Below are positions 1 to 64,000 of a stretch of DNA of 64,000 nucleotides, piece by piece; the first letter of the stretch is position 1, and each line of letters begins with the position of its first letter. The stretch comes from an uncultured Flavipsychrobacter sp. Lineage in GTDB: Bacteria; Bacteroidota; Bacteroidia; Chitinophagales; Chitinophagaceae. The DNA lies in the NCBI GenBank assembly GCA_964430995.1, contig CAYSIG010000032.1:1743-65742 (forward strand). Direction: 5' to 3'. The translations under genes were made by a program, and so were the position numbers. The notes beneath the pieces were generated by a model that did no database searches, was not told the origin of the DNA, and saw only the letters and a program-made list of their open reading frames with translations.

Positions 1-776
1 TGTGCTAACGGGCCACCGACATTGCCAACACCTTGAACGGCAACTGTTTTGCCTGCAAGATCATCCTTGTTCTCATAATGTTTAACTGTTGCCATCAGTG
101 CATTGAACACGCCTTCTGCCGTCCAGCGGCTTGGGTTGTTGCTGCCACCTACTGTGGCAGGCAAGCAGGTAACAAAACGGCAAACTGAAAGTATGTTCAG
201 CATATCTTCAGGCACTGTATTCATATCTTCAGCAGCAATGTAAGGTCCGCCCAAGCTGGCCACATAGGCACCATAGTTTTTAAACAACTTTGTCCTTAAT
301 TCCATGTTGGTGAACACCTTACCATTCTCGTCCCTTGTATGTTCGTTGATGATATTGAACTGATCCATTGTAACAGGGCAGATTATGGCTTTGCCACCAC
401 CCCACCATAGCCTTGAAATGGAGTTTTTATCGGTCATACCTTTACTCAGCCGCAAACCATCCTTTATCGCGCCTCCTATTACTTCGTAATCACGATATTT
501 CAGGCGGGTACCACCCTGTCCCTGTCCCCTGACTGTCTTATGAACAAACACCATGAATAAACACTTTGTTTCGGCGTCATATTTAATAAAAACCCCCTCA
601 TGGTTCTTATAATCCTCCATAGCCCCTACTTCCTGTGCAAGTTGTTTGAACAATAAATCCGAAGAGCTTTTTATTTCGTTATTAATATTGACTACATAAC
701 CGCTGGTGATGCCCGCTTCCAACATTTGGGCGGCAAAAGCTTCCGGGGTTGTATTTAGTATGTTTTGAACACTCAT
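1..776 (-). CDS. Glu/Leu/Phe/Val dehydrogenase family protein, N-terminal part (runs off the left edge; absent from ORF track)
   Basis: Manual translation from ATG at 776: MSVQNILNTTPEAFAAQMLEAG...VRGQGQGGTRLKY...DGLRLSKGMTDKNSISRLWWGGGKAII...GKTVAVQGVGNVGGPLA. It has the GG-x-R and GGGK catalytic motifs and the GxGNVG Rossmann motif. Confidence 0.85.
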   Translation of the reverse strand, partial: MSVQNILNTTPEAFAAQMLEAGITSGYVVNINNEIKSSSDLLFKQLAQEVGAMEDYKNHEGVFIKYDAETKCLFMVFVHKTVRGQGQGGTRLKYRDYEVIGGAIKDGLRLSKGMTDKNSISRLWWGGGKAIICPVTMDQFNIINEHTRDENGKVFTNMELRTKLFKNYGAYVASLGGPYIAAEDMNTVPEDMLNILSVCRFVTCLPATVGGSNNPSRWTAEGVFNALMATVKHYENKDDLAGKTVAVQGVGNVGGPLA

Positions 777-937
777 TATTGAAAAATTAGGTCGCAAAAG
801 TAACACTTTTACACCGTTATGATTAACAGGATAATCAGTTGAAATAAAAAATCCATGAAACAAAAATAATTTATCAATAACTTCGCATAACAAATCATTC
901 ACAAATTCATTTGGCAGAATGAATCAAATAAAAACGC

Positions 938-2140
938 ATGATTGCAGCACAGAAACCAATCAACGAAACCGAAAGAATATCATCACTGTATGAGTACAAT
1001 TTATTAGACAGCTTACCGGAAAAAGAATACGATGACATAACAAGGATTGCTGCAAATATATGTGGGATGCCAATCGCGCTGATTACCCTCGTTGACAATG
1101 AACGCCAATGGTTTAAATCGCAAATAGGTATCGCTGTTTCAGAGACACACCGCGACGATGCGTTTTGCGCACATGCCATTTTAAAACCGGAAGAATTGTT
1201 CATCGTAAGCGATACTAAAAAAGATGAACGATTCCACGACAATCCATATGTTATAGGCTCGCCATTTGTAGGTTTTTATGCGGGCGTGCCATTGGTAAAT
1301 GAAACGGGAATGCCATTAGGCACTTTGTGTGTGCTTGATAATAAACCCAATAGCATTACCAATGACCAAAAAGAAACCCTAAAGGCACTGGCCAGACAGG
1401 TTATTTCCTATTTTGAGATCAGCAAAAAAAACGCCCAACTTGCAAGGCAAAAAGCTGAAATAGAGGCAATTAACGAAGATCTGTCGCAATTTGCCCATGT
1501 AGTGGCCCATGACGTAAAGTCCCCATGCGCCAGCATAGCAATGTCTGTAGCACTGCTTAAAGATACTTATGGCTCCTCTATGGACAAAGAAATGAGTCAA
1601 ATACTAAATATGATGGAAGAGACTTCTCATGCAGCCATAAGAATGGTTGACGGAATACTCCGGCACACACAAATAGTAACAGGAGCCGAAATTGAAAAAG
1701 AACAATTCACGTTTAACTCCATAACTGACGAAATAAAAAAACTTGTAACGATAACCCCTGATTTTTCGATAAACACTTTAAACCCCGACCTGAAGTTGTT
1801 TGCCGCACGCTACATACTGCAACAGATACTTGTCAATCTTGTAAATAATGCCATAAAGTATAATGACAAACCAAAGGGGATAATAACGATAACTGCCAAA
1901 GCTGACACCACTTATTACACCATAAGCGTGCAGGATAACGGCCCCGGCATCAGGAAGGAGTACCAGGATAAAATATTTGAAATGTTCAGCACGCTGGGGA
2001 CTTATGACCGTTTTAATAAAAAAGGCACGGGTATAGGGTTAGCTACGGTAAAAAAACTTGTAGAAAAGCTGAATGGTACAATTACGGTAACTTCAGAAAC
2101 AGGAAAGGGCTCATGTTTCACGTTTACCTTTAGCAAATAA
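938..2140 (+). CDS. GAF-domain sensor histidine kinase
   Basis: N-terminal GAF ([32 protein letters not shown]...FYAGVPL...GTLCVLD), H-box VAHDVKSP, N-box [15 protein letters not shown] and GTGIGL boxes. Confidence 0.92.
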
Positions 2141-2165
2141 CTATTGCTTTATTTATCTTCACCTT

Positions 2166-2579
2166 ATGGAAAAGAAATTCCCATTACCGCCTTTTACGAT
2201 GGAAACTGCGCGCGAAAAAGTGCAGATGGCCGAAAATGCCTGGAATACCAAAGATCCTGAGAAGGTGTGCATGGCATACACCACAGACACAGAATGGAGA
2301 AACAGGTCAGAGTTCATTAATGGGCGTGACGAGGTAAAGAACTTCCTCAAGCGCAAATGGGAGAAGGAGCTTGACTACCGGCTAAAAAAAGAACTCTGGG
2401 CTTTCCATGAAAACCGTATAGCCGTGCGTTTTGAATACGAATGGCATGACTCTGACAACAACTGGTATCGCAGCTATGGCAATGAGAACTGGGAGTTTGA
2501 CGAAAATGGATTGATGAAAAAACGCTTTGCAAGCATTAACGACATAGCCATCAGTGAAGCGGACCGTAAAATAAGATAA
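2166..2579 (+). CDS. SnoaL-like/NTF2-family protein (DUF1348)
   Basis: Characteristic [29 protein letters not shown]...WRNRSEF...[25 protein letters not shown]. Confidence 0.88.
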
Positions 2580-2598
2580 CTATACCCACTCAACCCTA

Positions 2599-3660
2599 AT
2601 GGCAGAAAAAAAACTACTTCTGGCCTTTTATTTAACTACTGTTGTATGGCAAGGTACAGTCATTGCGCAGAACATCAGTCGCCATGATGATTTCCTGCCG
2701 AGGGAAATAAACATCTTTGAGGATGACCTTAGCAAGAACGTAATAACAAAGACACCTAAAGGATGGAAAGTAAAACTTGAAATGGCGCATTTCAGGGATA
2801 TCACACCAGGTTATGAGCAATCAATAGGGAGGGGTCCGGGCAGTATAACCTTTAAACCTGAAATGGATGAGCCATTGCATTTGCCTGATAGCTTTACGTT
2901 TGAATGCGAGATTTTCTATCTTGATGCCATATACAGCGATGGGCCTAACATTTGTCTTTACCATTCCAGAACACCCGACAATGATTCGGGGTCACGCGCA
3001 GCGAGCATAACACCAAAATACTGTTATTGCTTCGTAGCATCAGAGAGAAAGATGGAAACGGGCAATTGGGAAGCAGGCCGTTTGCCTTATTATTCCAGCA
3101 CACCACTCAAGTTTTTCGACCTAAGAAGCTGGCACCATTTTGCTATCTCCTACTATCATCATAAGCTAAAATATTACGTAGATGGCCGATGCATAGCAGT
3201 ATTGCCAGAAGTCAATCGCGACCCAGATTACCTGGAATTGAGCAATTGGGGCCCGGTTAAATACCGGAAGGTACGCCTCGCCGTAGGTAAAGAAATTAAC
3301 CCATTCAGCAAGATACTGACTGAGCAAAAATTCATCACCCATGCTATCAACTTTGACGTCGACAAGGCTACCATAATTCCGGAATGTATGGATTATGTTC
3401 GCCGGCTAGCTTTAATTTTAAAAGAAAACCCAACAATCAGGCTGGAAATAGACGGACATACTGACAATAGCGGCAACCGCGAATCCAATATTAAACTTTC
3501 ACAGGCAAGGGCCAACGAAGTAAGGAAACAACTGGTCAGGATGGGCATTGACGAACAAAGATTACTTACTAAAGGATTCGGGGATACTGTGCCGATAAGG
3601 CCCAATACAACACCTGAAGGCAAAGCAATGAACCGGCGGGTAGAGTTCATCAGACTATAA
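2599..3660 (+). CDS. OmpA-family protein with N-terminal beta-sandwich (LamG-like) domain
   Basis: Signal-peptide-like N-terminus; WHHFAISY...YYVDG segment; C-terminal OmpA domain (INFDVDKATI...IDGHTDNSG...LSQARANEV...NRRVEF). Confidence 0.85.
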   Translation: MAEKKLLLAFYLTTVVWQGTVIAQNISRHDDFLPREINIFEDDLSKNVITKTPKGWKVKLEMAHFRDITPGYEQSIGRGPGSITFKPEMDEPLHLPDSFTFECEIFYLDAIYSDGPNICLYHSRTPDNDSGSRAASITPKYCYCFVASERKMETGNWEAGRLPYYSSTPLKFFDLRSWHHFAISYYHHKLKYYVDGRCIAVLPEVNRDPDYLELSNWGPVKYRKVRLAVGKEINPFSKILTEQKFITHAINFDVDKATIIPECMDYVRRLALILKENPTIRLEIDGHTDNSGNRESNIKLSQARANEVRKQLVRMGIDEQRLLTKGFGDTVPIRPNTTPEGKAMNRRVEFIRL

Positions 3661-3661
3661 C

Positions 3662-3696
3662 AAAAAAAAACAGCCACCTAAAAGGCGGCTGTTTTC
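3662..3696. terminator. Bidirectional intrinsic terminator between convergent OmpA gene and rplQ
   Basis: A9-CAGCCACCT-AAA-AGGCGGCTG-TTTT hairpin with A and T tracts. Confidence 0.8.
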
Positions 3697-3718
3697 AAGA
3701 AACATAAGTTTGTATTGA

Positions 3719-4246
3719 TTATCCGTTATTTTCTTCTGTGCTTTCGGTAGCAGTATCTGCTGCGGGCGCTTCAGTAGCTGTTTCAGTTGCTGCGGCGGGG
3801 GCGGCTGTTGCTTTCTTAGCACCACCACTCCTGCGGCTGCGGCGTGTTTTCTTAGCGCCTGCTGCTTCAGCATCTTTACCGTAAATTTCATTGAAATCTA
3901 CCAGCTCAATCATTGCCATGTCAGCGGCATCGCCCATACGCTGCTGCAGCTTGATGATACGCGTATAACCACCGGGGCGGTTAGCTACTTTATCACCTAT
4001 TACACCAAACAGTTCAACGATAGCGCCTTTGTCCTGCAGTTTACTGAATACAGTACGGCGATTGTGCATATTGTCGGTCTTACTGCGGGTAATGATCGGC
4101 TCAGCATACACACGCAGGGCTTTCGCCTTGGCCAGTGTAGTAGTGATACGTTTGTGCTCAATAAGCTGGCAGGTAAGGTTTGCCATAAGGGCTGCACGGT
4201 GCTGGTATGTGCGGCCTAAATTTTTGATTTTGTCTCCGTGACGCAT
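3719..4246 (-). CDS. rplQ: 50S ribosomal protein L17 with Ala/Thr/Glu-rich C-terminal tail
   Basis: MRHGDKIKNLGRT...RITTTLAKAKALR...RPGGYTRIIKL. Confidence 0.97.
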   Translation of the reverse strand: MRHGDKIKNLGRTYQHRAALMANLTCQLIEHKRITTTLAKAKALRVYAEPIITRSKTDNMHNRRTVFSKLQDKGAIVELFGVIGDKVANRPGGYTRIIKLQQRMGDAADMAMIELVDFNEIYGKDAEAAGAKKTRRSRRSGGAKKATAAPAAATETATEAPAADTATESTEENNG

Positions 4247-4371
4247 GACATTTGTTTTTTAATTCCCCCATACCGAGTCAGGAATTATGGAGTACTTTGG
4301 TTATTGACTTATTTTTGATTTACGATTTATGATTGAACTATCATAAATCATAAACAGACAATCGTAAATAA

Positions 4372-5370
4372 TTAATCTTCTCCCCTGCGGAATTTGTTGA
4401 TGTCCATTCCGAAGTGCAAGCCGCGCTCGTGGAGCACCTGCTCTATTTCAGACAATGACTTCTGTCCGAAGTTGCGGAACTTCATCAGTTCTTCCTGTGT
4501 ATATTGTACCAGCTCGCTCAGAGAATTGATCTTAGCTGCTTTCAGGCAGTTAAATGCACGAACAGAGAGTTCGAGGTCTTCAAGTGGCGTGTTGAGTACT
4601 TTACGCACCAGCAGTGTCTCTTCATCAACGATCGTTTCTTTCTCTTCGCGTTTGTTGTCCAGAGAAATGTTTTCGTCAGTGATGATCATCAGGTGCTGGA
4701 TGAGGATACGTGATGCTTCCTTCACCGCTTCTTCAGGATGAATTGTACCATCAGTAACAACTTCCATTATCAACTTTTCGAAATCCGTGCGCTGTTCAAC
4801 GCGGGTATTTTCGATAGTGTATTTTACATTCTTAATCGGCGTGTAGATAGAGTCGATCGCTATAAGGCCAAGAGGCGCTTCTTCAGGACGGTTCTCTTCA
4901 GCAGGAACGTATCCGCGGCCTTTTCCTATGTGCAGTTCCATCTGGAAACCAGCACCGGGGTGAAGGTTACAGATAACAAGGTTCGGGTTCATTACCTGGA
5001 AGTTAGGCAATGATTCGCCTATCATACCAGCAGTAAATACTTCTTTACCTTTTATGTTTAAATCTATTTTTTCGCCGGCAAAATCGCTGATATCTCCGAT
5101 AGCCTTCAGGCGCACCTGCTTCAGGTTAAGGATAATTTCTGTTACGTCTTCGAGCACACCTTTAAGCGTGGCGAACTCGTGGTCTGCACCCGGAATCCTG
5201 ATAGCTGTGATTGCATATCCTTCGAGTGAAGAAAGCAATACGCGACGCAGGGCGTTACCGATGGTTACGCCGTAGCCCGGCTCCAGTGGACGGAATTCAA
5301 ATTGCGCTTCGAATTCAGTTGTTTTCTGAAGAGCTATCTTATCCGGTTTTTGGAAATTCAATATGGCCAT
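4372..5370 (-). CDS. rpoA: RNA polymerase alpha subunit
   Basis: PLEPGYGVTIGNALRRVLLSSLEG; alpha-CTD LELSVRAFNCLKAAKI...RNFGQKSL. Confidence 0.98.
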   Translation of the reverse strand: MAILNFQKPDKIALQKTTEFEAQFEFRPLEPGYGVTIGNALRRVLLSSLEGYAITAIRIPGADHEFATLKGVLEDVTEIILNLKQVRLKAIGDISDFAGEKIDLNIKGKEVFTAGMIGESLPNFQVMNPNLVICNLHPGAGFQMELHIGKGRGYVPAEENRPEEAPLGLIAIDSIYTPIKNVKYTIENTRVEQRTDFEKLIMEVVTDGTIHPEEAVKEASRILIQHLMIITDENISLDNKREEKETIVDEETLLVRKVLNTPLEDLELSVRAFNCLKAAKINSLSELVQYTQEELMKFRNFGQKSLSEIEQVLHERGLHFGMDINKFRRGED

Positions 5371-5458
5371 ATTGATATTTATTTATGATTTGTGATATTC
5401 AATTAATGAGCGAACCTGAAGAATACTAATTCCAAATTCGCAATTACTAACTTAACTA

Positions 5459-6064
5459 TTACTTAGAGTACAATTCGACAATGAGCTGTTCCTTAATGTT
5501 CTCAGGAACTGATTCGCGCTCAGGATGTGCCAAGTAAGTACCCTTCATCTCAGTTTCGTTCCACTCTACCCAGTTTATTCTCTGTCCTTTGCCGCGTATC
5601 ATACCGGTAACGGTAGTATTCGCTTTGCTCTTTGGTTTCAGTTCTATAACATCACCCGGCCTGAGGCTGTAAGATGGTATATTCACCACTTCGCCATTTA
5701 CCATTAAATGCTTGTGAGAAACGAGCTGGCGTGCAGCAGGGCGCGTAGGTGCGATACCCATACGATAAACTGTATTATCGAGACGCGCTTCGAGCAACTT
5801 GATAAGGTTCTCACCGGTTGCTCCTTTAAGCCTTGCAGCCTCGACGTAGGTATTAGCGAATTGTTTTTCAAGCAGGCCGTAAGTGTATTTGGCTTTTTGC
5901 TTTTCTTTCAGCTGAACTGCGTACTCGCTAGCTGTTTTGCGCTTGCGGGTAGGGCCATGCTGGCCTGGAGGATTGCTGTTCTTTGCGAGGCTTTTGCCTG
6001 ATCCGAGGATCGGTTCGCCGAAAATACGGCAGATCCTGTTTTTGGGTCCTGTGTAACGTGCCAT
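5459..6064 (-). CDS. rpsD: 30S ribosomal protein S4
   Basis: MARYTGPK...SEYAVQLKEKQKAKYTYG...LEARLDNTVYRMG...IVELYSK. Confidence 0.98.
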   Translation of the reverse strand: MARYTGPKNRICRIFGEPILGSGKSLAKNSNPPGQHGPTRKRKTASEYAVQLKEKQKAKYTYGLLEKQFANTYVEAARLKGATGENLIKLLEARLDNTVYRMGIAPTRPAARQLVSHKHLMVNGEVVNIPSYSLRPGDVIELKPKSKANTTVTGMIRGKGQRINWVEWNETEMKGTYLAHPERESVPENIKEQLIVELYSK

Positions 6065-6207
6065 GACGATTTTTTGTTTAGCTGCCCCGTCTCATAAAAA
6101 TCGTAAAATCCGATCCGCGACAGCTTTGTTATTATAATTGATTAATTGTTTACTGATTGTTCACGAAAAAATGAGCGATCTACGCTCTCTTCCTTCGCAC
6201 TCATTTA

Positions 6208-6612
6208 TTATACCCTACGTTTCTTAGGAGGGCGGCAACCGTTGTGCGGCATTGGAGTAACGTCTTTTATTGAAGTTACTTCAATACCATTCTGGCTAAG
6301 GGAGCGTATAGCACCTTCGCGGCCAGAACCCGGGCCTTTCACGTATACGTCAGCACGTTTCATACCTGCGTCTGTTGCTACTTTTGCGCAATCCTGAGCA
6401 GCTGTCTGTGCTGCGTATGGCGTGTTCTTTTTTGAACCACGGAACCCCATTTTACCAGCAGATGACCAAGAGATAACCTGACCGCTTTTGTTGGTAATGC
6501 TGATAATGATGTTGTTAAAAGTCGCGTTGATATGCACGTCACCGTGAGTATCAACTTTTACGATGCGCTTTTTTGCTACGGTCTTTGCGCTTGCCTGTTG
6601 CGTTTTTGCCAT
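6208..6612 (-). CDS. rpsK: 30S ribosomal protein S11
   Basis: [14 protein letters not shown]...[14 protein letters not shown]...[18 protein letters not shown]. Confidence 0.98.
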
Positions 6613-6743
6613 TTTCTTTTTTTAAGGTAGTCTGTTATTTAATTTCCAAGAAAAAATTCAAATTCCGAATAAAGAAATCGAAATTCTTTCCCGCGTGCTA
6701 CTCCTCCCCGATGCACCTCCGGATCCGGCAGCAGCACTATTTA

Positions 6744-7124
6744 TTATTTCTTAGGTGCTTTTTTCTTACCTGCTACTGTCTTACGTTTTCCTTTACGCGT
6801 ACGGCTGTTGGTACGTGTGCGCTGACCACGAAGAGGTAACCCCTTACGATGACGAACACCACGGTAACAAGCGATATCCATAAGACGCTTAATGTTCATT
6901 TGCACTTCTGAGCGCAACTGGCCTTCCACCTTGAACTCAGCATTGATAATATTACGGATGCCTGTCTGTTCTTCGTCATTCCAGTCAATCGCTTTCTTAT
7001 CGTAACTGATACCCGCTTTATCGAGTATGTAACGGGCAGTGTTGTTGCCTATGCCGTAAATATAGGTGAGCGCTATCTCACCGCGCTTATTTTTTGGAAG
7101 GTCAATACCAGCTATACGAGCCAT
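6744..7124 (-). CDS. rpsM: 30S ribosomal protein S13
   Basis: [10 protein letters not shown]...ALTYIYGIG...[26 protein letters not shown]. Confidence 0.98.
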
Positions 7125-7207
7125 ATCTTAATTTTAAACCCCTTTCCGGGATATTTTTATTTGTTTTTTTACTTTTCTAATCCGATTGTCTACTATTGAC
7201 AATTATC

Positions 7208-7324
7208 TTATCCCTGCCTTTGTTTAAAACGGGGATTCTTTTTGTTGATAATAAATAATTTACCCTTACGGCGAACGATCTTGCAATCAACGCTGCGCTT
7301 TTTTATGGATGCTCTTACTTTCAT
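7208..7324 (-). CDS. rpmJ: 50S ribosomal protein L36 (38 aa; below ORF-track cutoff)
   Basis: Manual translation [38 protein letters not shown], located between infA and rpsM. Confidence 0.97.
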
Positions 7325-7354
7325 GATTTATATATTTACTAATAAACTTTTAAA

Positions 7355-7573
7355 CTACTTATACCTATATATTATCCTTCCGCGGCTAAGGTCGTATGGG
7401 CTCATCTCCACACCTACTTTGTCTCCGGGTAAGATACGGATATAGTGCATACGCATCTTACCTGAAATAGTGGCCAGAATTTCGTGGCCATTCTCTAAGC
7501 GAACCCGGAACATAGCATTAGACAGTGCTTCCACTATTGTTCCATCTTGTTTAATCAGAGATTGCTTAGCCAT
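7355..7573 (-). CDS. infA: Translation initiation factor IF-1
   Basis: [30 protein letters not shown]...[16 protein letters not shown]...[12 protein letters not shown]. Confidence 0.98.
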
Positions 7574-7589
7574 ATTTTTTTAAGGACTG

Positions 7590-7597
7590 CAAAGGTA
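7590..7597 (-). promoter_or_regulatory. Bacteroidota -7 promoter box for the infA-alpha operon
   Basis: Minus-strand TACCTTTG matches TAnnTTTG, 16 nt upstream of the infA ATG. Confidence 0.7.
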
Positions 7598-8486
7598 GGG
7601 AAATCTTTTTATTTAAAAAATTCATTGTTAAAATAAAGTTTCCGGCAAAATGGCATCAAATATAAAAAATATTCCGGACATAAGGTATTGGGAATTGCCG
7701 GATTTATACGCACTTTGCATCAAAAAACAACTGAAAATCACATAACTAATTGATTATCATGAGAATAAAATGAAAATATTGCTCATTTTTTGCTCAAACG
7801 CTGCACAACCCTTGGTTTTCAATCCTGTTTTAGCGTTGATTATCAATTAACTGAATCAGGCTGATACTATTAAGCATCAACATGGCGACTTTCTAAAACC
7901 ACAAGGGATACCCGGGAACCCAAAGTTTACAAAGTGATATGAAACCCTCTACGGGAACACCAGCGGACAAAGTTAGGATATATGGCGGTGGCAGCCATAT
8001 AAAAATTCACGAGGTGGAGTAACTGCCCCAGGATGGACAATGCTTCTGGCTACCGGCGTGTTTATAGCCGTTTTGGATGTTTATTTTTGGGGCGGATAAA
8101 CCTCCACCTTTTTGTGCGGTCGAACCCACATGATACGAAGCACGCTCGCCTTCCGCCGCTATGCGGCGAATGTTATCCTGCTGTATTTTTGGGCAAGTGT
8201 GCTGATACTTCTTTATATACCATATAGTCTGAAAAAATGCTACCAATACTGCCGACAACATTATGCAGGGTTTAGGGAAACCGAGTGGGGTTAGGTGAAT
8301 TCTCGCTCCTAGATATTTCCAGCTGCAGAAGTATATTGTTTAAATAATTTCTTTGTTTCTGCCACCGGATATGCATACAAGGTATGGCTGGCAATTAATC
8401 CCCCCCTCGCACAGTTAATACAATAAACTTTATGTCAATGGCTCTAAGTAATTCTTTTATATATTTACAGAAACTGGCTTTATTTT

Positions 8487-11400
8487 ATGCCGAGACATAT
8501 AGCTTCCCTCTTGTTGCTTGCCATATTGTTTTCCTGCACTAATGAGCAGCATCGTAAAAATGCGTCATTAGGGGTAAGTAAACAAGATACATTTTTACCA
8601 CCACATATAACCATACTTGCAGACCTGCCTGACAGCCTGCAGCCAAAGGTAACAATGCTGGATACTGCACCAAAACCCCGGACGGTAATTGTGCCGACGC
8701 ATGGTAGCTCTTCCTATTCCTTTAAGAACGAAAAAGGAGAAGTAACTAAAATAAACCTGGAGCCCCCTGTAAAAAAAATGCTCCCGGTTTTGCTGAACGC
8801 AAAAGGTGAACCCATAAAAGACAACGCGAGAAATGTGTTTATTATGGGGAAAGGGGGCAAAGGCAACTTCACCAACTTCACCTCCGATGACGGCCTGGCA
8901 TTAGATGCCATCAGCTGCTCAATTATGGATAGGTTAGGAAATCTTTGGTTCGGCACCTTTGGCGGCGGAGTAAGCCGGTATGACGGGAAAACATTCACGA
9001 ACATAACAGTGGCGCATGGACTGGCTAATAATCAGGTGCTGAGCATGGCTGAAGATAAAATGGGCAACATCTGGTTTGGCACTTTTGGAAGTGGCGTATG
9101 CCGTTTTGATGGAAGCACATTTACCACATTTACCACAAAACACGGGCTGGCCAATAACACAATATTAAGTATAGCACAGGACAAAACAGGTAAACTGTGG
9201 TTCGGGACCGGCGGTGGTGGCGTGAGTAATTACGACGGGAAAAATTTCAAAACTTTTTCTACCACTGATGGGCTTGGCAACAATACGGTTATGAGCATAG
9301 CCGAGGATAAAACCGGAAACCTTTGGTTTGCGACTATAGGAGGTGGAGTGAGCCGATATAACCCTTCCACTGCAAAACCATTCATGACCTATACCACGGA
9401 GCACGGACTTGCAAGTAATGTAGTCATCTGCATTTGCCCTGACAGGGCAGGTAATCTTTGGTTTGGCACCTATGGAGGAGGCACAAGCCGCTACGATGGG
9501 AAGCAATTCACCGCTTTTTCAAACATGCACGGGCTTGCTAATAACCAGGTTGTGAATATAGCGGAAGACAGATCCGGGAACTTATGGTTCTGCACAGAGG
9601 GGGGCGGTGTTAGCCGTTTTGATGGGCGCACCTTCACCAGCTTTTCTGCCACGCAGGGATTGGCTAGTAATGCGGTAAAGACCATAACCGAAGATCGACT
9701 GGGCAACTTATGGTTTGGCACCTTCGGGAATGGCGTCAGTTGCTATAACGGGGATGCTTTTACGAATTTCTCCACTGCACAAGGGCTGGCTAATAATAAA
9801 GTGTATAGTATAGAAGAAGATAAGAAAGGTAATCTATGGTTCGGAACAGATGGTGGTGGAGTCAGCTGTTATGACGGTAAGGCTTTCTCTACTTTTTCTA
9901 ATACTCAGGGGATTGCAGACAATACTGTATATAGTATAGCGAAAGACAGGAAAGGAAGTCTGTGGCTTGGCACACACGACGGCATATACCGATATGACGG
10001 TAATTCCTTCATGCATTTTGCAACCATCCAGGGGCTCGCACATAATATGGTTTTTAGTATAGCAGAAGACAAAGCAGGATACTTATGGTTCGGAACAAAT
10101 GGCGGGGTAAGTTGTTATGATGGCAAGTCCTTCACTACGTTTACTGTTGTGCAAGGGCTGGCTAATAACGATGTGAAAGATATAACCGAAGATAGTAAAG
10201 GTAATCTATGGTTTGCCACTAATGGCGGTGGTGTCAGCCGTTATGACGGCAAGTCCTTCGTTACTTTTTCTGTTGCACAGGGTCTTGCAAACAATAATGT
10301 ATATAGCATTACCAGAGATAGAACGGGCAACCTATGGTTTGCCACGGAGGGCGGTTTAAGCGTAGTAAATGTGACCGATTTGGAACAGTTAGACGCTACG
10401 CTTACCCTCTGGCAGGAGAAACCACTTTTCAAAACCTTTACTAAAAAAGACGGCTTGCCCGATGATTTTGTTACCCAAGTACTGCAAATGCCTGGCGGTA
10501 AAATGGCCATAGGCACCAACCAAGGCATTACTTTGTTCAGGCCTTCCGAAGGACTTACTACTATAAATGAAATAGAAGTTTATAACTCCGGCACTGGTTA
10601 TCCGGTAAAAGATGTAAATGTGGGGCAGCATTGCATGCTGCTGGACAGCCGCGGCATCATATGGGCGGGCACAGGCAGCGCGAAAACAGCACTGGTCAGG
10701 TTTGACCCTGCAGCATTGTTTAGTAACACCAAGGCGCCTACCCTGGTCATTAAAAATGTGAAAATAAACCAGGAAAATATTTTCTGGCACGACCTAGAGA
10801 AAGTGGAAAACTGGGAACAGGCCTTGAATGTAGATAGTAATGTCGTCCCGTCATACATCACCGAAGAGGTAACGACCATGGGCAGAACTTTGACCAAAGG
10901 CGAGCGGGATAGCATGAAGAATAGGTTTGGAGATATCGAGTTTGATAGCACAACCCGGATTTACCCTGTGCCGCAAGGTTTGATATTGCCCTATCGCCAC
11001 AATAATATCACCATTGAGTTTAATGCCATAGAAACAGGAAAACCGGAACTGGTAAAGTACCGGTATATGCTGGAAGGCTACGATAATGACTGGAGCCCTG
11101 AGCTAAAGAAAACTAGCGCCACCTATGGCAATATAAGTGAAGGCACTTACAACTTTAAAGTGAAAGCACAGGGCGCGAACGGTATATGGAGCGAACAGGT
11201 AACTTATACATTCAAAGTATTGGCACCCTGGTACAGGGCATGGTGGGCATATATTGGCTATGCCATACTGTTTGTCCTGTCTCTGTTCCTCTTCAGTAAA
11301 TGGCGGGAGCACAACCTGAGGATGGAAAAGGAAAGGCTGGAAAGAACTGTGGAAAAACGTACGGAAGAACTGGTGCAAAAGAACATTGTGGTGGAGAAAC

Positions 11401-12047
11401 AAAAAGCGGAAGTTGAGAATGAAAAAAAGCGTAGCGAAGCCTTATTATTAAACATCTTACCTGAAGAGATAGCGAATGAACTGCGAAGCACCGGAACCAC
11501 TAAGGCAAAACAATATGATAATGTGACCGTATTGTTCACCGATTTTGTAAACTTTACACAAGCAGCAGAGCAGATGAGCCCGCAGCAACTGATTAATGAA
11601 CTGCATGAATGCTTCAGTAAATTTGATGAGATAACAGGCCGGTACAATATTGAAAAAATAAAGACCATAGGGGATGCATACCTGGCGGTAGCCGGATTGC
11701 CAACAGCAGATTCCAGACATGCCGAAAACATGGTGCACGCTGCTATTGAAATAAATGAATACATGCGAGGCAGGAAGGAGAAGCTGGGCAACGCTACTTT
11801 CGGAATACGACTGGGCCTCCATAGCGGCAGTGTGACTGCAGGCGTGGTGGGCGTAAAGAAATTTGCTTACGATATATGGGGTGACACAGTGAACACTGCT
11901 GCCCGCATGGAGCAAAGCAGCGAAGCCGGTAAAATAAATATCTCACAAGTTACTTACGACCTCGTGAAAGATAAATTTACCTGCTCCTACAGGGGCGAGC
12001 AGGATGCCAAAGGCAAGGGATTGCTGAAAATGTACTACGTAGGGTAA
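8487..12047 (+). CDS. Membrane sensor adenylate cyclase: lipoprotein-like N-terminus, Reg_prop beta-propellers, Y_Y_Y domain, TM helix, class III cyclase
   Basis: About 14 D-x-x-G-N-L-W-F-G-T-x-G-G-G-V-S-R-Y-D-G blades; YRYMLEGYDNDW (YYY); PWYRAWWAYIGY TM; cyclase motifs VLFTDFVNFT, EKIKTIGDAY, YDIWGDTVNTAARME. Confidence 0.92.
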   Translation: MPRHIASLLLLAILFSCTNEQHRKNASLGVSKQDTFLPPHITILADLPDSLQPKVTMLDTAPKPRTVIVPTHGSSSYSFKNEKGEVTKINLEPPVKKMLPVLLNAKGEPIKDNARNVFIMGKGGKGNFTNFTSDDGLALDAISCSIMDRLGNLWFGTFGGGVSRYDGKTFTNITVAHGLANNQVLSMAEDKMGNIWFGTFGSGVCRFDGSTFTTFTTKHGLANNTILSIAQDKTGKLWFGTGGGGVSNYDGKNFKTFSTTDGLGNNTVMSIAEDKTGNLWFATIGGGVSRYNPSTAKPFMTYTTEHGLASNVVICICPDRAGNLWFGTYGGGTSRYDGKQFTAFSNMHGLANNQVVNIAEDRSGNLWFCTEGGGVSRFDGRTFTSFSATQGLASNAVKTITEDRLGNLWFGTFGNGVSCYNGDAFTNFSTAQGLANNKVYSIEEDKKGNLWFGTDGGGVSCYDGKAFSTFSNTQGIADNTVYSIAKDRKGSLWLGTHDGIYRYDGNSFMHFATIQGLAHNMVFSIAEDKAGYLWFGTNGGVSCYDGKSFTTFTVVQGLANNDVKDITEDSKGNLWFATNGGGVSRYDGKSFVTFSVAQGLANNNVYSITRDRTGNLWFATEGGLSVVNVTDLEQLDATLTLWQEKPLFKTFTKKDGLPDDFVTQVLQMPGGKMAIGTNQGITLFRPSEGLTTINEIEVYNSGTGYPVKDVNVGQHCMLLDSRGIIWAGTGSAKTALVRFDPAALFSNTKAPTLVIKNVKINQENIFWHDLEKVENWEQALNVDSNVVPSYITEEVTTMGRTLTKGERDSMKNRFGDIEFDSTTRIYPVPQGLILPYRHNNITIEFNAIETGKPELVKYRYMLEGYDNDWSPELKKTSATYGNISEGTYNFKVKAQGANGIWSEQVTYTFKVLAPWYRAWWAYIGYAILFVLSLFLFSKWREHNLRMEKERLERTVEKRTEELVQKNIVVEKQKAEVENEKKRSEALLLNILPEEIANELRSTGTTKAKQYDNVTVLFTDFVNFTQAAEQMSPQQLINELHECFSKFDEITGRYNIEKIKTIGDAYLAVAGLPTADSRHAENMVHAAIEINEYMRGRKEKLGNATFGIRLGLHSGSVTAGVVGVKKFAYDIWGDTVNTAARMEQSSEAGKINISQVTYDLVKDKFTCSYRGEQDAKGKGLLKMYYVG

Positions 12048-12318
12048 AAGGGAATTTTGTACTCATACCTCAGCCCAGTACATTCTTTTATTTAGAAAGC
12101 ACAATAAATTATGAAATTATTATATTTATAGATAATAAATATAATACAAATATTGATTTTGTGGATTACCCGCTGTAGGTTTAGTTACAATTACATATAT
12201 AACTGGTTTGGAATTCATAAATTAAGTTTACTTTTTTTAAATAAGCAGCAATAAATTGTATAGAATAACAAGCACGTTTAATGCAAAATCCTGTTTTGCA
12301 CAGGTATAAAAATGCAGG

Positions 12319-12353
12319 GGCGGAATCCGAAAAGCCGGAAAAATAGAGTAGGA
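12319..12353 (+). promoter_or_regulatory. Conserved leader motif copy 1 (candidate cis-regulatory RNA or operator)
   Basis: GGCGGAATCCGAAAAGCCGGA-AAAAT-AGAGTAGGA, ending 23 nt before the ATG at 12377; 20/21 plus 9/9 identical to copy 2. Confidence 0.6.
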
Positions 12354-12376
12354 AAAACACATTTAACACACACAAC

Positions 12377-12820
12377 ATGAGCGAACAAGAACCATCAGTT
12401 CACGGACATCCCGATGATACAACTTATACATGGTCGGTAATTGTCAAGCCGGCCGGCACTCAAAAGATCAATGCCTTTTGGATGGCGCACATCTGCGACG
12501 ACACAACGCAAAACATTGCTTCGGTCAACGCCGACGGCATTACCTTACTTAATACTTCTATTTATTCATATAGCGGACACGATGATGGCTGGACATTATT
12601 CTACATGGACAGCAACAATAATGTATGGGTGTATAAAGACTACCAGGCCGGTATTGATTCCGGTAGCTATAACGCCCCGGATTACAATGGCTCACTCACC
12701 ATAATGGTGGACCCGAGTGCAAATGCTGCGACACTGGAATTTAGTTATATGGATGGCAGTAAATCTAAAACCGAAAAGTACACCCTTGAACGTTTTGTGT
12801 CATGGACATCCATTTCATAA
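12377..12820 (+). CDS. Hypothetical protein, paralog A of an unrecognised small acidic family (147 aa, no signal peptide)
   Basis: Shares YTW, N(A/G)FW, WT(LF/FL)Y(M/L)DS(N/S)NN(V/L)WV, YNAP(D/E)YNGSLTI and FVS blocks with the next ORF. Conservation at the protein level supports coding status. Confidence 0.85.
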   Translation: MSEQEPSVHGHPDDTTYTWSVIVKPAGTQKINAFWMAHICDDTTQNIASVNADGITLLNTSIYSYSGHDDGWTLFYMDSNNNVWVYKDYQAGIDSGSYNAPDYNGSLTIMVDPSANAATLEFSYMDGSKSKTEKYTLERFVSWTSIS

Positions 12821-12886
12821 GCAACCGTATGGCCTACTTGTACAGGGTCTGAAAGAAGCAGCATGAACACACATGTAAAAAAAGGC

Positions 12887-12918
12887 GGCGAAATCCGAAA
12901 AGCCGGACAAGAGTAGGA
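12887..12918 (+). promoter_or_regulatory. Conserved leader motif copy 2
   Basis: GGCGAAATCCGAAAAGCCGGA-CA-AGAGTAGGA, ending 22 nt before the ATG at 12941. Confidence 0.6.
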
Positions 12919-12940
12919 GAAAATAATAAATACAGAAACA

Positions 12941-13357
12941 ATGGCAGAACAAAATAATCCGGGAGAGGCCCCCACAGAATATACCTGGCAAACAACTATC
13001 CAGACAGCGACAGGTCAAACGATGAATGGTTTTTGGTACTACCTCGTAAGTGGCGACGAAACGTCATCGTCTGCCGTGTTAGGCTCAACCAGCTTTCCGA
13101 GCAGCGCTCCAATTACAACTGAAGGCGGTAGCGATGAGTACTGGACTTTCCTCTACCTCGATTCATCCAATAATTTATGGGTACCTAACGATTGGCAGAC
13201 TAAATATAACGCCCCTGAATATAATGGCAGCCTTACTATCCAGGTGGATACTACAGGCACAATAACATTGACCTTCACTTATTCGGGTGAAGACAGCCCT
13301 TTGGTATACACGATAACCGGCTTCAAGAGTTTCGTTTCGCTCACCGGCAGCGCGTAA
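12941..13357 (+). CDS. Hypothetical protein, paralog B (138 aa)
   Basis: Same conserved blocks as 12377..12820; followed by a strong hairpin. Confidence 0.85.
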   Translation: MAEQNNPGEAPTEYTWQTTIQTATGQTMNGFWYYLVSGDETSSSAVLGSTSFPSSAPITTEGGSDEYWTFLYLDSSNNLWVPNDWQTKYNAPEYNGSLTIQVDTTGTITLTFTYSGEDSPLVYTITGFKSFVSLTGSA

Positions 13358-13395
13358 ATTATTTTGTCGGGCATTGAAATGCAAAAAAATGGATC

Positions 13396-13434
13396 AATAG
13401 TAAATCCCCCGGCAATACCGGGGGATTTACTATT
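13396..13434. terminator. Hairpin between paralog B and the convergent gmhB
   Basis: AATAGTAAATCCCCCGG-CAATA-CCGGGGGATTTACTATT, perfect 17-bp arms. Confidence 0.75.
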
Positions 13435-13495
13435 TAGGGAGTTACCATAAATTATTATAGCTGTTCTGCGGATTTCATCATTGAAAAAACGGGGG

Positions 13496-14074
13496 CTACC
13501 CTACCATCTCAGCGGGAATAAGCCGCGTGGCCCAGGCATAGAGTGAGGAGTATTGCTCATCTATGAGGTCGTGGGGCAGTGAGAAAGGCTCGTGCTTGGT
13601 GGTGAGGAATATGGTGTACATAGAGGCGCGTTTACCAAACTCCATATCGCTGATGCTGTTGCCTATCATCACGCTTTTTTTGAGGTCGATAGCAGGGAAA
13701 TCTTCCTGGGCCTGAAGCGCCATGCCTATGTTAGGCTTGCGGTTATGGTCGTCGTCGGTGACGGCAGTGGCAGCGTATATCTTGTCTATGCGACCGCCAT
13801 TCTCGGCTATTACAGCGCGCATGTTTTTGTTTATGTCCCTGAGGGCATCGAGGGTCATTATTCCCCTACCCACTCCTCTTTGATTGGACACTACAACTAT
13901 GTTGCCGAAAACACGGCTTAATGAGCGAAGGGAATCGAGCACACCATCGTGGAAAGTAAACTCATCCCAAGAGGTGATATATGAACCAACGGATTCTATA
14001 TTGATAACACCGTCCCGATCAAGGAAGAGTGTCCAGCTTTTATCGAATTCGGGTTTATTATTAAGGATATGCAT
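13496..14074 (-). CDS. gmhB: D-glycero-D-manno-heptose 1,7-bisphosphate phosphatase-like (HAD IIIA)
   Basis: LFLDRDGVIN motif I, VVSNQRGVGRG, RKPNIGM, MIGNSISD; adjacent to gmhA. Confidence 0.85.
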   Translation of the reverse strand: MHILNNKPEFDKSWTLFLDRDGVINIESVGSYITSWDEFTFHDGVLDSLRSLSRVFGNIVVVSNQRGVGRGIMTLDALRDINKNMRAVIAENGGRIDKIYAATAVTDDDHNRKPNIGMALQAQEDFPAIDLKKSVMIGNSISDMEFGKRASMYTIFLTTKHEPFSLPHDLIDEQYSSLYAWATRLIPAEMVG

Positions 14075-14081
14075 TATGCGG

Positions 14082-14663
14082 TTATTTTTTGTTAAACAAC
14101 TCCTGTTCTACGAGTTGGCAAATGATGTGGCCTATGGTGATGTGTGATTCCTGTATCCTTGGCGTATCGGTGCTGGGTACGTTTATCACATAGTCAGCGA
14201 GGGGTTTCATTTTGCCACCGGTCTCTCCTGTAAGTACTACATTAATCATACCAATCTTTTTCGCCTCCTCCATGGCTTTGATAATATTAACAGAATTTCC
14301 GGAGGTGCTGAGGCCTACGAGCACATCGCCGGGCTTGCCCATTCCTTTAATAATCCTGCTATAGACCACATCGTAGCCATAATCGTTGGCCACGGCAGTC
14401 ATGTATGAAGAGTTGCAATGGAGGGCCTCAGATGGCAGCGGGTCGCGATCGGTGTAGAAGCGGCCGCTGAACTCGGCGGCGAGGTGCTGGGCATCGGCGG
14501 CACTGCCGCCATTGCCGCAAAACAGCACTTTATTGCCATTGGCGAAAGCGGTGGTGATAAGCCGGGTAACCTGTTCGATGGTGGCGGTGAGTGCAGCGTC
14601 GGAGAGGACCTTATGTTTCACATCTATCGATGCCTGCAGGATGTCTTTGATTTCTTTTTGCAT
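14082..14663 (-). CDS. gmhA: Phosphoheptose (sedoheptulose-7-P) isomerase
   Basis: FCGNGGSAADAQHLAAEFSGRF, ANDYGY, STSGNS, TPRIQESHI. Start moved to ATG 14663 (MQKEIK) because a TATTTTTG -7 box lies at 14676-14683. Confidence 0.95.
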   Translation of the reverse strand: MQKEIKDILQASIDVKHKVLSDAALTATIEQVTRLITTAFANGNKVLFCGNGGSAADAQHLAAEFSGRFYTDRDPLPSEALHCNSSYMTAVANDYGYDVVYSRIIKGMGKPGDVLVGLSTSGNSVNIIKAMEEAKKIGMINVVLTGETGGKMKPLADYVINVPSTDTPRIQESHITIGHIICQLVEQELFNKK

Positions 14664-14930
14664 GGTAGCTATTGTCAAAAATACGTGGTAAAATGTGAAA
14701 TCTGCCAAAAACCGAAAACCGAAAACTAAAAAAAGGACCAGTATCCACACTTATTTAACAATGTGTATTTTCAAGCAATTTTTTTGTACTGCACCCATAC
14801 ATTTTTTTTGAATGCTGCCGAACCAGGGTATAATTTCGGGATTATGACGTTTTTCGATAAATATTATTTATTGAATGTTACAAGACGCTCTGCAGGCCTA
14901 TGTTATGCGTTTTATCACAATGTATAAAGG

Positions 14931-15000
14931 GGTATATTTATACCCGAAAAGGTATATTTATACCCCCCAAAGGTATAATTATACCCAAATAGGTATAATG
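14931..15000. repeat. Array of palindromic GGTATA-N2-TATACC units
   Basis: Units start at 14931 (GGTATATTTATACC), 14951 (identical), 14972 (GGTATAATTATACC) and 14992 (half unit GGTATAAT); spacing is 20, 21 and 20 bp. Confidence 0.9.
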
Positions 15001-15120
15001 CTAATGGCATATGGGTTGGGTGCCCACCAGGGCACGAAGTTCACAAAGCAGTATGTCAAAGAACCTCCCATTTTTGTGTGTATGAGGTAAAGTTCGGGAA
15101 GGTGTGATTACCCGCCAAAT

Positions 15121-15163
15121 AAAAAAAACATGATGGTACAGAAACTGTACCGTCATGGTTTTT
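15121..15163. terminator. Terminator-like hairpin in a divergent intergenic region
   Basis: A8-CATGATGGTACAG-AAA-CTGTACCGTCATG-GTTTTT. Confidence 0.65.
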
Positions 15164-15221
15164 GGGTGCAGTGTGGGCGCGGGTTTGAGGTGGATTTATG
15201 GATTTTAGAATTTACAGAAAT

Positions 15222-15269
15222 GGGATTACAAATCCCAAACCATTTGCGTTCGGATTTTAAATCCGAACG
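15222..15269. repeat. REP-like GGATT/AATCC palindromes
   Basis: GGGATT-ACA-AATCCC (15222-15236) and CGTTCGGATTT-T-AAATCCGAACG (15247-15269). Confidence 0.6.
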
Positions 15270-15353
15270 AGCGGGGGAAAATACTTGCATATTTAAATAA
15301 TCTTACATACATTTACTAGGTACCTATTTTTCCAGCCATAAAATACCCTAGAA

Positions 15354-16166
15354 ATGAAAATTAATTTACCAGTGCTTTTCAGCTTTTTTCCGTTCTTGTT
15401 ATTCTTGGCAATACCGCTTAATGCGCAAAGTATAAGTTCCGGCCCATTAATTCTCGATGCTTTGTTCATTGCGGATGCCAGCACTGATTCGAGCCCACTC
15501 TCAGAGCAAAACACTAATGCCGTAGAGCCCGACTACGCATCTACTCAGTTCTTCAAAAGAAGCAAGGACTCCTTATCTGCACGAAAAGAATTTACTAATT
15601 CTATAACATGCGTGGGCTTAGTATTGCGAGCAACAAAATCGGTTTACGCCAGTAGGATCAACATGCCAAGCATACACGAACTGCGTGTATTTGGCATTGG
15701 CTATGAGCATAAGGTGTACCGCAATGTAAACATAGGTGCTGGATATTATGTTTGGAAGCAGTTCTCACCTTGGTTTAATGATGTTTCAGTAAATTGTGAA
15801 CCTCAGGCAATTGTGGCAGGTCATGAACGTGGCATTGTTCAAAGACTTAATAAATATAAAATGTTTGACGTTTTTGGCAAGTACTTTTTAAATCGTGGAC
15901 ACCATCAAATTGACGCGGGAATAGGATTCTCGTATACATGGGGCGACAATACCGTGATTGATAGTATTTTCTCATATCCTGGACATGATGTTATAATTTC
16001 TCATCATGAATCAGCCAACTACGGTGGTGTGTTTGTGCTTATTGGTTACCATTACTACTTTTTACACAATCGGCTCTCAATTGGCTATGAAATCAATTGG
16101 AGAAACTATTTCGGAATATACTCGCCCTTTTTACAAAACGGACTAAGTGCTCGGTTTCGTTTTTAA
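15354..16166 (+). CDS. Hypothetical exported protein, possible outer-membrane beta-barrel
   Basis: Hydrophobic signal-like N-terminus, alternating aromatic strands (GIGYEHK, GIGFSYTW, GYHYYF), C-terminal Phe (ARFRF); AT-rich DNA. Confidence 0.6.
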   Translation: MKINLPVLFSFFPFLLFLAIPLNAQSISSGPLILDALFIADASTDSSPLSEQNTNAVEPDYASTQFFKRSKDSLSARKEFTNSITCVGLVLRATKSVYASRINMPSIHELRVFGIGYEHKVYRNVNIGAGYYVWKQFSPWFNDVSVNCEPQAIVAGHERGIVQRLNKYKMFDVFGKYFLNRGHHQIDAGIGFSYTWGDNTVIDSIFSYPGHDVIISHHESANYGGVFVLIGYHYYFLHNRLSIGYEINWRNYFGIYSPFLQNGLSARFRF

Positions 16167-16185
16167 CCCGTATTCCCCACTCGTT

Positions 16186-16395
16186 CTCGTTTGCAACGAG
16201 GATGCTTAGACGCGGTGTTTGCAACGCCCGTGTACCAGCAATAAATATACTAAGATAATAAAATACTGTATGCAGCTATACTCGCGTTGCAATCGCTGTA
16301 CCGTGTGATCCTCGTTACAAACGAGGACCAGTGCGAGGACCAGTACGGGGTACACGGTAGGTTGCAAACGAGGACCAGGTGGGGTTTGCAATACT
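16186..16395. repeat. Cluster of REP-like palindromes with CGTT(T)GCAA(A)CG cores
   Basis: CTCGTTTGCAACGAG (16186-16200), CCTCGTTACAAACGAGG (16310-16326), GTTGCAAACGAGGA (16361-16374), three CGAGGACCAG repeats, and outer pairing TACCGTGT/ACACGGTA. Confidence 0.7.
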
Positions 16396-16440
16396 TCCAA
16401 CAATCAAAAACTCAAAATCAACAATTCTGATACACTTCCG

Positions 16441-16899
16441 CTATTGGTAATAGTCGACCTTACAGCTATCTTTAGTCAAATCATTATACGTTAAGAGTAA
16501 GGTTCTTAATAAAGCTTTTTTTACTTTCCTGTCATCTAATGGATTATTATGAGCCAAAATAGTTTGATTAAAAACGTAAACAATCAATGTATCTTTTTTC
16601 ACAAATTGTGTCCAGACATCTTTATAGCAATATTGATGTATAGAAGCTATCTGATTGCCGTCCGGCTTTATTATTGCACCCATAAGGTTTTGGCTATCGG
16701 CTCTTAATGAATATGAAATAATTGTACTTAAATCATCATTATTTAATGTTACATCAGGATATGACTCCTTAACATATACCAATATACTTAAATTTGAATG
16801 GTTGTAAATTTTCATCTGTTTATTAGTATTATATACCTCACAACTTGTAGCCATGATGCAAATTAGAATAATACAAATAAATATGTTACTGTTTTCCAT
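16441..16899 (-). CDS. Hypothetical lipoprotein (possible orphan immunity protein)
   Basis: MENSNIFICIILICIMATSC lipobox-like signal; very AT-rich; starts 18 nt after the stop of an upstream remnant frame. Confidence 0.7.
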   Translation of the reverse strand: MENSNIFICIILICIMATSCEVYNTNKQMKIYNHSNLSILVYVKESYPDVTLNNDDLSTIISYSLRADSQNLMGAIIKPDGNQIASIHQYCYKDVWTQFVKKDTLIVYVFNQTILAHNNPLDDRKVKKALLRTLLLTYNDLTKDSCKVDYYQ

Positions 16900-16917
16900 T
16901 ATTTCTTTTTTACAAAA

Positions 16918-17257
16918 TTACTTCCATGTTTTATCAAAGTACTTTTTTGATAGATCATTTGCATCTCGCTCAGCCCAAAAATCCCCCAGTTGTTCCGGAT
17001 ATTTATCCGGAACTGATAACAATCCTCCGTTCTGCGAACGGTATTTGAAATACTGCATTATCATGATAGCTTCTTTAGTTCAATCAATCCTTTAATGCTA
17101 TCGTAAAAATACTCAACTATCAGTTCCCTGAATACCTTTACAAAAGGAGTTTTATTTGCTGTTCCAGATACATATCTGGAACAACTAGGGGGCTATGCGA
17201 GGAGACATCACCGGGGACACTTTTTAAGGATATTCTGTATGTTTTATAATCGCCAGA
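16918..17257 (-). pseudogene. Possible Rhs-type toxin C-terminal remnant, interrupted by an IR-bounded segment
   Basis: Removing 16984-17191 rejoins one frame reading SGDYKTYRISLKSVPGDVSSHS-DFWAERDANDLSKKYFDKTWK*. This resembles, from memory, the H-x-x-F-W-x-E-x-x-A-N-x-L-x-x-x-Y-F tip of Bacteroidota Rhs proteins. Confidence 0.35.
16983..17192. mobile_element. 210-bp segment bounded by imperfect inverted repeats (MITE-like or invertible element)
   Basis: Left CCCCCAGTT-GTTCCGGATA-TT-TATCCGGAAC; right, reverse-complemented, CCCCCTAGTT-GTTCCAGATA-TG-TATCTGGAAC. No transposase is encoded. Confidence 0.55.
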
Positions 17258-17310
17258 TTAGATTCTCGACTTCCGTACCCTGATGCGCCCGAGGGTGAAA
17301 GCGAAATAAA

Positions 17311-17334
17311 AAAAGCGCACCGAAGTGCGCTTTT
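17311..17334 (-). terminator. queA terminator
   Basis: Minus strand AAAAGCGCAC-TTCG-GTGCGCTTTT followed by T-rich sequence. Confidence 0.85.
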
Positions 17335-17355
17335 AGCATATTATGAACAAAGAAA

Positions 17356-18408
17356 TTAATCTACTATCAGCATGGCATCGCCGTAGCTAAAGAAGCGGTA
17401 TTTTTCTTTGATGGCTGTTTCGTAGGCGGTCATCATCAGGTCGTAACCAGCAAAGGCGCAAGCCATGATCATGAGGCTGGTCTTGGGCAGGTGGAAGTTG
17501 GTGATGAGCGAATCGGCAATGGAGAAATTATATGGCGGGTGGATGAAAATGTTCGTCCAGCCTTCTTCGGGTTTCAATAATCCCTGCGCGGTAACGGAGC
17601 TTTCGAGCGCGCGCATAGTAGTGGTGCCGATGGAGCAGATGTGGCGTTTTTCTATTTTGGCCCTGTTCACTATGTTGGCCGCATAATCATCTACCTTAAA
17701 GTATTCGGCATCCATCTTGTGCTTAGAAAGGTCCTCTACCTCTATGGGGCGGAAAGTACCTAAACCTGTGTGCAGGGTAACCTCTGCGAACTTAACACCT
17801 ACAATCTCCAGCCTTTTAATGAGCTCGCGGCTGAAGTGCATACCGGCAGTAGGGGCCGCTACCGCACCTTCGTACTTGGCGTAAACGGTCTGGTAGCGTT
17901 CTTTATCGTCTTCTTCTGGTTTGCGTTTTATGTATTTAGGAAGCGGTGTTTCGCCTAAAATATCGAGCATGCCCCTGAACTCCTGCTCATTACCATCGAA
18001 CAGGAAACGGATAGTGCGGCCACGCGATGTAGTATTGTCTATTACTTCTGCTACCAGCTCGTCGTTATCACCAAAATAAAGTTTGTTACCCACGCGTATC
18101 TTACGGGCGGGGTCCACTATTACGTCCCAAAGGTGGTTTGGCTTATTGAGTTCGCGCAGCAGGAATACCTCAATCTTGGCACCGGTCTTCTCTTTGCGGC
18201 CATAAAGGCGGGCAGGGAAAACCTTTGTATTGTTCACGATCATCACGTCCTTGTCGTGAAAGAAACCAAGGACATCTTTAAAAACCTTGTGTTCTATTTT
18301 GCCAGTTTTACGGTGGATAACCATCAGGCGGCTATCTTCACGTTTTTTGGCGGGATGTTGCGCTATGAGATTTAGTGGTAAGTCAAACTTAAATTGCGAC
18401 AACTTCAT
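17356..18408 (-). CDS. queA: S-adenosylmethionine:tRNA ribosyltransferase-isomerase
   Basis: [73 protein letters not shown]. Likely start is ATG 18408. Confidence 0.97.
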
Positions 18409-18590
18409 AAATGGAGCAGAGATTTTTTTAAAGGGTGCGAAGATACAAAATGTAATTAACAAGGGGTTGCATTTTAATATTTATTATGTTGGTATGTTTT
18501 CTATGTGTCCGAAATCGAAGAGATTACATTTATTTTAACATGAGTGTTGTGGGGTGGTTTTCGGCACATTGCCAAAAAAATAGTAACTTT

Positions 18591-19730
18591 ATGGCAAACG
18601 AAAAAGAAATGATGAAAGCAGTAAAACTTACACTTTTGTTAGTGGGGTCTGCCATGTATGCGCAAGCACAGATGCAGGCAATGGAAAGCAACAGCCTTGA
18701 AAAAAGTGACGTGCAGAAGGAAAGCCTGAGGGGAAAAGTAAAATCTATAGCGGTGACGGGCTTTACCGTGGTAAGAAAAGAGGGTAAACTGAAAAAAGGA
18801 AGGGAAATACATACATCGACAAGCAGATTTAACGACAGGGGCAACCTGCTGGAATATACATCGACCGAAGGAGATGATACAGTACAGGACCACCATATCC
18901 ACTTTAAGGCCGTAAAAAATACCTATAAATATGACGAGAACGGCATACTGGTAAGCAATAACCGCTACAACGGCAACGGTATGCTGGAAGACTCGGCATC
19001 GTATAAGGTGGACAGCAGGGGCAACCGGATAGACTGGAACACCTACAAGGGCGATGGCACCCTGGAATGGAATTACAACAGGGAATATGACAACCAGGGC
19101 AACCTGCTGGAATCGAGCGAATACTACAGGGGCAAGCTGAAAAACCGCCATTCGTATAAATATGACGACAAACTGAACATAATAGAAGAGAACTTTTATG
19201 ATGGTGAGGGAAGACTGAAGCTGAAGGAAGTGTTCACCTATGACGACAAAAAGAATATAATTGAAGTGGTAGATTACAACCATAACGGCAACTTCCAGTC
19301 GCGCTACACTTATAAGTTTGACGAGCGTGGCAACCAGATAGAAGAGCGGGCTTATGACCATGAAAAGTCGAGCAAGTATAAGCTGCTGCTGACGAAGTAT
19401 GACAGCGAGAACAACCCTATAGAAGTGAACCAGTATAGTGAGAATGGTAAACTGGTGTACCAATGCAAGCTGGACAAACGTGGCAATCATACGCTTGATG
19501 TTACTTATGATAAGAACGGTAAGCTGATAGAGAAGATAACGCAGAAATACGTGTATGACGAGAAGGGCAATGAGATAGAGAACATAAGGTATGACGCAAA
19601 AGGCAAGCCCACTGTAAAGAACAAATACATCTACTCATATGATACGGAGAAGAACTGGTTCATTAAGTTCTGCTATGAGAATGATAAGGCTACCCGTATC
19701 ACTGAACGCCTGATAGATTATTACGAATAA
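18591..19730 (+). CDS. Secreted YD/RHS-repeat-like protein
   Basis: Signal peptide, LRGKVKSI motif, about 10 Y-x-Y-D-x-x-G-N repeats. Likely start at 18591 or 18610. Confidence 0.8.
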   Translation: MANEKEMMKAVKLTLLLVGSAMYAQAQMQAMESNSLEKSDVQKESLRGKVKSIAVTGFTVVRKEGKLKKGREIHTSTSRFNDRGNLLEYTSTEGDDTVQDHHIHFKAVKNTYKYDENGILVSNNRYNGNGMLEDSASYKVDSRGNRIDWNTYKGDGTLEWNYNREYDNQGNLLESSEYYRGKLKNRHSYKYDDKLNIIEENFYDGEGRLKLKEVFTYDDKKNIIEVVDYNHNGNFQSRYTYKFDERGNQIEERAYDHEKSSKYKLLLTKYDSENNPIEVNQYSENGKLVYQCKLDKRGNHTLDVTYDKNGKLIEKITQKYVYDEKGNEIENIRYDAKGKPTVKNKYIYSYDTEKNWFIKFCYENDKATRITERLIDYYE

Positions 19731-19746
19731 GAGAACATATCCCGCA

Positions 19747-20112
19747 TTGATCAAGATAAGCAGTACCGTTGTTTTGTTGCTTTTGTGTACGGCTGTGTCG
19801 TATGCCCAGCCACGGTTCTCGCCGGAGGTACGGGCCGAAAATGAAGCCCGGTGGATGCGCGACAGCCTTAAACTGCCCGCAGCCAAAGTAAAGAAGGCCG
19901 GCAGCATATCGCTTATCTATAACCGGCGGATGGACAGCGTGAATGGTCTGCAGCAGGACGACAAAGAAAAAATGAAACAGGAACTGATGCGCAAAAAAGA
20001 CGCAGATATAAAACGGCTGCTGACAAAACTGCAATACCAAAAATATTACCGGAGAGAAACATCGCTGCGCCATGCAGATACAGTAAGATACCGGGGCAGG
20101 CAACCCTACTAA
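19747..20112 (+). CDS. Hypothetical periplasmic helical protein
   Basis: Signal peptide; SPEVRAENEARWMRDSLKL...IKRLLTKLQYQKY pattern typical of Bacteroidota DUF4890-like proteins. Confidence 0.65.
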   Translation: MIKISSTVVLLLLCTAVSYAQPRFSPEVRAENEARWMRDSLKLPAAKVKKAGSISLIYNRRMDSVNGLQQDDKEKMKQELMRKKDADIKRLLTKLQYQKYYRRETSLRHADTVRYRGRQPY

Positions 20113-20122
20113 GTGAAGATGA

Positions 20123-21163
20123 TTAATAGCAGCCTCCGCTCTTTATTGATTCTCTGACCTTAGCCTCCCACGCAGTTTCTTTATCCCTGATTATGCCGTG
20201 ATTTGTCTGTTCATCGAAGGTGGCCTGTTGCTGGTTGGCATTTTCTGTGTTTGCCCGCATCATATCCTCAAGCTGTTTTTCGTAGGTATCTTTATTAAAG
20301 GTAGTGCGGCTTATGAGCCCGGCAAGCTCGCAGGCATGGGCGGCGGTAATATCAAAATGTGCCTGCTCATGAGCCAGAACAGCCTGTGGATTCTGGCCAC
20401 CTTGCTTGAACCAGGAATTTGTTTTGCTGAAGTAAGGCGTAAGCGTGACGGTAAGCACTATCTGCCCGTCGATAACTTCGCCGGTAGATTCATAACCTAC
20501 ACCGCTGGCAGTAGCAGCGAGCTCGATACCGTTATCGCGGGGCGGCCCCTGAAAGTCGGCAATAACCAGCGGACGGGCAGTGGAGTAAACTATATAATCA
20601 GCCCTGTTTGATGTACGGCCCACTTTGGCAATCACCTTCACCGTAGCCGCGGTGGCTACCCTACCCTTATTTTTTCCCCACCAGGTATCAAAGCGTTTGA
20701 GGTCGCTCTCGATTGAAAGCTTGATAAACTCATCTACGTATTCCAGCGGGTCTCCAGCGGTTTCCTTCTGACCCTTGCCGCTCAACTCTACCAGCATTTT
20801 ATCCTCGATGTAAAAAGCCAGGGCCATCTCGGCATTTGCCATCCAGCCGGCGCCCTGTTTTCTGAAATCGAAGTTGAGTTTGGTGATATGAACAATAACA
20901 GGCTGGGTGGTTTTATCCTGCGATACCTGCATTGAGATAAAACCCTTTAATGCACTTGCTGCCCCACCCTGCAGGTCCAGTTTATCGCGCCCCATGCGGC
21001 CTATCGTGGCCTTGTCGGGACGATCATCGACTATACCCGCAATATGGTAATGGGCGGGGGCATAGGTTATGCGCTCCTGTTTAAGGGATAAGGTTTTGGG
21101 GGGCTGCGCGGTTGCCGTTAATGTAACAGCAAACACAACAAGCACTAAGAGGGTCTTTCGCAT
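20123..21163 (-). CDS. Exported protein with C-terminal DUF922-like zincin domain
   Basis: Signal peptide; LVIADFQGPP...LAHEQAHFDIT HExxH motif...QQATFDEQTNHG. Confidence 0.7.
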   Translation of the reverse strand: MRKTLLVLVVFAVTLTATAQPPKTLSLKQERITYAPAHYHIAGIVDDRPDKATIGRMGRDKLDLQGGAASALKGFISMQVSQDKTTQPVIVHITKLNFDFRKQGAGWMANAEMALAFYIEDKMLVELSGKGQKETAGDPLEYVDEFIKLSIESDLKRFDTWWGKNKGRVATAATVKVIAKVGRTSNRADYIVYSTARPLVIADFQGPPRDNGIELAATASGVGYESTGEVIDGQIVLTVTLTPYFSKTNSWFKQGGQNPQAVLAHEQAHFDITAAHACELAGLISRTTFNKDTYEKQLEDMMRANTENANQQQATFDEQTNHGIIRDKETAWEAKVRESIKSGGCY

Positions 21164-21256
21164 AGCCGGGATTTACTGTTGTAAAGATAAGAGACTTAAC
21201 CATTGAAAATATTAGCTGCAACTATCTTAACTTTATGTTGAAAATAAGCAGAAATA

Positions 21257-22432
21257 ATGCAGACAGCATATATAATAGGCGGATACCGGACGGCAGTAGC
21301 AAAATCGAAAAAAGGCGGGTTGAGGTTTTACAGGCCCGACGACCTGGCGGTGGAGGTGATACGTGGATTGCTGGCGAGTATGCCGCAACTGGACCCTAAA
21401 CTGGTGGACGACGTGATAGTGGGCAATGCCGTGCCGGAAGCAGAGCAAGGGCTGCAGGTGGGCCGCATAATAGCCAACAGGGCCATAGGCGAATGGGCGG
21501 CGGGGCTTACCATAAACCGGTATTGCGGCTCGGGGTTGGAAGCTATAGCCATGGCGACCGCCAAAATACAAAACGGCATGGCGGACTGCATTATAGCCGG
21601 GGGGACGGAGAGCATGAGCCTTGTGCCCACCGCAGGCTGGCGCACGATGCCCAACTACGAATACGCAAAAGAAAATGGCGACTACTACCTGAGCATGGGA
21701 CTGACGGCAGAGCAGGTGGCGCAAGATTATAAGATAAGCCGCGAGGCGCAGGACGAGTTCTCGCTGCGCTCTCACCAGAAGGCGCTGAATGCTATAAAGG
21801 AAGGATACTTTAAAGAAGGGATACTGCCAATAAAGGTGAAGGAAGTATACCTGGATGAACGGAATAAAAAGGCAGAACGCGAATATATAGTGGATACAGA
21901 TGAGGGGCCGAGGGCGGATACTACATTGGCTGCACTGGCAAAGCTGCCTGCGGTATTTGTGCAGGGCGGCAGCGTGACTGCGGGCAACTCTTCGCAAACA
22001 TCGGATGGGGCGGCATTTACCGTGGTGATGAGCGAAAGGCTGATGAAACAACTGGGACTGAACCCGATAGGCCGATTAGTGAACTGCGCCAGTGCCGGCG
22101 TGGACCCGCGCATAATGGGCATAGGGCCGATAAAGGCAGTACCTAAAGTGCTAAAGCAGGCGGGCATGACACTGAATGATATAGACCTGGTGGAGCTGAA
22201 CGAGGCATTTGCATCGCAATCGCTGGCGGTGATAGGGGAACTTGGCATGAACCCAGATATAGTGAACATAAATGGCGGCGCCATATCGCTGGGGCACCCG
22301 CTGGGCTGCACGGGGGCCAAACTGACGATACAAATACTCAGCGACCTGAAACGGCTGAATAAGCGTTATGGAATAGTAACGGCTTGTATAGGCGGCGGAC
22401 AGGGACTAGCGGGGGTGATAGAACGTTTATAA
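21257..22432 (+). CDS. Acetyl-CoA C-acyltransferase (thiolase)
   Basis: INRYCGSGLEA active-site Cys, TAGNSSQTSDGAA, ELNEAFA, NINGGAISLGHPLGCTG, TACIGGGQG. Confidence 0.95.
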   Translation: MQTAYIIGGYRTAVAKSKKGGLRFYRPDDLAVEVIRGLLASMPQLDPKLVDDVIVGNAVPEAEQGLQVGRIIANRAIGEWAAGLTINRYCGSGLEAIAMATAKIQNGMADCIIAGGTESMSLVPTAGWRTMPNYEYAKENGDYYLSMGLTAEQVAQDYKISREAQDEFSLRSHQKALNAIKEGYFKEGILPIKVKEVYLDERNKKAEREYIVDTDEGPRADTTLAALAKLPAVFVQGGSVTAGNSSQTSDGAAFTVVMSERLMKQLGLNPIGRLVNCASAGVDPRIMGIGPIKAVPKVLKQAGMTLNDIDLVELNEAFASQSLAVIGELGMNPDIVNINGGAISLGHPLGCTGAKLTIQILSDLKRLNKRYGIVTACIGGGQGLAGVIERL

Positions 22433-22587
22433 CCCTAACCCCTCTAAAGGGGCTTACCCATCGTGAGTATCATATTTTATGACACCGATGTCATATGGTA
22501 TTTTTATTATACCCCAAAAGTTACCCCTACAATATTTCATCATTTCCTTATCCGGCACTTATCTTTACCCCATACAATCAATATTTC

Positions 22588-25500
22588 ATGCGGATTAATC
22601 AAGTAGTTACCGGGTTACTTTTATTGGCTATACCCTGTGTGTCTTTTGCCAAAGATGAAAAGAAAAAAGAAGATAAAAAGAAATGGGATGTGAATAATCC
22701 CGGAGGGCCGGGCAAGGATGTGACCTTTACCACCAATGAGGGCACATGGATAAACCTGGACGTATCGCCAGATGGGAAGGAAATAGTGTTCGATATACTG
22801 GGGGATATTTATATAATGTCCGCTACCGGCGGTGAAGCAAAAGCGCTACGCCAGGGCCTGGCCATGGAGGTGCAGCCACGTTTCAGCCCGGATGGGAAAC
22901 GGATACTCTTTACATCGGATGCGGGTGGCGGCGACAATAGCTGGGTAATGAACCGGGATGGCAGCAATGCACGCCAGATAACGAAGGAGACCTTCAGGCT
23001 GCTGAATAACCCTGTGTGGGTGGATGGCAACTACATCATAGCACGCAAGCATTTCACCTCTACCCGCTCGGCGGGAGCGGGCGAGCTGTGGATGTACCAT
23101 ATAAACGGTGGAAATGGCCTGCAACTGACCCCGAAGAAAAATGACCAGCAGGACCTGAATGAACCATCGGTATCGGCAGACGGGCGGTATGTGTATTATA
23201 GTGAGGATATGTACCCCGGCGGGTTTTTCCAGTATAACAAAGACCCCAATAACCAGATATTCGTTATCAAGCGTTTTGACCGGGAGAAAGGCGGCATAGA
23301 AACCGTGACCGGGGGACCGGGCGGGGCAATAAGGCCGCAGATAGCGCACAGCGGCAAATTGCTGGCATTTGTGAAGCGGGTGCGCACGAAGACCGTACTT
23401 TACCTGCGCGATGTGGAAACAGGCGAAGAATGGCCTATCTACGACAAGCTATGCAAAGATCAGGCAGAAGCATGGACGATATTCGGGTCGTATACGGGAT
23501 TTGCATGGACTCCTGACGACAAAAACATAGTGATATGGGCAGGTGGTAAAATAATGAAGGTAGATGTGAAGGGTGAAAACAGCGCAACAGAAATACCCTT
23601 TACCTGCACTGTGAAACAACACCTGACCGATGCGGTGCGTTTTAAACAAGACCTTAACCCCGACCAGTTCAATGTGCAGGTAATCAGACACGCTGTTACT
23701 TCGCCTGATGGAAAGTGGCTGGTGTTCAACGCGCTGGGGCATATTTACAAAAAAGCCCTGCCCGATGGCAAACCCGAACGCATAACACAGAACAAAGACA
23801 TGGAATTTGAACCCGCCTTTTCGCCTGACGGCAGTACCATTGTATTTGTAACCTGGAATGACGAGACCAAAGGAGGCATAGCCATGGCCGGAACAGGCAG
23901 CAATTCATCGCTTTCGCGCATCACATCGAACAGGGGCATTTACCGTGCGCCGTCGTTCTCGCCGGATGGTAAGTGGCTGACTTACTACAAAGAAGATAAT
24001 GACAATGTGCTGGGCAACTCCTATACCGTAAAACCCGGCATCTACATAATGCCGGTGAGTGGCGGTAAAGAGGAATTTGTGACCGACAAGGGCGAATTCC
24101 CAAAATTTGACAAGACCGGAAAGCGCATCTATTACCAGGTGGGCGGCAACCTGTTCGGCGCACTGGATAAGTCGTTCCATAGCTGCAAAACGGATGGCAG
24201 CGATGACCGTACACTCTTTAAAGGGAAATACACCAGCCAGTACACGATTTCGCCCGACGGAGACTGGGTGGCATTTGTGGACCTGCACTCGGTATATGTA
24301 GCACCTTTTGCGCACACCGGAAAGGAAATAAACCTAAGCAGCGACTCTACCGACTTCCCGGTGAGGAAAGTATCGCAAGACGCAGGCATAAACCTCCACT
24401 GGAGCAGCGACAACAAACAACTGCACTACACACTGGGCGACCAATACTATACCATAAACCTCGATGAGCGGTTTGGGTTTATCAACGGCAAACCTGATTC
24501 GGCATTTAAAATACCTGACCATGGCATTGCTGTGGGGCTGACAGCAAATACTGATAAACCTAAAGGAACGATAGCCCTTACCAATGCACGCATCATAACC
24601 ATGAATGGCGATGAAGTGATAGAAAACGGAACGGTAATAGTGGAGGACAACCTGATAAAAGCGGTGGGAAAAGAGGGCGATGTAAAGGTGCCCCAAACAT
24701 CAAGGGTAATAGACTGCAAAGGCAAGACCATTATGCCGGGCTTTATTGACGCACACGCACACGGTAACCACTTCAGGAGCGGGCTTACCCCTAACCAGCA
24801 CTGGCCCTACTATACAAACCTTGCCTATGGCGTAACAACGATGCACGACCCATCGGCCAACAGCGAAATGGTATTTGCGCAGAGCGAAATGGTGAAGGCA
24901 GGGATAATGACCGGCCCAAGAGTTTTTTCTACGGGCACTATACTGTACGGAGCAGATGGCGATTTTAAAGCGGTAGTGAACTCGCTGGAAGACGCAAAGA
25001 GCGCGCTGCGCCGCAGCAAGTCTTATGGGGCATTCAGCGTAAAGAGCTATAACCAGCCCCGCCGCGACCAGCGACAGATGATAATAGAAGCCGCACGAGA
25101 ACTAAAAATGGAAGTGGTGCCGGAAGGAGGATCGCACTACCTGCACAATATGAGTATGGTAATGGACGGACATACCACCGTGGAACACAATATACCGGTA
25201 GCGCCATTATACAACGATGTGATACAACTATGGAAAAACTCACAAACGGCTAACACCCCTACCCTGATAGTATGCTACGGTGCGCAAAGCGGTGAGAACT
25301 ACTGGTACCAGCATACGAATGTGTGGGAAAATGAAAAGCTGTTGAAATATACCCCACGGGCAGTGATAGACCCGCGCAGCCGTCACCGTACCATGTCGCC
25401 GGAAGAAGAATATGAGAATGGGCATATGCTGGTATCCAGGAGCCTGAAGAAACTAAGTGATGCAGGCGTAAAAATAAACATGGGCGCACATGGCCAAATA

Positions 25501-25857
25501 CAAGGCATAGGCGCACACTGGGAAATATGGATGATGGCGCAGGGCGGCATGACCCCTATGGAGGCATTACGTACGGCCACCATAAACCCCGCCATAAGCC
25601 TGGGATTAGACAACTGGATAGGCTCCCTGCAACCGGGCAAACTGGCCGACCTGCTGATAATGGACAAAAACCCGCTTGAGAATATATATAATACTGAGAG
25701 CGTACACTATACGATGGTGAATGGCAGACTGTATGACTGTGAAACCATGAACGAAACAGGCAACTACGACCGTAAACGCGGTAAGTTCTACTGGGAGATG
25801 GGCAGGCATGGCGAAGGCTTCAACTGGCATGAGGGAACAATGGAAGTGGGAGATTAA
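22588..25857 (+). CDS. TolB-like/PD40-repeat amidohydrolase family protein
   Basis: Signal peptide from ATG 22588; many SPDG repeats; PGFIDAHAH metal-binding motif; GSLQPGKLADLLIMDKNPLENI. Confidence 0.9.
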   Translation: MRINQVVTGLLLLAIPCVSFAKDEKKKEDKKKWDVNNPGGPGKDVTFTTNEGTWINLDVSPDGKEIVFDILGDIYIMSATGGEAKALRQGLAMEVQPRFSPDGKRILFTSDAGGGDNSWVMNRDGSNARQITKETFRLLNNPVWVDGNYIIARKHFTSTRSAGAGELWMYHINGGNGLQLTPKKNDQQDLNEPSVSADGRYVYYSEDMYPGGFFQYNKDPNNQIFVIKRFDREKGGIETVTGGPGGAIRPQIAHSGKLLAFVKRVRTKTVLYLRDVETGEEWPIYDKLCKDQAEAWTIFGSYTGFAWTPDDKNIVIWAGGKIMKVDVKGENSATEIPFTCTVKQHLTDAVRFKQDLNPDQFNVQVIRHAVTSPDGKWLVFNALGHIYKKALPDGKPERITQNKDMEFEPAFSPDGSTIVFVTWNDETKGGIAMAGTGSNSSLSRITSNRGIYRAPSFSPDGKWLTYYKEDNDNVLGNSYTVKPGIYIMPVSGGKEEFVTDKGEFPKFDKTGKRIYYQVGGNLFGALDKSFHSCKTDGSDDRTLFKGKYTSQYTISPDGDWVAFVDLHSVYVAPFAHTGKEINLSSDSTDFPVRKVSQDAGINLHWSSDNKQLHYTLGDQYYTINLDERFGFINGKPDSAFKIPDHGIAVGLTANTDKPKGTIALTNARIITMNGDEVIENGTVIVEDNLIKAVGKEGDVKVPQTSRVIDCKGKTIMPGFIDAHAHGNHFRSGLTPNQHWPYYTNLAYGVTTMHDPSANSEMVFAQSEMVKAGIMTGPRVFSTGTILYGADGDFKAVVNSLEDAKSALRRSKSYGAFSVKSYNQPRRDQRQMIIEAARELKMEVVPEGGSHYLHNMSMVMDGHTTVEHNIPVAPLYNDVIQLWKNSQTANTPTLIVCYGAQSGENYWYQHTNVWENEKLLKYTPRAVIDPRSRHRTMSPEEEYENGHMLVSRSLKKLSDAGVKINMGAHGQIQGIGAHWEIWMMAQGGMTPMEALRTATINPAISLGLDNWIGSLQPGKLADLLIMDKNPLENIYNTESVHYTMVNGRLYDCETMNETGNYDRKRGKFYWEMGRHGEGFNWHEGTMEVGD

Positions 25858-25947
25858 GTGAAGATGATTAAATAAGCGGGAATTATATAAAATTGTTGTT
25901 CCTAATATTATCTTTGGAGTGTACTTCCCTGAAGTACACTCATTATA

Positions 25948-26919
25948 ATGAGAACAACACTAATAGAAATTCCAGATACCTACAGGCAACTGATCTTCCT
26001 GGTTTGCGTAATAGCGTGCACAATTTTTTTAGACCCTCCGTTTGCACTGCTTACCGGGCTGGTCATCGCGTTTGTTATAGGTAATCCGTTTATTAAGATA
26101 AATAAAAAAGCAACCACGCTGCTGCTACAGGTATCAGTAGTGTGCCTGGGGTTCAATATGAATTTTGAACATGCCATGCAGGCAGGCAAAGAAGGTTTTC
26201 TTTTCACAGTAGCTACTATAGGTGTGACCCTGCTGGCCGGCTGGCTGATAGGCAAGCAACTGAAGATAGACAAGAAAACATCGCTGCTTATTTCTAATGG
26301 CACAGCCATATGTGGCGGCAGCGCCATAGCTGCTGTAGCCCCTGTGATAAAAGCAGATAACGAGCAGATAAGCGTAAGTCTGGGCACGGTGTTCATTCTT
26401 AACTCTATTGCGCTGTTCATCTTCCCGGTGCTGGGGCATTACCTGAACCTGAACGACCAGCAGTTTGGCACGTGGTGCGCTATTGCCATACATGATACCA
26501 GCTCTGTGGTGGGTGCGGCCAGCAAATACAGCGAAGAAGCGCTGAAAATAGCCACTACCATAAAACTGGAGCGGGCCCTGTGGATCATCCCCATAACTCT
26601 TGCTACGGCTTATTTCCAGAAGAGCGCGGGCAAAGTGAAGATACCTTACTTCATTTTCTATTTTGTGATTGCCATCCTCATTTCAACTTACCTGCCCAAT
26701 TACTTACCGGCGGTAAACAATAATATAGGCGACCATACTATATTCCAGTGGGCCTATCTGTTTGGCAGAAAGGGGCTGGTGGTTACACTGTTCTTAATTG
26801 GTTCCGGCCTTTCGTTAGCCACCCTCAGGCAGGTAGGCTGGCGGCCTATTCTACAAGGTGTGCTACTTTGGATAATTATAGGCGGCACGTCGCTCTTTGT
26901 GATAAAGGGGATAGTATAA
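25948..26919 (+). CDS. YeiH-family (UPF0324) membrane transporter
   Basis: GTAICGGSAIAAVAPVI, AIHDTSSVVGA, KLERALWIIP; multiple TM segments. Confidence 0.9.
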   Translation: MRTTLIEIPDTYRQLIFLVCVIACTIFLDPPFALLTGLVIAFVIGNPFIKINKKATTLLLQVSVVCLGFNMNFEHAMQAGKEGFLFTVATIGVTLLAGWLIGKQLKIDKKTSLLISNGTAICGGSAIAAVAPVIKADNEQISVSLGTVFILNSIALFIFPVLGHYLNLNDQQFGTWCAIAIHDTSSVVGAASKYSEEALKIATTIKLERALWIIPITLATAYFQKSAGKVKIPYFIFYFVIAILISTYLPNYLPAVNNNIGDHTIFQWAYLFGRKGLVVTLFLIGSGLSLATLRQVGWRPILQGVLLWIIIGGTSLFVIKGIV

Positions 26920-26998
26920 AATACGGGAATGTGCTGGAAAGAAAAATGCGATAATGTGTAGCCACATTATCGCATCCAATCATATTCCTTCACATTAA

Positions 26999-28339
26999 TT
27001 ACCTCCGTCCCGGCATCATACCCGGCATACCCATACCCATTCCGCCGCCTTTCATTTTGTTCATCATGCCCATCATCTGCTTCATCTGGTCGAACTGCTT
27101 CATGAAAGCATTTACCTCGTTTATGTCCTTGCCGCTACCATTAGCTATGCGCTTGCGGCGGCTGCCGTCTATCACATCGGGGTTTGCCCTTTCATAGGGC
27201 GTCATTGAGTTGATTATGGCCTCAATGCCTTTAAAAGCATCGTCTGAAATATCTATGTCTTTAATTGCCTTGCCCACACCGGGTATCATTGCCAGCAGGT
27301 CTTTGATGTTACCCATCTTCTTTATCTGCTGCAACTGCTCTTTAAAATCTTCGAAGTCGAATTTATTAGCGCGTATCTTTTTCTCTAATTTCTTTGCCTG
27401 TACCTCGTCAAACTGAGCCTGGGCGCGCTCTACCAGCGTAGTGATATCACCCATGCCGAGGATACGCTGGGCCATACGCTCGGGATAGAACACATCCAGC
27501 GCGTCCAGCTTTTCGCCCATGCTCACGAACTTGATGGGCTTATCAACTGTATATTTAATCGTAAGAGCGGCACCACCACGAGTATCGCCATCGAGCTTTG
27601 TGAGTACCACACCGGTAAAATCGAGACGGTCGTTGAACGCCTTGGCCGTATTCACCGCATCCTGGCCGGTCATGGAATCTACCACGAACAGTATCTCATG
27701 CGGGTTTACGGCAGCCTTTATGTTGGCCACTTCCTGCATCATCACTTCATCTATGGCCAGACGACCGGCGGTATCTATGATGACAATATTATTCCCATTT
27801 TGCTTTGCATGGGCTATCGCGTTATTGGCTATAGATACCGCGTCTTTATTTTCCAGTTCTATGTAAACCGGCACTTTTATCTGCTCGCCCAGCACACGGA
27901 GCTGCTCCATGGCCGCCGGGCGGTATATATCGGCTGCTACCAGCAATGGCTGGCGGCCTTTCTTCGATTTGAGGAAATTAGCGAGTTTACCGGAAAAAGT
28001 GGTCTTACCCGAACCCTGCAGGCCAGCGATGAGTATAACCGTGGGCTTACCTGTCAGTACCAGTTCTTCTTCCTTGCCGCCCATCAGCTCGGCCAGTTCA
28101 TCCTTCACAATCTTCACCATAAGCTGGCCGGGGCTCACCGAGGTAATTACCTTTTCGCCCATTGCCTTTTCCTTTACCCTGTCAGTAAGGTCTTTGGCTA
28201 TCTTATAGTTCACATCCGCATCCACCAGCGCGCGGCGTATCTCCTTTACCGTAGCCGCTACATTTATCTCATTTATGCGGCCTTCACCTTTCAGCTGTTT
28301 AAACGCGGACTCGAGCCGCTCACTCAGATTATCAAACAT
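26999..28339 (-). CDS. ffh: Signal recognition particle protein
   Basis: GLQGSGKTT, DIYRPAA, DTAGRL, TKLDGDTRGG, M-domain QIKKMG...SRRKRIANGSG. Confidence 0.98.
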   Translation of the reverse strand: MFDNLSERLESAFKQLKGEGRINEINVAATVKEIRRALVDADVNYKIAKDLTDRVKEKAMGEKVITSVSPGQLMVKIVKDELAELMGGKEEELVLTGKPTVILIAGLQGSGKTTFSGKLANFLKSKKGRQPLLVAADIYRPAAMEQLRVLGEQIKVPVYIELENKDAVSIANNAIAHAKQNGNNIVIIDTAGRLAIDEVMMQEVANIKAAVNPHEILFVVDSMTGQDAVNTAKAFNDRLDFTGVVLTKLDGDTRGGAALTIKYTVDKPIKFVSMGEKLDALDVFYPERMAQRILGMGDITTLVERAQAQFDEVQAKKLEKKIRANKFDFEDFKEQLQQIKKMGNIKDLLAMIPGVGKAIKDIDISDDAFKGIEAIINSMTPYERANPDVIDGSRRKRIANGSGKDINEVNAFMKQFDQMKQMMGMMNKMKGGGMGMGMPGMMPGRR

Positions 28340-28516
28340 AATTATATACCCTGTTGAGGGAGTGCGAAGTTACTTCAAAAATTAAATTCTACCATTAAAC
28401 AAACATTTCGATGCTATAAATAAAAAATAAATATAAAAATACCTCTAACATATTTAATATGGCCGACGCCTAATGTTATAGGGATAATATTAATTTACAC
28501 TTAAAACACACACCTT

Positions 28517-31500
28517 ATGAAGCAGATATACCTACTGGTAGCCGCGCTCCTGTTTTCTATTTCTTCATTCGCTGTTGTAGACCCCATTGTTGGCCCGACC
28601 ACTATGTGTGCAGGCAGCACCATCACACTGACCGATGCAACCCCCGGCGGCACATGGAGCAGCAGCAGTACAGCGTTAGCAACAATTACTTCGACAGGCG
28701 CAGTAACGGGCATAAGTTCTGGTATTGTAAATATCACCTATGCAGTTGGCATAGACTACGTAGTACATACCGTTACTTTAAATGCGTTACCCAGCCCGTA
28801 TGTAGTAACCGGTGGCGGATCCTATTGCGCCGGAGGAACCGGAATAACTATCGGGCAAACGGGGTCAACCGCAGGTGCAGACTATCAGCTATACAGGGGT
28901 GTCACGCCCATTGGCACACCTATTGCAGGCACCGGCAGCGCCATTAGCTTTGGGTCATTTACAACGGCCGGGAATTATACCGTAGTTGCAACAAATGCAA
29001 CCAGCGGCTGCGCAAGACAAATGGTCGGTTCCCCGAGTATTTCTATTAATCCATTACCTACGGCATATACATTGAGTGCCGGTAGCGGATGCGCGGGAAA
29101 CAACCTTATACTTTCCGGATCGAATTTTGGCACAAATTACCAGCTCTACCTGGGTGCTGCAGCAGTTGGTGTTCTTGCCGGCACTGGCGCCTCACTTAAC
29201 TTTGGCCCGCAGACAGTACCCGGTGTATATAGTGCTGTGGCCATTAACGCAGTAACAGGCTGTACAAATACTATGGGCAGCGCCACACTTAACCCCACCC
29301 CGGTAATTACCGGCGGATCGGCAGTATGCGCAGGGGCTACCATTGCCTTATCAGGCACCGGCACTTGGAGCAGCAGTAATTCATCAATTGCTACCGTAAC
29401 TGCGGGAGGCGTAGTAACGGGTGTAGCCCTGGGTGTGGCTAATATAACTTTAACTTCGGGTACCGGATGCCATGCGGTAAAACCGGTAACTGTATCTCCT
29501 ATCCCTACTGCCATTGCCGGGCCTTCCAGTGTATGCACCGGATCTTCCATAACCCTGACCAACAGTGTACCCGGTGGTGTATGGACCAGCAGCAGTGCGG
29601 TTATTGTTACTGTTGGCGCTTTAACGGGTGTAGTCACCAGTGTATCTGCGGGCACAGCTACAATCACCTATTCCTTGGGTACTGGCTGTGTGGTAACGAA
29701 GGTGATTACAGCTAATCCTTTGCCTGCGGCACCCACATCTTCCATTGGTACTTTCTCCTTCTGTACCGGAGCCTCCATTACAGCAATGTGTGCGACATCA
29801 GGTGGCATCTGGAGCAGCAGTTCTACTGCAATCCTGGTTGGCTCCAGTTCCGGTACAGTTACAGGACTAGCTGCCGGTCATGCTACAATAACTTATACCA
29901 CAGGCACAGGATGCTACCGTACAGCACCTGTCACAGTAAACCCAACACCAGTGATTACAGGCCCTACATCGGTATGTGTTGGAGGCACAGCAACTTTGAC
30001 ATCGATAGCAGGTGTAACGTGGTCATGTTCTAACCCTACAGTAGCCACAATCAGCTCAACGGGAATAGTTGCAGGTCTATCGATAGGACTTTTTAATATT
30101 ATTTGCACTCATCCTAGCGGATGCTCGATGATGCAAACTTTTACAGTTACCCCGGCCACCTGCACAGGCACCCCAACCGGGGGAACTACCAACGCAAGCT
30201 CTTCGACGGCTTGTTATGGCAACCCTATATCACTTAGTCTTACCGGCACCACTGTGGGCTGTGCAATAGCTTATCAATGGCAAAGGTCTGCAGACGGCAC
30301 AACATTTACTGATATTGCGGGTGCTACATCTACAATCGCATCAGTAAATGCCGCAGCCACTGAATATTATCGCTGCAAGGTTACCTGCCCCACTACCGGC
30401 CTGTTTGACCATTCCACCCCTGCACATGTAACTGTAAACACCACCATTGCCTCCCATACTATAGCCTCCAGCCCCGATACCGTGTGCAACAATCTTGATT
30501 TTTATATCAGCGCATGTGGCCTGTCTACGTCATTTAATGTGACCACATGGTTTGGTGATGGCACTTCTGCTAATACGCCTTTGACATTGTCGGGTGTATA
30601 TGGCGCACATATTTATCACTCCTACAACGCGCCCGGTACTTACAACATTAAACAGGTGCTTTATATTGGTACAGTGGCTCAGGATACTGCTACTTTCTCG
30701 TACGAGTACAAATACTGCCGTACGTTGCCTATAAAATTCTATTTTGATGCCAACAGCAATTGTGTATATGATGCGGGAGACAAAAATATATTGTTAACAA
30801 CAAAAACGCGCGTTGACTCAAATGGCACTCCAGTGGATACCATAAGTGCCACCAGCGGCTTTTACTACAAAGCTACCGGACCGGCAGGCACTATATATAC
30901 TTTCAATGTCATATCCCTGCCGTCAGGGGCTGTGCTCACCTGCCCCGCAGGCGGCGTAATACGGGATACGATAACTTCAACAGTAAATAATTACCAGACA
31001 AAATACTTCGGGCTGAACTGCGGAGGAGGTTCCGCATACGACCTTGCACAGTTTGTAAGCACACAAACCGGAAGGCATATGCAGATAGGCACTATTACAG
31101 TAAATAATACATCCTGCCCATCAACCAATGTGGTGGTTACGCTGCACTTCAGTCCGAAATACAATTTCAAATCATCATCCCCCGCGCCCACATCTACAAC
31201 CGCAAGAACAGCAACCTGGCACCTGACCGCAGTATCTTCAACAACAAAATTCCCTGTGATCAACTATGACCTGCGTGTACCAAACGAATGGGTCGGTGCA
31301 TGGGGCAGCACCTGGCTATTGCCCGGAGATACGGCGCACAGCAGCTATATAACACTGGCACCCGGAACGGGCGGTGAAACAGACACCACCAATAATTTCT
31401 GTCAAAAGATAGACACCGTACGTTCATCATTCGACCCTAATGATATAGCTGTATCTCCGTCCGGCTATATATTGCCATGCACTAAGCTGCAATACACTAT

Positions 31501-34500
31501 ACGGTTTGAGAATGATGGCAATGATACGGCGCACAATATCCATGTAATGGATACCCTGTCCAACAACCTGGACGTAAACAGCCTGGAGATAGAAACAGCT
31601 ACCGCGGCAATGAACATCGCCATAATTAAAGACGGCCCCTACCAGATCGTAAAATTCGACTTCCCTAACATCATGTTGCCTGACAGCAGCCACCATAATG
31701 AGTGCCAGGGTATGGTCATCTATAACATAAGGACCAAGCCCGGCATAGCAGACGGCACCATAATACCTAACCAGGCAGGCATATATTTTGATGACAACCC
31801 GCCGGTAATGACCAACACTATACAAAATGTAGTGGGTATTGCCCCGATAGCAGGGCCAAACGAGCTTTGCCACGGAACGACCATCGGATTAGACAATGGC
31901 ACCACGGGCGGCACTTGGAGCAGCAGTAATACTGCAGTGGCTACCATCGGCTCAGCTACAGGTATTGTTGCTGGATCAACGTCAGGCACTACAACCATCT
32001 CTTATACTGCCAGCAATATATGCGGCAGCAGGAGCGCCACCAAAGTTATTACCGTTAACACCACCCCATCGGCCATTACAGGCACAACGGGTATATGCCT
32101 GGGCTCAACATCAACCCTTGGGAACAGCAGCCCCGGAGGCCAATGGAGCAGCAGCAACCCTGCCGTTGCCATCATAGGGTCCTCATCAGGCTCTATTTCG
32201 GGCATAACAACTGATACAGCCACAATTACCTACGAACTGAACGCAGGCTGCAGGACATCAACACTTGTAACCGTGCATCCTGCCCCGGCAGCCATATCAG
32301 GTACAGGCACATTGTGCATCGGCGGAGGAACTACAATAACGAATGTAACACCGGGTGGCATCTGGACCAGCGGGAGCACATCAATAGCGTCCATCGGTTC
32401 GCTTTCAGGTGTTGTATCGGCCTCAGCAGCGGGCATAGCCAGCTTCTCTTATACGCTGAACACAGGCTGCAGCGCAACAAAAACTATAACTGTTCATGCC
32501 AACCCGGCGGCCATATCAGGCACCGGAACACTTTGCAGCGGCACCACAACCACATTGACAAACGCCACAGCATCCGGCACATGGTCGAGCGGAAATACTG
32601 CGATTGCTACAATTGATGTTTCGGGTATTGTTACAGGAGGAACAACGGGCACAGCAAATATCACCTACACAACCACCGGGGGATGTACGGCGACAACCAT
32701 GGTGACCGTTCATCCAAACCCGGCCCCGATATCGGGAACAGCTAACCTTTGCAGCGGTACCACTACCACGCTAACAAACCCGACAACCGGCGGCCTGTGG
32801 TCTGCCAGCGGTGCGGCAGTCGGCTCAGTTTCCGGTGTAGTGTCGGGAACTACCGCTGGAACAGCTAACATTACTTATACATTGGCATCTGGCTGCAGTG
32901 CTACAAAAACCGTAACTATTCATGCTAACCCGGCAGCCATATCAGGCACCGGAACGCTATGCATCGGCACAACAACCACATTGACAAACACCACCCCATC
33001 CGGTACATGGTCGAGCGGAAATACTGCTATTGCCACAGTAGATGTTTCGGGTATTGTTACCGGAGGATCCACAGGCGCGGCAAATATCACCTACACAACC
33101 ACCGGGGGATGTACGGCGACAACCATGGTATCCGTTTATCCAAACCCGCTGCCGATATCGGGAGCCTCCACCATTTGCAGCGGTACGACAACCACCCTGA
33201 CGAACCTGATGCCCGGCGGCATATGGTCGGCCAGCGGTGCGGCCGTCGGGCCTGCTTCAGGCATTGTATCGGCCACTACTGCAGGAACAGCTATCATTAC
33301 TTATACGTTGGCATCGGGATGCAGCGCAACAAAAAACATAACTGTTCATGCCACCCCGGCAGCCATATCAGGCATTACGTCACTCTGTAGTGGCTATGCA
33401 ACCGCATTGACGGATGCAACTCCATCAGGCACATGGAGCAGCAGCAACCCCGCCGTGGCTTCTATCGTATCGTCAGGCACAGTTACCGGCGGGACAGCCG
33501 GCTATGCGAATATCACTTATACTACCGGCAATGGTTGCTTTGCCACCACGATGGTCACCGTCTATCCGGTACCTGCACCTATATCGGGTACAACCGCATT
33601 ATGCAGCGGCGCATCTGCTACTTATTCCAACGCAATGCCTACGGGCACATGGCACAGCGGAGCAAGTTCAGTAGCTTCCGTTGGTTCAGGTACCGGCATG
33701 GTTACGGGCATATCTGCCGGCACTGCTGAGATCACTTACCTGCTGAGCACCGGATGCTATGCTACAAAAACCATAACCATACAGCCGGTACCGGCACCTA
33801 TATCAGGCGCGGGCTACGTTTGTGTGGGGGCAACAACATCGTTAACGGATGCCACGGCATCCGGCACATGGTCGGGCAACCCGGCAACTGTAGCTACGAT
33901 TGATGCCGCAGGCATGGTAACTGGCGTATCGGCAGGCATAGCTGATATTACCTATGCATTAGGCACAGGATGCCGCACTACCAGGGCGATAACTATTCAT
34001 CCCTTGCCGGCACCTATAACAGGTACAGGTATACTTTGTAACGGCGCCACCGCCACATTGACCACTGCTACTCCTTCGGGCGTATGGTCGAGCAGTGGCA
34101 CATCAGTGGCCACAATAGGCGTAGCTTCAGGCATTGTTTCAGGCATATCGGCAGGCATTACCATAATAACTTATTCACTAAGCACAGGTTGCATGACCAC
34201 AGCGGCATTAACAGTGAACCCGCTACCCGCTATATACAGCCTAACAGGTGGCGGCTCTTATTGTTCCGGAACAGGGGGGGTACATGTTGGCCTGAGCGGC
34301 TCATCAGCGGGCATCAACTATTTTCTGCACCGCGGGGCTACTGCCACCGGGCCATTCCCCGGCAGCGGATCAACTCTCGATCTCGGATTGCAAACATTGG
34401 CGGGAACATATACTGTATCTGCAACAGATCCGGCTACTACCTGCCACACCGATATGCCGGGCAGTGTGCCTGTAACCATTGTGCCATCGGTAACCCCGGC

Positions 34501-35302
34501 AATAAGCATGACAGCATCGCCGGGAACGACTATATGCGCCGGCACACCTGTAGTCTTTATGCCAACGGCAATAAACGGGGGGGCCACTCCTATTTACCAT
34601 TGGACGGTGAATGGTGTCAGCGTTTCTACGGGTACCAGCTACAGCTTCCTGCCTGCAAACGGAGACGTGGTAAGGGTAAGGCTCACCAGTACTGCAACAT
34701 GCGCATCCCCTGATACGGTAAACACATCGATGCCGATGCATGTGATCAACAGCGGAACACTTGCAGTAACGATAACAGCCTCTCCCGGCGTAAACATCAC
34801 CGCAGGGGAAACAGTCATATTCACCGCCTCGGCCACGGGAGGAAGTACGTCACTCTCGTACCAGTGGTCTATTAATGGCATGGCGGTACCGGGGGCTACA
34901 TCATCCGTTATTGTGAGCAATTTGCTATTCGACGGTGACGTAGTAAAATGCGAAGTAACCGATAACGGCCCATGCATTACCGGCAGCGACAAATCAGTAA
35001 CGATCACTTTGAATACAACAGGACTCAATACAATTACCACCAAGAATCGTATAACCGTCTTCCCTAACCCGAATAAAGGATTGTTCAACATTAAAGGTTC
35101 ATTGGGCAGTACAATAAACGGCCTGGTACCAGTATCAGTTACAGACATGCTGGGCAGAAGGCAATACGATGGTGTGGTAAGTGCCGTGAACGGGAACATT
35201 GACACCTACATACAGGCCGACCACCTTGCCGCAGGGGTATATCTGCTGACCATACATTCAGGCGAGGGCGACGTTGTAGCGCATTTTGTGGTTGCTAAAT
35301 AG
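28517..35302 (+). CDS. Giant T9SS-secreted Ig-like (Big_2-type) repeat surface protein
   Basis: Signal peptide; more than 15 units of about 70 aa (C-x-G-x-T-x-T-L-T...G-x-W-S-S-x-N-x-A-I-A-T...G-x-V-T-G...ITYT); internal FDPND/YTIRFENDG domain; C-terminal VFPNPNKGLF...AAGVYLL T9SS type A sorting domain. Confidence 0.93.
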   Translation: MKQIYLLVAALLFSISSFAVVDPIVGPTTMCAGSTITLTDATPGGTWSSSSTALATITSTGAVTGISSGIVNITYAVGIDYVVHTVTLNALPSPYVVTGGGSYCAGGTGITIGQTGSTAGADYQLYRGVTPIGTPIAGTGSAISFGSFTTAGNYTVVATNATSGCARQMVGSPSISINPLPTAYTLSAGSGCAGNNLILSGSNFGTNYQLYLGAAAVGVLAGTGASLNFGPQTVPGVYSAVAINAVTGCTNTMGSATLNPTPVITGGSAVCAGATIALSGTGTWSSSNSSIATVTAGGVVTGVALGVANITLTSGTGCHAVKPVTVSPIPTAIAGPSSVCTGSSITLTNSVPGGVWTSSSAVIVTVGALTGVVTSVSAGTATITYSLGTGCVVTKVITANPLPAAPTSSIGTFSFCTGASITAMCATSGGIWSSSSTAILVGSSSGTVTGLAAGHATITYTTGTGCYRTAPVTVNPTPVITGPTSVCVGGTATLTSIAGVTWSCSNPTVATISSTGIVAGLSIGLFNIICTHPSGCSMMQTFTVTPATCTGTPTGGTTNASSSTACYGNPISLSLTGTTVGCAIAYQWQRSADGTTFTDIAGATSTIASVNAAATEYYRCKVTCPTTGLFDHSTPAHVTVNTTIASHTIASSPDTVCNNLDFYISACGLSTSFNVTTWFGDGTSANTPLTLSGVYGAHIYHSYNAPGTYNIKQVLYIGTVAQDTATFSYEYKYCRTLPIKFYFDANSNCVYDAGDKNILLTTKTRVDSNGTPVDTISATSGFYYKATGPAGTIYTFNVISLPSGAVLTCPAGGVIRDTITSTVNNYQTKYFGLNCGGGSAYDLAQFVSTQTGRHMQIGTITVNNTSCPSTNVVVTLHFSPKYNFKSSSPAPTSTTARTATWHLTAVSSTTKFPVINYDLRVPNEWVGAWGSTWLLPGDTAHSSYITLAPGTGGETDTTNNFCQKIDTVRSSFDPNDIAVSPSGYILPCTKLQYTIRFENDGNDTAHNIHVMDTLSNNLDVNSLEIETATAAMNIAIIKDGPYQIVKFDFPNIMLPDSSHHNECQGMVIYNIRTKPGIADGTIIPNQAGIYFDDNPPVMTNTIQNVVGIAPIAGPNELCHGTTIGLDNGTTGGTWSSSNTAVATIGSATGIVAGSTSGTTTISYTASNICGSRSATKVITVNTTPSAITGTTGICLGSTSTLGNSSPGGQWSSSNPAVAIIGSSSGSISGITTDTATITYELNAGCRTSTLVTVHPAPAAISGTGTLCIGGGTTITNVTPGGIWTSGSTSIASIGSLSGVVSASAAGIASFSYTLNTGCSATKTITVHANPAAISGTGTLCSGTTTTLTNATASGTWSSGNTAIATIDVSGIVTGGTTGTANITYTTTGGCTATTMVTVHPNPAPISGTANLCSGTTTTLTNPTTGGLWSASGAAVGSVSGVVSGTTAGTANITYTLASGCSATKTVTIHANPAAISGTGTLCIGTTTTLTNTTPSGTWSSGNTAIATVDVSGIVTGGSTGAANITYTTTGGCTATTMVSVYPNPLPISGASTICSGTTTTLTNLMPGGIWSASGAAVGPASGIVSATTAGTAIITYTLASGCSATKNITVHATPAAISGITSLCSGYATALTDATPSGTWSSSNPAVASIVSSGTVTGGTAGYANITYTTGNGCFATTMVTVYPVPAPISGTTALCSGASATYSNAMPTGTWHSGASSVASVGSGTGMVTGISAGTAEITYLLSTGCYATKTITIQPVPAPISGAGYVCVGATTSLTDATASGTWSGNPATVATIDAAGMVTGVSAGIADITYALGTGCRTTRAITIHPLPAPITGTGILCNGATATLTTATPSGVWSSSGTSVATIGVASGIVSGISAGITIITYSLSTGCMTTAALTVNPLPAIYSLTGGGSYCSGTGGVHVGLSGSSAGINYFLHRGATATGPFPGSGSTLDLGLQTLAGTYTVSATDPATTCHTDMPGSVPVTIVPSVTPAISMTASPGTTICAGTPVVFMPTAINGGATPIYHWTVNGVSVSTGTSYSFLPANGDVVRVRLTSTATCASPDTVNTSMPMHVINSGTLAVTITASPGVNITAGETVIFTASATGGSTSLSYQWSINGMAVPGATSSVIVSNLLFDGDVVKCEVTDNGPCITGSDKSVTITLNTTGLNTITTKNRITVFPNPNKGLFNIKGSLGSTINGLVPVSVTDMLGRRQYDGVVSAVNGNIDTYIQADHLAAGVYLLTIHSGEGDVVAHFVVAK
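32468..33745 (+). repeat. Intragenic tandem repeat with 426-bp period
   Basis: The unit start TGCAG(C/T)GC(A/T)ACAAAAA recurs at 32468, 32894 and 33320. The first two units share long identical stretches, e.g. GGCACATGGTCGAGCGGAAATACTGC versus GGTACATGGTCGAGCGGAAATACTGC, and AAATATCACCTACACAACCACCGGGGGATGTACGGCGACAACCATGGT in both. Confidence 0.85.
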
Positions 35303-35305
35303 GGC

Positions 35306-35342
35306 GTAGCGGGGCAATTTTATGCTAAAGTTGCCCCGCTAC
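35306..35342. terminator. Hairpin after the T9SS gene
   Basis: GTAGCGGGGCAATTTT...AAAGTTGCCCCGCTAC inverted repeat. Confidence 0.65.
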
Positions 35343-35356
35343 CCTATCTTTACCAC

Positions 35357-36919
35357 ATGTCTGCGGAAAAGGCGTTTTCAAATTCTCATTGGCCGGGAGT
35401 AATACTATTAGTGCTCACCATCCTGCTTACAATGGGCACCTATCAAGACTACGGCATATCCTGGGATGAGAAAATCCAAAAACGGATTGGCGAAGTAAGC
35501 TATAATTATATATCCAGCAATGATAATACAATAAAAACATTTGAAGATAATAGATATGGCGTAGGTTTTGAGCTGACGCTTACTACCATTGAAAAGAAAT
35601 TCGATATAACCGATGACCGCGACATATACCTGATGCGGCACTTTGCCACGCATATTTTCTTCCTGCTGTGTGCTTTTTGCGGCTATGTGCTTATCCAACG
35701 CCTTTTCAAAAGCCAATGGCTATCCTGCATTGGTTTCCTGGCTATCGTTTTTCATCCGCGCATCTATGCCCATTCATTTGTAAACACTAAGGACATCCCA
35801 TTCCTGGGCATATTCCTGGTTGCCCTGCTGATAGCGCAGATTGCTTTTGAGAAAGATAAACGAGGCTGGTATCTTCTGCTTGGCATATGCAGCGGCTACG
35901 CCATTAGTATCCGTATACTGGGCATATTACTTGTGCTGATTTTCGGGATGTTATTCCTGCTCGACCTTTTCAGTGCATTTCGCCTGAAGAATAAGCCGGG
36001 AAATGTTTTGCTGAACCTGTTGCTGTTCCTGATCGGCGCATGCGGCACGACCTACCTGGCCTGGCCCGCATTGTGGGAGGCACCTGTGCAGAATTTTATC
36101 AGTTTCTACCACAGCGCATCGCATTTTCCGTGGGATGGCGACCTGCTGTTTAACGGCAAAGTGCTGCACGGTAAGTCGCTGCCATGGTACTACCTGCCGG
36201 GGTGGTTCGTCATTACTACACCGGTGCTGTGGCTATGTACAGGGCTATGTGGCATGGTAATGGTCATCATTGCAATAATACGTAAGCCGGTAAGTTACCT
36301 TGCAAATACACCAGACCGCAACTACATCATCTATCTACTTTGTTGCATCATCCCTGTCTCTGCTGTAATCATGCTGCACTCTGTTGTTTATGACGACTGG
36401 CGGCATGTTTATTTCATCTACCCTTCTTTCGTCATCCTTGGGTTATATGCCATCAATAAAATGGTTGTATGGAAAGGTCGCGCAATCGCGATAACATTAT
36501 GCGCCTTACAGCTTACCGCCACAGGCTATTTCATGGTTGCCAGCCATCCATTTCAACAAGTGTATTTCAATTCACTGGTTTCGCATAAGGACGAGTACCT
36601 GAGAAAAAACTATGACCTGGAATATTGGGGCTGCGCCTACAAGCAGGGACTTGAATACATTATGGAACATGACCATTCAGACACTATACGCCTGCTGCAC
36701 GACAATGTGCCTGCAAAAAATAATATTATGATGATACCAAAGCCATCAAGAGATAGAGTCAAACTGGCTTATGACACTAACAAACCCACCTACTTTATCA
36801 CCAGCTTTCGCGGGCACCCGGAGAATTATCCTTATCCTACTGTTGTCTACGAAATCAGGGTACTGAACAGCACTATTATGCGGGTATACAAACTTGATGA
36901 AGGCGAAAAACTGCCCTGA
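35357..36919 (+). CDS. ArnT/PMT-like GT-C membrane glycosyltransferase
   Basis: DYGISWDE motif after TM1, HPRIYAHSFVNTKD, about 11-12 TM segments, LPWYYLP, YDDWRH. Confidence 0.82.
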   Translation: MSAEKAFSNSHWPGVILLVLTILLTMGTYQDYGISWDEKIQKRIGEVSYNYISSNDNTIKTFEDNRYGVGFELTLTTIEKKFDITDDRDIYLMRHFATHIFFLLCAFCGYVLIQRLFKSQWLSCIGFLAIVFHPRIYAHSFVNTKDIPFLGIFLVALLIAQIAFEKDKRGWYLLLGICSGYAISIRILGILLVLIFGMLFLLDLFSAFRLKNKPGNVLLNLLLFLIGACGTTYLAWPALWEAPVQNFISFYHSASHFPWDGDLLFNGKVLHGKSLPWYYLPGWFVITTPVLWLCTGLCGMVMVIIAIIRKPVSYLANTPDRNYIIYLLCCIIPVSAVIMLHSVVYDDWRHVYFIYPSFVILGLYAINKMVVWKGRAIAITLCALQLTATGYFMVASHPFQQVYFNSLVSHKDEYLRKNYDLEYWGCAYKQGLEYIMEHDHSDTIRLLHDNVPAKNNIMMIPKPSRDRVKLAYDTNKPTYFITSFRGHPENYPYPTVVYEIRVLNSTIMRVYKLDEGEKLP

Positions 36920-37040
36920 CCCACCGATTGCGCAATCCTGTCATCCAATTTTTGACAAATTGTATCACTGAAAAAGCAAGAATCAGCCATTTTGGCAATT
37001 AAATTACTCAAAAACGGCCATTTTGTCTTATTTATTGCAT

Positions 37041-37056
37041 TGGTACCTGGTTTGTA
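37041..37056 (+). promoter_or_regulatory. Possible sigma-54-type -24/-12 promoter of hsp20
   Basis: TGGTAC-CTGGT-TTGTA has the spacing of TGGCAC-N5-TTGCW, with 2 mismatches. Confidence 0.35.
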
Positions 37057-37094
37057 CATGAGTATGAAAACAAACTTTTTAAAACTTAATCATT

Positions 37095-37529
37095 ATGTAC
37101 ACTAAAAGAAGCTATGCAGTAATGCCCCGCACAATAGGCGGATTTTTGGAAGATGTATTCCAAAACGGATGGAACCAACTGAGTGAAGAAACAGGCGCAT
37201 ATACCGCACCTGTAAACATCCAGGAAACAGACAAAAGCTATGAGCTGCACATGGTAGCAGCAGGATTCAAGAAGGAAGACTTCAAGTTGAGCCTTGAAAA
37301 GAACGTGCTGCAGATATCCGTGGAACAAAACGAAGAAAACAAGGAAGGCCAGGAAGGCAAATGGCTGCGCAGCGAATACCGCAAAAGGTCGTTCAAAAGG
37401 AGTTTTACTCTGAATGAAAAAGTGGACACTGCAAAAATATCAGCCAAATATGCAGACGGGATACTTACAGTAACCCTTCCTAAAAAAGAAGTGAGTGAGC
37501 CTGCAGCACAAGAGATAGCAGTGAACTAA
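37095..37529 (+). CDS. Hsp20/alpha-crystallin small heat-shock protein
   Basis: PVNIQETDKSY...GFKKEDF...FKRSFTL...AKYADGILTVTLPK. Confidence 0.95.
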   Translation: MYTKRSYAVMPRTIGGFLEDVFQNGWNQLSEETGAYTAPVNIQETDKSYELHMVAAGFKKEDFKLSLEKNVLQISVEQNEENKEGQEGKWLRSEYRKRSFKRSFTLNEKVDTAKISAKYADGILTVTLPKKEVSEPAAQEIAVN

Positions 37530-37568
37530 GATTTGTGAGAGAAGTGCGTGGGATGTGTGATGTGAAAA

Positions 37569-37600
37569 AGTAATGGCGGTGTCAGCGACACCGCCTTACT
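37569..37600. terminator. Hairpin between hsp20 and the convergent rnpB
   Basis: AGTAATGGCGGTGTC-AGC-GACACCGCCTTACT. Confidence 0.75.
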
Positions 37601-37618
37601 ATTTCCTCAACAAAAAAA

Positions 37619-37977
37619 CTACAAAACCTGTAAGCCGGATCCTGTTCCCATGAAGGGTGGTTATCATTTATCTGGGATGCGGCTCACGCCACACCTCTAG
37701 CTGCCAACCCACGGATTCTGGCAAGCGACCATCAATCACCCGCTTATTTGGCATTTCAGCACGCAAGGTTTACCCCTGCTCATTGTCGCCAATGAGCACC
37801 GTAGTCTCTTACACTACTTTTTCACCCTTACCCCGGCGAACCGGGGCGGTTATTTTCTGTGGCACTCTCTGTTCCTCCCTATACTATCAGGAGAACCTAC
37901 CCGTTAGGTAGTGCGCTGCTCTTTGCTGTCCGGACTTTCCTCCCCGATAAAATCGAAGCGATAACCCGGTTTTGTAG
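37619..37977 (-). ncRNA. rnpB: RNase P RNA (type A)
   Basis: The minus strand has GAGGAAAGTCCGGACAGC near its 5' end and ACAGGATCCGGCTTACAGG near its 3' end; P1 helix CTACAAAACC/GGTTTTGTAG; 359 nt. Confidence 0.97.
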
Positions 37978-38059
37978 CGGATAAAATTACGAAGAATACA
38001 CATAACAACGTTACAAACTGCAGTTTATGCTTTCATTCAAAATCATTTAACTTTATCCA

Positions 38060-38938
38060 ATGAAAAAAATCACCGCCTTTTTAGCCGGTCTGCTCACCAT
38101 TGTTTCCAGCAACCCTGTTTCCGCGCAGCAAAAAACAGATAATAAAGATAAATCATTGCTCTGGCGTATAAATGGCAAAAACCTGTCCCGTCCATCCTAC
38201 CTCTTCGGCACCATACACCTGATATGCGCCAACGATTTCTTATGGACCCGTAAAATGCAGGAGAGCTTTAATAAAAGTGAAAAAGTATGTTTTGAAATGG
38301 ACCTTGACGATGCGGGCGCTATGATGAGGGCATCAATGGGATTGATGGAAAATGGCGGCAAAAAACTGAAAGAATATTTTAATGACGACCAATACCGGAT
38401 TTTAGAAAAATACGTGCATGACAGTTTAGGTATGGACATTGGCATGTTTGAACAGATGAAGCCCGTAGCCCTACTGAGTATGATAGGCACGTCGGGGGTG
38501 AGTTGCGAAAATGCGGTGTCTTACGAGGACAGCATCATGCAGATCGCGCAGGCAGGCAATAAAGAGATATGGGGCCTGGAAGACCCGAAAGAGCAACTGG
38601 ATGCGCTGGCGACCTTACCTATAGACACGGTAATAAAACAGATCATTGATGCTATTCAGAATAATGTAAGCGACGAGAAGGAATTCGGAGAGTTAATATC
38701 CGCCTATAAAACACAAGATCTGCCCGCTTTATACAACCTGCTCAACAGCTCAAAAGAACTTAAAGATGACCTGGCTGTTTTTCTTGATGACCGGAACAAA
38801 AAATGGATCCCCCGCATGGCAGACAAGATGAACACAAACTCTGTTTTCTTTGCCGTAGGTGCCGGACACCTGTATGGGCCAAACGGGGTAATAGCATTAC
38901 TGAGGAAAGATGGCTACACGGTAGAGCCGGAGAAATGA
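38060..38938 (+). CDS. TraB/GumN family protein
   Basis: SLLWRI, SYLFGTIH, GLEDPKEQL, DDRNKKW, FAVGAGHLYGPNGVIALLRKDGYTVEP. Confidence 0.92.
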   Translation: MKKITAFLAGLLTIVSSNPVSAQQKTDNKDKSLLWRINGKNLSRPSYLFGTIHLICANDFLWTRKMQESFNKSEKVCFEMDLDDAGAMMRASMGLMENGGKKLKEYFNDDQYRILEKYVHDSLGMDIGMFEQMKPVALLSMIGTSGVSCENAVSYEDSIMQIAQAGNKEIWGLEDPKEQLDALATLPIDTVIKQIIDAIQNNVSDEKEFGELISAYKTQDLPALYNLLNSSKELKDDLAVFLDDRNKKWIPRMADKMNTNSVFFAVGAGHLYGPNGVIALLRKDGYTVEPEK

Positions 38939-38947
38939 TACCGGAGA

Positions 38948-39607
38948 TCAGAACAAATAGATAAGACGGAAATTGAACAGGTTGTTGAACTGCCCTATGT
39001 TGCCATAACCCTGATTTGTGGGTATGCGTTCCGGCGGGCGTATGGACACCATAGAATACTGGAAACGGAGGTTAGCGCGCAATCCCTTATACACCCTCCT
39101 GCCTATACCAAATACATACCCGAAATCGGTGGTATTGAACCGGGCCTTCTCGGGATCAATAACAACAGGCTTATCTGATAGTATCCATTCTTTTGACCTG
39201 ACCAGGCGTGCATAAGACACCCCGGCCTCAAGGTCGATGGTGTACAAAATGGCGTGCAGCGTCAACGGCACCTCGACATAATTTACATTCATGTAGTATT
39301 TGGTGACATAAGTGCCTATAGTGGGCGATTCAAGCACAGCCTCTCCCCTGCTGCCTTTCTGGGCATACTGTATCTCAAGGGTTGCGCCAAATACCGGTGT
39401 AAAATGAGCATACACCCTGCCCCCGAAATTAACACCCACTTTATGGTAGCCAAAGTAGGTATCTCCATCTATCTGGCTGAATACTGCACCAAGCAGAATT
39501 CCGCCTTCAAACAGCTTCGGTTCATCCTCATAATAGTTGGACTGGGCAGGCACACTCAATGCCCCTGCCAGACAGAACAACACCAATAAAGCCCGCCAAC
39601 GAAACAT
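38948..39607 (-). CDS. Outer-membrane beta-barrel (porin-family/PorT-like) protein
   Basis: Signal peptide; SQIDGD.YFGYHK, LEIQYAQKGS, YVEVPL, C-terminal LIYLF. Confidence 0.8.
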   Translation of the reverse strand: MFRWRALLVLFCLAGALSVPAQSNYYEDEPKLFEGGILLGAVFSQIDGDTYFGYHKVGVNFGGRVYAHFTPVFGATLEIQYAQKGSRGEAVLESPTIGTYVTKYYMNVNYVEVPLTLHAILYTIDLEAGVSYARLVRSKEWILSDKPVVIDPEKARFNTTDFGYVFGIGRRVYKGLRANLRFQYSMVSIRPPERIPTNQGYGNIGQFNNLFNFRLIYLF

Positions 39608-39761
39608 AACCTTTCAAAAATAAACCATTATACCACTCATTGCCGATAATATTATCGCATTATTATTTCGCTATTAAGTCTGAGGTTCTTCATGTTGTGG
39701 TCATACAGCAAGTATAAATTGCCTCATATTTCATTTCTAACTAAAAAAAACAAGCAATTTT

Positions 39762-39989
39762 ATGGAAAACACATTCACAGAAGAAGAAGTATTGTCATCA
39801 GTTGTAGCTGAAAACGAAACTGAATCAACCGAAAACCAGATTGAGGTTGAAGAATCGTCATCAGAAGACGAAGAAGGCTCAGAAGAAACTGAAGAGGGCA
39901 CTGAAGAAGTAACCGACGAAGTTGAAGAAACAACTGATGAGGTTGAAGAAGCAACAGATGCGGCAACAGAATCAACTGACGCGGAATAA
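39762..39989 (+). CDS. 75-aa hyper-acidic low-complexity protein
   Basis: ATG start after an A-rich leader; 28 Glu plus 5 Asp, no Lys/Arg/His; hairpin 26 nt after the stop. Confidence 0.6.
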   Translation: MENTFTEEEVLSSVVAENETESTENQIEVEESSSEDEEGSEETEEGTEEVTDEVEETTDEVEEATDAATESTDAE

Positions 39990-40015
39990 TTCAGCCAAGG
40001 GTTAACAAAACGTGC

Positions 40016-40038
40016 AATGGCCCCGATTTGGGGCCGTT
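40016..40038. terminator. Hairpin between the acidic ORF and the convergent GNAT gene
   Basis: AATGGCCCC-GATTT-GGGGCCGTT. Confidence 0.6.
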
Positions 40039-40043
40039 CTGCG

Positions 40044-40532
40044 TTACAGCCATTTTTCATACACCAGCCGGGTGACCGTATAGCCCTCACTTTCCATAAA
40101 GGAACGAGCACGGGTATTGTTGACCCTGGCAAACCTACAGATGCGCCTTACCCCCTTTTCAATGTATATTTTTTCCAACTCTTTATTCAGCCGGCGATAG
40201 ATGCCCTGCCCCCTCGCCTCTTTGGCCACATACCCATCAGACACGTAGAGTTCCTTTCCCAAATACACTTCTATCCTGCTGTCATCCTGGCCTTCCACAT
40301 AGCCGAAAATAAAACCGGTGGGCACTTCATCCAGGTAAGCAACAAGGCAGGTGCCATCACGCTCCTGCTGCATTTTGATAACATGACGCATATAGCTATC
40401 CTCAATATCGGACCACGAAGCTGTTTTATCAAACAGGCTATGTTCATGCAAATGCAACTGGTGCATCATGGCAGATATATCCTTGTATTGCTCAGCAATA
40501 TTTACCGGCTTAACTATTATTTGCGTTTCCAT
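40044..40532 (-). CDS. GNAT N-acetyltransferase
   Basis: LYVSDGYVAKEARGQGIY acetyl-CoA motif; NTRARSFMESEGY. Confidence 0.85.
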   Translation of the reverse strand: METQIIVKPVNIAEQYKDISAMMHQLHLHEHSLFDKTASWSDIEDSYMRHVIKMQQERDGTCLVAYLDEVPTGFIFGYVEGQDDSRIEVYLGKELYVSDGYVAKEARGQGIYRRLNKELEKIYIEKGVRRICRFARVNNTRARSFMESEGYTVTRLVYEKWL

Positions 40533-40605
40533 CTTACCAAAAGTATAAAGTAATGATGGGAAATGTGCCGTCTTTTTATATATTGTGCTTACATTTTATT
40601 TAACT

Positions 40606-41523
40606 ATGAAAAATAGATTATTGCTTATCGTGTCCTGTATACTGACAATAAACCATACGGCTTTTGCTCAGAATTTCGATCCCCAGAACCTAAAAAAAGA
40701 TCTAGAACTGACTGTAGCCCCCTATATGGCCAAGGTGGGCATAGCGCTTATGGACATTGAAGATAAAAGCACTGTGCTGGTAAACAATAACCACCGATAC
40801 CCGATGCAGAGTGTATATAAATTTCCATTGGCCATCTACATACTGGATAAAGTGGATAAGGGCGAGCTTTCGTTGACTAAAAATGTACATGTAAGGCAAG
40901 AACAACTACGGACGGATACATGGAGCCCACTTGCCAAAAAATTTGCAGGGAGGGATATAAATGTTACCGTAGCAGAGCTACTGAACTATGCAGTTTCCAA
41001 AAGCGACAACAATGCATGTGATATACTGTTTGAACTGGCAGGGGGCACACGGTATGTACATCAGTATTTTCAGGGCCTGAATATCAAAGACATGGTTATA
41101 AGCGCAACAGAAGCAGAAATGCATAGCAGCTGGCCTGTACAGTACAATAACTGGTGCCAGCCTTCGGCTATGCTGGAAATATTAAGATTGTTTTATGAGG
41201 GTAGGTTATTATCGGAAAACAATACCAAGTATCTGATGAGGTTAATGGTAAAGAGCGAAAACTCAACCAAAAGAATAATGGGGAAATTGCCTGCAGGCAC
41301 CATTGTAGCGCATAAGACCGGCACATCGGTCGCGAATGAAAAAGGAATAACCGCCGCTACTAATGATGTGGGCATCATCACATTGCCAAACGGCCACCAC
41401 CTGGCGATAGTGGTATATGTATCTGACTATACCGGCGGATATGAACAGGGAGAACAAATAATAGCATCAGTAGCAAAGTGCGCGTGGGACCACTATACAG
41501 GGAAAATAAATACAATAAAATAA
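40606..41523 (+). CDS. Class A beta-lactamase, subclass A2-like
   Basis: YPMQSVYK (SxxK), SDN loop SKSDNNACD, ATEAEMH (Glu166 region), HKTGTS, NDVGIITLPNG; signal peptide from ATG 40606. Confidence 0.92.
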   Translation: MKNRLLLIVSCILTINHTAFAQNFDPQNLKKDLELTVAPYMAKVGIALMDIEDKSTVLVNNNHRYPMQSVYKFPLAIYILDKVDKGELSLTKNVHVRQEQLRTDTWSPLAKKFAGRDINVTVAELLNYAVSKSDNNACDILFELAGGTRYVHQYFQGLNIKDMVISATEAEMHSSWPVQYNNWCQPSAMLEILRLFYEGRLLSENNTKYLMRLMVKSENSTKRIMGKLPAGTIVAHKTGTSVANEKGITAATNDVGIITLPNGHHLAIVVYVSDYTGGYEQGEQIIASVAKCAWDHYTGKINTIK

Positions 41524-41604
41524 CATCTTACAATCGCTTTTTGCATTTTAGTATCTTAGCGGCGTTTTTCACTTACCACTAATTACTTACTACTTACGAT
41601 CATT

Positions 41605-42324
41605 ATGCGTGTTCAGTTATTCATACCATGTTTTGTTGACCAGCTATATCCCGATACAGGGATGAATATGGTGAAGGTGCTGGAGAAACTGGGATGCGAG
41701 GTAACGTATAACACGAAACAAACCTGCTGCGGACAACCGGCGTTCAATGCCGGCTACCGCGAAGAGGCAAAATATGTGGCTACAAAGTTCCTTCAGGATT
41801 TTAAGGAAGATGAATATATAGTAGGGCCGAGCGGCTCATGCACCGGCTATGTACGCAACTATTATGATAAAATGTTTGCCGATAGCTCCGACCATAACAT
41901 ATGCAGCCGTGTAAAGGAAAATATGTATGAGTTCACGGAATTCCTTACCAAAGTATTAAAAGTGGACAACATAGGCGCCACTCTGGAAGGCAGGGCCACC
42001 TACCATGATGCCTGCGGGGCGCTGCGTGAATGCGGTATTAAAGATGGCCCGCGCCAACTGCTAAAAAATGTGAAAGGGCTGGAGATGGTAGAAATGAAAG
42101 AATGTGAAACATGCTGCGGCTTTGGCGGTACATTTGCGGTCAAGTTCGAGCCCATATCGCTGGGCATGGCGCAGGTAAAAGTGAAGAGCGCGCTGGACAC
42201 CGGAGCACAGTATATGATAACCACCGACGTATCGTGCATGATGCACATACAGGGCTATATCAACGAAAATAAACTACCTATACAAACTATGCACATAGCA
42301 GACGTTTTAGCGAGTGGCTGGTAA
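41605..42324 (+). CDS. LutA/YkgE-like CCG-domain Fe-S protein
   Basis: LFIPCFVDQLYP, QTCCGQPAFNAG, YHDACGALRE, CCGFGGTFAVK, DVSCMMHI. Confidence 0.9.
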   Translation: MRVQLFIPCFVDQLYPDTGMNMVKVLEKLGCEVTYNTKQTCCGQPAFNAGYREEAKYVATKFLQDFKEDEYIVGPSGSCTGYVRNYYDKMFADSSDHNICSRVKENMYEFTEFLTKVLKVDNIGATLEGRATYHDACGALRECGIKDGPRQLLKNVKGLEMVEMKECETCCGFGGTFAVKFEPISLGMAQVKVKSALDTGAQYMITTDVSCMMHIQGYINENKLPIQTMHIADVLASGW

Positions 42325-42358
42325 CACCTGAATGACATTCAAAATTTTCAAAGAATAA

Positions 42359-44254
42359 ATGGCAACCGAACAAAATCAATATAACGAAGACAGTATAAAA
42401 TCGCTGGACTGGCGGGAGCACATCCGCCTGAGGCCTGGGATGTATATAGGCAAACTGGGCGACGGAAGCAGTGTAGACGACGGCATATACGTGCTGGTGA
42501 AAGAGGTAATGGACAACTGTATCGATGAATTTGCCATGGGCCAGGGCAAGCGCATAGAACTGACGATAGCTGATGGAGGGGTAACAGTGCGCGACTATGG
42601 CCGCGGCATTCCGCTGGGAAAGGTAGTGGATGTAGTGAGCAAGATAAATACCGGAGCCAAGTATGACAGCAAGGCGTTCCAGAAGTCGGTGGGGCTGAAT
42701 GGCGTGGGTACAAAGGCCGTGAACGCATTGAGTAAATACTTCAAAGTATCCTCATTCCGGGATGGCAGGGCAAAAGTAGCCGAATTTGAAAGAGGAATAC
42801 TGACCAAGGAGCATAAGGAAACTAACACCACCGAGGCAAACGGAACCCTGGTAGAGTTCAGGCCCGATGAAACGGTATTTAAGCACTACCACTTTCTGCA
42901 TGAGTACCTGGAAAACCAGGTGTGGAACTATTGCTTCCTGAATGCAGGGCTGACCATACATTTCAATGGCCGCAACTACATATCGAGAAATGGCTTGCTG
43001 GACCTGCTTACCCGTAAAACCAACCCTGACAACCTGCGCTACCCCATCATTCACCTGAAGGGCGAGGATATAGAAGTGGCCATTACGCATACCGGGGATT
43101 ATGGCGAAGACATCTACTCCTTTGTAAATGGCCAGCACACCACACAGGGCGGCACCCACCAGGGTGCATTCCGCGAGGCATTTGTGAAGACCATACGCGA
43201 CTTTTACAAAAAAGATTATGAGGCATCGGATGTGCGGCAGAGCATATGCGCGGCCATATCTGTTCGTGTGCAGGAGCCGGTGTTTGAGTCGCAGACAAAA
43301 ACCAAGCTTGGCTCACAGTATGTGTGGGAGGGCGGCCCATCAATGAAAGCATTTGTGGCCGATTTCCTGGGCAAGTACCTGGACGACTTCCTGCACAAGA
43401 ACCCCTCAGTGGCCGATATGCTGAAGAAGCGTATAGAGCAGAGCGAGCGAGAGCGCAAAGAGCTATCGGGTATTCGCAAGCTGGCAAATGAGCGGGCGAA
43501 GAAGGCCAACCTGCACAATAAGAAACTGCGCGACTGCCGTATACACCTCAATGACGAGCCGCCGACAAAGGGACGCGATGCGTACAACCAGAAGCAACTG
43601 GAATCGACTATCTTCATTACGGAGGGCGACTCGGCTAGTGGCAGCATCACCAAGAGCCGCAGTGTGGAGACACAGGCTGTGTTCAGCCTGAGGGGAAAGC
43701 CGCTGAACTGCTACGGACTGACGAAGAAAGTAGTGTATGAGAATGAAGAATTCAACCTGCTGCAGCACGCACTGAATATAGAAGAAGGGCTGGAAGGGCT
43801 GCGGTACAACAATATAGTGATAGCCACCGATGCCGATGTGGACGGCATGCACATACGTCTGCTCATCATGACGTTCTTCCTGCAATTCTTCCCCGACCTG
43901 GTGCGCGGCAACCACATACACATACTACAGACACCACTCTTCAGGGTGCGAAACAAGCAGAAGACCATATACTGCTACAGCGATGAAGAACGCCAACGGG
44001 CCATTGCGGAAATAGGCACCAAGGCAGAGATAACACGCTTCAAAGGACTGGGAGAAATAAGCCCCGAAGAATTTCAACAGTTTATAGGCGATGATATCCG
44101 CAAAGACCCTGTACTGCTAAGCCAGGACGCGCAGATACAAAAGCTGCTGGAATACTACATGGGCAAAAACACACCCGACAGGCAGGTGTTCATCATCAAC
44201 AACCTGAGGGTGGAGAAAGACCTGGCCGAGGAGCTGGGAGTAGAAGTGGGGTAA
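42359..44254 (+). CDS. parE: DNA topoisomerase IV subunit B
   Basis: [69 protein letters not shown]; Bacteroidota ParE type. Confidence 0.93.
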
Positions 44255-44291
44255 AAGATATTTATGCATAACGCAGACTAAAACACAAATA

Positions 44292-44765
44292 ATGAAAACA
44301 ACGCTCAAAACAAACAAAGGGGATATAGTTATAGAACTGTTTGAACAGGAAACTCCCGCTACTGTGGAGAATTTTGTAAAGCTGGCCAAGAGCGGCTTTT
44401 ACAACGGGGTGAAATTTCACCGGGTGATAAAGGATTTTATGATACAGGGCGGCGACCCCCTGACCAAGGAAGATGATAAGGCGCATATGTGGGGCACAGG
44501 CGGGCCTGGATATAAATTCAATGATGAGATAACGGCACAAAACAGAAATGCCGCAGGCACCATATCTATGGCCAATGCAGGACCGAATACAAATGGCAGC
44601 CAGTTTTTCATTAATCTGCGCGACAACCACTTCCTGAATCCTATGCATACCGTATTTGGACGCGTAACTGAAGGAATAGACGTAGTAGCTGCTATAGGCA
44701 CAGTGGCTACAAACGCCAGCGACAGGCCGATAGAGGCGGTGGTGATAAATAGCGTGGAGGTGTAA
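44292..44765 (+). CDS. Cyclophilin-type peptidyl-prolyl isomerase
   Basis: FHRVIKDFMIQGGDP...GTGGPGY...SMANAGPNTNGSQFFI...HTVFGRV. Confidence 0.95.
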   Translation: MKTTLKTNKGDIVIELFEQETPATVENFVKLAKSGFYNGVKFHRVIKDFMIQGGDPLTKEDDKAHMWGTGGPGYKFNDEITAQNRNAAGTISMANAGPNTNGSQFFINLRDNHFLNPMHTVFGRVTEGIDVVAAIGTVATNASDRPIEAVVINSVEV

Positions 44766-44800
44766 AACACTTCAAAGGACAATGCTAACACTTAGAAGAT

Positions 44801-45157
44801 TTACGAATTCCATTCGGCAGGAAAATGGGTAATAAAACCAATACCCCAGAACATAAGTAGCAGGTTAAAGAGAGTACCGAATATTATGGCTGAATAGAAA
44901 AGTAGTTCCTGCGCGTATTTGTTATGCCTATGATTGTATATGATACATGAAATGAAATAAGACATGTAAATATAGGGTAGCAGGCTACTACCATCATCGT
45001 CAAAATATTCGCTATTAACCCCAAAGCCTAGGAACAAAAGTGTGTGCATGGTAGGAATAATATAGGCTCCATACCGTATCCTGTGTATGAAAAAGCTGCA
45101 CAGCAGAAAATTGACTACCGGAAACAGAAAACTGGCGCTAATATAGAATCGCAACAT
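44801..45157 (-). CDS. Hypothetical AT-rich membrane protein
   Basis: 118-aa ORF with 3-4 hydrophobic segments; no motif recognised. Confidence 0.45.
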   Translation of the reverse strand: MLRFYISASFLFPVVNFLLCSFFIHRIRYGAYIIPTMHTLLFLGFGVNSEYFDDDGSSLLPYIYMSYFISCIIYNHRHNKYAQELLFYSAIIFGTLFNLLLMFWGIGFITHFPAEWNS

Positions 45158-45263
45158 TATTTACCGAATGATGGAGAACAACCTAGAAAACGGATGAGGT
45201 CGGTTATTATTGTATTCAACAAAATAGCTGTTCTTCACATTTGCAATTTGTCATTATATTTAC

Positions 45264-45632
45264 ATGTATAAATTACCCGCTCTTATGCGAAAGCTCATCA
45301 TTTTAGCTTTTTCAATTATGCCCCATATGCTGTTTGCCCAAATCAGTGCTGACAAATTTGTGGGAGACTGGAAACCGGCAAATAATTCCGACGATAAGAT
45401 CAGGAATATCAGCATCAAGAAAGTACACGACAATTACTATCTGAGCTATAATACACTACAGGCAGCAAAGGAAGATAAATTCACGGCGGAATCGGTTGAA
45501 TTCGGCACGCAAACCTTTAAGTTAAGAAACGGCTATTTGTGGGATGAAGAGCATAAAGAAAAGGTTGTACTGAATGACGCATCGGGCCAAATTCAATGGC
45601 GGCGCAAGGAGTGGCAAAAAGCCAACCAATAG
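45264..45632 (+). CDS. Hypothetical exported protein (lipocalin-like start)
   Basis: Signal peptide (MRKLIILAFS...LFAQ) followed by DKFVGDW. Confidence 0.65.
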   Translation: MYKLPALMRKLIILAFSIMPHMLFAQISADKFVGDWKPANNSDDKIRNISIKKVHDNYYLSYNTLQAAKEDKFTAESVEFGTQTFKLRNGYLWDEEHKEKVVLNDASGQIQWRRKEWQKANQ

Positions 45633-45756
45633 CAATCCACTTCTCCCTTTTTAAAACTGACTATCATCAGTTTTATGGCTGACGGGCATCATATACCACG
45701 AACAGAGGCTATTTTACTTTTACTGTTATCATTTCAGCAGCAGTAAAGCGGTATAT

Positions 45757-46071
45757 ATGGGACACATGCATCATGAGAATAAAGAGATACAGGCCATAAG
45801 AAGGTCTTTTCTTGAACTGGATGAGCATCTTAGCGCTGCAAGTGAGCAATTGCGGGCGTACCTGAATACCCTGCACGGGGACGACCTCATCGCCGGATTA
45901 AAGGAATTGGAGCTATCTGACCTGAGCATGAAACTGGTATATGCATGGTTCTCGCTGACTAAAGAAGATCATAATATCAGCAAGGCAATTAAACACATCA
46001 AAAAAGAAAGAGGCATACGCCATAGCTTTGACGATGATACCATCGACCACCTGAACTACACTTCTCTTTAG
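45757..46071 (+). CDS. Hypothetical helical protein
   Basis: 104-aa ATG-started ORF filling the gap, amphipathic-helix composition. Confidence 0.6.
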   Translation: MGHMHHENKEIQAIRRSFLELDEHLSAASEQLRAYLNTLHGDDLIAGLKELELSDLSMKLVYAWFSLTKEDHNISKAIKHIKKERGIRHSFDDDTIDHLNYTSL

Positions 46072-46082
46072 CGATATATGGC

Positions 46083-46295
46083 TTAGCTCACATGCTCATC
46101 ATTCTTCATTACATCCCTCGTTGTGCGTATCAGACCAATACCAGACACGAAAAATATAAGCCCCAGCACGAGGCAGGCTATTATTATCTTAATATTGGAA
46201 GCGCCATTACCATGACTTATAAAATTATATCCACCCACTATTAGTGCTATTACCCCCAAAATAATAAGTATCATACCAATGACCCTTTTTTCCAT
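46083..46295 (-). CDS. Small two-TM membrane protein
   Basis: MEKRVIGMILIILGVIALIVGGY...CLVLGLIFFVSGIGLIRTTRD; likely start ATG 46295. Confidence 0.75.
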   Translation of the reverse strand: MEKRVIGMILIILGVIALIVGGYNFISHGNGASNIKIIIACLVLGLIFFVSGIGLIRTTRDVMKNDEHVS

Positions 46296-46402
46296 ACCTG
46301 TACGTTTAGGCATGCAAGTTCGCACGAGCATAACTGAGGACATTACATCCTGGTAGTAATAATTTGTAAAATTCACACTTAATTAATCATTGAGCGAAGA
46401 AC

Positions 46403-46873
46403 TCACCCCAGTTTCTCCCAATTATGCAGTTCGGCGTCGGGGCAGTTTTCCATAACAGGCATTGCCTTGGTTTCCACAAGGGTACTGCAATTGCGGCAAA
46501 GATACTTCTGTGTGCCTACCTCAGCTATCTGTGTCCATGAATGATCTACTGCCCTGAAACAATCAGCTGAATTCGGGGGTATTGTTTTTCTGATGGTCAC
46601 TTTGCAATTCTTGCACTGGTACCAGTATTTGGGGTTATTGAAATCTTCCTTTTTGGCATCTTTATTTGCCTGCACCTCTTTATCGTATGCCTTCTGTGCC
46701 TTAGCCTCGTATATTTTACGGATTACAATAATAAAGACAATAAGACCTACTACGAACAGGATGGCACCCATGTCTACGTTGCTTTTGGCCTCCGGCGAAG
46801 GAGCGGGTTCCTCCTGAGCAAAAACATGAGCAGCCATGAATAGAGCGCCTAACAGGAATGATATTTTTTTCAT
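46403..46873 (-). CDS. Membrane-anchored protein with two C-x2-C-x14-C-x5-H-x-W repeats
   Basis: Signal peptide, one TM, then QCKNC...DCFRAVDHSW and LCRNC...NCPDAELHNW with identical spacing. Confidence 0.8.
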   Translation of the reverse strand: MKKISFLLGALFMAAHVFAQEEPAPSPEAKSNVDMGAILFVVGLIVFIIVIRKIYEAKAQKAYDKEVQANKDAKKEDFNNPKYWYQCKNCKVTIRKTIPPNSADCFRAVDHSWTQIAEVGTQKYLCRNCSTLVETKAMPVMENCPDAELHNWEKLG

Positions 46874-46996
46874 TTGTGTACGTACTTAATAGGAAATAAA
46901 CATACAACCAATTTTGAAAAAATAATAATCGGCAATAAAAAAAACCATGCTGATATAGGACCAAACGCCTCAGGTGACAAATATATAACTGAGATC

Positions 46997-48133
46997 TTAT
47001 AAGCCTATCCCTATGCCAAATTCGGCATACTCGGCCACAGCCATATGGGTGACCAGCATTGCTGAAACAAAGAGCTCCTTCAGCAGCCCGTCTTCGCGTT
47101 GAATAAGGTATAAATTGCCCCCAAGTTTCTCGTTAAAAGGATCATTGCCATAGGTATGGAAAGTGGTACGGTAGTAATACCCCACCTGGGTAACGATGCC
47201 TACCCTGCCAACAAGAAATTCATTGCCCACAAAAAAGGTACCATCCCAGGCATTGCCCATTTCGTGACCAATATGTATGCCCCAGGTTTTATAAAAGGCA
47301 TAAGTTGGCTCATGGTAGGCATAATCTATACCGGCGAACATTTTGTTCTTACCCCAATAGCGCCGGCTTGCATATCCCGATATGATGTAATTGGGCAGAT
47401 GCGGGTTACCCGTTGCGTTTGCCTTGTTGAACCCGACCCCGACCCTAACCTGCGCCAGCCAGCGGTCGCGGAGCCTTGGCAGGTCCCTGACAATTTTTTG
47501 AGGCCGATAACTATGCGGAAAATACTGTATCCCTACGTGCCCGCCCACCATGTTAATGCCAAGGTTGGGCGGCTGAAAGAAGCCATTGGAGATGTGCGTG
47601 AAATTGACACCACACTGTATCTGCCAATGGTCATCTGCATGATAACGGAGATCGGTCATGAAAATCGCGAAATCATTTAGATTGGAGCCTATGGCAGTAT
47701 TGACTGTATCAGCCGGCGACCGTTGCGCATACCTGCGCGTAACATAGCCTATCCCATCACCTATGCGGCAAGTCCATTCCAGCTTCTTGCCACGCACCAG
47801 CGGAATCTGAATATTCGGATAAATGCCCACGCAGTGGCCAAAAATCTGGTCGTTGCCGTAATCGGTGAGTGTCATCCCTACGCCTACCTGCGGAAAGCGT
47901 CTCCGCTGATGCCATTCTTTTTTTCCATAGGTCTGCCAGACAAAATTCACATCCACAGCAGCCGAAGAACGTGGTATGGGCGCGGTGAACTTAACGGTAT
48001 GTTTAACTATCCTTCCGGCCAGCATATTTACCTCCACCCCAAGGCCTTTCAGCGAACTGTCTTTTTGCGCATATACTGCATAGGGCAGGAGCAAAAGCAA
48101 TAAATACCGAACCGGTCTTAAGGTCATACGCAA
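46997..48133 (-). CDS. PagL-like acyloxyacyl hydrolase family outer-membrane protein, copy 1
   Basis: Signal peptide; THISNG (H-x-S-N catalytic motif); PNLGINM; C-terminal EFGIGIGL strand. Confidence 0.82.
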   Translation of the reverse strand: MRMTLRPVRYLLLLLLPYAVYAQKDSSLKGLGVEVNMLAGRIVKHTVKFTAPIPRSSAAVDVNFVWQTYGKKEWHQRRRFPQVGVGMTLTDYGNDQIFGHCVGIYPNIQIPLVRGKKLEWTCRIGDGIGYVTRRYAQRSPADTVNTAIGSNLNDFAIFMTDLRYHADDHWQIQCGVNFTHISNGFFQPPNLGINMVGGHVGIQYFPHSYRPQKIVRDLPRLRDRWLAQVRVGVGFNKANATGNPHLPNYIISGYASRRYWGKNKMFAGIDYAYHEPTYAFYKTWGIHIGHEMGNAWDGTFFVGNEFLVGRVGIVTQVGYYYRTTFHTYGNDPFNEKLGGNLYLIQREDGLLKELFVSAMLVTHMAVAEYAEFGIGIGL

Positions 48134-48160
48134 GTAAAGCGCCCTGCAAAACAGAGCGTA

Positions 48161-48733
48161 ATGAAGTATAAGATGTGTGGCAAAAGTAATAAACTAGGCG
48201 CACATCCGTTATTTATGTCAATTATGACAGATGAACTCATATACAGGGTTGGCACAATAAATGACCAGCCCCAACTAAAACGACTTGGCCTGCTTGCCTA
48301 TGGCGAATTCTCAAAAAAACTCGCACCAGATAAGTGGGAGGTGATGCGGGCAAATCAGAATGATGACGAAAAACTGCTACAACTTATCAAGATAGCTAAA
48401 GTATTCGTTTGCACTATTGGTGACGTGCTGGTGGGTATGGCCTACCTGGTGCCCCACGGCAACCCTACCAATATATACCCCGCAGAATGGTCTTATATAC
48501 GGCTGGTAGGTGTGGATCCGCAGCACAGAGGGAAAGGGATAGCCAAGACGCTCACACAAAAATGCATAGACCATGCCAGGGCCAGCGGAGAGAAAACAAT
48601 AGCACTGCATACCTCTGAAATAATGGATGCCGCGAGGCACATTTATGAAGGCTTTGGCTTTAAGGCGCTTCGGGAAATTGACAACCCATTCGGGGTAAGG
48701 TACTGGCTATATACTATGGAGCTAACAACCTGA
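48161..48733 (+). CDS. GNAT N-acetyltransferase
   Basis: IRLVGVDPQHRGKGIAK, ALHTSEIMDAARHIYEGFGF; real start probably ATG 48215. Confidence 0.88.
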   Translation: MKYKMCGKSNKLGAHPLFMSIMTDELIYRVGTINDQPQLKRLGLLAYGEFSKKLAPDKWEVMRANQNDDEKLLQLIKIAKVFVCTIGDVLVGMAYLVPHGNPTNIYPAEWSYIRLVGVDPQHRGKGIAKTLTQKCIDHARASGEKTIALHTSEIMDAARHIYEGFGFKALREIDNPFGVRYWLYTMELTT

Positions 48734-48737
48734 CCAG

Positions 48738-49772
48738 TCACGCGAACTTCAGGGAATTGATCTTTCTGCGCAAAGGTTTTTCGATAAAGAGATAAGAAAG
48801 TGCTGATATAACTAATAAAAAGACAAACGCTATAATGAAAAAATATTGGTTAGGAAGATGTGTATACTGCCCGTTCAGCACTTCTAAAAATTTATATACA
48901 GGCCGTTGCAATATATATATACCGTAGCTAATCTCCCCCAAGAAAACGAAACCTTTGATATTAAGCCACTTAGGATTGTTTACCGCAATACTTAGAACAA
49001 ATAACATAAACACCGGAGCTATTAATCCTACGTGGTAACTAATGTTATCTGGCCTGAAAGCTAGCAGCGCCACAATAACACAAAATAATATCACCGGTGT
49101 CCGGTTACCTGATGGCAATACAGGCTTGCTACGCTCAAATAAATACCCGCCTGTCATGCCAATAAGAAACTGGCTGATGTGCATTACGGGGTTAAAAAAA
49201 ACAGTGTCAATAATACTGTCTGGCAGGCCCCATCTTATATTGTAATACTTAAAATGAAAATACTGGGCTAATATAAACAGCACCAATGTTGTTACAACAA
49301 AGGCCCTGAAATTTTTATTGATAAATAAGAGAAACAGCGGAAACAGAAGATAAAAAAACATCTCAACAGAAATAGTCCAGCCCGGTGTGTTTAATGACAT
49401 AGGATAGGAGGGCACATATGCCTGAAGTAACAAAACACTCAGTACTATTTCTTTAAAAGATGCTGAATTTAACGGATAGCTGTAGAAGGCAACTAAAACA
49501 CAGACCATTAAACCCAGCGCTAATAAGTATACCGGGACTATACGCCCCACTCTTCTCTTAAAATAATCTGCAAAACGGGTATTGAGCCCGTTGTATGATA
49601 TATATAATACAAAGCCGGACAATACAAAAAAGTAGCTTACTGCAATATTCCCGCTATGAAACAATTTAGGCAACTTATTGAACGGAAAAACGTCTGCTGC
49701 AAAATGGTGGATAACAACCATTATTGCGGCAACTGCCCGTGTGGATGTAAGTGCATATATCTGCGCTTTCAT
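48738..49772 (-). CDS. Acyltransferase-3 (OafA-like) membrane O-acyltransferase, copy 1
   Basis: ALTSTRAVAAIMVVIHH, YFFVLSGF, WTISVEMFFYLLFP, LGEISYGIYILQ, SYLFIEKP; no SGNH domain. Confidence 0.9.
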   Translation of the reverse strand: MKAQIYALTSTRAVAAIMVVIHHFAADVFPFNKLPKLFHSGNIAVSYFFVLSGFVLYISYNGLNTRFADYFKRRVGRIVPVYLLALGLMVCVLVAFYSYPLNSASFKEIVLSVLLLQAYVPSYPMSLNTPGWTISVEMFFYLLFPLFLLFINKNFRAFVVTTLVLFILAQYFHFKYYNIRWGLPDSIIDTVFFNPVMHISQFLIGMTGGYLFERSKPVLPSGNRTPVILFCVIVALLAFRPDNISYHVGLIAPVFMLFVLSIAVNNPKWLNIKGFVFLGEISYGIYILQRPVYKFLEVLNGQYTHLPNQYFFIIAFVFLLVISALSYLFIEKPLRRKINSLKFA

Positions 49773-49787
49773 TCTTCCTGTTTTGAT

Positions 49788-50924
49788 TTAAATACCAAAC
49801 CCGATACCGAATTCAGCTAGCTCGGCAGTAAACCCATGCGTGAGTAGTAATGCCGACAAAAACACTTCTTTCACCGGGCCTTTTTCCCGCTGCACAATAT
49901 ATACATTGCCCCCTATCTTTTCGTAAATATCATCAAACTTCAGGAATGTTTGCCGGTAATAATACCCTACCTGCAAGACAAGCCCCACCCTGCCTACAAG
50001 AAATTCGTTACCAGCGAAAAAGGCACCATCCCACGAATGCCCCATTTCGTGCCCGGTATGCACCCCATAGTTTTTAAGAAACGTGTATACTTCGTCGTGA
50101 TAAGCATAGTCTATACCCGCAAAAAATTTGTTCTTGCCCAGCCAGCGGCGGCTCAGGTAACCTGCAGCCAGGTATACCGGCCTGATAGGGCCGCCCGTTG
50201 CTCTTGCTTGTTTATGGGCTATGCTTAGCCGCGCCTCTACCAGCCACCTGTTACTGAGCCGTGGAACATCACGGATAATCGTTTTGGGCTTATAAGTAGC
50301 AGGGAAATACTGGATGCCGACATGCGCGCCCAGCATATTAATGCCGAGGTTGGGCTCATGATAGTCAGCATTGGAAATATGGGTAAAATTACCTCCAACC
50401 TGAAATTGCCAGTGATCATTGTAATGATAGCGCAGATCGGTCATAAAGATGGCAAAGTCGTTTAGGTGTGTACTGACAGCACTGTTGGAAGTATCTATTG
50501 GAGGCGTGGCGTTATGCTTTTTCGTAACATAACCCAATCCATTGCCAAGCCGGAAGGTCCATTCTAACTGCCTGCCCCTGATTATGGGTATCTGCAGATT
50601 AGGATATATCCCCACACACTTGCCGTAAATCCGGTCATATCCGTAATCGGTAAAGGTGATGCCCACGCCCACCAGCGGGAAGTTTCTCCGCTGGTGCCAG
50701 TCTTTCTTTCCATAGGTCTGCCAGACGAAATTCACATCTACAGCACCCGACATGGCGGGAATAGGCGAAGTAAATTTCTTAGAGTGTTTAATGATCTTGC
50801 CAGACATTAAGTTCGACTCCACACCAAACCCGAGCAAGGGGTCTTCCTTTTGCGCAAAGGCATTGCCCCATACAAGGCCCGAAATAAATACTGCAATACT
50901 AAATACATTGCGCAACAACGCCAT
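49788..50924 (-). CDS. PagL-like acyloxyacyl hydrolase family outer-membrane protein, copy 2
   Basis: THISNA; FVWQTYGKKDWHQRR nearly identical to copy 1; likely start ATG 50924. Confidence 0.82.
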   Translation of the reverse strand: MALLRNVFSIAVFISGLVWGNAFAQKEDPLLGFGVESNLMSGKIIKHSKKFTSPIPAMSGAVDVNFVWQTYGKKDWHQRRNFPLVGVGITFTDYGYDRIYGKCVGIYPNLQIPIIRGRQLEWTFRLGNGLGYVTKKHNATPPIDTSNSAVSTHLNDFAIFMTDLRYHYNDHWQFQVGGNFTHISNADYHEPNLGINMLGAHVGIQYFPATYKPKTIIRDVPRLSNRWLVEARLSIAHKQARATGGPIRPVYLAAGYLSRRWLGKNKFFAGIDYAYHDEVYTFLKNYGVHTGHEMGHSWDGAFFAGNEFLVGRVGLVLQVGYYYRQTFLKFDDIYEKIGGNVYIVQREKGPVKEVFLSALLLTHGFTAELAEFGIGFGI

Positions 50925-51003
50925 ACGGGACAAAAATAAACGTATTTTAATTTCAAAAAACACTGCTACTATCTCATATCTCACCAATCTTACCTCGAAA
51001 AAG

Positions 51004-52044
51004 CTATGGGTGCTGATTCTTCCCCACCCTATTGATCAGATTCCTTATCGGTTTTTCCACAAAATAGTAACTAAGCGTGGCGGCTAGTACCAACCCAACA
51101 AGTGAAATAAAGAAAAAGTAACCCGGAGAGAGTTTTAAAATGTCGTTATTGAGCACGGTTAAGAAATAGTAAATGGGAAATTGCAGTATATACATCCCAT
51201 AACTGATCTCACCGAGGAACACAAGTGGCTTAAAATTCAGGAATTTTGGATTGTCGATAGCCGTACTTATAATAAACAGCATGAACAGCGGAGCAAACAA
51301 ACCGGCCTCAAAAAATAGATTTGCCGGCCTGTGGGCCATGCAAAATAATATGACACATAACAACACAAACGGAATATACGAGAACCTGCCCCTGACCCTC
51401 GATGTATGCTTAAATATATACCCGCCTACCATACCTACAAGGAACTGGCTGAAATGTATAAAAGGATGGTACATGAAAAAGTTGAAATTTCCGATCAGCG
51501 TATAATCCCTTTTATAAAAAAAATGGCAGGCAACCTGGGTTGCAACAAAAACTACTACAGTAAAAAAGACAAACCATTTATTACTCTTTTCCTGGAAGAA
51601 CAACATGAGCGGGAATAGCAGGTAAAAGAACATTTCGACGGAGATACTCCACCCGGCTACATTGAGCACTAAAGCATACTCAGGAATATATGCCTGAACA
51701 AAGAAAACACTATATAGTATCTGCAAGTAAAAATCGGGGGAGGTTGCAGCCTTATAAATGAAAAAGTAAACGAATAAAAAAAGAATAAGCCCGAGCATAT
51801 AAGCCGGGGCAATCCTTGCCAATCTCTTTTTAAAATAATCCCAATAGCGCACATTGCGTCCGGAATATGATATGAACAAGACAAAGCCCGACAATACATA
51901 GAAGTAATTCACCGCAATATTCCCATCCATGAAAATAGTTGGGGCCAGATCAAAGGGAAACAAAAACCTGCCAAAATGAAAAATATATACCATTATAGCA
52001 GCAAATGCACGGGTAGCGGTAAGGGCGTTAATTTGCTGCTTCAT
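51004..52044 (-). CDS. Acyltransferase-3 (OafA-like) membrane O-acyltransferase, copy 2
   Basis: MKQQINALTATRAFAAIMV, YFYVLSGF, WSISVEMFFYLLFP, LGEISYGMYILQ, YYFVEKP; likely start ATG 52044. Confidence 0.9.
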   Translation of the reverse strand: MKQQINALTATRAFAAIMVYIFHFGRFLFPFDLAPTIFMDGNIAVNYFYVLSGFVLFISYSGRNVRYWDYFKKRLARIAPAYMLGLILFLFVYFFIYKAATSPDFYLQILYSVFFVQAYIPEYALVLNVAGWSISVEMFFYLLFPLMLFFQEKSNKWFVFFTVVVFVATQVACHFFYKRDYTLIGNFNFFMYHPFIHFSQFLVGMVGGYIFKHTSRVRGRFSYIPFVLLCVILFCMAHRPANLFFEAGLFAPLFMLFIISTAIDNPKFLNFKPLVFLGEISYGMYILQFPIYYFLTVLNNDILKLSPGYFFFISLVGLVLAATLSYYFVEKPIRNLINRVGKNQHP

Positions 52045-52170
52045 TGAGCACCTGATTTTTTTCAAACGGCCAATAACGTGAGGCCGCAACAAATATAACA
52101 TCCATTCAATTATTCTGGCCTCTCTATTGCATCTCTCCGCGTTTTTTTATCTTTGAGGAAACACACACAA

Positions 52171-52569
52171 ATGATAAAACATTTCATATTTTTCGCACTC
52201 CTGACGTTTTTGGCCATACCGGCATTTGCACAGAACCAGGCGCGCTTCAGCGACATAAAAGCAGGCATGGAAGACAGAGACCTTGAATACCAGGCGATAC
52301 GTGAAGCCAATAAACGGGGACTGACCCTTTGCTGGAAAGAGGATTTCACAAAGGCGGTAATCATTTCCAAAAAATGGGAATACGAGCTGGATAAGGACGG
52401 ATTTGCCATAGCGCGTAAAATTCACATGGTGCTATATGCAGTATTGTGGAGCGGAAGGTGTGCTATGACAGATTTTACCTTCAAACAAAAGCTGCTGCCT
52501 AACGAAACTTTCTCAGACAAACTATACTACCAGTCGGTAGGCGATATGGTGTATGTGGAATGTGAGTGA
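52171..52569 (+). CDS. Hypothetical exported protein
   Basis: Signal peptide MIKHFIFFALLTFLAIPAFAQ; TATCTTTG -7 box at 52148-52155. Confidence 0.7.
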   Translation: MIKHFIFFALLTFLAIPAFAQNQARFSDIKAGMEDRDLEYQAIREANKRGLTLCWKEDFTKAVIISKKWEYELDKDGFAIARKIHMVLYAVLWSGRCAMTDFTFKQKLLPNETFSDKLYYQSVGDMVYVECE

Positions 52570-52578
52570 TGCGGAGCA

Positions 52579-53088
52579 TCAGGCCAATTTCAGCCCATAG
52601 TACACCTGGCTGCATTCCACCCCTGCAAAGTCGGCTATGCGTGGCAGGTAAGCCCATTTTTCAAAACCGAATTTCTCCAGCAATGCAGCACTGGCTATAT
52701 TAGGTTCCAGTATGATAGCCAGCAGCGATTTATAACCGAGCGTGCGACACGCATCCATACCATGCCTGAGCAAATGGGCGCCGATACCCTGCCGCTGAAA
52801 ATCCTTGTGTATAAAGTAGCTTACCTCTGCCGCATAGCGCAACGCTCCCCTGCCATGCCTGTAATCGCTTACCGACAGCCAGCCAACAACCCTTCCATCC
52901 TTCTCAAAAACAAAAATGGGGTACGCCTGCTCACTATGAGCAAGAAACCAATCAACCCGATCTTCGGTTCGGAATTTTTCAGTAAAAGCTGTTTGAAAAC
53001 CGGCTTCTATAGCCTGGTTATATATATCGGTGATGCTTGCAAGATCTTCTATTACAGCAATTCTTATCATGCGGATAACAATTATCAA
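52579..53088 (-). CDS. GNAT acetyltransferase (YncA/phosphinothricin-acetyltransferase-like)
   Basis: ITDIYNQAI...TAF, EVSYFIHKDFQRQGIG, NIASAALLEKFGF. Confidence 0.88.
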   Translation of the reverse strand: MIIVIRMIRIAVIEDLASITDIYNQAIEAGFQTAFTEKFRTEDRVDWFLAHSEQAYPIFVFEKDGRVVGWLSVSDYRHGRGALRYAAEVSYFIHKDFQRQGIGAHLLRHGMDACRTLGYKSLLAIILEPNIASAALLEKFGFEKWAYLPRIADFAGVECSQVYYGLKLA

Positions 53089-53651
53089 TTACGCATTTCA
53101 GCAATCACATCGTTGCCCTTACTGAACACATCGAGCCATGAAGATGAGCCATCATCAAGGTGTTTCACCTGCTCCTGAGCAGCGAATATCTGCTTGTTGG
53201 TAAGTAAATAAAAACGTACGCAACCTACAGGAGGCATATCCTTTGTTCCGGCCACCGGCACTACGCTGTGAATATGATCGGCGGCGGCAGCAACAAACTT
53301 TACAGCGGCCTCCCCTACCTCCGGCTTCTTACCCGCCCCGCTTACGCCACCACCATTGCTCAGATATAAATTCGCCGCGCCCGTTATGTAAGCACTAAGT
53401 GAAACAATGGTATCACCCGTATTCCAATCCATAACTACGCCATGCACAAATGTAACGCTGTCGGGTATGGTCAGGTTCAGTTGCGTCGGTGTAACACTAA
53501 GCGCCAAACCCCTCTGCTGCTCATAGGAACCCTCCGGATAGTCTTCCCTATCCTCTGCCTTATTGCCTGCGCGTGCTTTGTTGCGCCTCACAAAAAATAT
53601 AATAACACCAACCTGCAATAAGATGGCAACAAGGTATATGGCTTCCTTCAT
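53085..53651 (-). CDS. Hypothetical membrane-anchored protein
   Basis: N-terminal TM; GAANLYLSNGGGVSGAG and VRFYLLT segments. Confidence 0.7.
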   Translation of the reverse strand: MKEAIYLVAILLQVGVIIFFVRRNKARAGNKAEDREDYPEGSYEQQRGLALSVTPTQLNLTIPDSVTFVHGVVMDWNTGDTIVSLSAYITGAANLYLSNGGGVSGAGKKPEVGEAAVKFVAAAADHIHSVVPVAGTKDMPPVGCVRFYLLTNKQIFAAQEQVKHLDDGSSSWLDVFSKGNDVIAEMRN

Positions 53652-53684
53652 CCTTTTATCTGATTAAGCGGGCAAAAATAGTAA

Positions 53685-54809
53685 TCACAGGCCATGATCC
53701 AGCATGTATTGCCTGAACTCATCTTTGCCCCTTGTAGCGGCCGTGCGTATCCATTGAATGCCCAGTTCTTTATCCATCTTCACCCCCCTGCCCTCATAGA
53801 GCAACACCCCCTGCCTGCCCATTGCACCAAAATTCTGCTGCCCTGCGGCTTTTGCATACCATTTATAGGCAAGGCTATCATTCTTATCCACACCGCTCCC
53901 TGCCTCATACAACAACCCTAATTTATACTGGGAATTGGCATGGCCTTTTTCAGCGGCATTTCTGTACCACTGAACAGCTTTCTTCGGGTCTTTTTTGATC
54001 GGTTCAACCCCTGCTTCATATATCTGCCCCAGAATGTACATGGCAACCAGGTTGTCCAGTTCGGCAGCTTTGGTAAACCATTTTACCGCTTCACTGTAAT
54101 TGGCGGGCATACCTTTATAACCCTGATAATTCAATCTCCCCAGGTTGTTCATACTTATCATTTCCCCTTTCTCGGCAGATTTTTTATACCATTTCATAGC
54201 CAGGGCTGTGTCGGGCAGCACACCCATGCCACGCTCATACATCAAACCCAGTTTGCCCATAGCCATCGAGTTGCCCAATGCCGCTGCCTTATCATACCAC
54301 TTCTTTGCCTCAAAAAAATCAATTTTAACACCAATTCCTTCCTCATACGCCCTGCCTACGTTCAGGTAACCGTAGTCATACTTTGCATCTGCTGCCTTTT
54401 TGTACCATTTGAACGCTTCATTGTAGTCTTGTGCAGTGCCATTGCCCTGCTCATACATAGTACCAAGGCTTGCCTGGCCCCTCGGGTATCCTTTTTCGGC
54501 ACTTTTCCGGTACCACTTGATCGCTTCAAAATTATCACGCTTCACCCCTAATCCCTTTTCATACATATTACCTATATTACACTCAGCTTCAGCACTGCCT
54601 TTGTCTGCGGCCTTCATGTACCACCTCATGGCTTCCCCTACACTTCTGCCCGGGCCTGTACCATTCATCATAAGGTTGCCCAATTCTATCATTTTCGCCA
54701 CATTTCCTTTATCAGCTGCAATAAACAGTGAATCGTAACCTGATTGAGCACCGGCATCATGCAAGAAAATGGCAGCAAATAATATACTCAGTACAATAAC
54801 CTTCCTCAT
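53685..54809 (-). CDS. Sel1-like repeat protein
   Basis: Signal peptide plus about 9 A-x-x-x-LG-x-MY-x-x-G-x-G...A-x-KWY-x-K-(A/S)-A repeats. Confidence 0.93.
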   Translation of the reverse strand: MRKVIVLSILFAAIFLHDAGAQSGYDSLFIAADKGNVAKMIELGNLMMNGTGPGRSVGEAMRWYMKAADKGSAEAECNIGNMYEKGLGVKRDNFEAIKWYRKSAEKGYPRGQASLGTMYEQGNGTAQDYNEAFKWYKKAADAKYDYGYLNVGRAYEEGIGVKIDFFEAKKWYDKAAALGNSMAMGKLGLMYERGMGVLPDTALAMKWYKKSAEKGEMISMNNLGRLNYQGYKGMPANYSEAVKWFTKAAELDNLVAMYILGQIYEAGVEPIKKDPKKAVQWYRNAAEKGHANSQYKLGLLYEAGSGVDKNDSLAYKWYAKAAGQQNFGAMGRQGVLLYEGRGVKMDKELGIQWIRTAATRGKDEFRQYMLDHGL

Positions 54810-54986
54810 AATCTGGTTTTTAGGCGTCTAAAGTTAACGCATCTGCTTCAAATAGCATGTTTTGCCCACCCCGATGCGCTCAATTTCAATTATAATTAAC
54901 TACCGGGCAGGATTAACTATACATTTTGATACGTTGAGCATAAAAATCCATATTTTATACAGAGATTTGCTTAATATTTAACTACT

Positions 54987-55889
54987 ATGGGAGCTATTAT
55001 TATAGGTCTGATTATACTGATCGCAGGGCGTGTCATCTCAAAGATCAATGACAAGATAAGCGTGCTGGGAAAACCCGCAATGGCATTGGGGGGCATTGTG
55101 ATGCTTATCGGCGTAATGTTATCTGCTGTTGTGCAGATAGACGCGGGCAATGTGGGCGTAAAAAAACTATTCGGCAATGTGCAGTCGAGCGTACTGTACA
55201 GCGGGCTACATATGATAAACCCATTGCTGGATGTGGTGGAAATAGAAACTCGCACACAAAATTACACCATGAGCGGGGTACATGCAGAGGGCGAAAAAGT
55301 AGGTGACGATGCCATCAGGGTACTAAGTGCCGATGGACTGGAAGTATCCATAGACCTGACTGTACTTTACCGCATAGTGCCTGAAACAGCGCCGAAACTG
55401 TATAAAGAAATAGGTCCGGACTATAAAGACAGGATCGTGCGGCCTATCTCACGTACTAAAATACGGGACAATGCCGTGTATTATGACGCGGTAGCCCTCT
55501 ATTCAACCAAGCGCGATGAATTCCAGACACGCATATATAAAGCGATAGAAGACGAATTCAAAAAGCGGGGACTATTGCTCGAGAACCTGTTGGTAAGAAA
55601 TATCACCTTACCTACATCGGTTAAGAATGCAATAGAATCAAAAATAAATGCAGAACAGGAAGCTCAGAAAATGCAGTTTGTGTTGCAAAAGGAGCGCCAG
55701 GAAGCAGAAAGAAAGCGCGTGGAGGCACAAGGCATAGCAGACTATCAGCATATCATCAGCGAGAGCCTGACCGAGAAACAACTGCAGTATGAACAGATCA
55801 AGGCGATGAAAGACCTTGCCGCATCGTCAAATGCTAAAATGATCATTATGGGCAAGGGCAGCACACCCATAATACTGAATGACAAATAA
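54987..55889 (+). CDS. SPFH/prohibitin family protein
   Basis: N-terminal TMs, IDAGNVGV, VLSADGLEVSIDLTVLYR, AIESKINAEQEAQK...EAERKRVEAQGIA. Confidence 0.92.
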   Translation: MGAIIIGLIILIAGRVISKINDKISVLGKPAMALGGIVMLIGVMLSAVVQIDAGNVGVKKLFGNVQSSVLYSGLHMINPLLDVVEIETRTQNYTMSGVHAEGEKVGDDAIRVLSADGLEVSIDLTVLYRIVPETAPKLYKEIGPDYKDRIVRPISRTKIRDNAVYYDAVALYSTKRDEFQTRIYKAIEDEFKKRGLLLENLLVRNITLPTSVKNAIESKINAEQEAQKMQFVLQKERQEAERKRVEAQGIADYQHIISESLTEKQLQYEQIKAMKDLAASSNAKMIIMGKGSTPIILNDK

Positions 55890-55894
55890 CCACA

Positions 55895-56062
55895 TCAGAG
55901 GCCACGCTTTGTAATTTCCAGCCTTATCTTTTCCGGCATTTCCCTGCAACTGCAATGCTTTGCATGAGCTATATGCCACTCAATACGCTGATCCAGGGTT
56001 GCTTTGGCGGGCATGGGGTGCTTTAAATGCCACTCTTTATTCAACTTTTTCACTTTTCCCAT
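55895..56062 (-). CDS. 55-aa His/Cys/Trp-rich small protein (not in ORF track)
   Basis: MGKVKKLNKEWHLKHPMPAKATLDQRIEWHIAHAKHCSCREMPEKIRLEITKRGL*; TAACTTTG -7 box at 56067-56074 on the same strand. Confidence 0.75.
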   Translation of the reverse strand: MGKVKKLNKEWHLKHPMPAKATLDQRIEWHIAHAKHCSCREMPEKIRLEITKRGL

Positions 56063-56179
56063 AATACAAAGTTACCCCGCGCATCATATTAATACTTGAT
56101 AATAATCAGTCGGTAATTTATTATTTCCGGGAATCCTGCTTAAATTTATGTTGTAGCATTCAAAAATTAAAAAAAAATC

Positions 56180-56677
56180 ATGGCGGCAGGAAGTAGCGTA
56201 ATAAAAAAAGCACTGATAGGATTGGTTGTCATACTGGTTGTTATACAGTTTATACGTCCGGAGAAAAACAATAATACCACGGCCTCTGCCGATGACGTTA
56301 CCGCACTGTATACAGTGCCCGACAGCGTGCAGCAGATACTGAAAAAAGCATGTTATGACTGCCACAGCAACACCACGCAATATCCGTGGTACTCGAATAT
56401 ACAGCCGGTGGCATGGTGGTTGAACGACCATATAGATGAAGGTAAGGACGAACTGAACTTTTCCGAATTTGGCAAACGGCCACTGGCAAAACAAGCTAAG
56501 AAACTAAAGAAGCTGGCCGAAGAAGTGGAAGAAGGAGAAATGCCGCTTAACAGCTATACATGGATGCACAAAGAAGCCGTACTTACTGACGGTGAAAAGA
56601 ATACGCTCATCAACTGGGCAAAAAGCCTATCGGAACAGGTGGCCATGAACGCTCCGCAGGAAAAAGAAAAGGGATAA
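56180..56677 (+). CDS. Haem-binding domain protein (Haem_bd, single CxxCH)
   Basis: IQFIRPEKN, ACYDCHSNTTQYPWYS..QPVAWW...GKDELNFSEF, MPLNSYTWMH. Confidence 0.9.
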   Translation: MAAGSSVIKKALIGLVVILVVIQFIRPEKNNNTTASADDVTALYTVPDSVQQILKKACYDCHSNTTQYPWYSNIQPVAWWLNDHIDEGKDELNFSEFGKRPLAKQAKKLKKLAEEVEEGEMPLNSYTWMHKEAVLTDGEKNTLINWAKSLSEQVAMNAPQEKEKG

Positions 56678-56716
56678 GTTTTACCTTATCCCTCTCCTTA
56701 CCATCTAAAAAATTCG

Positions 56717-57223
56717 TTATTCGGTAACACTTACTGTGTGCGCATCTTCCTGTAATGCCTGCATTACTTCCTCATAGTTGTTCCAATTAGTATTTGGATG
56801 CGCCTGTTTGTTTGACGGAGAAATTACCACACTCCTGAATGTCCATGTACCTGTTGGGAACGATGGAACACTACCGTCAACGGTTGTATAGTATATCTCA
56901 AATCCACCTGTGGAGAACCTGAAATAAAACTGGGTGCCATTTAAAATATCCGGCAGGTTTCTCCAGGTATTATCCTGAGGATAAAATAAAAAAACCTGCA
57001 CTACGCCACGATCTGACACAGCCTGTGTAATATCTGCATGATTGAACGATGCCACATAGGCATTCTCATCGGCATTGAATGCCCATGAAGATACATTAAA
57101 CGGATCGGAGCCCCTTACGTTTGCATTACCTTGCGGCCCTGCTGGCCCTTGTGGACCGGTTTTGGTACAACTGTTGAAAATAAACAAACTGGCGGCGAGC
57201 AACATCAAAGCGACTTTTTTCAT
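56717..57223 (-). CDS. Lipoprotein with short collagen-like segment
   Basis: MKKVALMLLAASLFIFNSC lipobox, then GPQGPAGPQGNANV; likely start ATG 57223. Confidence 0.8.
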   Translation of the reverse strand: MKKVALMLLAASLFIFNSCTKTGPQGPAGPQGNANVRGSDPFNVSSWAFNADENAYVASFNHADITQAVSDRGVVQVFLFYPQDNTWRNLPDILNGTQFYFRFSTGGFEIYYTTVDGSVPSFPTGTWTFRSVVISPSNKQAHPNTNWNNYEEVMQALQEDAHTVSVTE

Positions 57224-57368
57224 TTCTGTGAGTGTGTTGTTTCGCCGGTCTCCATAGCGAAAGTTAATAATAGAGGCCTGCAGGAGCCTTATGATACGTA
57301 CAGGTGAATTGTTGAAAACAAATATAATGCCAATGTATTTACACAAAAGTTAAAAGTGACTTAACAAA

Positions 57369-57971
57369 TCAGGTCGTCTTCTTTCTCACCACAAATCTGT
57401 CCGGCATACGGCCTTCATTTGCCGCCGCTATTATCTCCTCTATCCGTTTTGCTTTCTTTTCTTCACTTTTTACACCACTCACGTAATAAAGGATGTACTT
57501 CTTGTTGGTCTTGCCCAGTGTTTCAAAAAATTTCTTCGCCTTTTTATTTGCAGAGAAGGCTTTCTCCAATTCCGGCGGAACGGTGAAGGATTCAATATGG
57601 TCAAGTTTTTCCCATGTGCCGTTTTTCTTTGCCATTTCAATCCTTTCCATGCCCGGCGGCATCATCAACCCCTCATTTATCAGTCTTTCTATGCGTTCCT
57701 TATTCAATTTCGACCAGCCGCTTTTTGGCTTACGGGGTGTGAACAACTGCATATATTTCTCTTCATCTATAGGATTGAACGTGCTGTCAATCCACCCGTA
57801 ACAAAGGGCCTCCTCTACAGCATCAGCATACTCCACTCGCGACTTTGGACTGCTCTTCCTGTAGTAAATAAGCCATACGCCCTCACTCACCGCATGATTC
57901 TTCTCCAACCATTTACGCCATGCCTTGCGGTCTTTTGCGTAATAAGTAACTGTTTTATCAACTTTTGCCAT
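57369..57971 (-). CDS. YdeI/OmpD-associated family protein
   Basis: AWRKWLEKNH...GVWL, VEEALCYGWIDS, FTPRKPKSGWS..NK, GLMMPPG. Confidence 0.9.
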   Translation of the reverse strand: MAKVDKTVTYYAKDRKAWRKWLEKNHAVSEGVWLIYYRKSSPKSRVEYADAVEEALCYGWIDSTFNPIDEEKYMQLFTPRKPKSGWSKLNKERIERLINEGLMMPPGMERIEMAKKNGTWEKLDHIESFTVPPELEKAFSANKKAKKFFETLGKTNKKYILYYVSGVKSEEKKAKRIEEIIAAANEGRMPDRFVVRKKTT

Positions 57972-57986
57972 AATACTGCTTTAACG

Positions 57987-58889
57987 TCATTTAAACCTTG
58001 GGTGGTATTTCTCCAGTGTTTGCCTTAAATAACCACGATCGAGGTGGGTGTAAATCTCTGTGGTGGTGATACTTTTATGCCCCATCATTTCCTGCACTGC
58101 GCGTAGGTCTGCCCCACCCTCTACCAGGTGCGTTGCAAAAGAATGCCTGAGTGTATGAGGGTGCACACTTTGTTTTATCCCTGCTTTCTGCGCCAGGTCT
58201 TTAAGTATCATAAAGACCATCACCCTCGAAAGCGCCCCGCCCCGCCGGTTGAGAAAAAGTATATCCTCGCTGTCTTTTTTTATTGATGCCAGGTGATTGC
58301 GCACGTGCCCCCGGTATAATTGTATGTGCTTCACAGCTTCGCCCCCAATGGGCACCAGGCGTTCCTTGTTCCCTTTGCCTATTACCTTAATGAAACCGAC
58401 ATCCAGGTAAAGATTGGTGAGCTTAATGCTGATCACCTCGCTTACGCGAAGGCCGCAGCTATACATCGTTTCCAGCAGGGCGTGGTTCCGGGTACCTTCA
58501 GGCGTGCTGTGGTCTATGGCTGCAAGTATCTTATCTATGTCGCCGAGGCTCAGCACATGCGGCAGCTTTCGTTTCAGCTTGGGGGCATCCAGCAACTCGG
58601 TAGGGTCACGTTTTATCACCTCTTCCAGCAGCAGGTACCTGAAAAAAGATTTCACACCACTCAGCACCCTTGCCTGTGTAGCTGCCGACAGGCCCAGATC
58701 GTAAATGGCCGCCATAAGCGACTGTAGGTGCTCCAACTGCACACTTTCCACGGCAGTGCCTGCATACACATCCTTTATGTGATCGCGCAGCATGGCCACA
58801 TCATGCAAGTACGCTTCTATCGTATTATCCGACATAGAGCGTTCCAGCTGCAAATATGCCTTAAATCCTTTTAAATATGCTTCCCACAT
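57987..58889 (-). CDS. xerD: Site-specific tyrosine recombinase XerD
   Basis: LERSMSDNTIEAY, YSCGLRVSE, GKGNKERLVP, HPHTLRHSFATHL..GGADLRAVQEMMGH..ITTTEIYTH. Confidence 0.92.
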   Translation of the reverse strand: MWEAYLKGFKAYLQLERSMSDNTIEAYLHDVAMLRDHIKDVYAGTAVESVQLEHLQSLMAAIYDLGLSAATQARVLSGVKSFFRYLLLEEVIKRDPTELLDAPKLKRKLPHVLSLGDIDKILAAIDHSTPEGTRNHALLETMYSCGLRVSEVISIKLTNLYLDVGFIKVIGKGNKERLVPIGGEAVKHIQLYRGHVRNHLASIKKDSEDILFLNRRGGALSRVMVFMILKDLAQKAGIKQSVHPHTLRHSFATHLVEGGADLRAVQEMMGHKSITTTEIYTHLDRGYLRQTLEKYHPRFK

Positions 58890-58967
58890 ACTGCTTGACA
58901 GCATGCAAAATACAACTAATCAACCATTCAACTTATCAACATATCGCCTAACTCCTTATCTTGCACT

Positions 58968-59396
58968 ATGCTTCAGATAGCCATCATCAACGGCCCCAAC
59001 CTTAACCTCCTCGGAACGAGGGAGCCACATATGTATGGGAGCCAGAGTTTTGAGCAGTATTTTGCCGGGCTGAAAGAACGTTTCCCATCGGTGGGGTTGG
59101 AGTATCACCAAAGCAATGTGGAAGGCGAACTGATCAATATACTGCATGGCTGTATGGGCAAAGTGCAGGGTATAATACTGAATGCCGGCGCCTATACGCA
59201 TACCAGCATAGCGCTTGCCGATGCCATTGCAGCTATTGGCATACCGGTAGTGGAAGTACACATATCCAATGTACTTGCCCGCGAAGATTACCGCAAAACG
59301 TCTTTTATTGCTGCTAAATGTGTGGGGTCCATCAGTGGGTTGGGCCTTAACGGATATGCACTGGCCGTGCAGCATTTTCTGGATACTACCCCCTGA
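58968..59396 (+). CDS. aroQ: Type II 3-dehydroquinate dehydratase
   Basis: INGPNLNLLGTREP..YG, QSNVEGELI, NAGAYTHTSIA, EVHISNV..RE. Confidence 0.97.
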   Translation: MLQIAIINGPNLNLLGTREPHMYGSQSFEQYFAGLKERFPSVGLEYHQSNVEGELINILHGCMGKVQGIILNAGAYTHTSIALADAIAAIGIPVVEVHISNVLAREDYRKTSFIAAKCVGSISGLGLNGYALAVQHFLDTTP

Positions 59397-60318
59397 AACC
59401 TCTCAAAAAGTCAGTGATGCCCATCCTTTTTTTCCCTTCCTGCTGCAGTTCATTTACATAAACCCAGCCATCCTTTGCAGCAAAGCGCAGGTACGATGAG
59501 TGGTCTGTATCATAGCTTCCGGCTTCAGCACCGTGGTCTTCCTGCTTGTAAGTCGTACTGTATACTTTGATAGACTTATCTCCCAGCTTTGTAATAGCCG
59601 CAGGGTATGGCGACAGGCCGCGCACAAAATCATGTATCTCCGTGCCCGTCTTTTCCCAGTTTATTACAGTATCCTCCTTAAATATCTTAGGGGCATGTCT
59701 TATTGCATTTGCATCTATATTATCCTGAGGAATTTCCTGCAACGCACCTTCCGCCAGGCCCTTTACAGTCTTTACCAGCAGCGCTGCTCCCGCCGCCATA
59801 AGTTTATCATGCATGGTTCCGGCATTATCTTCCGGCAGTATGGGTACTTTTTCCTGCAATAATATATCCCCCGTATCTATCTGGTGTTTCAGCTTGAATG
59901 TAGTCACGCCCGTTACTGACTCCCCATTCATGATAGCCCTGTTTATGGGCGCCGCGCCACGGTACTGCGGCAGCAGTGAGCCATGCACATTGATAGTGCC
60001 CATTGGAGGCATATTCCATACCACCTCCGGCATCATACGGAATGCCACGACTATCTGCAGGTCAGCATTAAGGCCCCTCAACTGTTCCAGAAACTCAGGG
60101 GCTTTCATTTTCTCCGGCTGCAAGACCTGCAAACCTTTAAGCAAGGCGTACTGCTTCACCGCCGATGCCTGCAGTTGCATACCCCTGCCGGCTGGCTTAT
60201 CGGGGGCAGTAACTACCGCCACTATATTTGCGCCCGCATTCACCAGCGCATCAAGCGATGCAACGGCAAAATCGGGGGTGCCAAAAAATACAATACGTAA
60301 CTGCTCAAATGTGCTCAT
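59386..60318 (-). CDS. fmt: Methionyl-tRNA formyltransferase
   Basis: FFGTPDFA, VTAPDKPAGRG, NVHGSLLPQYRGAAPI, IDTGDI, RGLSPYP. Start at ATG 60318 is supported by a TAGCTTTG box at 60327-60334. Confidence 0.97.
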   Translation of the reverse strand: MSTFEQLRIVFFGTPDFAVASLDALVNAGANIVAVVTAPDKPAGRGMQLQASAVKQYALLKGLQVLQPEKMKAPEFLEQLRGLNADLQIVVAFRMMPEVVWNMPPMGTINVHGSLLPQYRGAAPINRAIMNGESVTGVTTFKLKHQIDTGDILLQEKVPILPEDNAGTMHDKLMAAGAALLVKTVKGLAEGALQEIPQDNIDANAIRHAPKIFKEDTVINWEKTGTEIHDFVRGLSPYPAAITKLGDKSIKVYSTTYKQEDHGAEAGSYDTDHSSYLRFAAKDGWVYVNELQQEGKKRMGITDFLRGFRG

Positions 60319-60356
60319 CCGCGCTGCAAAGCTAACTTTAATCAAGGAATACCTCT

Positions 60357-62234
60357 CTACCTGATCCTCCCTTCTTTTCGCATTACAGCCAACGCATTGA
60401 GTGACTGCGGGTATTGAGGGTTCGATTTCAGGCTATGCTGCCACGCATCAATGGCCTGGGGGAATTTCTGCTCAACATAGAAATTCACCCCTACATTGAA
60501 GAACATTTCATCCAGTTTGGGGTAACGCGGATATAATTCCTGCACCTTCTTCAGATTGTATACGGCACTATCCGGCACCTTCAACTTGAAGTAGGCCATA
60601 CCCCGGTTAAGATAGCCGGACACGAACGCAGGGTTTATCTCTATGGCCCTGCTAAAGTATTTGATACCGTTGCGTATGCTTTCCTCTTTTTTCTTTTCAT
60701 CCTTTATGTAGTCCGACATATTCACATAAGACGAAGCCACATCGGCATTCACAAGAACGCTGTTGGGCGCCACCTTTATATCCTCAAAGAACAAGGTGTG
60801 GTCATTCTTCCAATACTGGTTCCGGTCGATGGTCTTGAAACCGAAAAGACCAATTACCAATAACAGGCAGCCGGCAAGTGCCACCCTTCCTATTGCTTCT
60901 GTCCCTATCTTTTGCGCCCCCATATTCAGCCCATACGCCACCGCCATACAAAAGCCTAAAGACGAGTGATAGATAAGACGTTCGCCCATGGTGCCGCCTA
61001 TATTGAAGATGATGTTATTGATCAGTAACAGGTTGCCTATATAGAACGCTATGGCAAAACTGAGGACATGGCGCCTCTTGAGGAAATAGAAAAAATACCT
61101 GATGATAAGAATATGTACAATAAGCGACACCCAAACCATGAGATTTGTAAAATCACTGTAAGGAATGGTATTGTACGAGTAATCAGCAGATAAGGGATGC
61201 GGGAAAATAAGCAGCTTCAGGTAGTTCAGCGTAGTAGATATTTTGGTAGCCAGTTGTTGCTGTTCATCGGCCAGTGCATATGGGTTATTCAATATATCGT
61301 TTACAGAATCCTCACTCATGGGGGCCACTATCTGCAACCTGATGACCATATACACGGCCATAACGCCGAAATATGGCAGCGATGCCGTAAGGCTCTTAGA
61401 CATAGAGAAATCATTGAACAGGTAGAACGCCAGCGGCATCAGGATGATAAGACTTACTGCATATTCCTTGGAAAGGAACGCCAGCAGATAAAACAGCATA
61501 CCTAACCCCAACCATTTTTTATCGTTCTTTTCATAATACTTGAACGCGGAAATGAATGTGAGCCCTATGAACATCAACGACATGATCTCATCACGGCTTT
61601 TCACATTCGCCACCACCTCTGTATGAATTGGGTGCGCTATGAACAACAGGGCCGTTATGAACGCCACCAACGGATTTTTCTTAAAGACAACATACCTTAA
61701 AAAAAGCAGCAACACCACCATCGACATAGTAAACCACACCACCTGCAGCACATGCCTTGTCTGCATTTGCCGGTTGAATTTTTCCTCCTGCGGGCCAGCC
61801 TCCCCCGCATGGGCCACAACACTATCCAACACTTTGCCCGCAGGTATAGGGCCGAGAAACTGCTGCTCTACAGCGAAAGTAACAATAGACAACGGCCTGT
61901 AACGGCCACCGGACAGCTGATTACTGGAGTTGAACTGCTTATAATAACTATCGAACGCGTCTTTGGTGAGGATGCTGCCTATACCGGCAAAACCTTCATA
62001 TACATATTCATTCTTGGCTATTACAATGGTATCGTCCAGCGCATACTCATGCCTGAAGGTATTGGCATAAAGCAGAATGGATAATACCGCCACTACTATT
62101 GCCTGCACCTTGAACTCATATATCCAGGCGGGCATTTTAAGGTCTGGAAAAAACGGAACGGGCACACTGGTCTCTTTCTTCTGTGCTAGCGGCTGCGGCC
62201 GCTGAGGGTTACCTTTATTTATCTTGTTTGCCAT
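60357..62234 (-). CDS. TMTC-like GT-C glycosyltransferase (DUF1736 plus TPR), copy 1
   Basis: EYALDD acidic loop, HPIHTEVVANVKSRDE, LSKEYA, PHPLSADYS, MGERLIYHSSLG, TIDRNQYWKND, C-terminal TPRs. Confidence 0.85.
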   Translation of the reverse strand: MANKINKGNPQRPQPLAQKKETSVPVPFFPDLKMPAWIYEFKVQAIVVAVLSILLYANTFRHEYALDDTIVIAKNEYVYEGFAGIGSILTKDAFDSYYKQFNSSNQLSGGRYRPLSIVTFAVEQQFLGPIPAGKVLDSVVAHAGEAGPQEEKFNRQMQTRHVLQVVWFTMSMVVLLLFLRYVVFKKNPLVAFITALLFIAHPIHTEVVANVKSRDEIMSLMFIGLTFISAFKYYEKNDKKWLGLGMLFYLLAFLSKEYAVSLIILMPLAFYLFNDFSMSKSLTASLPYFGVMAVYMVIRLQIVAPMSEDSVNDILNNPYALADEQQQLATKISTTLNYLKLLIFPHPLSADYSYNTIPYSDFTNLMVWVSLIVHILIIRYFFYFLKRRHVLSFAIAFYIGNLLLINNIIFNIGGTMGERLIYHSSLGFCMAVAYGLNMGAQKIGTEAIGRVALAGCLLLVIGLFGFKTIDRNQYWKNDHTLFFEDIKVAPNSVLVNADVASSYVNMSDYIKDEKKKEESIRNGIKYFSRAIEINPAFVSGYLNRGMAYFKLKVPDSAVYNLKKVQELYPRYPKLDEMFFNVGVNFYVEQKFPQAIDAWQHSLKSNPQYPQSLNALAVMRKEGRIR

Positions 62235-62299
62235 TATTAATAAGTGATAGCCAAATATAATAGTTTATCCTTTTATTCTGCACCGTTTTAAAAAAATCA

Positions 62300-64000
62300 T
62301 CAGGGTACTCTCCGGTTTTGCAACGCACTGTCCACATCATGCACCGCCTTTTGCAGGTACATATCATTAGGGTACAATCTTTCTGATGCCCGGAGCGCGG
62401 CCAAAGCCTTCTCGTATTGGCTTTGCTCATAATATAGAATACCCGCCCTGTAATACATTTCCGGCAGCTTAGGATGAATAGGATACAGTTTAAATATCTT
62501 ATCAAGGTCCTTCATCATACTGTCTGCCTGGCCTAGTTTATAATACCCTATACTCCTGTTCATATAGCCCAGCACATAATTATCCTGCATACCAATTACC
62601 TTATTGTACAACGCCACACCTTTAGCCAATCCCTCATTCCGTACCTGCTCATTTGTCTCCAGGTCCGCCTTATTTATCAGCAGGCAAGCCACATTTGCAT
62701 TCACAAGGAAGCTGTTCGGTGCCACATTGATGTCCTGCATAAATAAGGTTTCATCATTTTTCCAGTCTTTATTGCGGGTTATTGTTTTAAAACCCGATAA
62801 TACAACAACGGCCAACATACCGGCAATGGCCACACCGTGCCTTATGGAGGGGCTACTTATAGCCTGTATGCCCTTGCCGAGTAAATAAGCCAGCGCGATC
62901 ACAAAACCCACCGACGCATGAAAAATAAGCCGCTCACCCATGGTAGCGCCTATATCAAACAAAAAGTTGTTGACCATAAGCAGGTTGAGCAGGTAGAAAG
63001 CAATAGCAAAACTCAATATGCTGCGCTTTTTGAGAAAGTAAACGAACCCTATCACTAATGCAATGTGAGCTAATGCCGATAGCCAAACCAAAGGATGGGC
63101 GAAATCTTTGTATGGTATCTGGTTATAGGAATAGTCAGAGGAAAGCGGATGTGGAAAAATGAGCAACTTCAGATAATTAAGGGAGGTAGCTATCTCGGTC
63201 GCTATTTTTTCGGCAACCGATGCCCATGCATAGGGGTTAATTTGAATGTCGTCATCAGAGAGCTCATTTCGTGGCCCGATAATCTGGAACCTTATCAGTA
63301 AATAAACAAGCGCAACAGCGAAATATGGTAGCGATGCCTTGAGGCTTTTACCTACTGTATCTTTCCTGAACACATAAAATGACAATGGCAGTAAAACCAC
63401 CAGTGTGATGGCATATTCCTTTGAGAGAAAAGCGAGGAAGTAACTCACCAGGGCTGCGCCAAGCGCCCACTTTTTCCCGCCCTGCTCCCGGTACCTGAAA
63501 GCGAAAATAAAGGTGAGACAAATGAACAGCAGCGACATGAGCTCATCGCGGCTTTTCACGTTCGCCACCACCTCTGTATGTATGGGGTGAATGATAAATA
63601 GCACAGCAGCAACAAAAGCCGGCAGCAGTGCACTACCAAATACCACTTGCCGCAGAAAGTACAACAACACAATGCCCATCAGCGCATACAACAGCACATT
63701 GACCACATGCCTCACCTGCATCTCATGTACGAACCGCTGCTCATAAGGGGCTGTCTTTTCATACATTACCCCATAGTTAAGAATGCTATCTTGTGCACGG
63801 TCTGTAACGGCCCCAAAAAACTGCTGCTCCACCGCAAAAGTGACAATAGATAATGGCCGGTACCGCCCGCCTGATAGCTGGTTGCTCGATTTTAGCTGCT
63901 CGTAATAACTGAAGTACGCATCCTTAGTAAGTATATCCGGTATGCCCGCAAAACCCTGGTGCACATATTCATTCTTTAAAATGACAACCGTATCATCAAG
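62300..64000 (-). CDS. TMTC-like GT-C glycosyltransferase (DUF1736 plus TPR), copy 2, 5'-truncated by the window edge
   Basis: The frame stays open to 64000 (LDDTVVILKNEYVHQG), so the ORF-track start at 63964 is not the real start; HPIHTEVVANVKSRDE, PHPLSSDYS, MGERLIFH, TITRNKDWKND, TPRs. Confidence 0.85.
   Translation of the reverse strand, partial: LDDTVVILKNEYVHQGFAGIPDILTKDAYFSYYEQLKSSNQLSGGRYRPLSIVTFAVEQQFFGAVTDRAQDSILNYGVMYEKTAPYEQRFVHEMQVRHVVNVLLYALMGIVLLYFLRQVVFGSALLPAFVAAVLFIIHPIHTEVVANVKSRDELMSLLFICLTFIFAFRYREQGGKKWALGAALVSYFLAFLSKEYAITLVVLLPLSFYVFRKDTVGKSLKASLPYFAVALVYLLIRFQIIGPRNELSDDDIQINPYAWASVAEKIATEIATSLNYLKLLIFPHPLSSDYSYNQIPYKDFAHPLVWLSALAHIALVIGFVYFLKKRSILSFAIAFYLLNLLMVNNFLFDIGATMGERLIFHASVGFVIALAYLLGKGIQAISSPSIRHGVAIAGMLAVVVLSGFKTITRNKDWKNDETLFMQDINVAPNSFLVNANVACLLINKADLETNEQVRNEGLAKGVALYNKVIGMQDNYVLGYMNRSIGYYKLGQADSMMKDLDKIFKLYPIHPKLPEMYYRAGILYYEQSQYEKALAALRASERLYPNDMYLQKAVHDVDSALQNRRVP

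Follow-up and report, generated by a model that had tools for sequence, protein, structure and literature searches.

The window, that is, the whole 64-kb stretch of DNA analysed here (64,000 nucleotides from an uncultured Flavipsychrobacter), contains two adjacent paralogous genes whose start codons are preceded by almost the same short leader sequence. The locus raises the question of what this shared leader is and what it does for the gene behind it. The longer of its two conserved blocks, the 21-mer GGCG(G/A)AATCCGAAAAGCCGGA, has exactly two matches in the window, both on the plus strand (12319–12339 and 12887–12907); no further match with up to three mismatches was found in the 64 kb, and none was found in 100 shuffles. 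The shorter block, AGAGTAGGA, likewise occurs exactly twice (12345–12353 and 12910–12918), with 0.2 copies expected by chance. The block pairs span 12319–12353 and 12887–12918 and end 23 and 22 nt before the ATG codons at 12377 and 12941, precisely as the sequence-only reading of this DNA had described. The linker between the blocks is 5 nt long in the first copy (AAAAT) and 2 nt long in the second (CA). The same reading had pointed to TTG(C/T)ACAGG upstream of both blocks, and TTGCACAGG and TTGTACAGG are indeed present, at 12296–12304 and 12839–12847. Since the two paralogous proteins share only 40% identity over 98 residues, the leader blocks are far more conserved than the genes that they precede.

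A scan of positions 11900–13600 against Rfam 15 identified both block pairs as DUF805b RNA (RF02914), which Rfam classifies as a cis-regulatory RNA of clan CL00115. Both copies cover model positions 1–35 of 35, and both scores exceed the curated gathering score of 35.6 bits (Table 1). The element is thus already catalogued, although the sequence-only reading, which had proposed a cmscan against Rfam, named no riboswitch consensus that it matched. No other Rfam family matched the two elements at E values up to 10, and RF02913, the pemK RNA in Rfam, had no match in the window's genome.

The individual features of the family are found in both copies. The P1 hairpin, which closes a 12-nt loop, forms with four of four pairs in copy 2 and with three of four in copy 1, the outer P1 pair of which is a G-G mismatch. 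The loops, GGAAUCCGAAAA and GAAAUCCGAAAA, fit the family consensus GGAAnCCGAAAA, and the conserved 3' tail AGAGUAGG, which follows a short variable linker, is present as AGAGTAGGA in both. The NCC of the loop can pair with the GGN of the tail (UCC/GGA in both copies), a feature that may not belong to the family definition; the Rfam covariance model of DUF805b includes P1 only. Both copies lie in the potential 5' UTR of a protein gene on the same strand, in a member of the Bacteroidota (Chitinophagaceae); for one neighbouring gene, the closest named relatives come from Flavipsychrobacter and Taibaiella. No DUF805-domain gene lies downstream of them, and neither paralog falls into a Pfam or NCBIfam family. 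The family owes its name to an association with DUF805-domain genes, which members need not show. As compared to DUF805b RNA at large, the window copies show no structural difference apart from the mismatch in copy 1. What sets them apart is that the downstream genes are orphan paralogs rather than DUF805 genes, and that both copies allow a local UCCG/CGGA hairpin, for which there is no conservation elsewhere. It is virtually certain that both blocks are ordinary members of the DUF805b family, and the element in the window is conserved and real, but it belongs to a family that is already known. The DUF805b motif was reportedly described in the comparative-genomics survey of Weinberg et al. 2017. 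The main text of that survey (PMC5737381) does not contain the name DUF805b. Our literature search found no functional study of DUF805b and one mention, in a methods paper, and a search on pseudoknot leaders of Bacteroidetes in translation returned nothing relevant.

Table 1. Features of the paralog locus, in window coordinates.
Feature	Position	Strand	Remarks
Inverted repeat CCTGT-N5-ACAGG	12290..12304	+	13 nt upstream of copy 1
DUF805b RNA copy 1	12317..12354	+	cmscan 39.9 bits vs 35.6, E 9e-10
Copy 1 P1	12319-12321 with 12334-12336	+	outer 12318/12337 is a G-G mismatch
Copy 1 loop	12322-12333	+	GGAAUCCGAAAA
Copy 1 P2	12326-12328 (UCC) with 12351-12353 (GGA)	+	pairing scheme from covariation in 58 instances
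Copy 1 invariant AGAGUA	12345-12350	+	
Spacer 1, 23 nt, A-rich	12354..12376	+	70% A+T; predicted unstructured (fold)
Paralog 1, 147 aa	12377..12820	+	no Pfam, NCBIfam or PDB relative
DUF805b RNA copy 2	12885..12919	+	cmscan 38.3 bits vs 35.6, E 3e-9
Copy 2 P1, 4 bp	12886-12889 with 12902-12905	+	minimum-energy fold is the Rfam P1 hairpin
Copy 2 loop	12890-12901	+	GAAAUCCGAAAA
Copy 2 P2	12894-12896 (UCC) with 12916-12918 (GGA)	+	
Copy 2 AGAGUA	12910-12915	+	
Spacer 2, 22 nt, A-rich	12919..12940	+	82% A+T
Paralog 2, 138 aa	12941..13357	+	40% identical to paralog 1
G+C-rich hairpin, 18 bp	13396..13434	.	between convergent paralog 2 and minus-strand HAD-like gene

The structure of the element was evaluated in an alignment of 58 distinct instances from 66 loci of related genomes, in which P1 joins columns 3–6 with 19–22 and P2 joins the loop columns 11–13 with the tail columns 36–38. 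Over the two helices, 95.7% of the cells form standard pairs, as compared to 69.4% in column shuffles. The covariation score was 0.619 versus 0.165 in the shuffles, a level that none of 500 shuffles reached, and the signal collapses once the partners are slid by one to three columns. P2 alone is paired in 98.9% of its cells, and its variable pair, 11–38, occurs as GC (31 instances), UA (20), AU (2), GU (2) and CG (1). The pattern by which the instances were picked left this pair and the whole of P1 free, so it could not have created their covariation. The pairing of both P1 and P2, with strong covariation, shows that the DUF805b element is an H-type pseudoknot. From 5' to 3', the conserved parts are P1 (4 bp), L1 (NNAA), the 5' strand of P2 (NCC), L2 (the invariant GAAAA) and the 3' strand of P1, followed by a linker of 0–8 nt, the invariant AGAGUA and the 3' strand of P2 (GGN). 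The conserved hairpin has the form GGC...GCC around its 12-nt loop, and the invariant GAAAA and AGAGUA are both unpaired.

The sequence-only reading had favored a cis-acting leader RNA over a promoter of fixed spacing, on account of the unequal linkers in the window, and this view is borne out by the variable linker, measured from P1 to AGAGUA across the instances, and by the covarying pseudoknot helix. The pairing that it had offered as an alternative, between the TCC and the downstream GGA, turned out to be that helix, P2. Its preferred hairpin, TCCG/CGGA with an AAAAGC loop, fared less well: in the 58 instances it pairs at chance level (50.3% of the cells, as compared to 51.0% in shuffles), and at the closest orthologous locus it is disrupted in either leader. 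Folding predicts it as the energy minimum for copy 1 only, the copy whose P1 bears the G-G mismatch.

Tandem units were also observed. On the minus strand of another locus of the window's genome (L002, contig C27, 1470–1537), two head-to-tail DUF805b units, 34 nt apart, precede a single gene for a 119-aa Cys-rich secreted protein, and the distal unit has a P2 of GCU/AGC instead of NCC/GGN. A comparable tandem, with units 43 nt apart, occurs in another genome (G116:C806).

The two paralogs of the window directly follow a gene whose 1186-aa product combines Reg_prop/Y_Y_Y sensor repeats with an adenylate/guanylate cyclase domain; the three genes occupy window positions 8487–13357. A PDB sequence search with paralog 1 gave insignificant antibody-like matches only. 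A search of 400 other sampled genomes of the Chitinophagaceae, four of them from the same genus, recovered no member of the paralog family beyond two weak, domain-like matches to proteins of about 1,075 aa. A search of 5.8 billion proteins retrieved one other cluster of these paralogs, at 57% identity. The paralog family is very rare.

The single other cluster resides on a JGI metagenome contig (L071:2-2349), which carries the cyclase gene and the orthologs of paralogs 1 and 2 in the same order. DUF805b is retained ahead of both genes, at 35.2 and 33.1 bits, slightly below the cut-off. The motif, which the sequence-only reading had suggested looking for in the leaders of homologs, is therefore present before both genes at the sole homologous locus found. 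Between the window and the ortholog, the changes in the element are confined to L1, to the linker just before GAGUA, or to a P2 pair that went from U-A to U-G. All of these substitutions fall at variable positions or preserve pairing. Given that they spare the pairing while UCCG/CGGA is lost, the comparison constitutes direct evidence for purifying selection on the Rfam structure at the paralog locus.

Further upstream, the inverted repeat and the TATAAAAATGCAGG that follows it (12290–12316) are conserved in the metagenome ortholog, whereas the sequence beyond them has diverged. Only TTGCACAGG, and not TTGTACAGG, is kept in the ortholog locus, within the CCTG...CAGG inverted repeat. The segment 12290–12316 may be the promoter or operator region of the paralog unit. 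A similar CCTG-N6-CAGG was noticed ahead of a DUF805b copy in one other locus (L012).

Across the instances, DUF805b is anchored to the ATG of the downstream gene. Counted from the last base of P2, the ATG follows at a median distance of about 24 nt, and at 15 to 32 nt in 52 of the 58 instances, the spacers are 70–95% A+T, and the element is always on the same strand as the downstream gene. Upstream of the element, no position is conserved except for a few A's, and matches resembling the Bacteroidota -7 box turn up at scattered positions between -60 and -6. DUF805b is also used within operons: in 24 of 55 instances, an open frame on the same strand, at least 90 codons long, ends no more than 150 nt upstream, and in nine it ends no more than 21 nt upstream. 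These positions indicate that the placement of the element follows the start codon rather than the transcription start.

The arrangement in the window is of the same kind. Copy 2 begins 64 nt past the stop codon of paralog 1, there is no terminator-like site between the two paralogs, and the G+C-rich hairpin behind paralog 2 is probably the terminator of the two-gene unit, acting bidirectionally. Given these three features, the paralogs are probably carried on a single transcript, with each cistron bearing its own pseudoknot. A test for an intrinsic terminator or attenuator detected no terminator-like site between the motif and the ATG, where the spacer of 22–23 nt is predicted to be unstructured, and no sigma-70-like site was found at the motif.

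Matches to the RF02914 model were detected in 116 of 151 sampled genomes of the window's family, with 1–22 per genome, and in 42 of 151 genomes sampled across the phylum. The remaining 35 of the 151 family genomes gave no match, and none was obtained in 14 control genomes, including Bacteroides thetaiotaomicron. The window's genome has five matches over the cut-off, and nine copies, on six contigs, when pattern and pairing are used. Besides the window paralogs, its downstream genes comprise a second paralog pair and genes for small Cys-rich secreted, weakly B-lectin-like, DUF2589 and GYD proteins. The second tandem paralogs (L001, contig C29, minus strand) are each preceded by one DUF805b copy, with the motifs at about 1500–1537 and 606–643. 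One of the proteins has 265 aa and the other is cut at the end of the locus; both start with M..HSITIHQNIG, and neither belongs to a Pfam family. Paralog arrays with one leader per gene seem to be a recurring layout.

The cellular downstream genes are mutually unrelated, encoding DUF2589, GYD, rhodopsin and DUF805 proteins, a caspase-like peptidase and a lanthipeptide precursor. When ten of the 58 downstream proteins were scanned against Pfam, one (L056) was a DUF805 protein. In relatives, five loci (L010, L015, L024, L029 and L032) have DUF805b before genes for 60–80-aa peptides with Gly-Gly-type leaders. Of these, the L010 peptide is accepted by the NCBIfam model of class I lanthipeptide leaders, and the other four weakly match bacteriocin-type leaders. 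Rhodopsin genes with DUF805b were found in L018 and, by sequence, in L043.

The element is used in viral contigs as well. Viral contigs searched with the pattern CCGAAAA-N(4-12)-AGAGTAGGNA yielded at least 80 loci. Among the matches listed, 66 of 80 have P1 with at least three pairs together with a complementary third P2 pair, and the ATG mostly lies 16–27 nt downstream. The downstream genes, again among the matches listed, include those for ParB-like proteins, an endonuclease and PHROG families of unknown function.

Shine-Dalgarno pairing plays only a small part in Bacteroidota, and a structured element that is locked to the start codon is therefore a reasonable candidate for an alternative initiation signal. 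From the geometry we infer, tentatively and with less than even confidence, that the pseudoknot acts in cis on the translation initiation of the next gene, and that this action is positive and directed to the ribosome. Four things are taken by inference in this proposal: transcription of the element at this locus, a translational mode of action, whether the effect is positive or negative, and the identity of the partner. Each block would be transcribed within the mRNA leader of its gene, and each leader would fold into an H-type pseudoknot of roughly 35 nt, with a P1 of 3–4 bp and a 12-nt loop, NNAA-NCC-GAAAA. The pseudoknot would be held at a fixed 20–28 nt from the start codon, with an unstructured A/U-rich spacer in between, and would affect, in cis, the start of translation of the gene directly 3' of it. 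It would be a positive element, the invariant loops of which are recognised by a conserved host component; the most economical partner would be the small ribosomal subunit, or a platform protein of that subunit close to the mRNA exit. Both paralogs would retain a copy because every cistron requires an initiation signal of its own. A positive, ribosome-directed role is favored because the partner would be needed in all hosts, because internal cistrons and phage genes carry the element, because the region up to the ATG is unstructured, and because Shine-Dalgarno pairing is little used in this phylum.

Since the window's assembly (93 contigs, 98.65% complete) contains no 16S rRNA, conserved 16S words being absent from it, the rRNA-based tests used a relative. 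No convincing complementarity to the 16S rRNA of this family member, including its 3' tail, was found: the duplexes obtained were G-U-rich or ran over variable positions, and none was located at the 3' tail. A ribosomal partner would therefore recognise the shape of the element or make use of proteins. Given that few genes per genome carry DUF805b, and that 35 of the 151 family genomes and all 14 controls have no match, it is not a general ribosome-binding site. A bolder form of the proposal, in which DUF805b is a Shine-Dalgarno-independent, ribosome-recruiting pseudoknot that serves Bacteroidota and their phages as an IRES-like enhancer, is possible, if somewhat doubtful. If true, an IRES-like pseudoknot would sit about 22 nt before genes that need strong or autonomous initiation, such as peptide precursors, internal cistrons and phage genes, and each window paralog would carry its own DUF805b for that purpose.

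Other explanations have to be weighed against action on the ribosome. The two conserved blocks upstream of genes, and their recurrence before accessory genes, often in tandem arrays, could be those of a DNA-level site, be it an alternative-sigma promoter, a transcription-factor operator or a recombination (cassette) site. However, the blocks are spaced with differences of up to 8 nt, two helices, one of them that of the pseudoknot, are preserved on a single strand by compensatory changes, and the element shares the strand of the downstream gene at a fixed distance to the ATG, also in operon-internal copies. A DNA-level site is thus hardly credible. A two-block promoter of the sigma-70, ECF or Bacteroidota -33/-7 type was likewise rejected, on the grounds of the linker of 0–8 nt, the compensatory changes that keep both helices and the operon-internal copies. 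A signal for mRNA stability or processing, which would protect the message from 5' decay or mark a site of RNase cleavage that separates the cistrons, would agree with the location of the element 5' of each cistron, often between cistrons, and compact 5' structures do stabilise bacterial mRNAs. Stabilisation does not need a tight distance to the ATG, however, and the variable distance to promoter-like boxes implies that the very 5' end of the message is usually not where the element lies, so we consider such a signal rather improbable.

Recognition by a regulator is a different matter, as the invariant unpaired nucleotides and the occasional tandem copies would suit a ligand or a protein sensor equally well. 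An operator for a trans-acting RNA-binding protein, whose binding would be nucleated by the pseudoknot, as in the mRNA operator of phage T4 gene 32, and which would cover the A/U-rich spacer and thereby repress or tune the translation of a regulon made up of the carrier genes, would explain why the bases between the pseudoknot and the ATG are A/U-rich and unstructured, why GAAAA and AGAGUA are invariant although unpaired, and why several unrelated genes per genome share the element, with tandem copies in places. It seems unlikely all the same: no candidate protein is linked to the element, the association with an autoregulatory gene was not seen, and the viral use before many unrelated genes would require the partner in every host. 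A small-molecule riboswitch in the manner of preQ1-I, in which a ligand would stabilise P2 of the H-type pseudoknot and alter initiation, is suggested by the size and architecture of the element, which resemble those of the smallest riboswitches (P1, a loop donating P2 and an A-rich 3' tail), by the many conserved unpaired nucleotides that could line a pocket, and by the tandem arrangements. Against this, the downstream genes have no metabolic theme, ranging from rhodopsin, peptide precursors and secreted proteins to phage ParB-like and nuclease genes; no expression platform is apparent, there being neither a terminator nor conserved pairing to the start region; and no other Rfam family matches the elements. 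We give a riboswitch only a small chance.

For the window itself, the import of these results is small, as a routine Rfam scan labels both copies. If DUF805b acts as an initiation signal, it would be a practical part for expression tools in Bacteroidota. The paralog locus can be regarded as a small natural experiment, in which the genes have drifted to 40% identity and the element has been kept in both leaders, here and in the ortholog.

Among known leader elements, the preQ1-I riboswitch, an H-type pseudoknot of about 34 nt, has the same size and topology as DUF805b, and both are located in 5' leaders. In each, the loop over a short P1 contributes the 5' strand of P2, and the 3' strand lies at the end of an A-rich 3' tail. 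In preQ1-I, P2 hides the Shine-Dalgarno sequence. In contrast, P2 of DUF805b ends about 22 nt before the ATG and sequesters no ribosome-binding sequence, and the window elements neither match the preQ1-I model nor precede queuosine-related genes. The leader of phage T4 gene 32 mRNA and the operator of Escherichia coli rpsO (S15) are small leader pseudoknots that act at initiation. In the gene 32 leader, an unstructured A/U-rich stretch separates the pseudoknot from the start site, and the DUF805b pseudoknot likewise precedes an unstructured A/U-rich spacer. The gene 32 and rpsO operators, however, are gene-specific and autoregulatory, whereas the genes behind DUF805b, across hundreds of genomes and in phages, are many and unrelated; no protein is known to bind it. 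The Shine-Dalgarno sequence is linear and lies about 7 nt upstream of the start codon, whereas DUF805b is structured, lies about 22 nt upstream, serves few genes per genome and has no convincing complementarity to 16S rRNA, as judged with that of a family member. With Shine-Dalgarno sequences and translational enhancers, DUF805b nevertheless shares the essential layout of a cis element that is placed at a constrained distance from the start codon, cistron by cistron.
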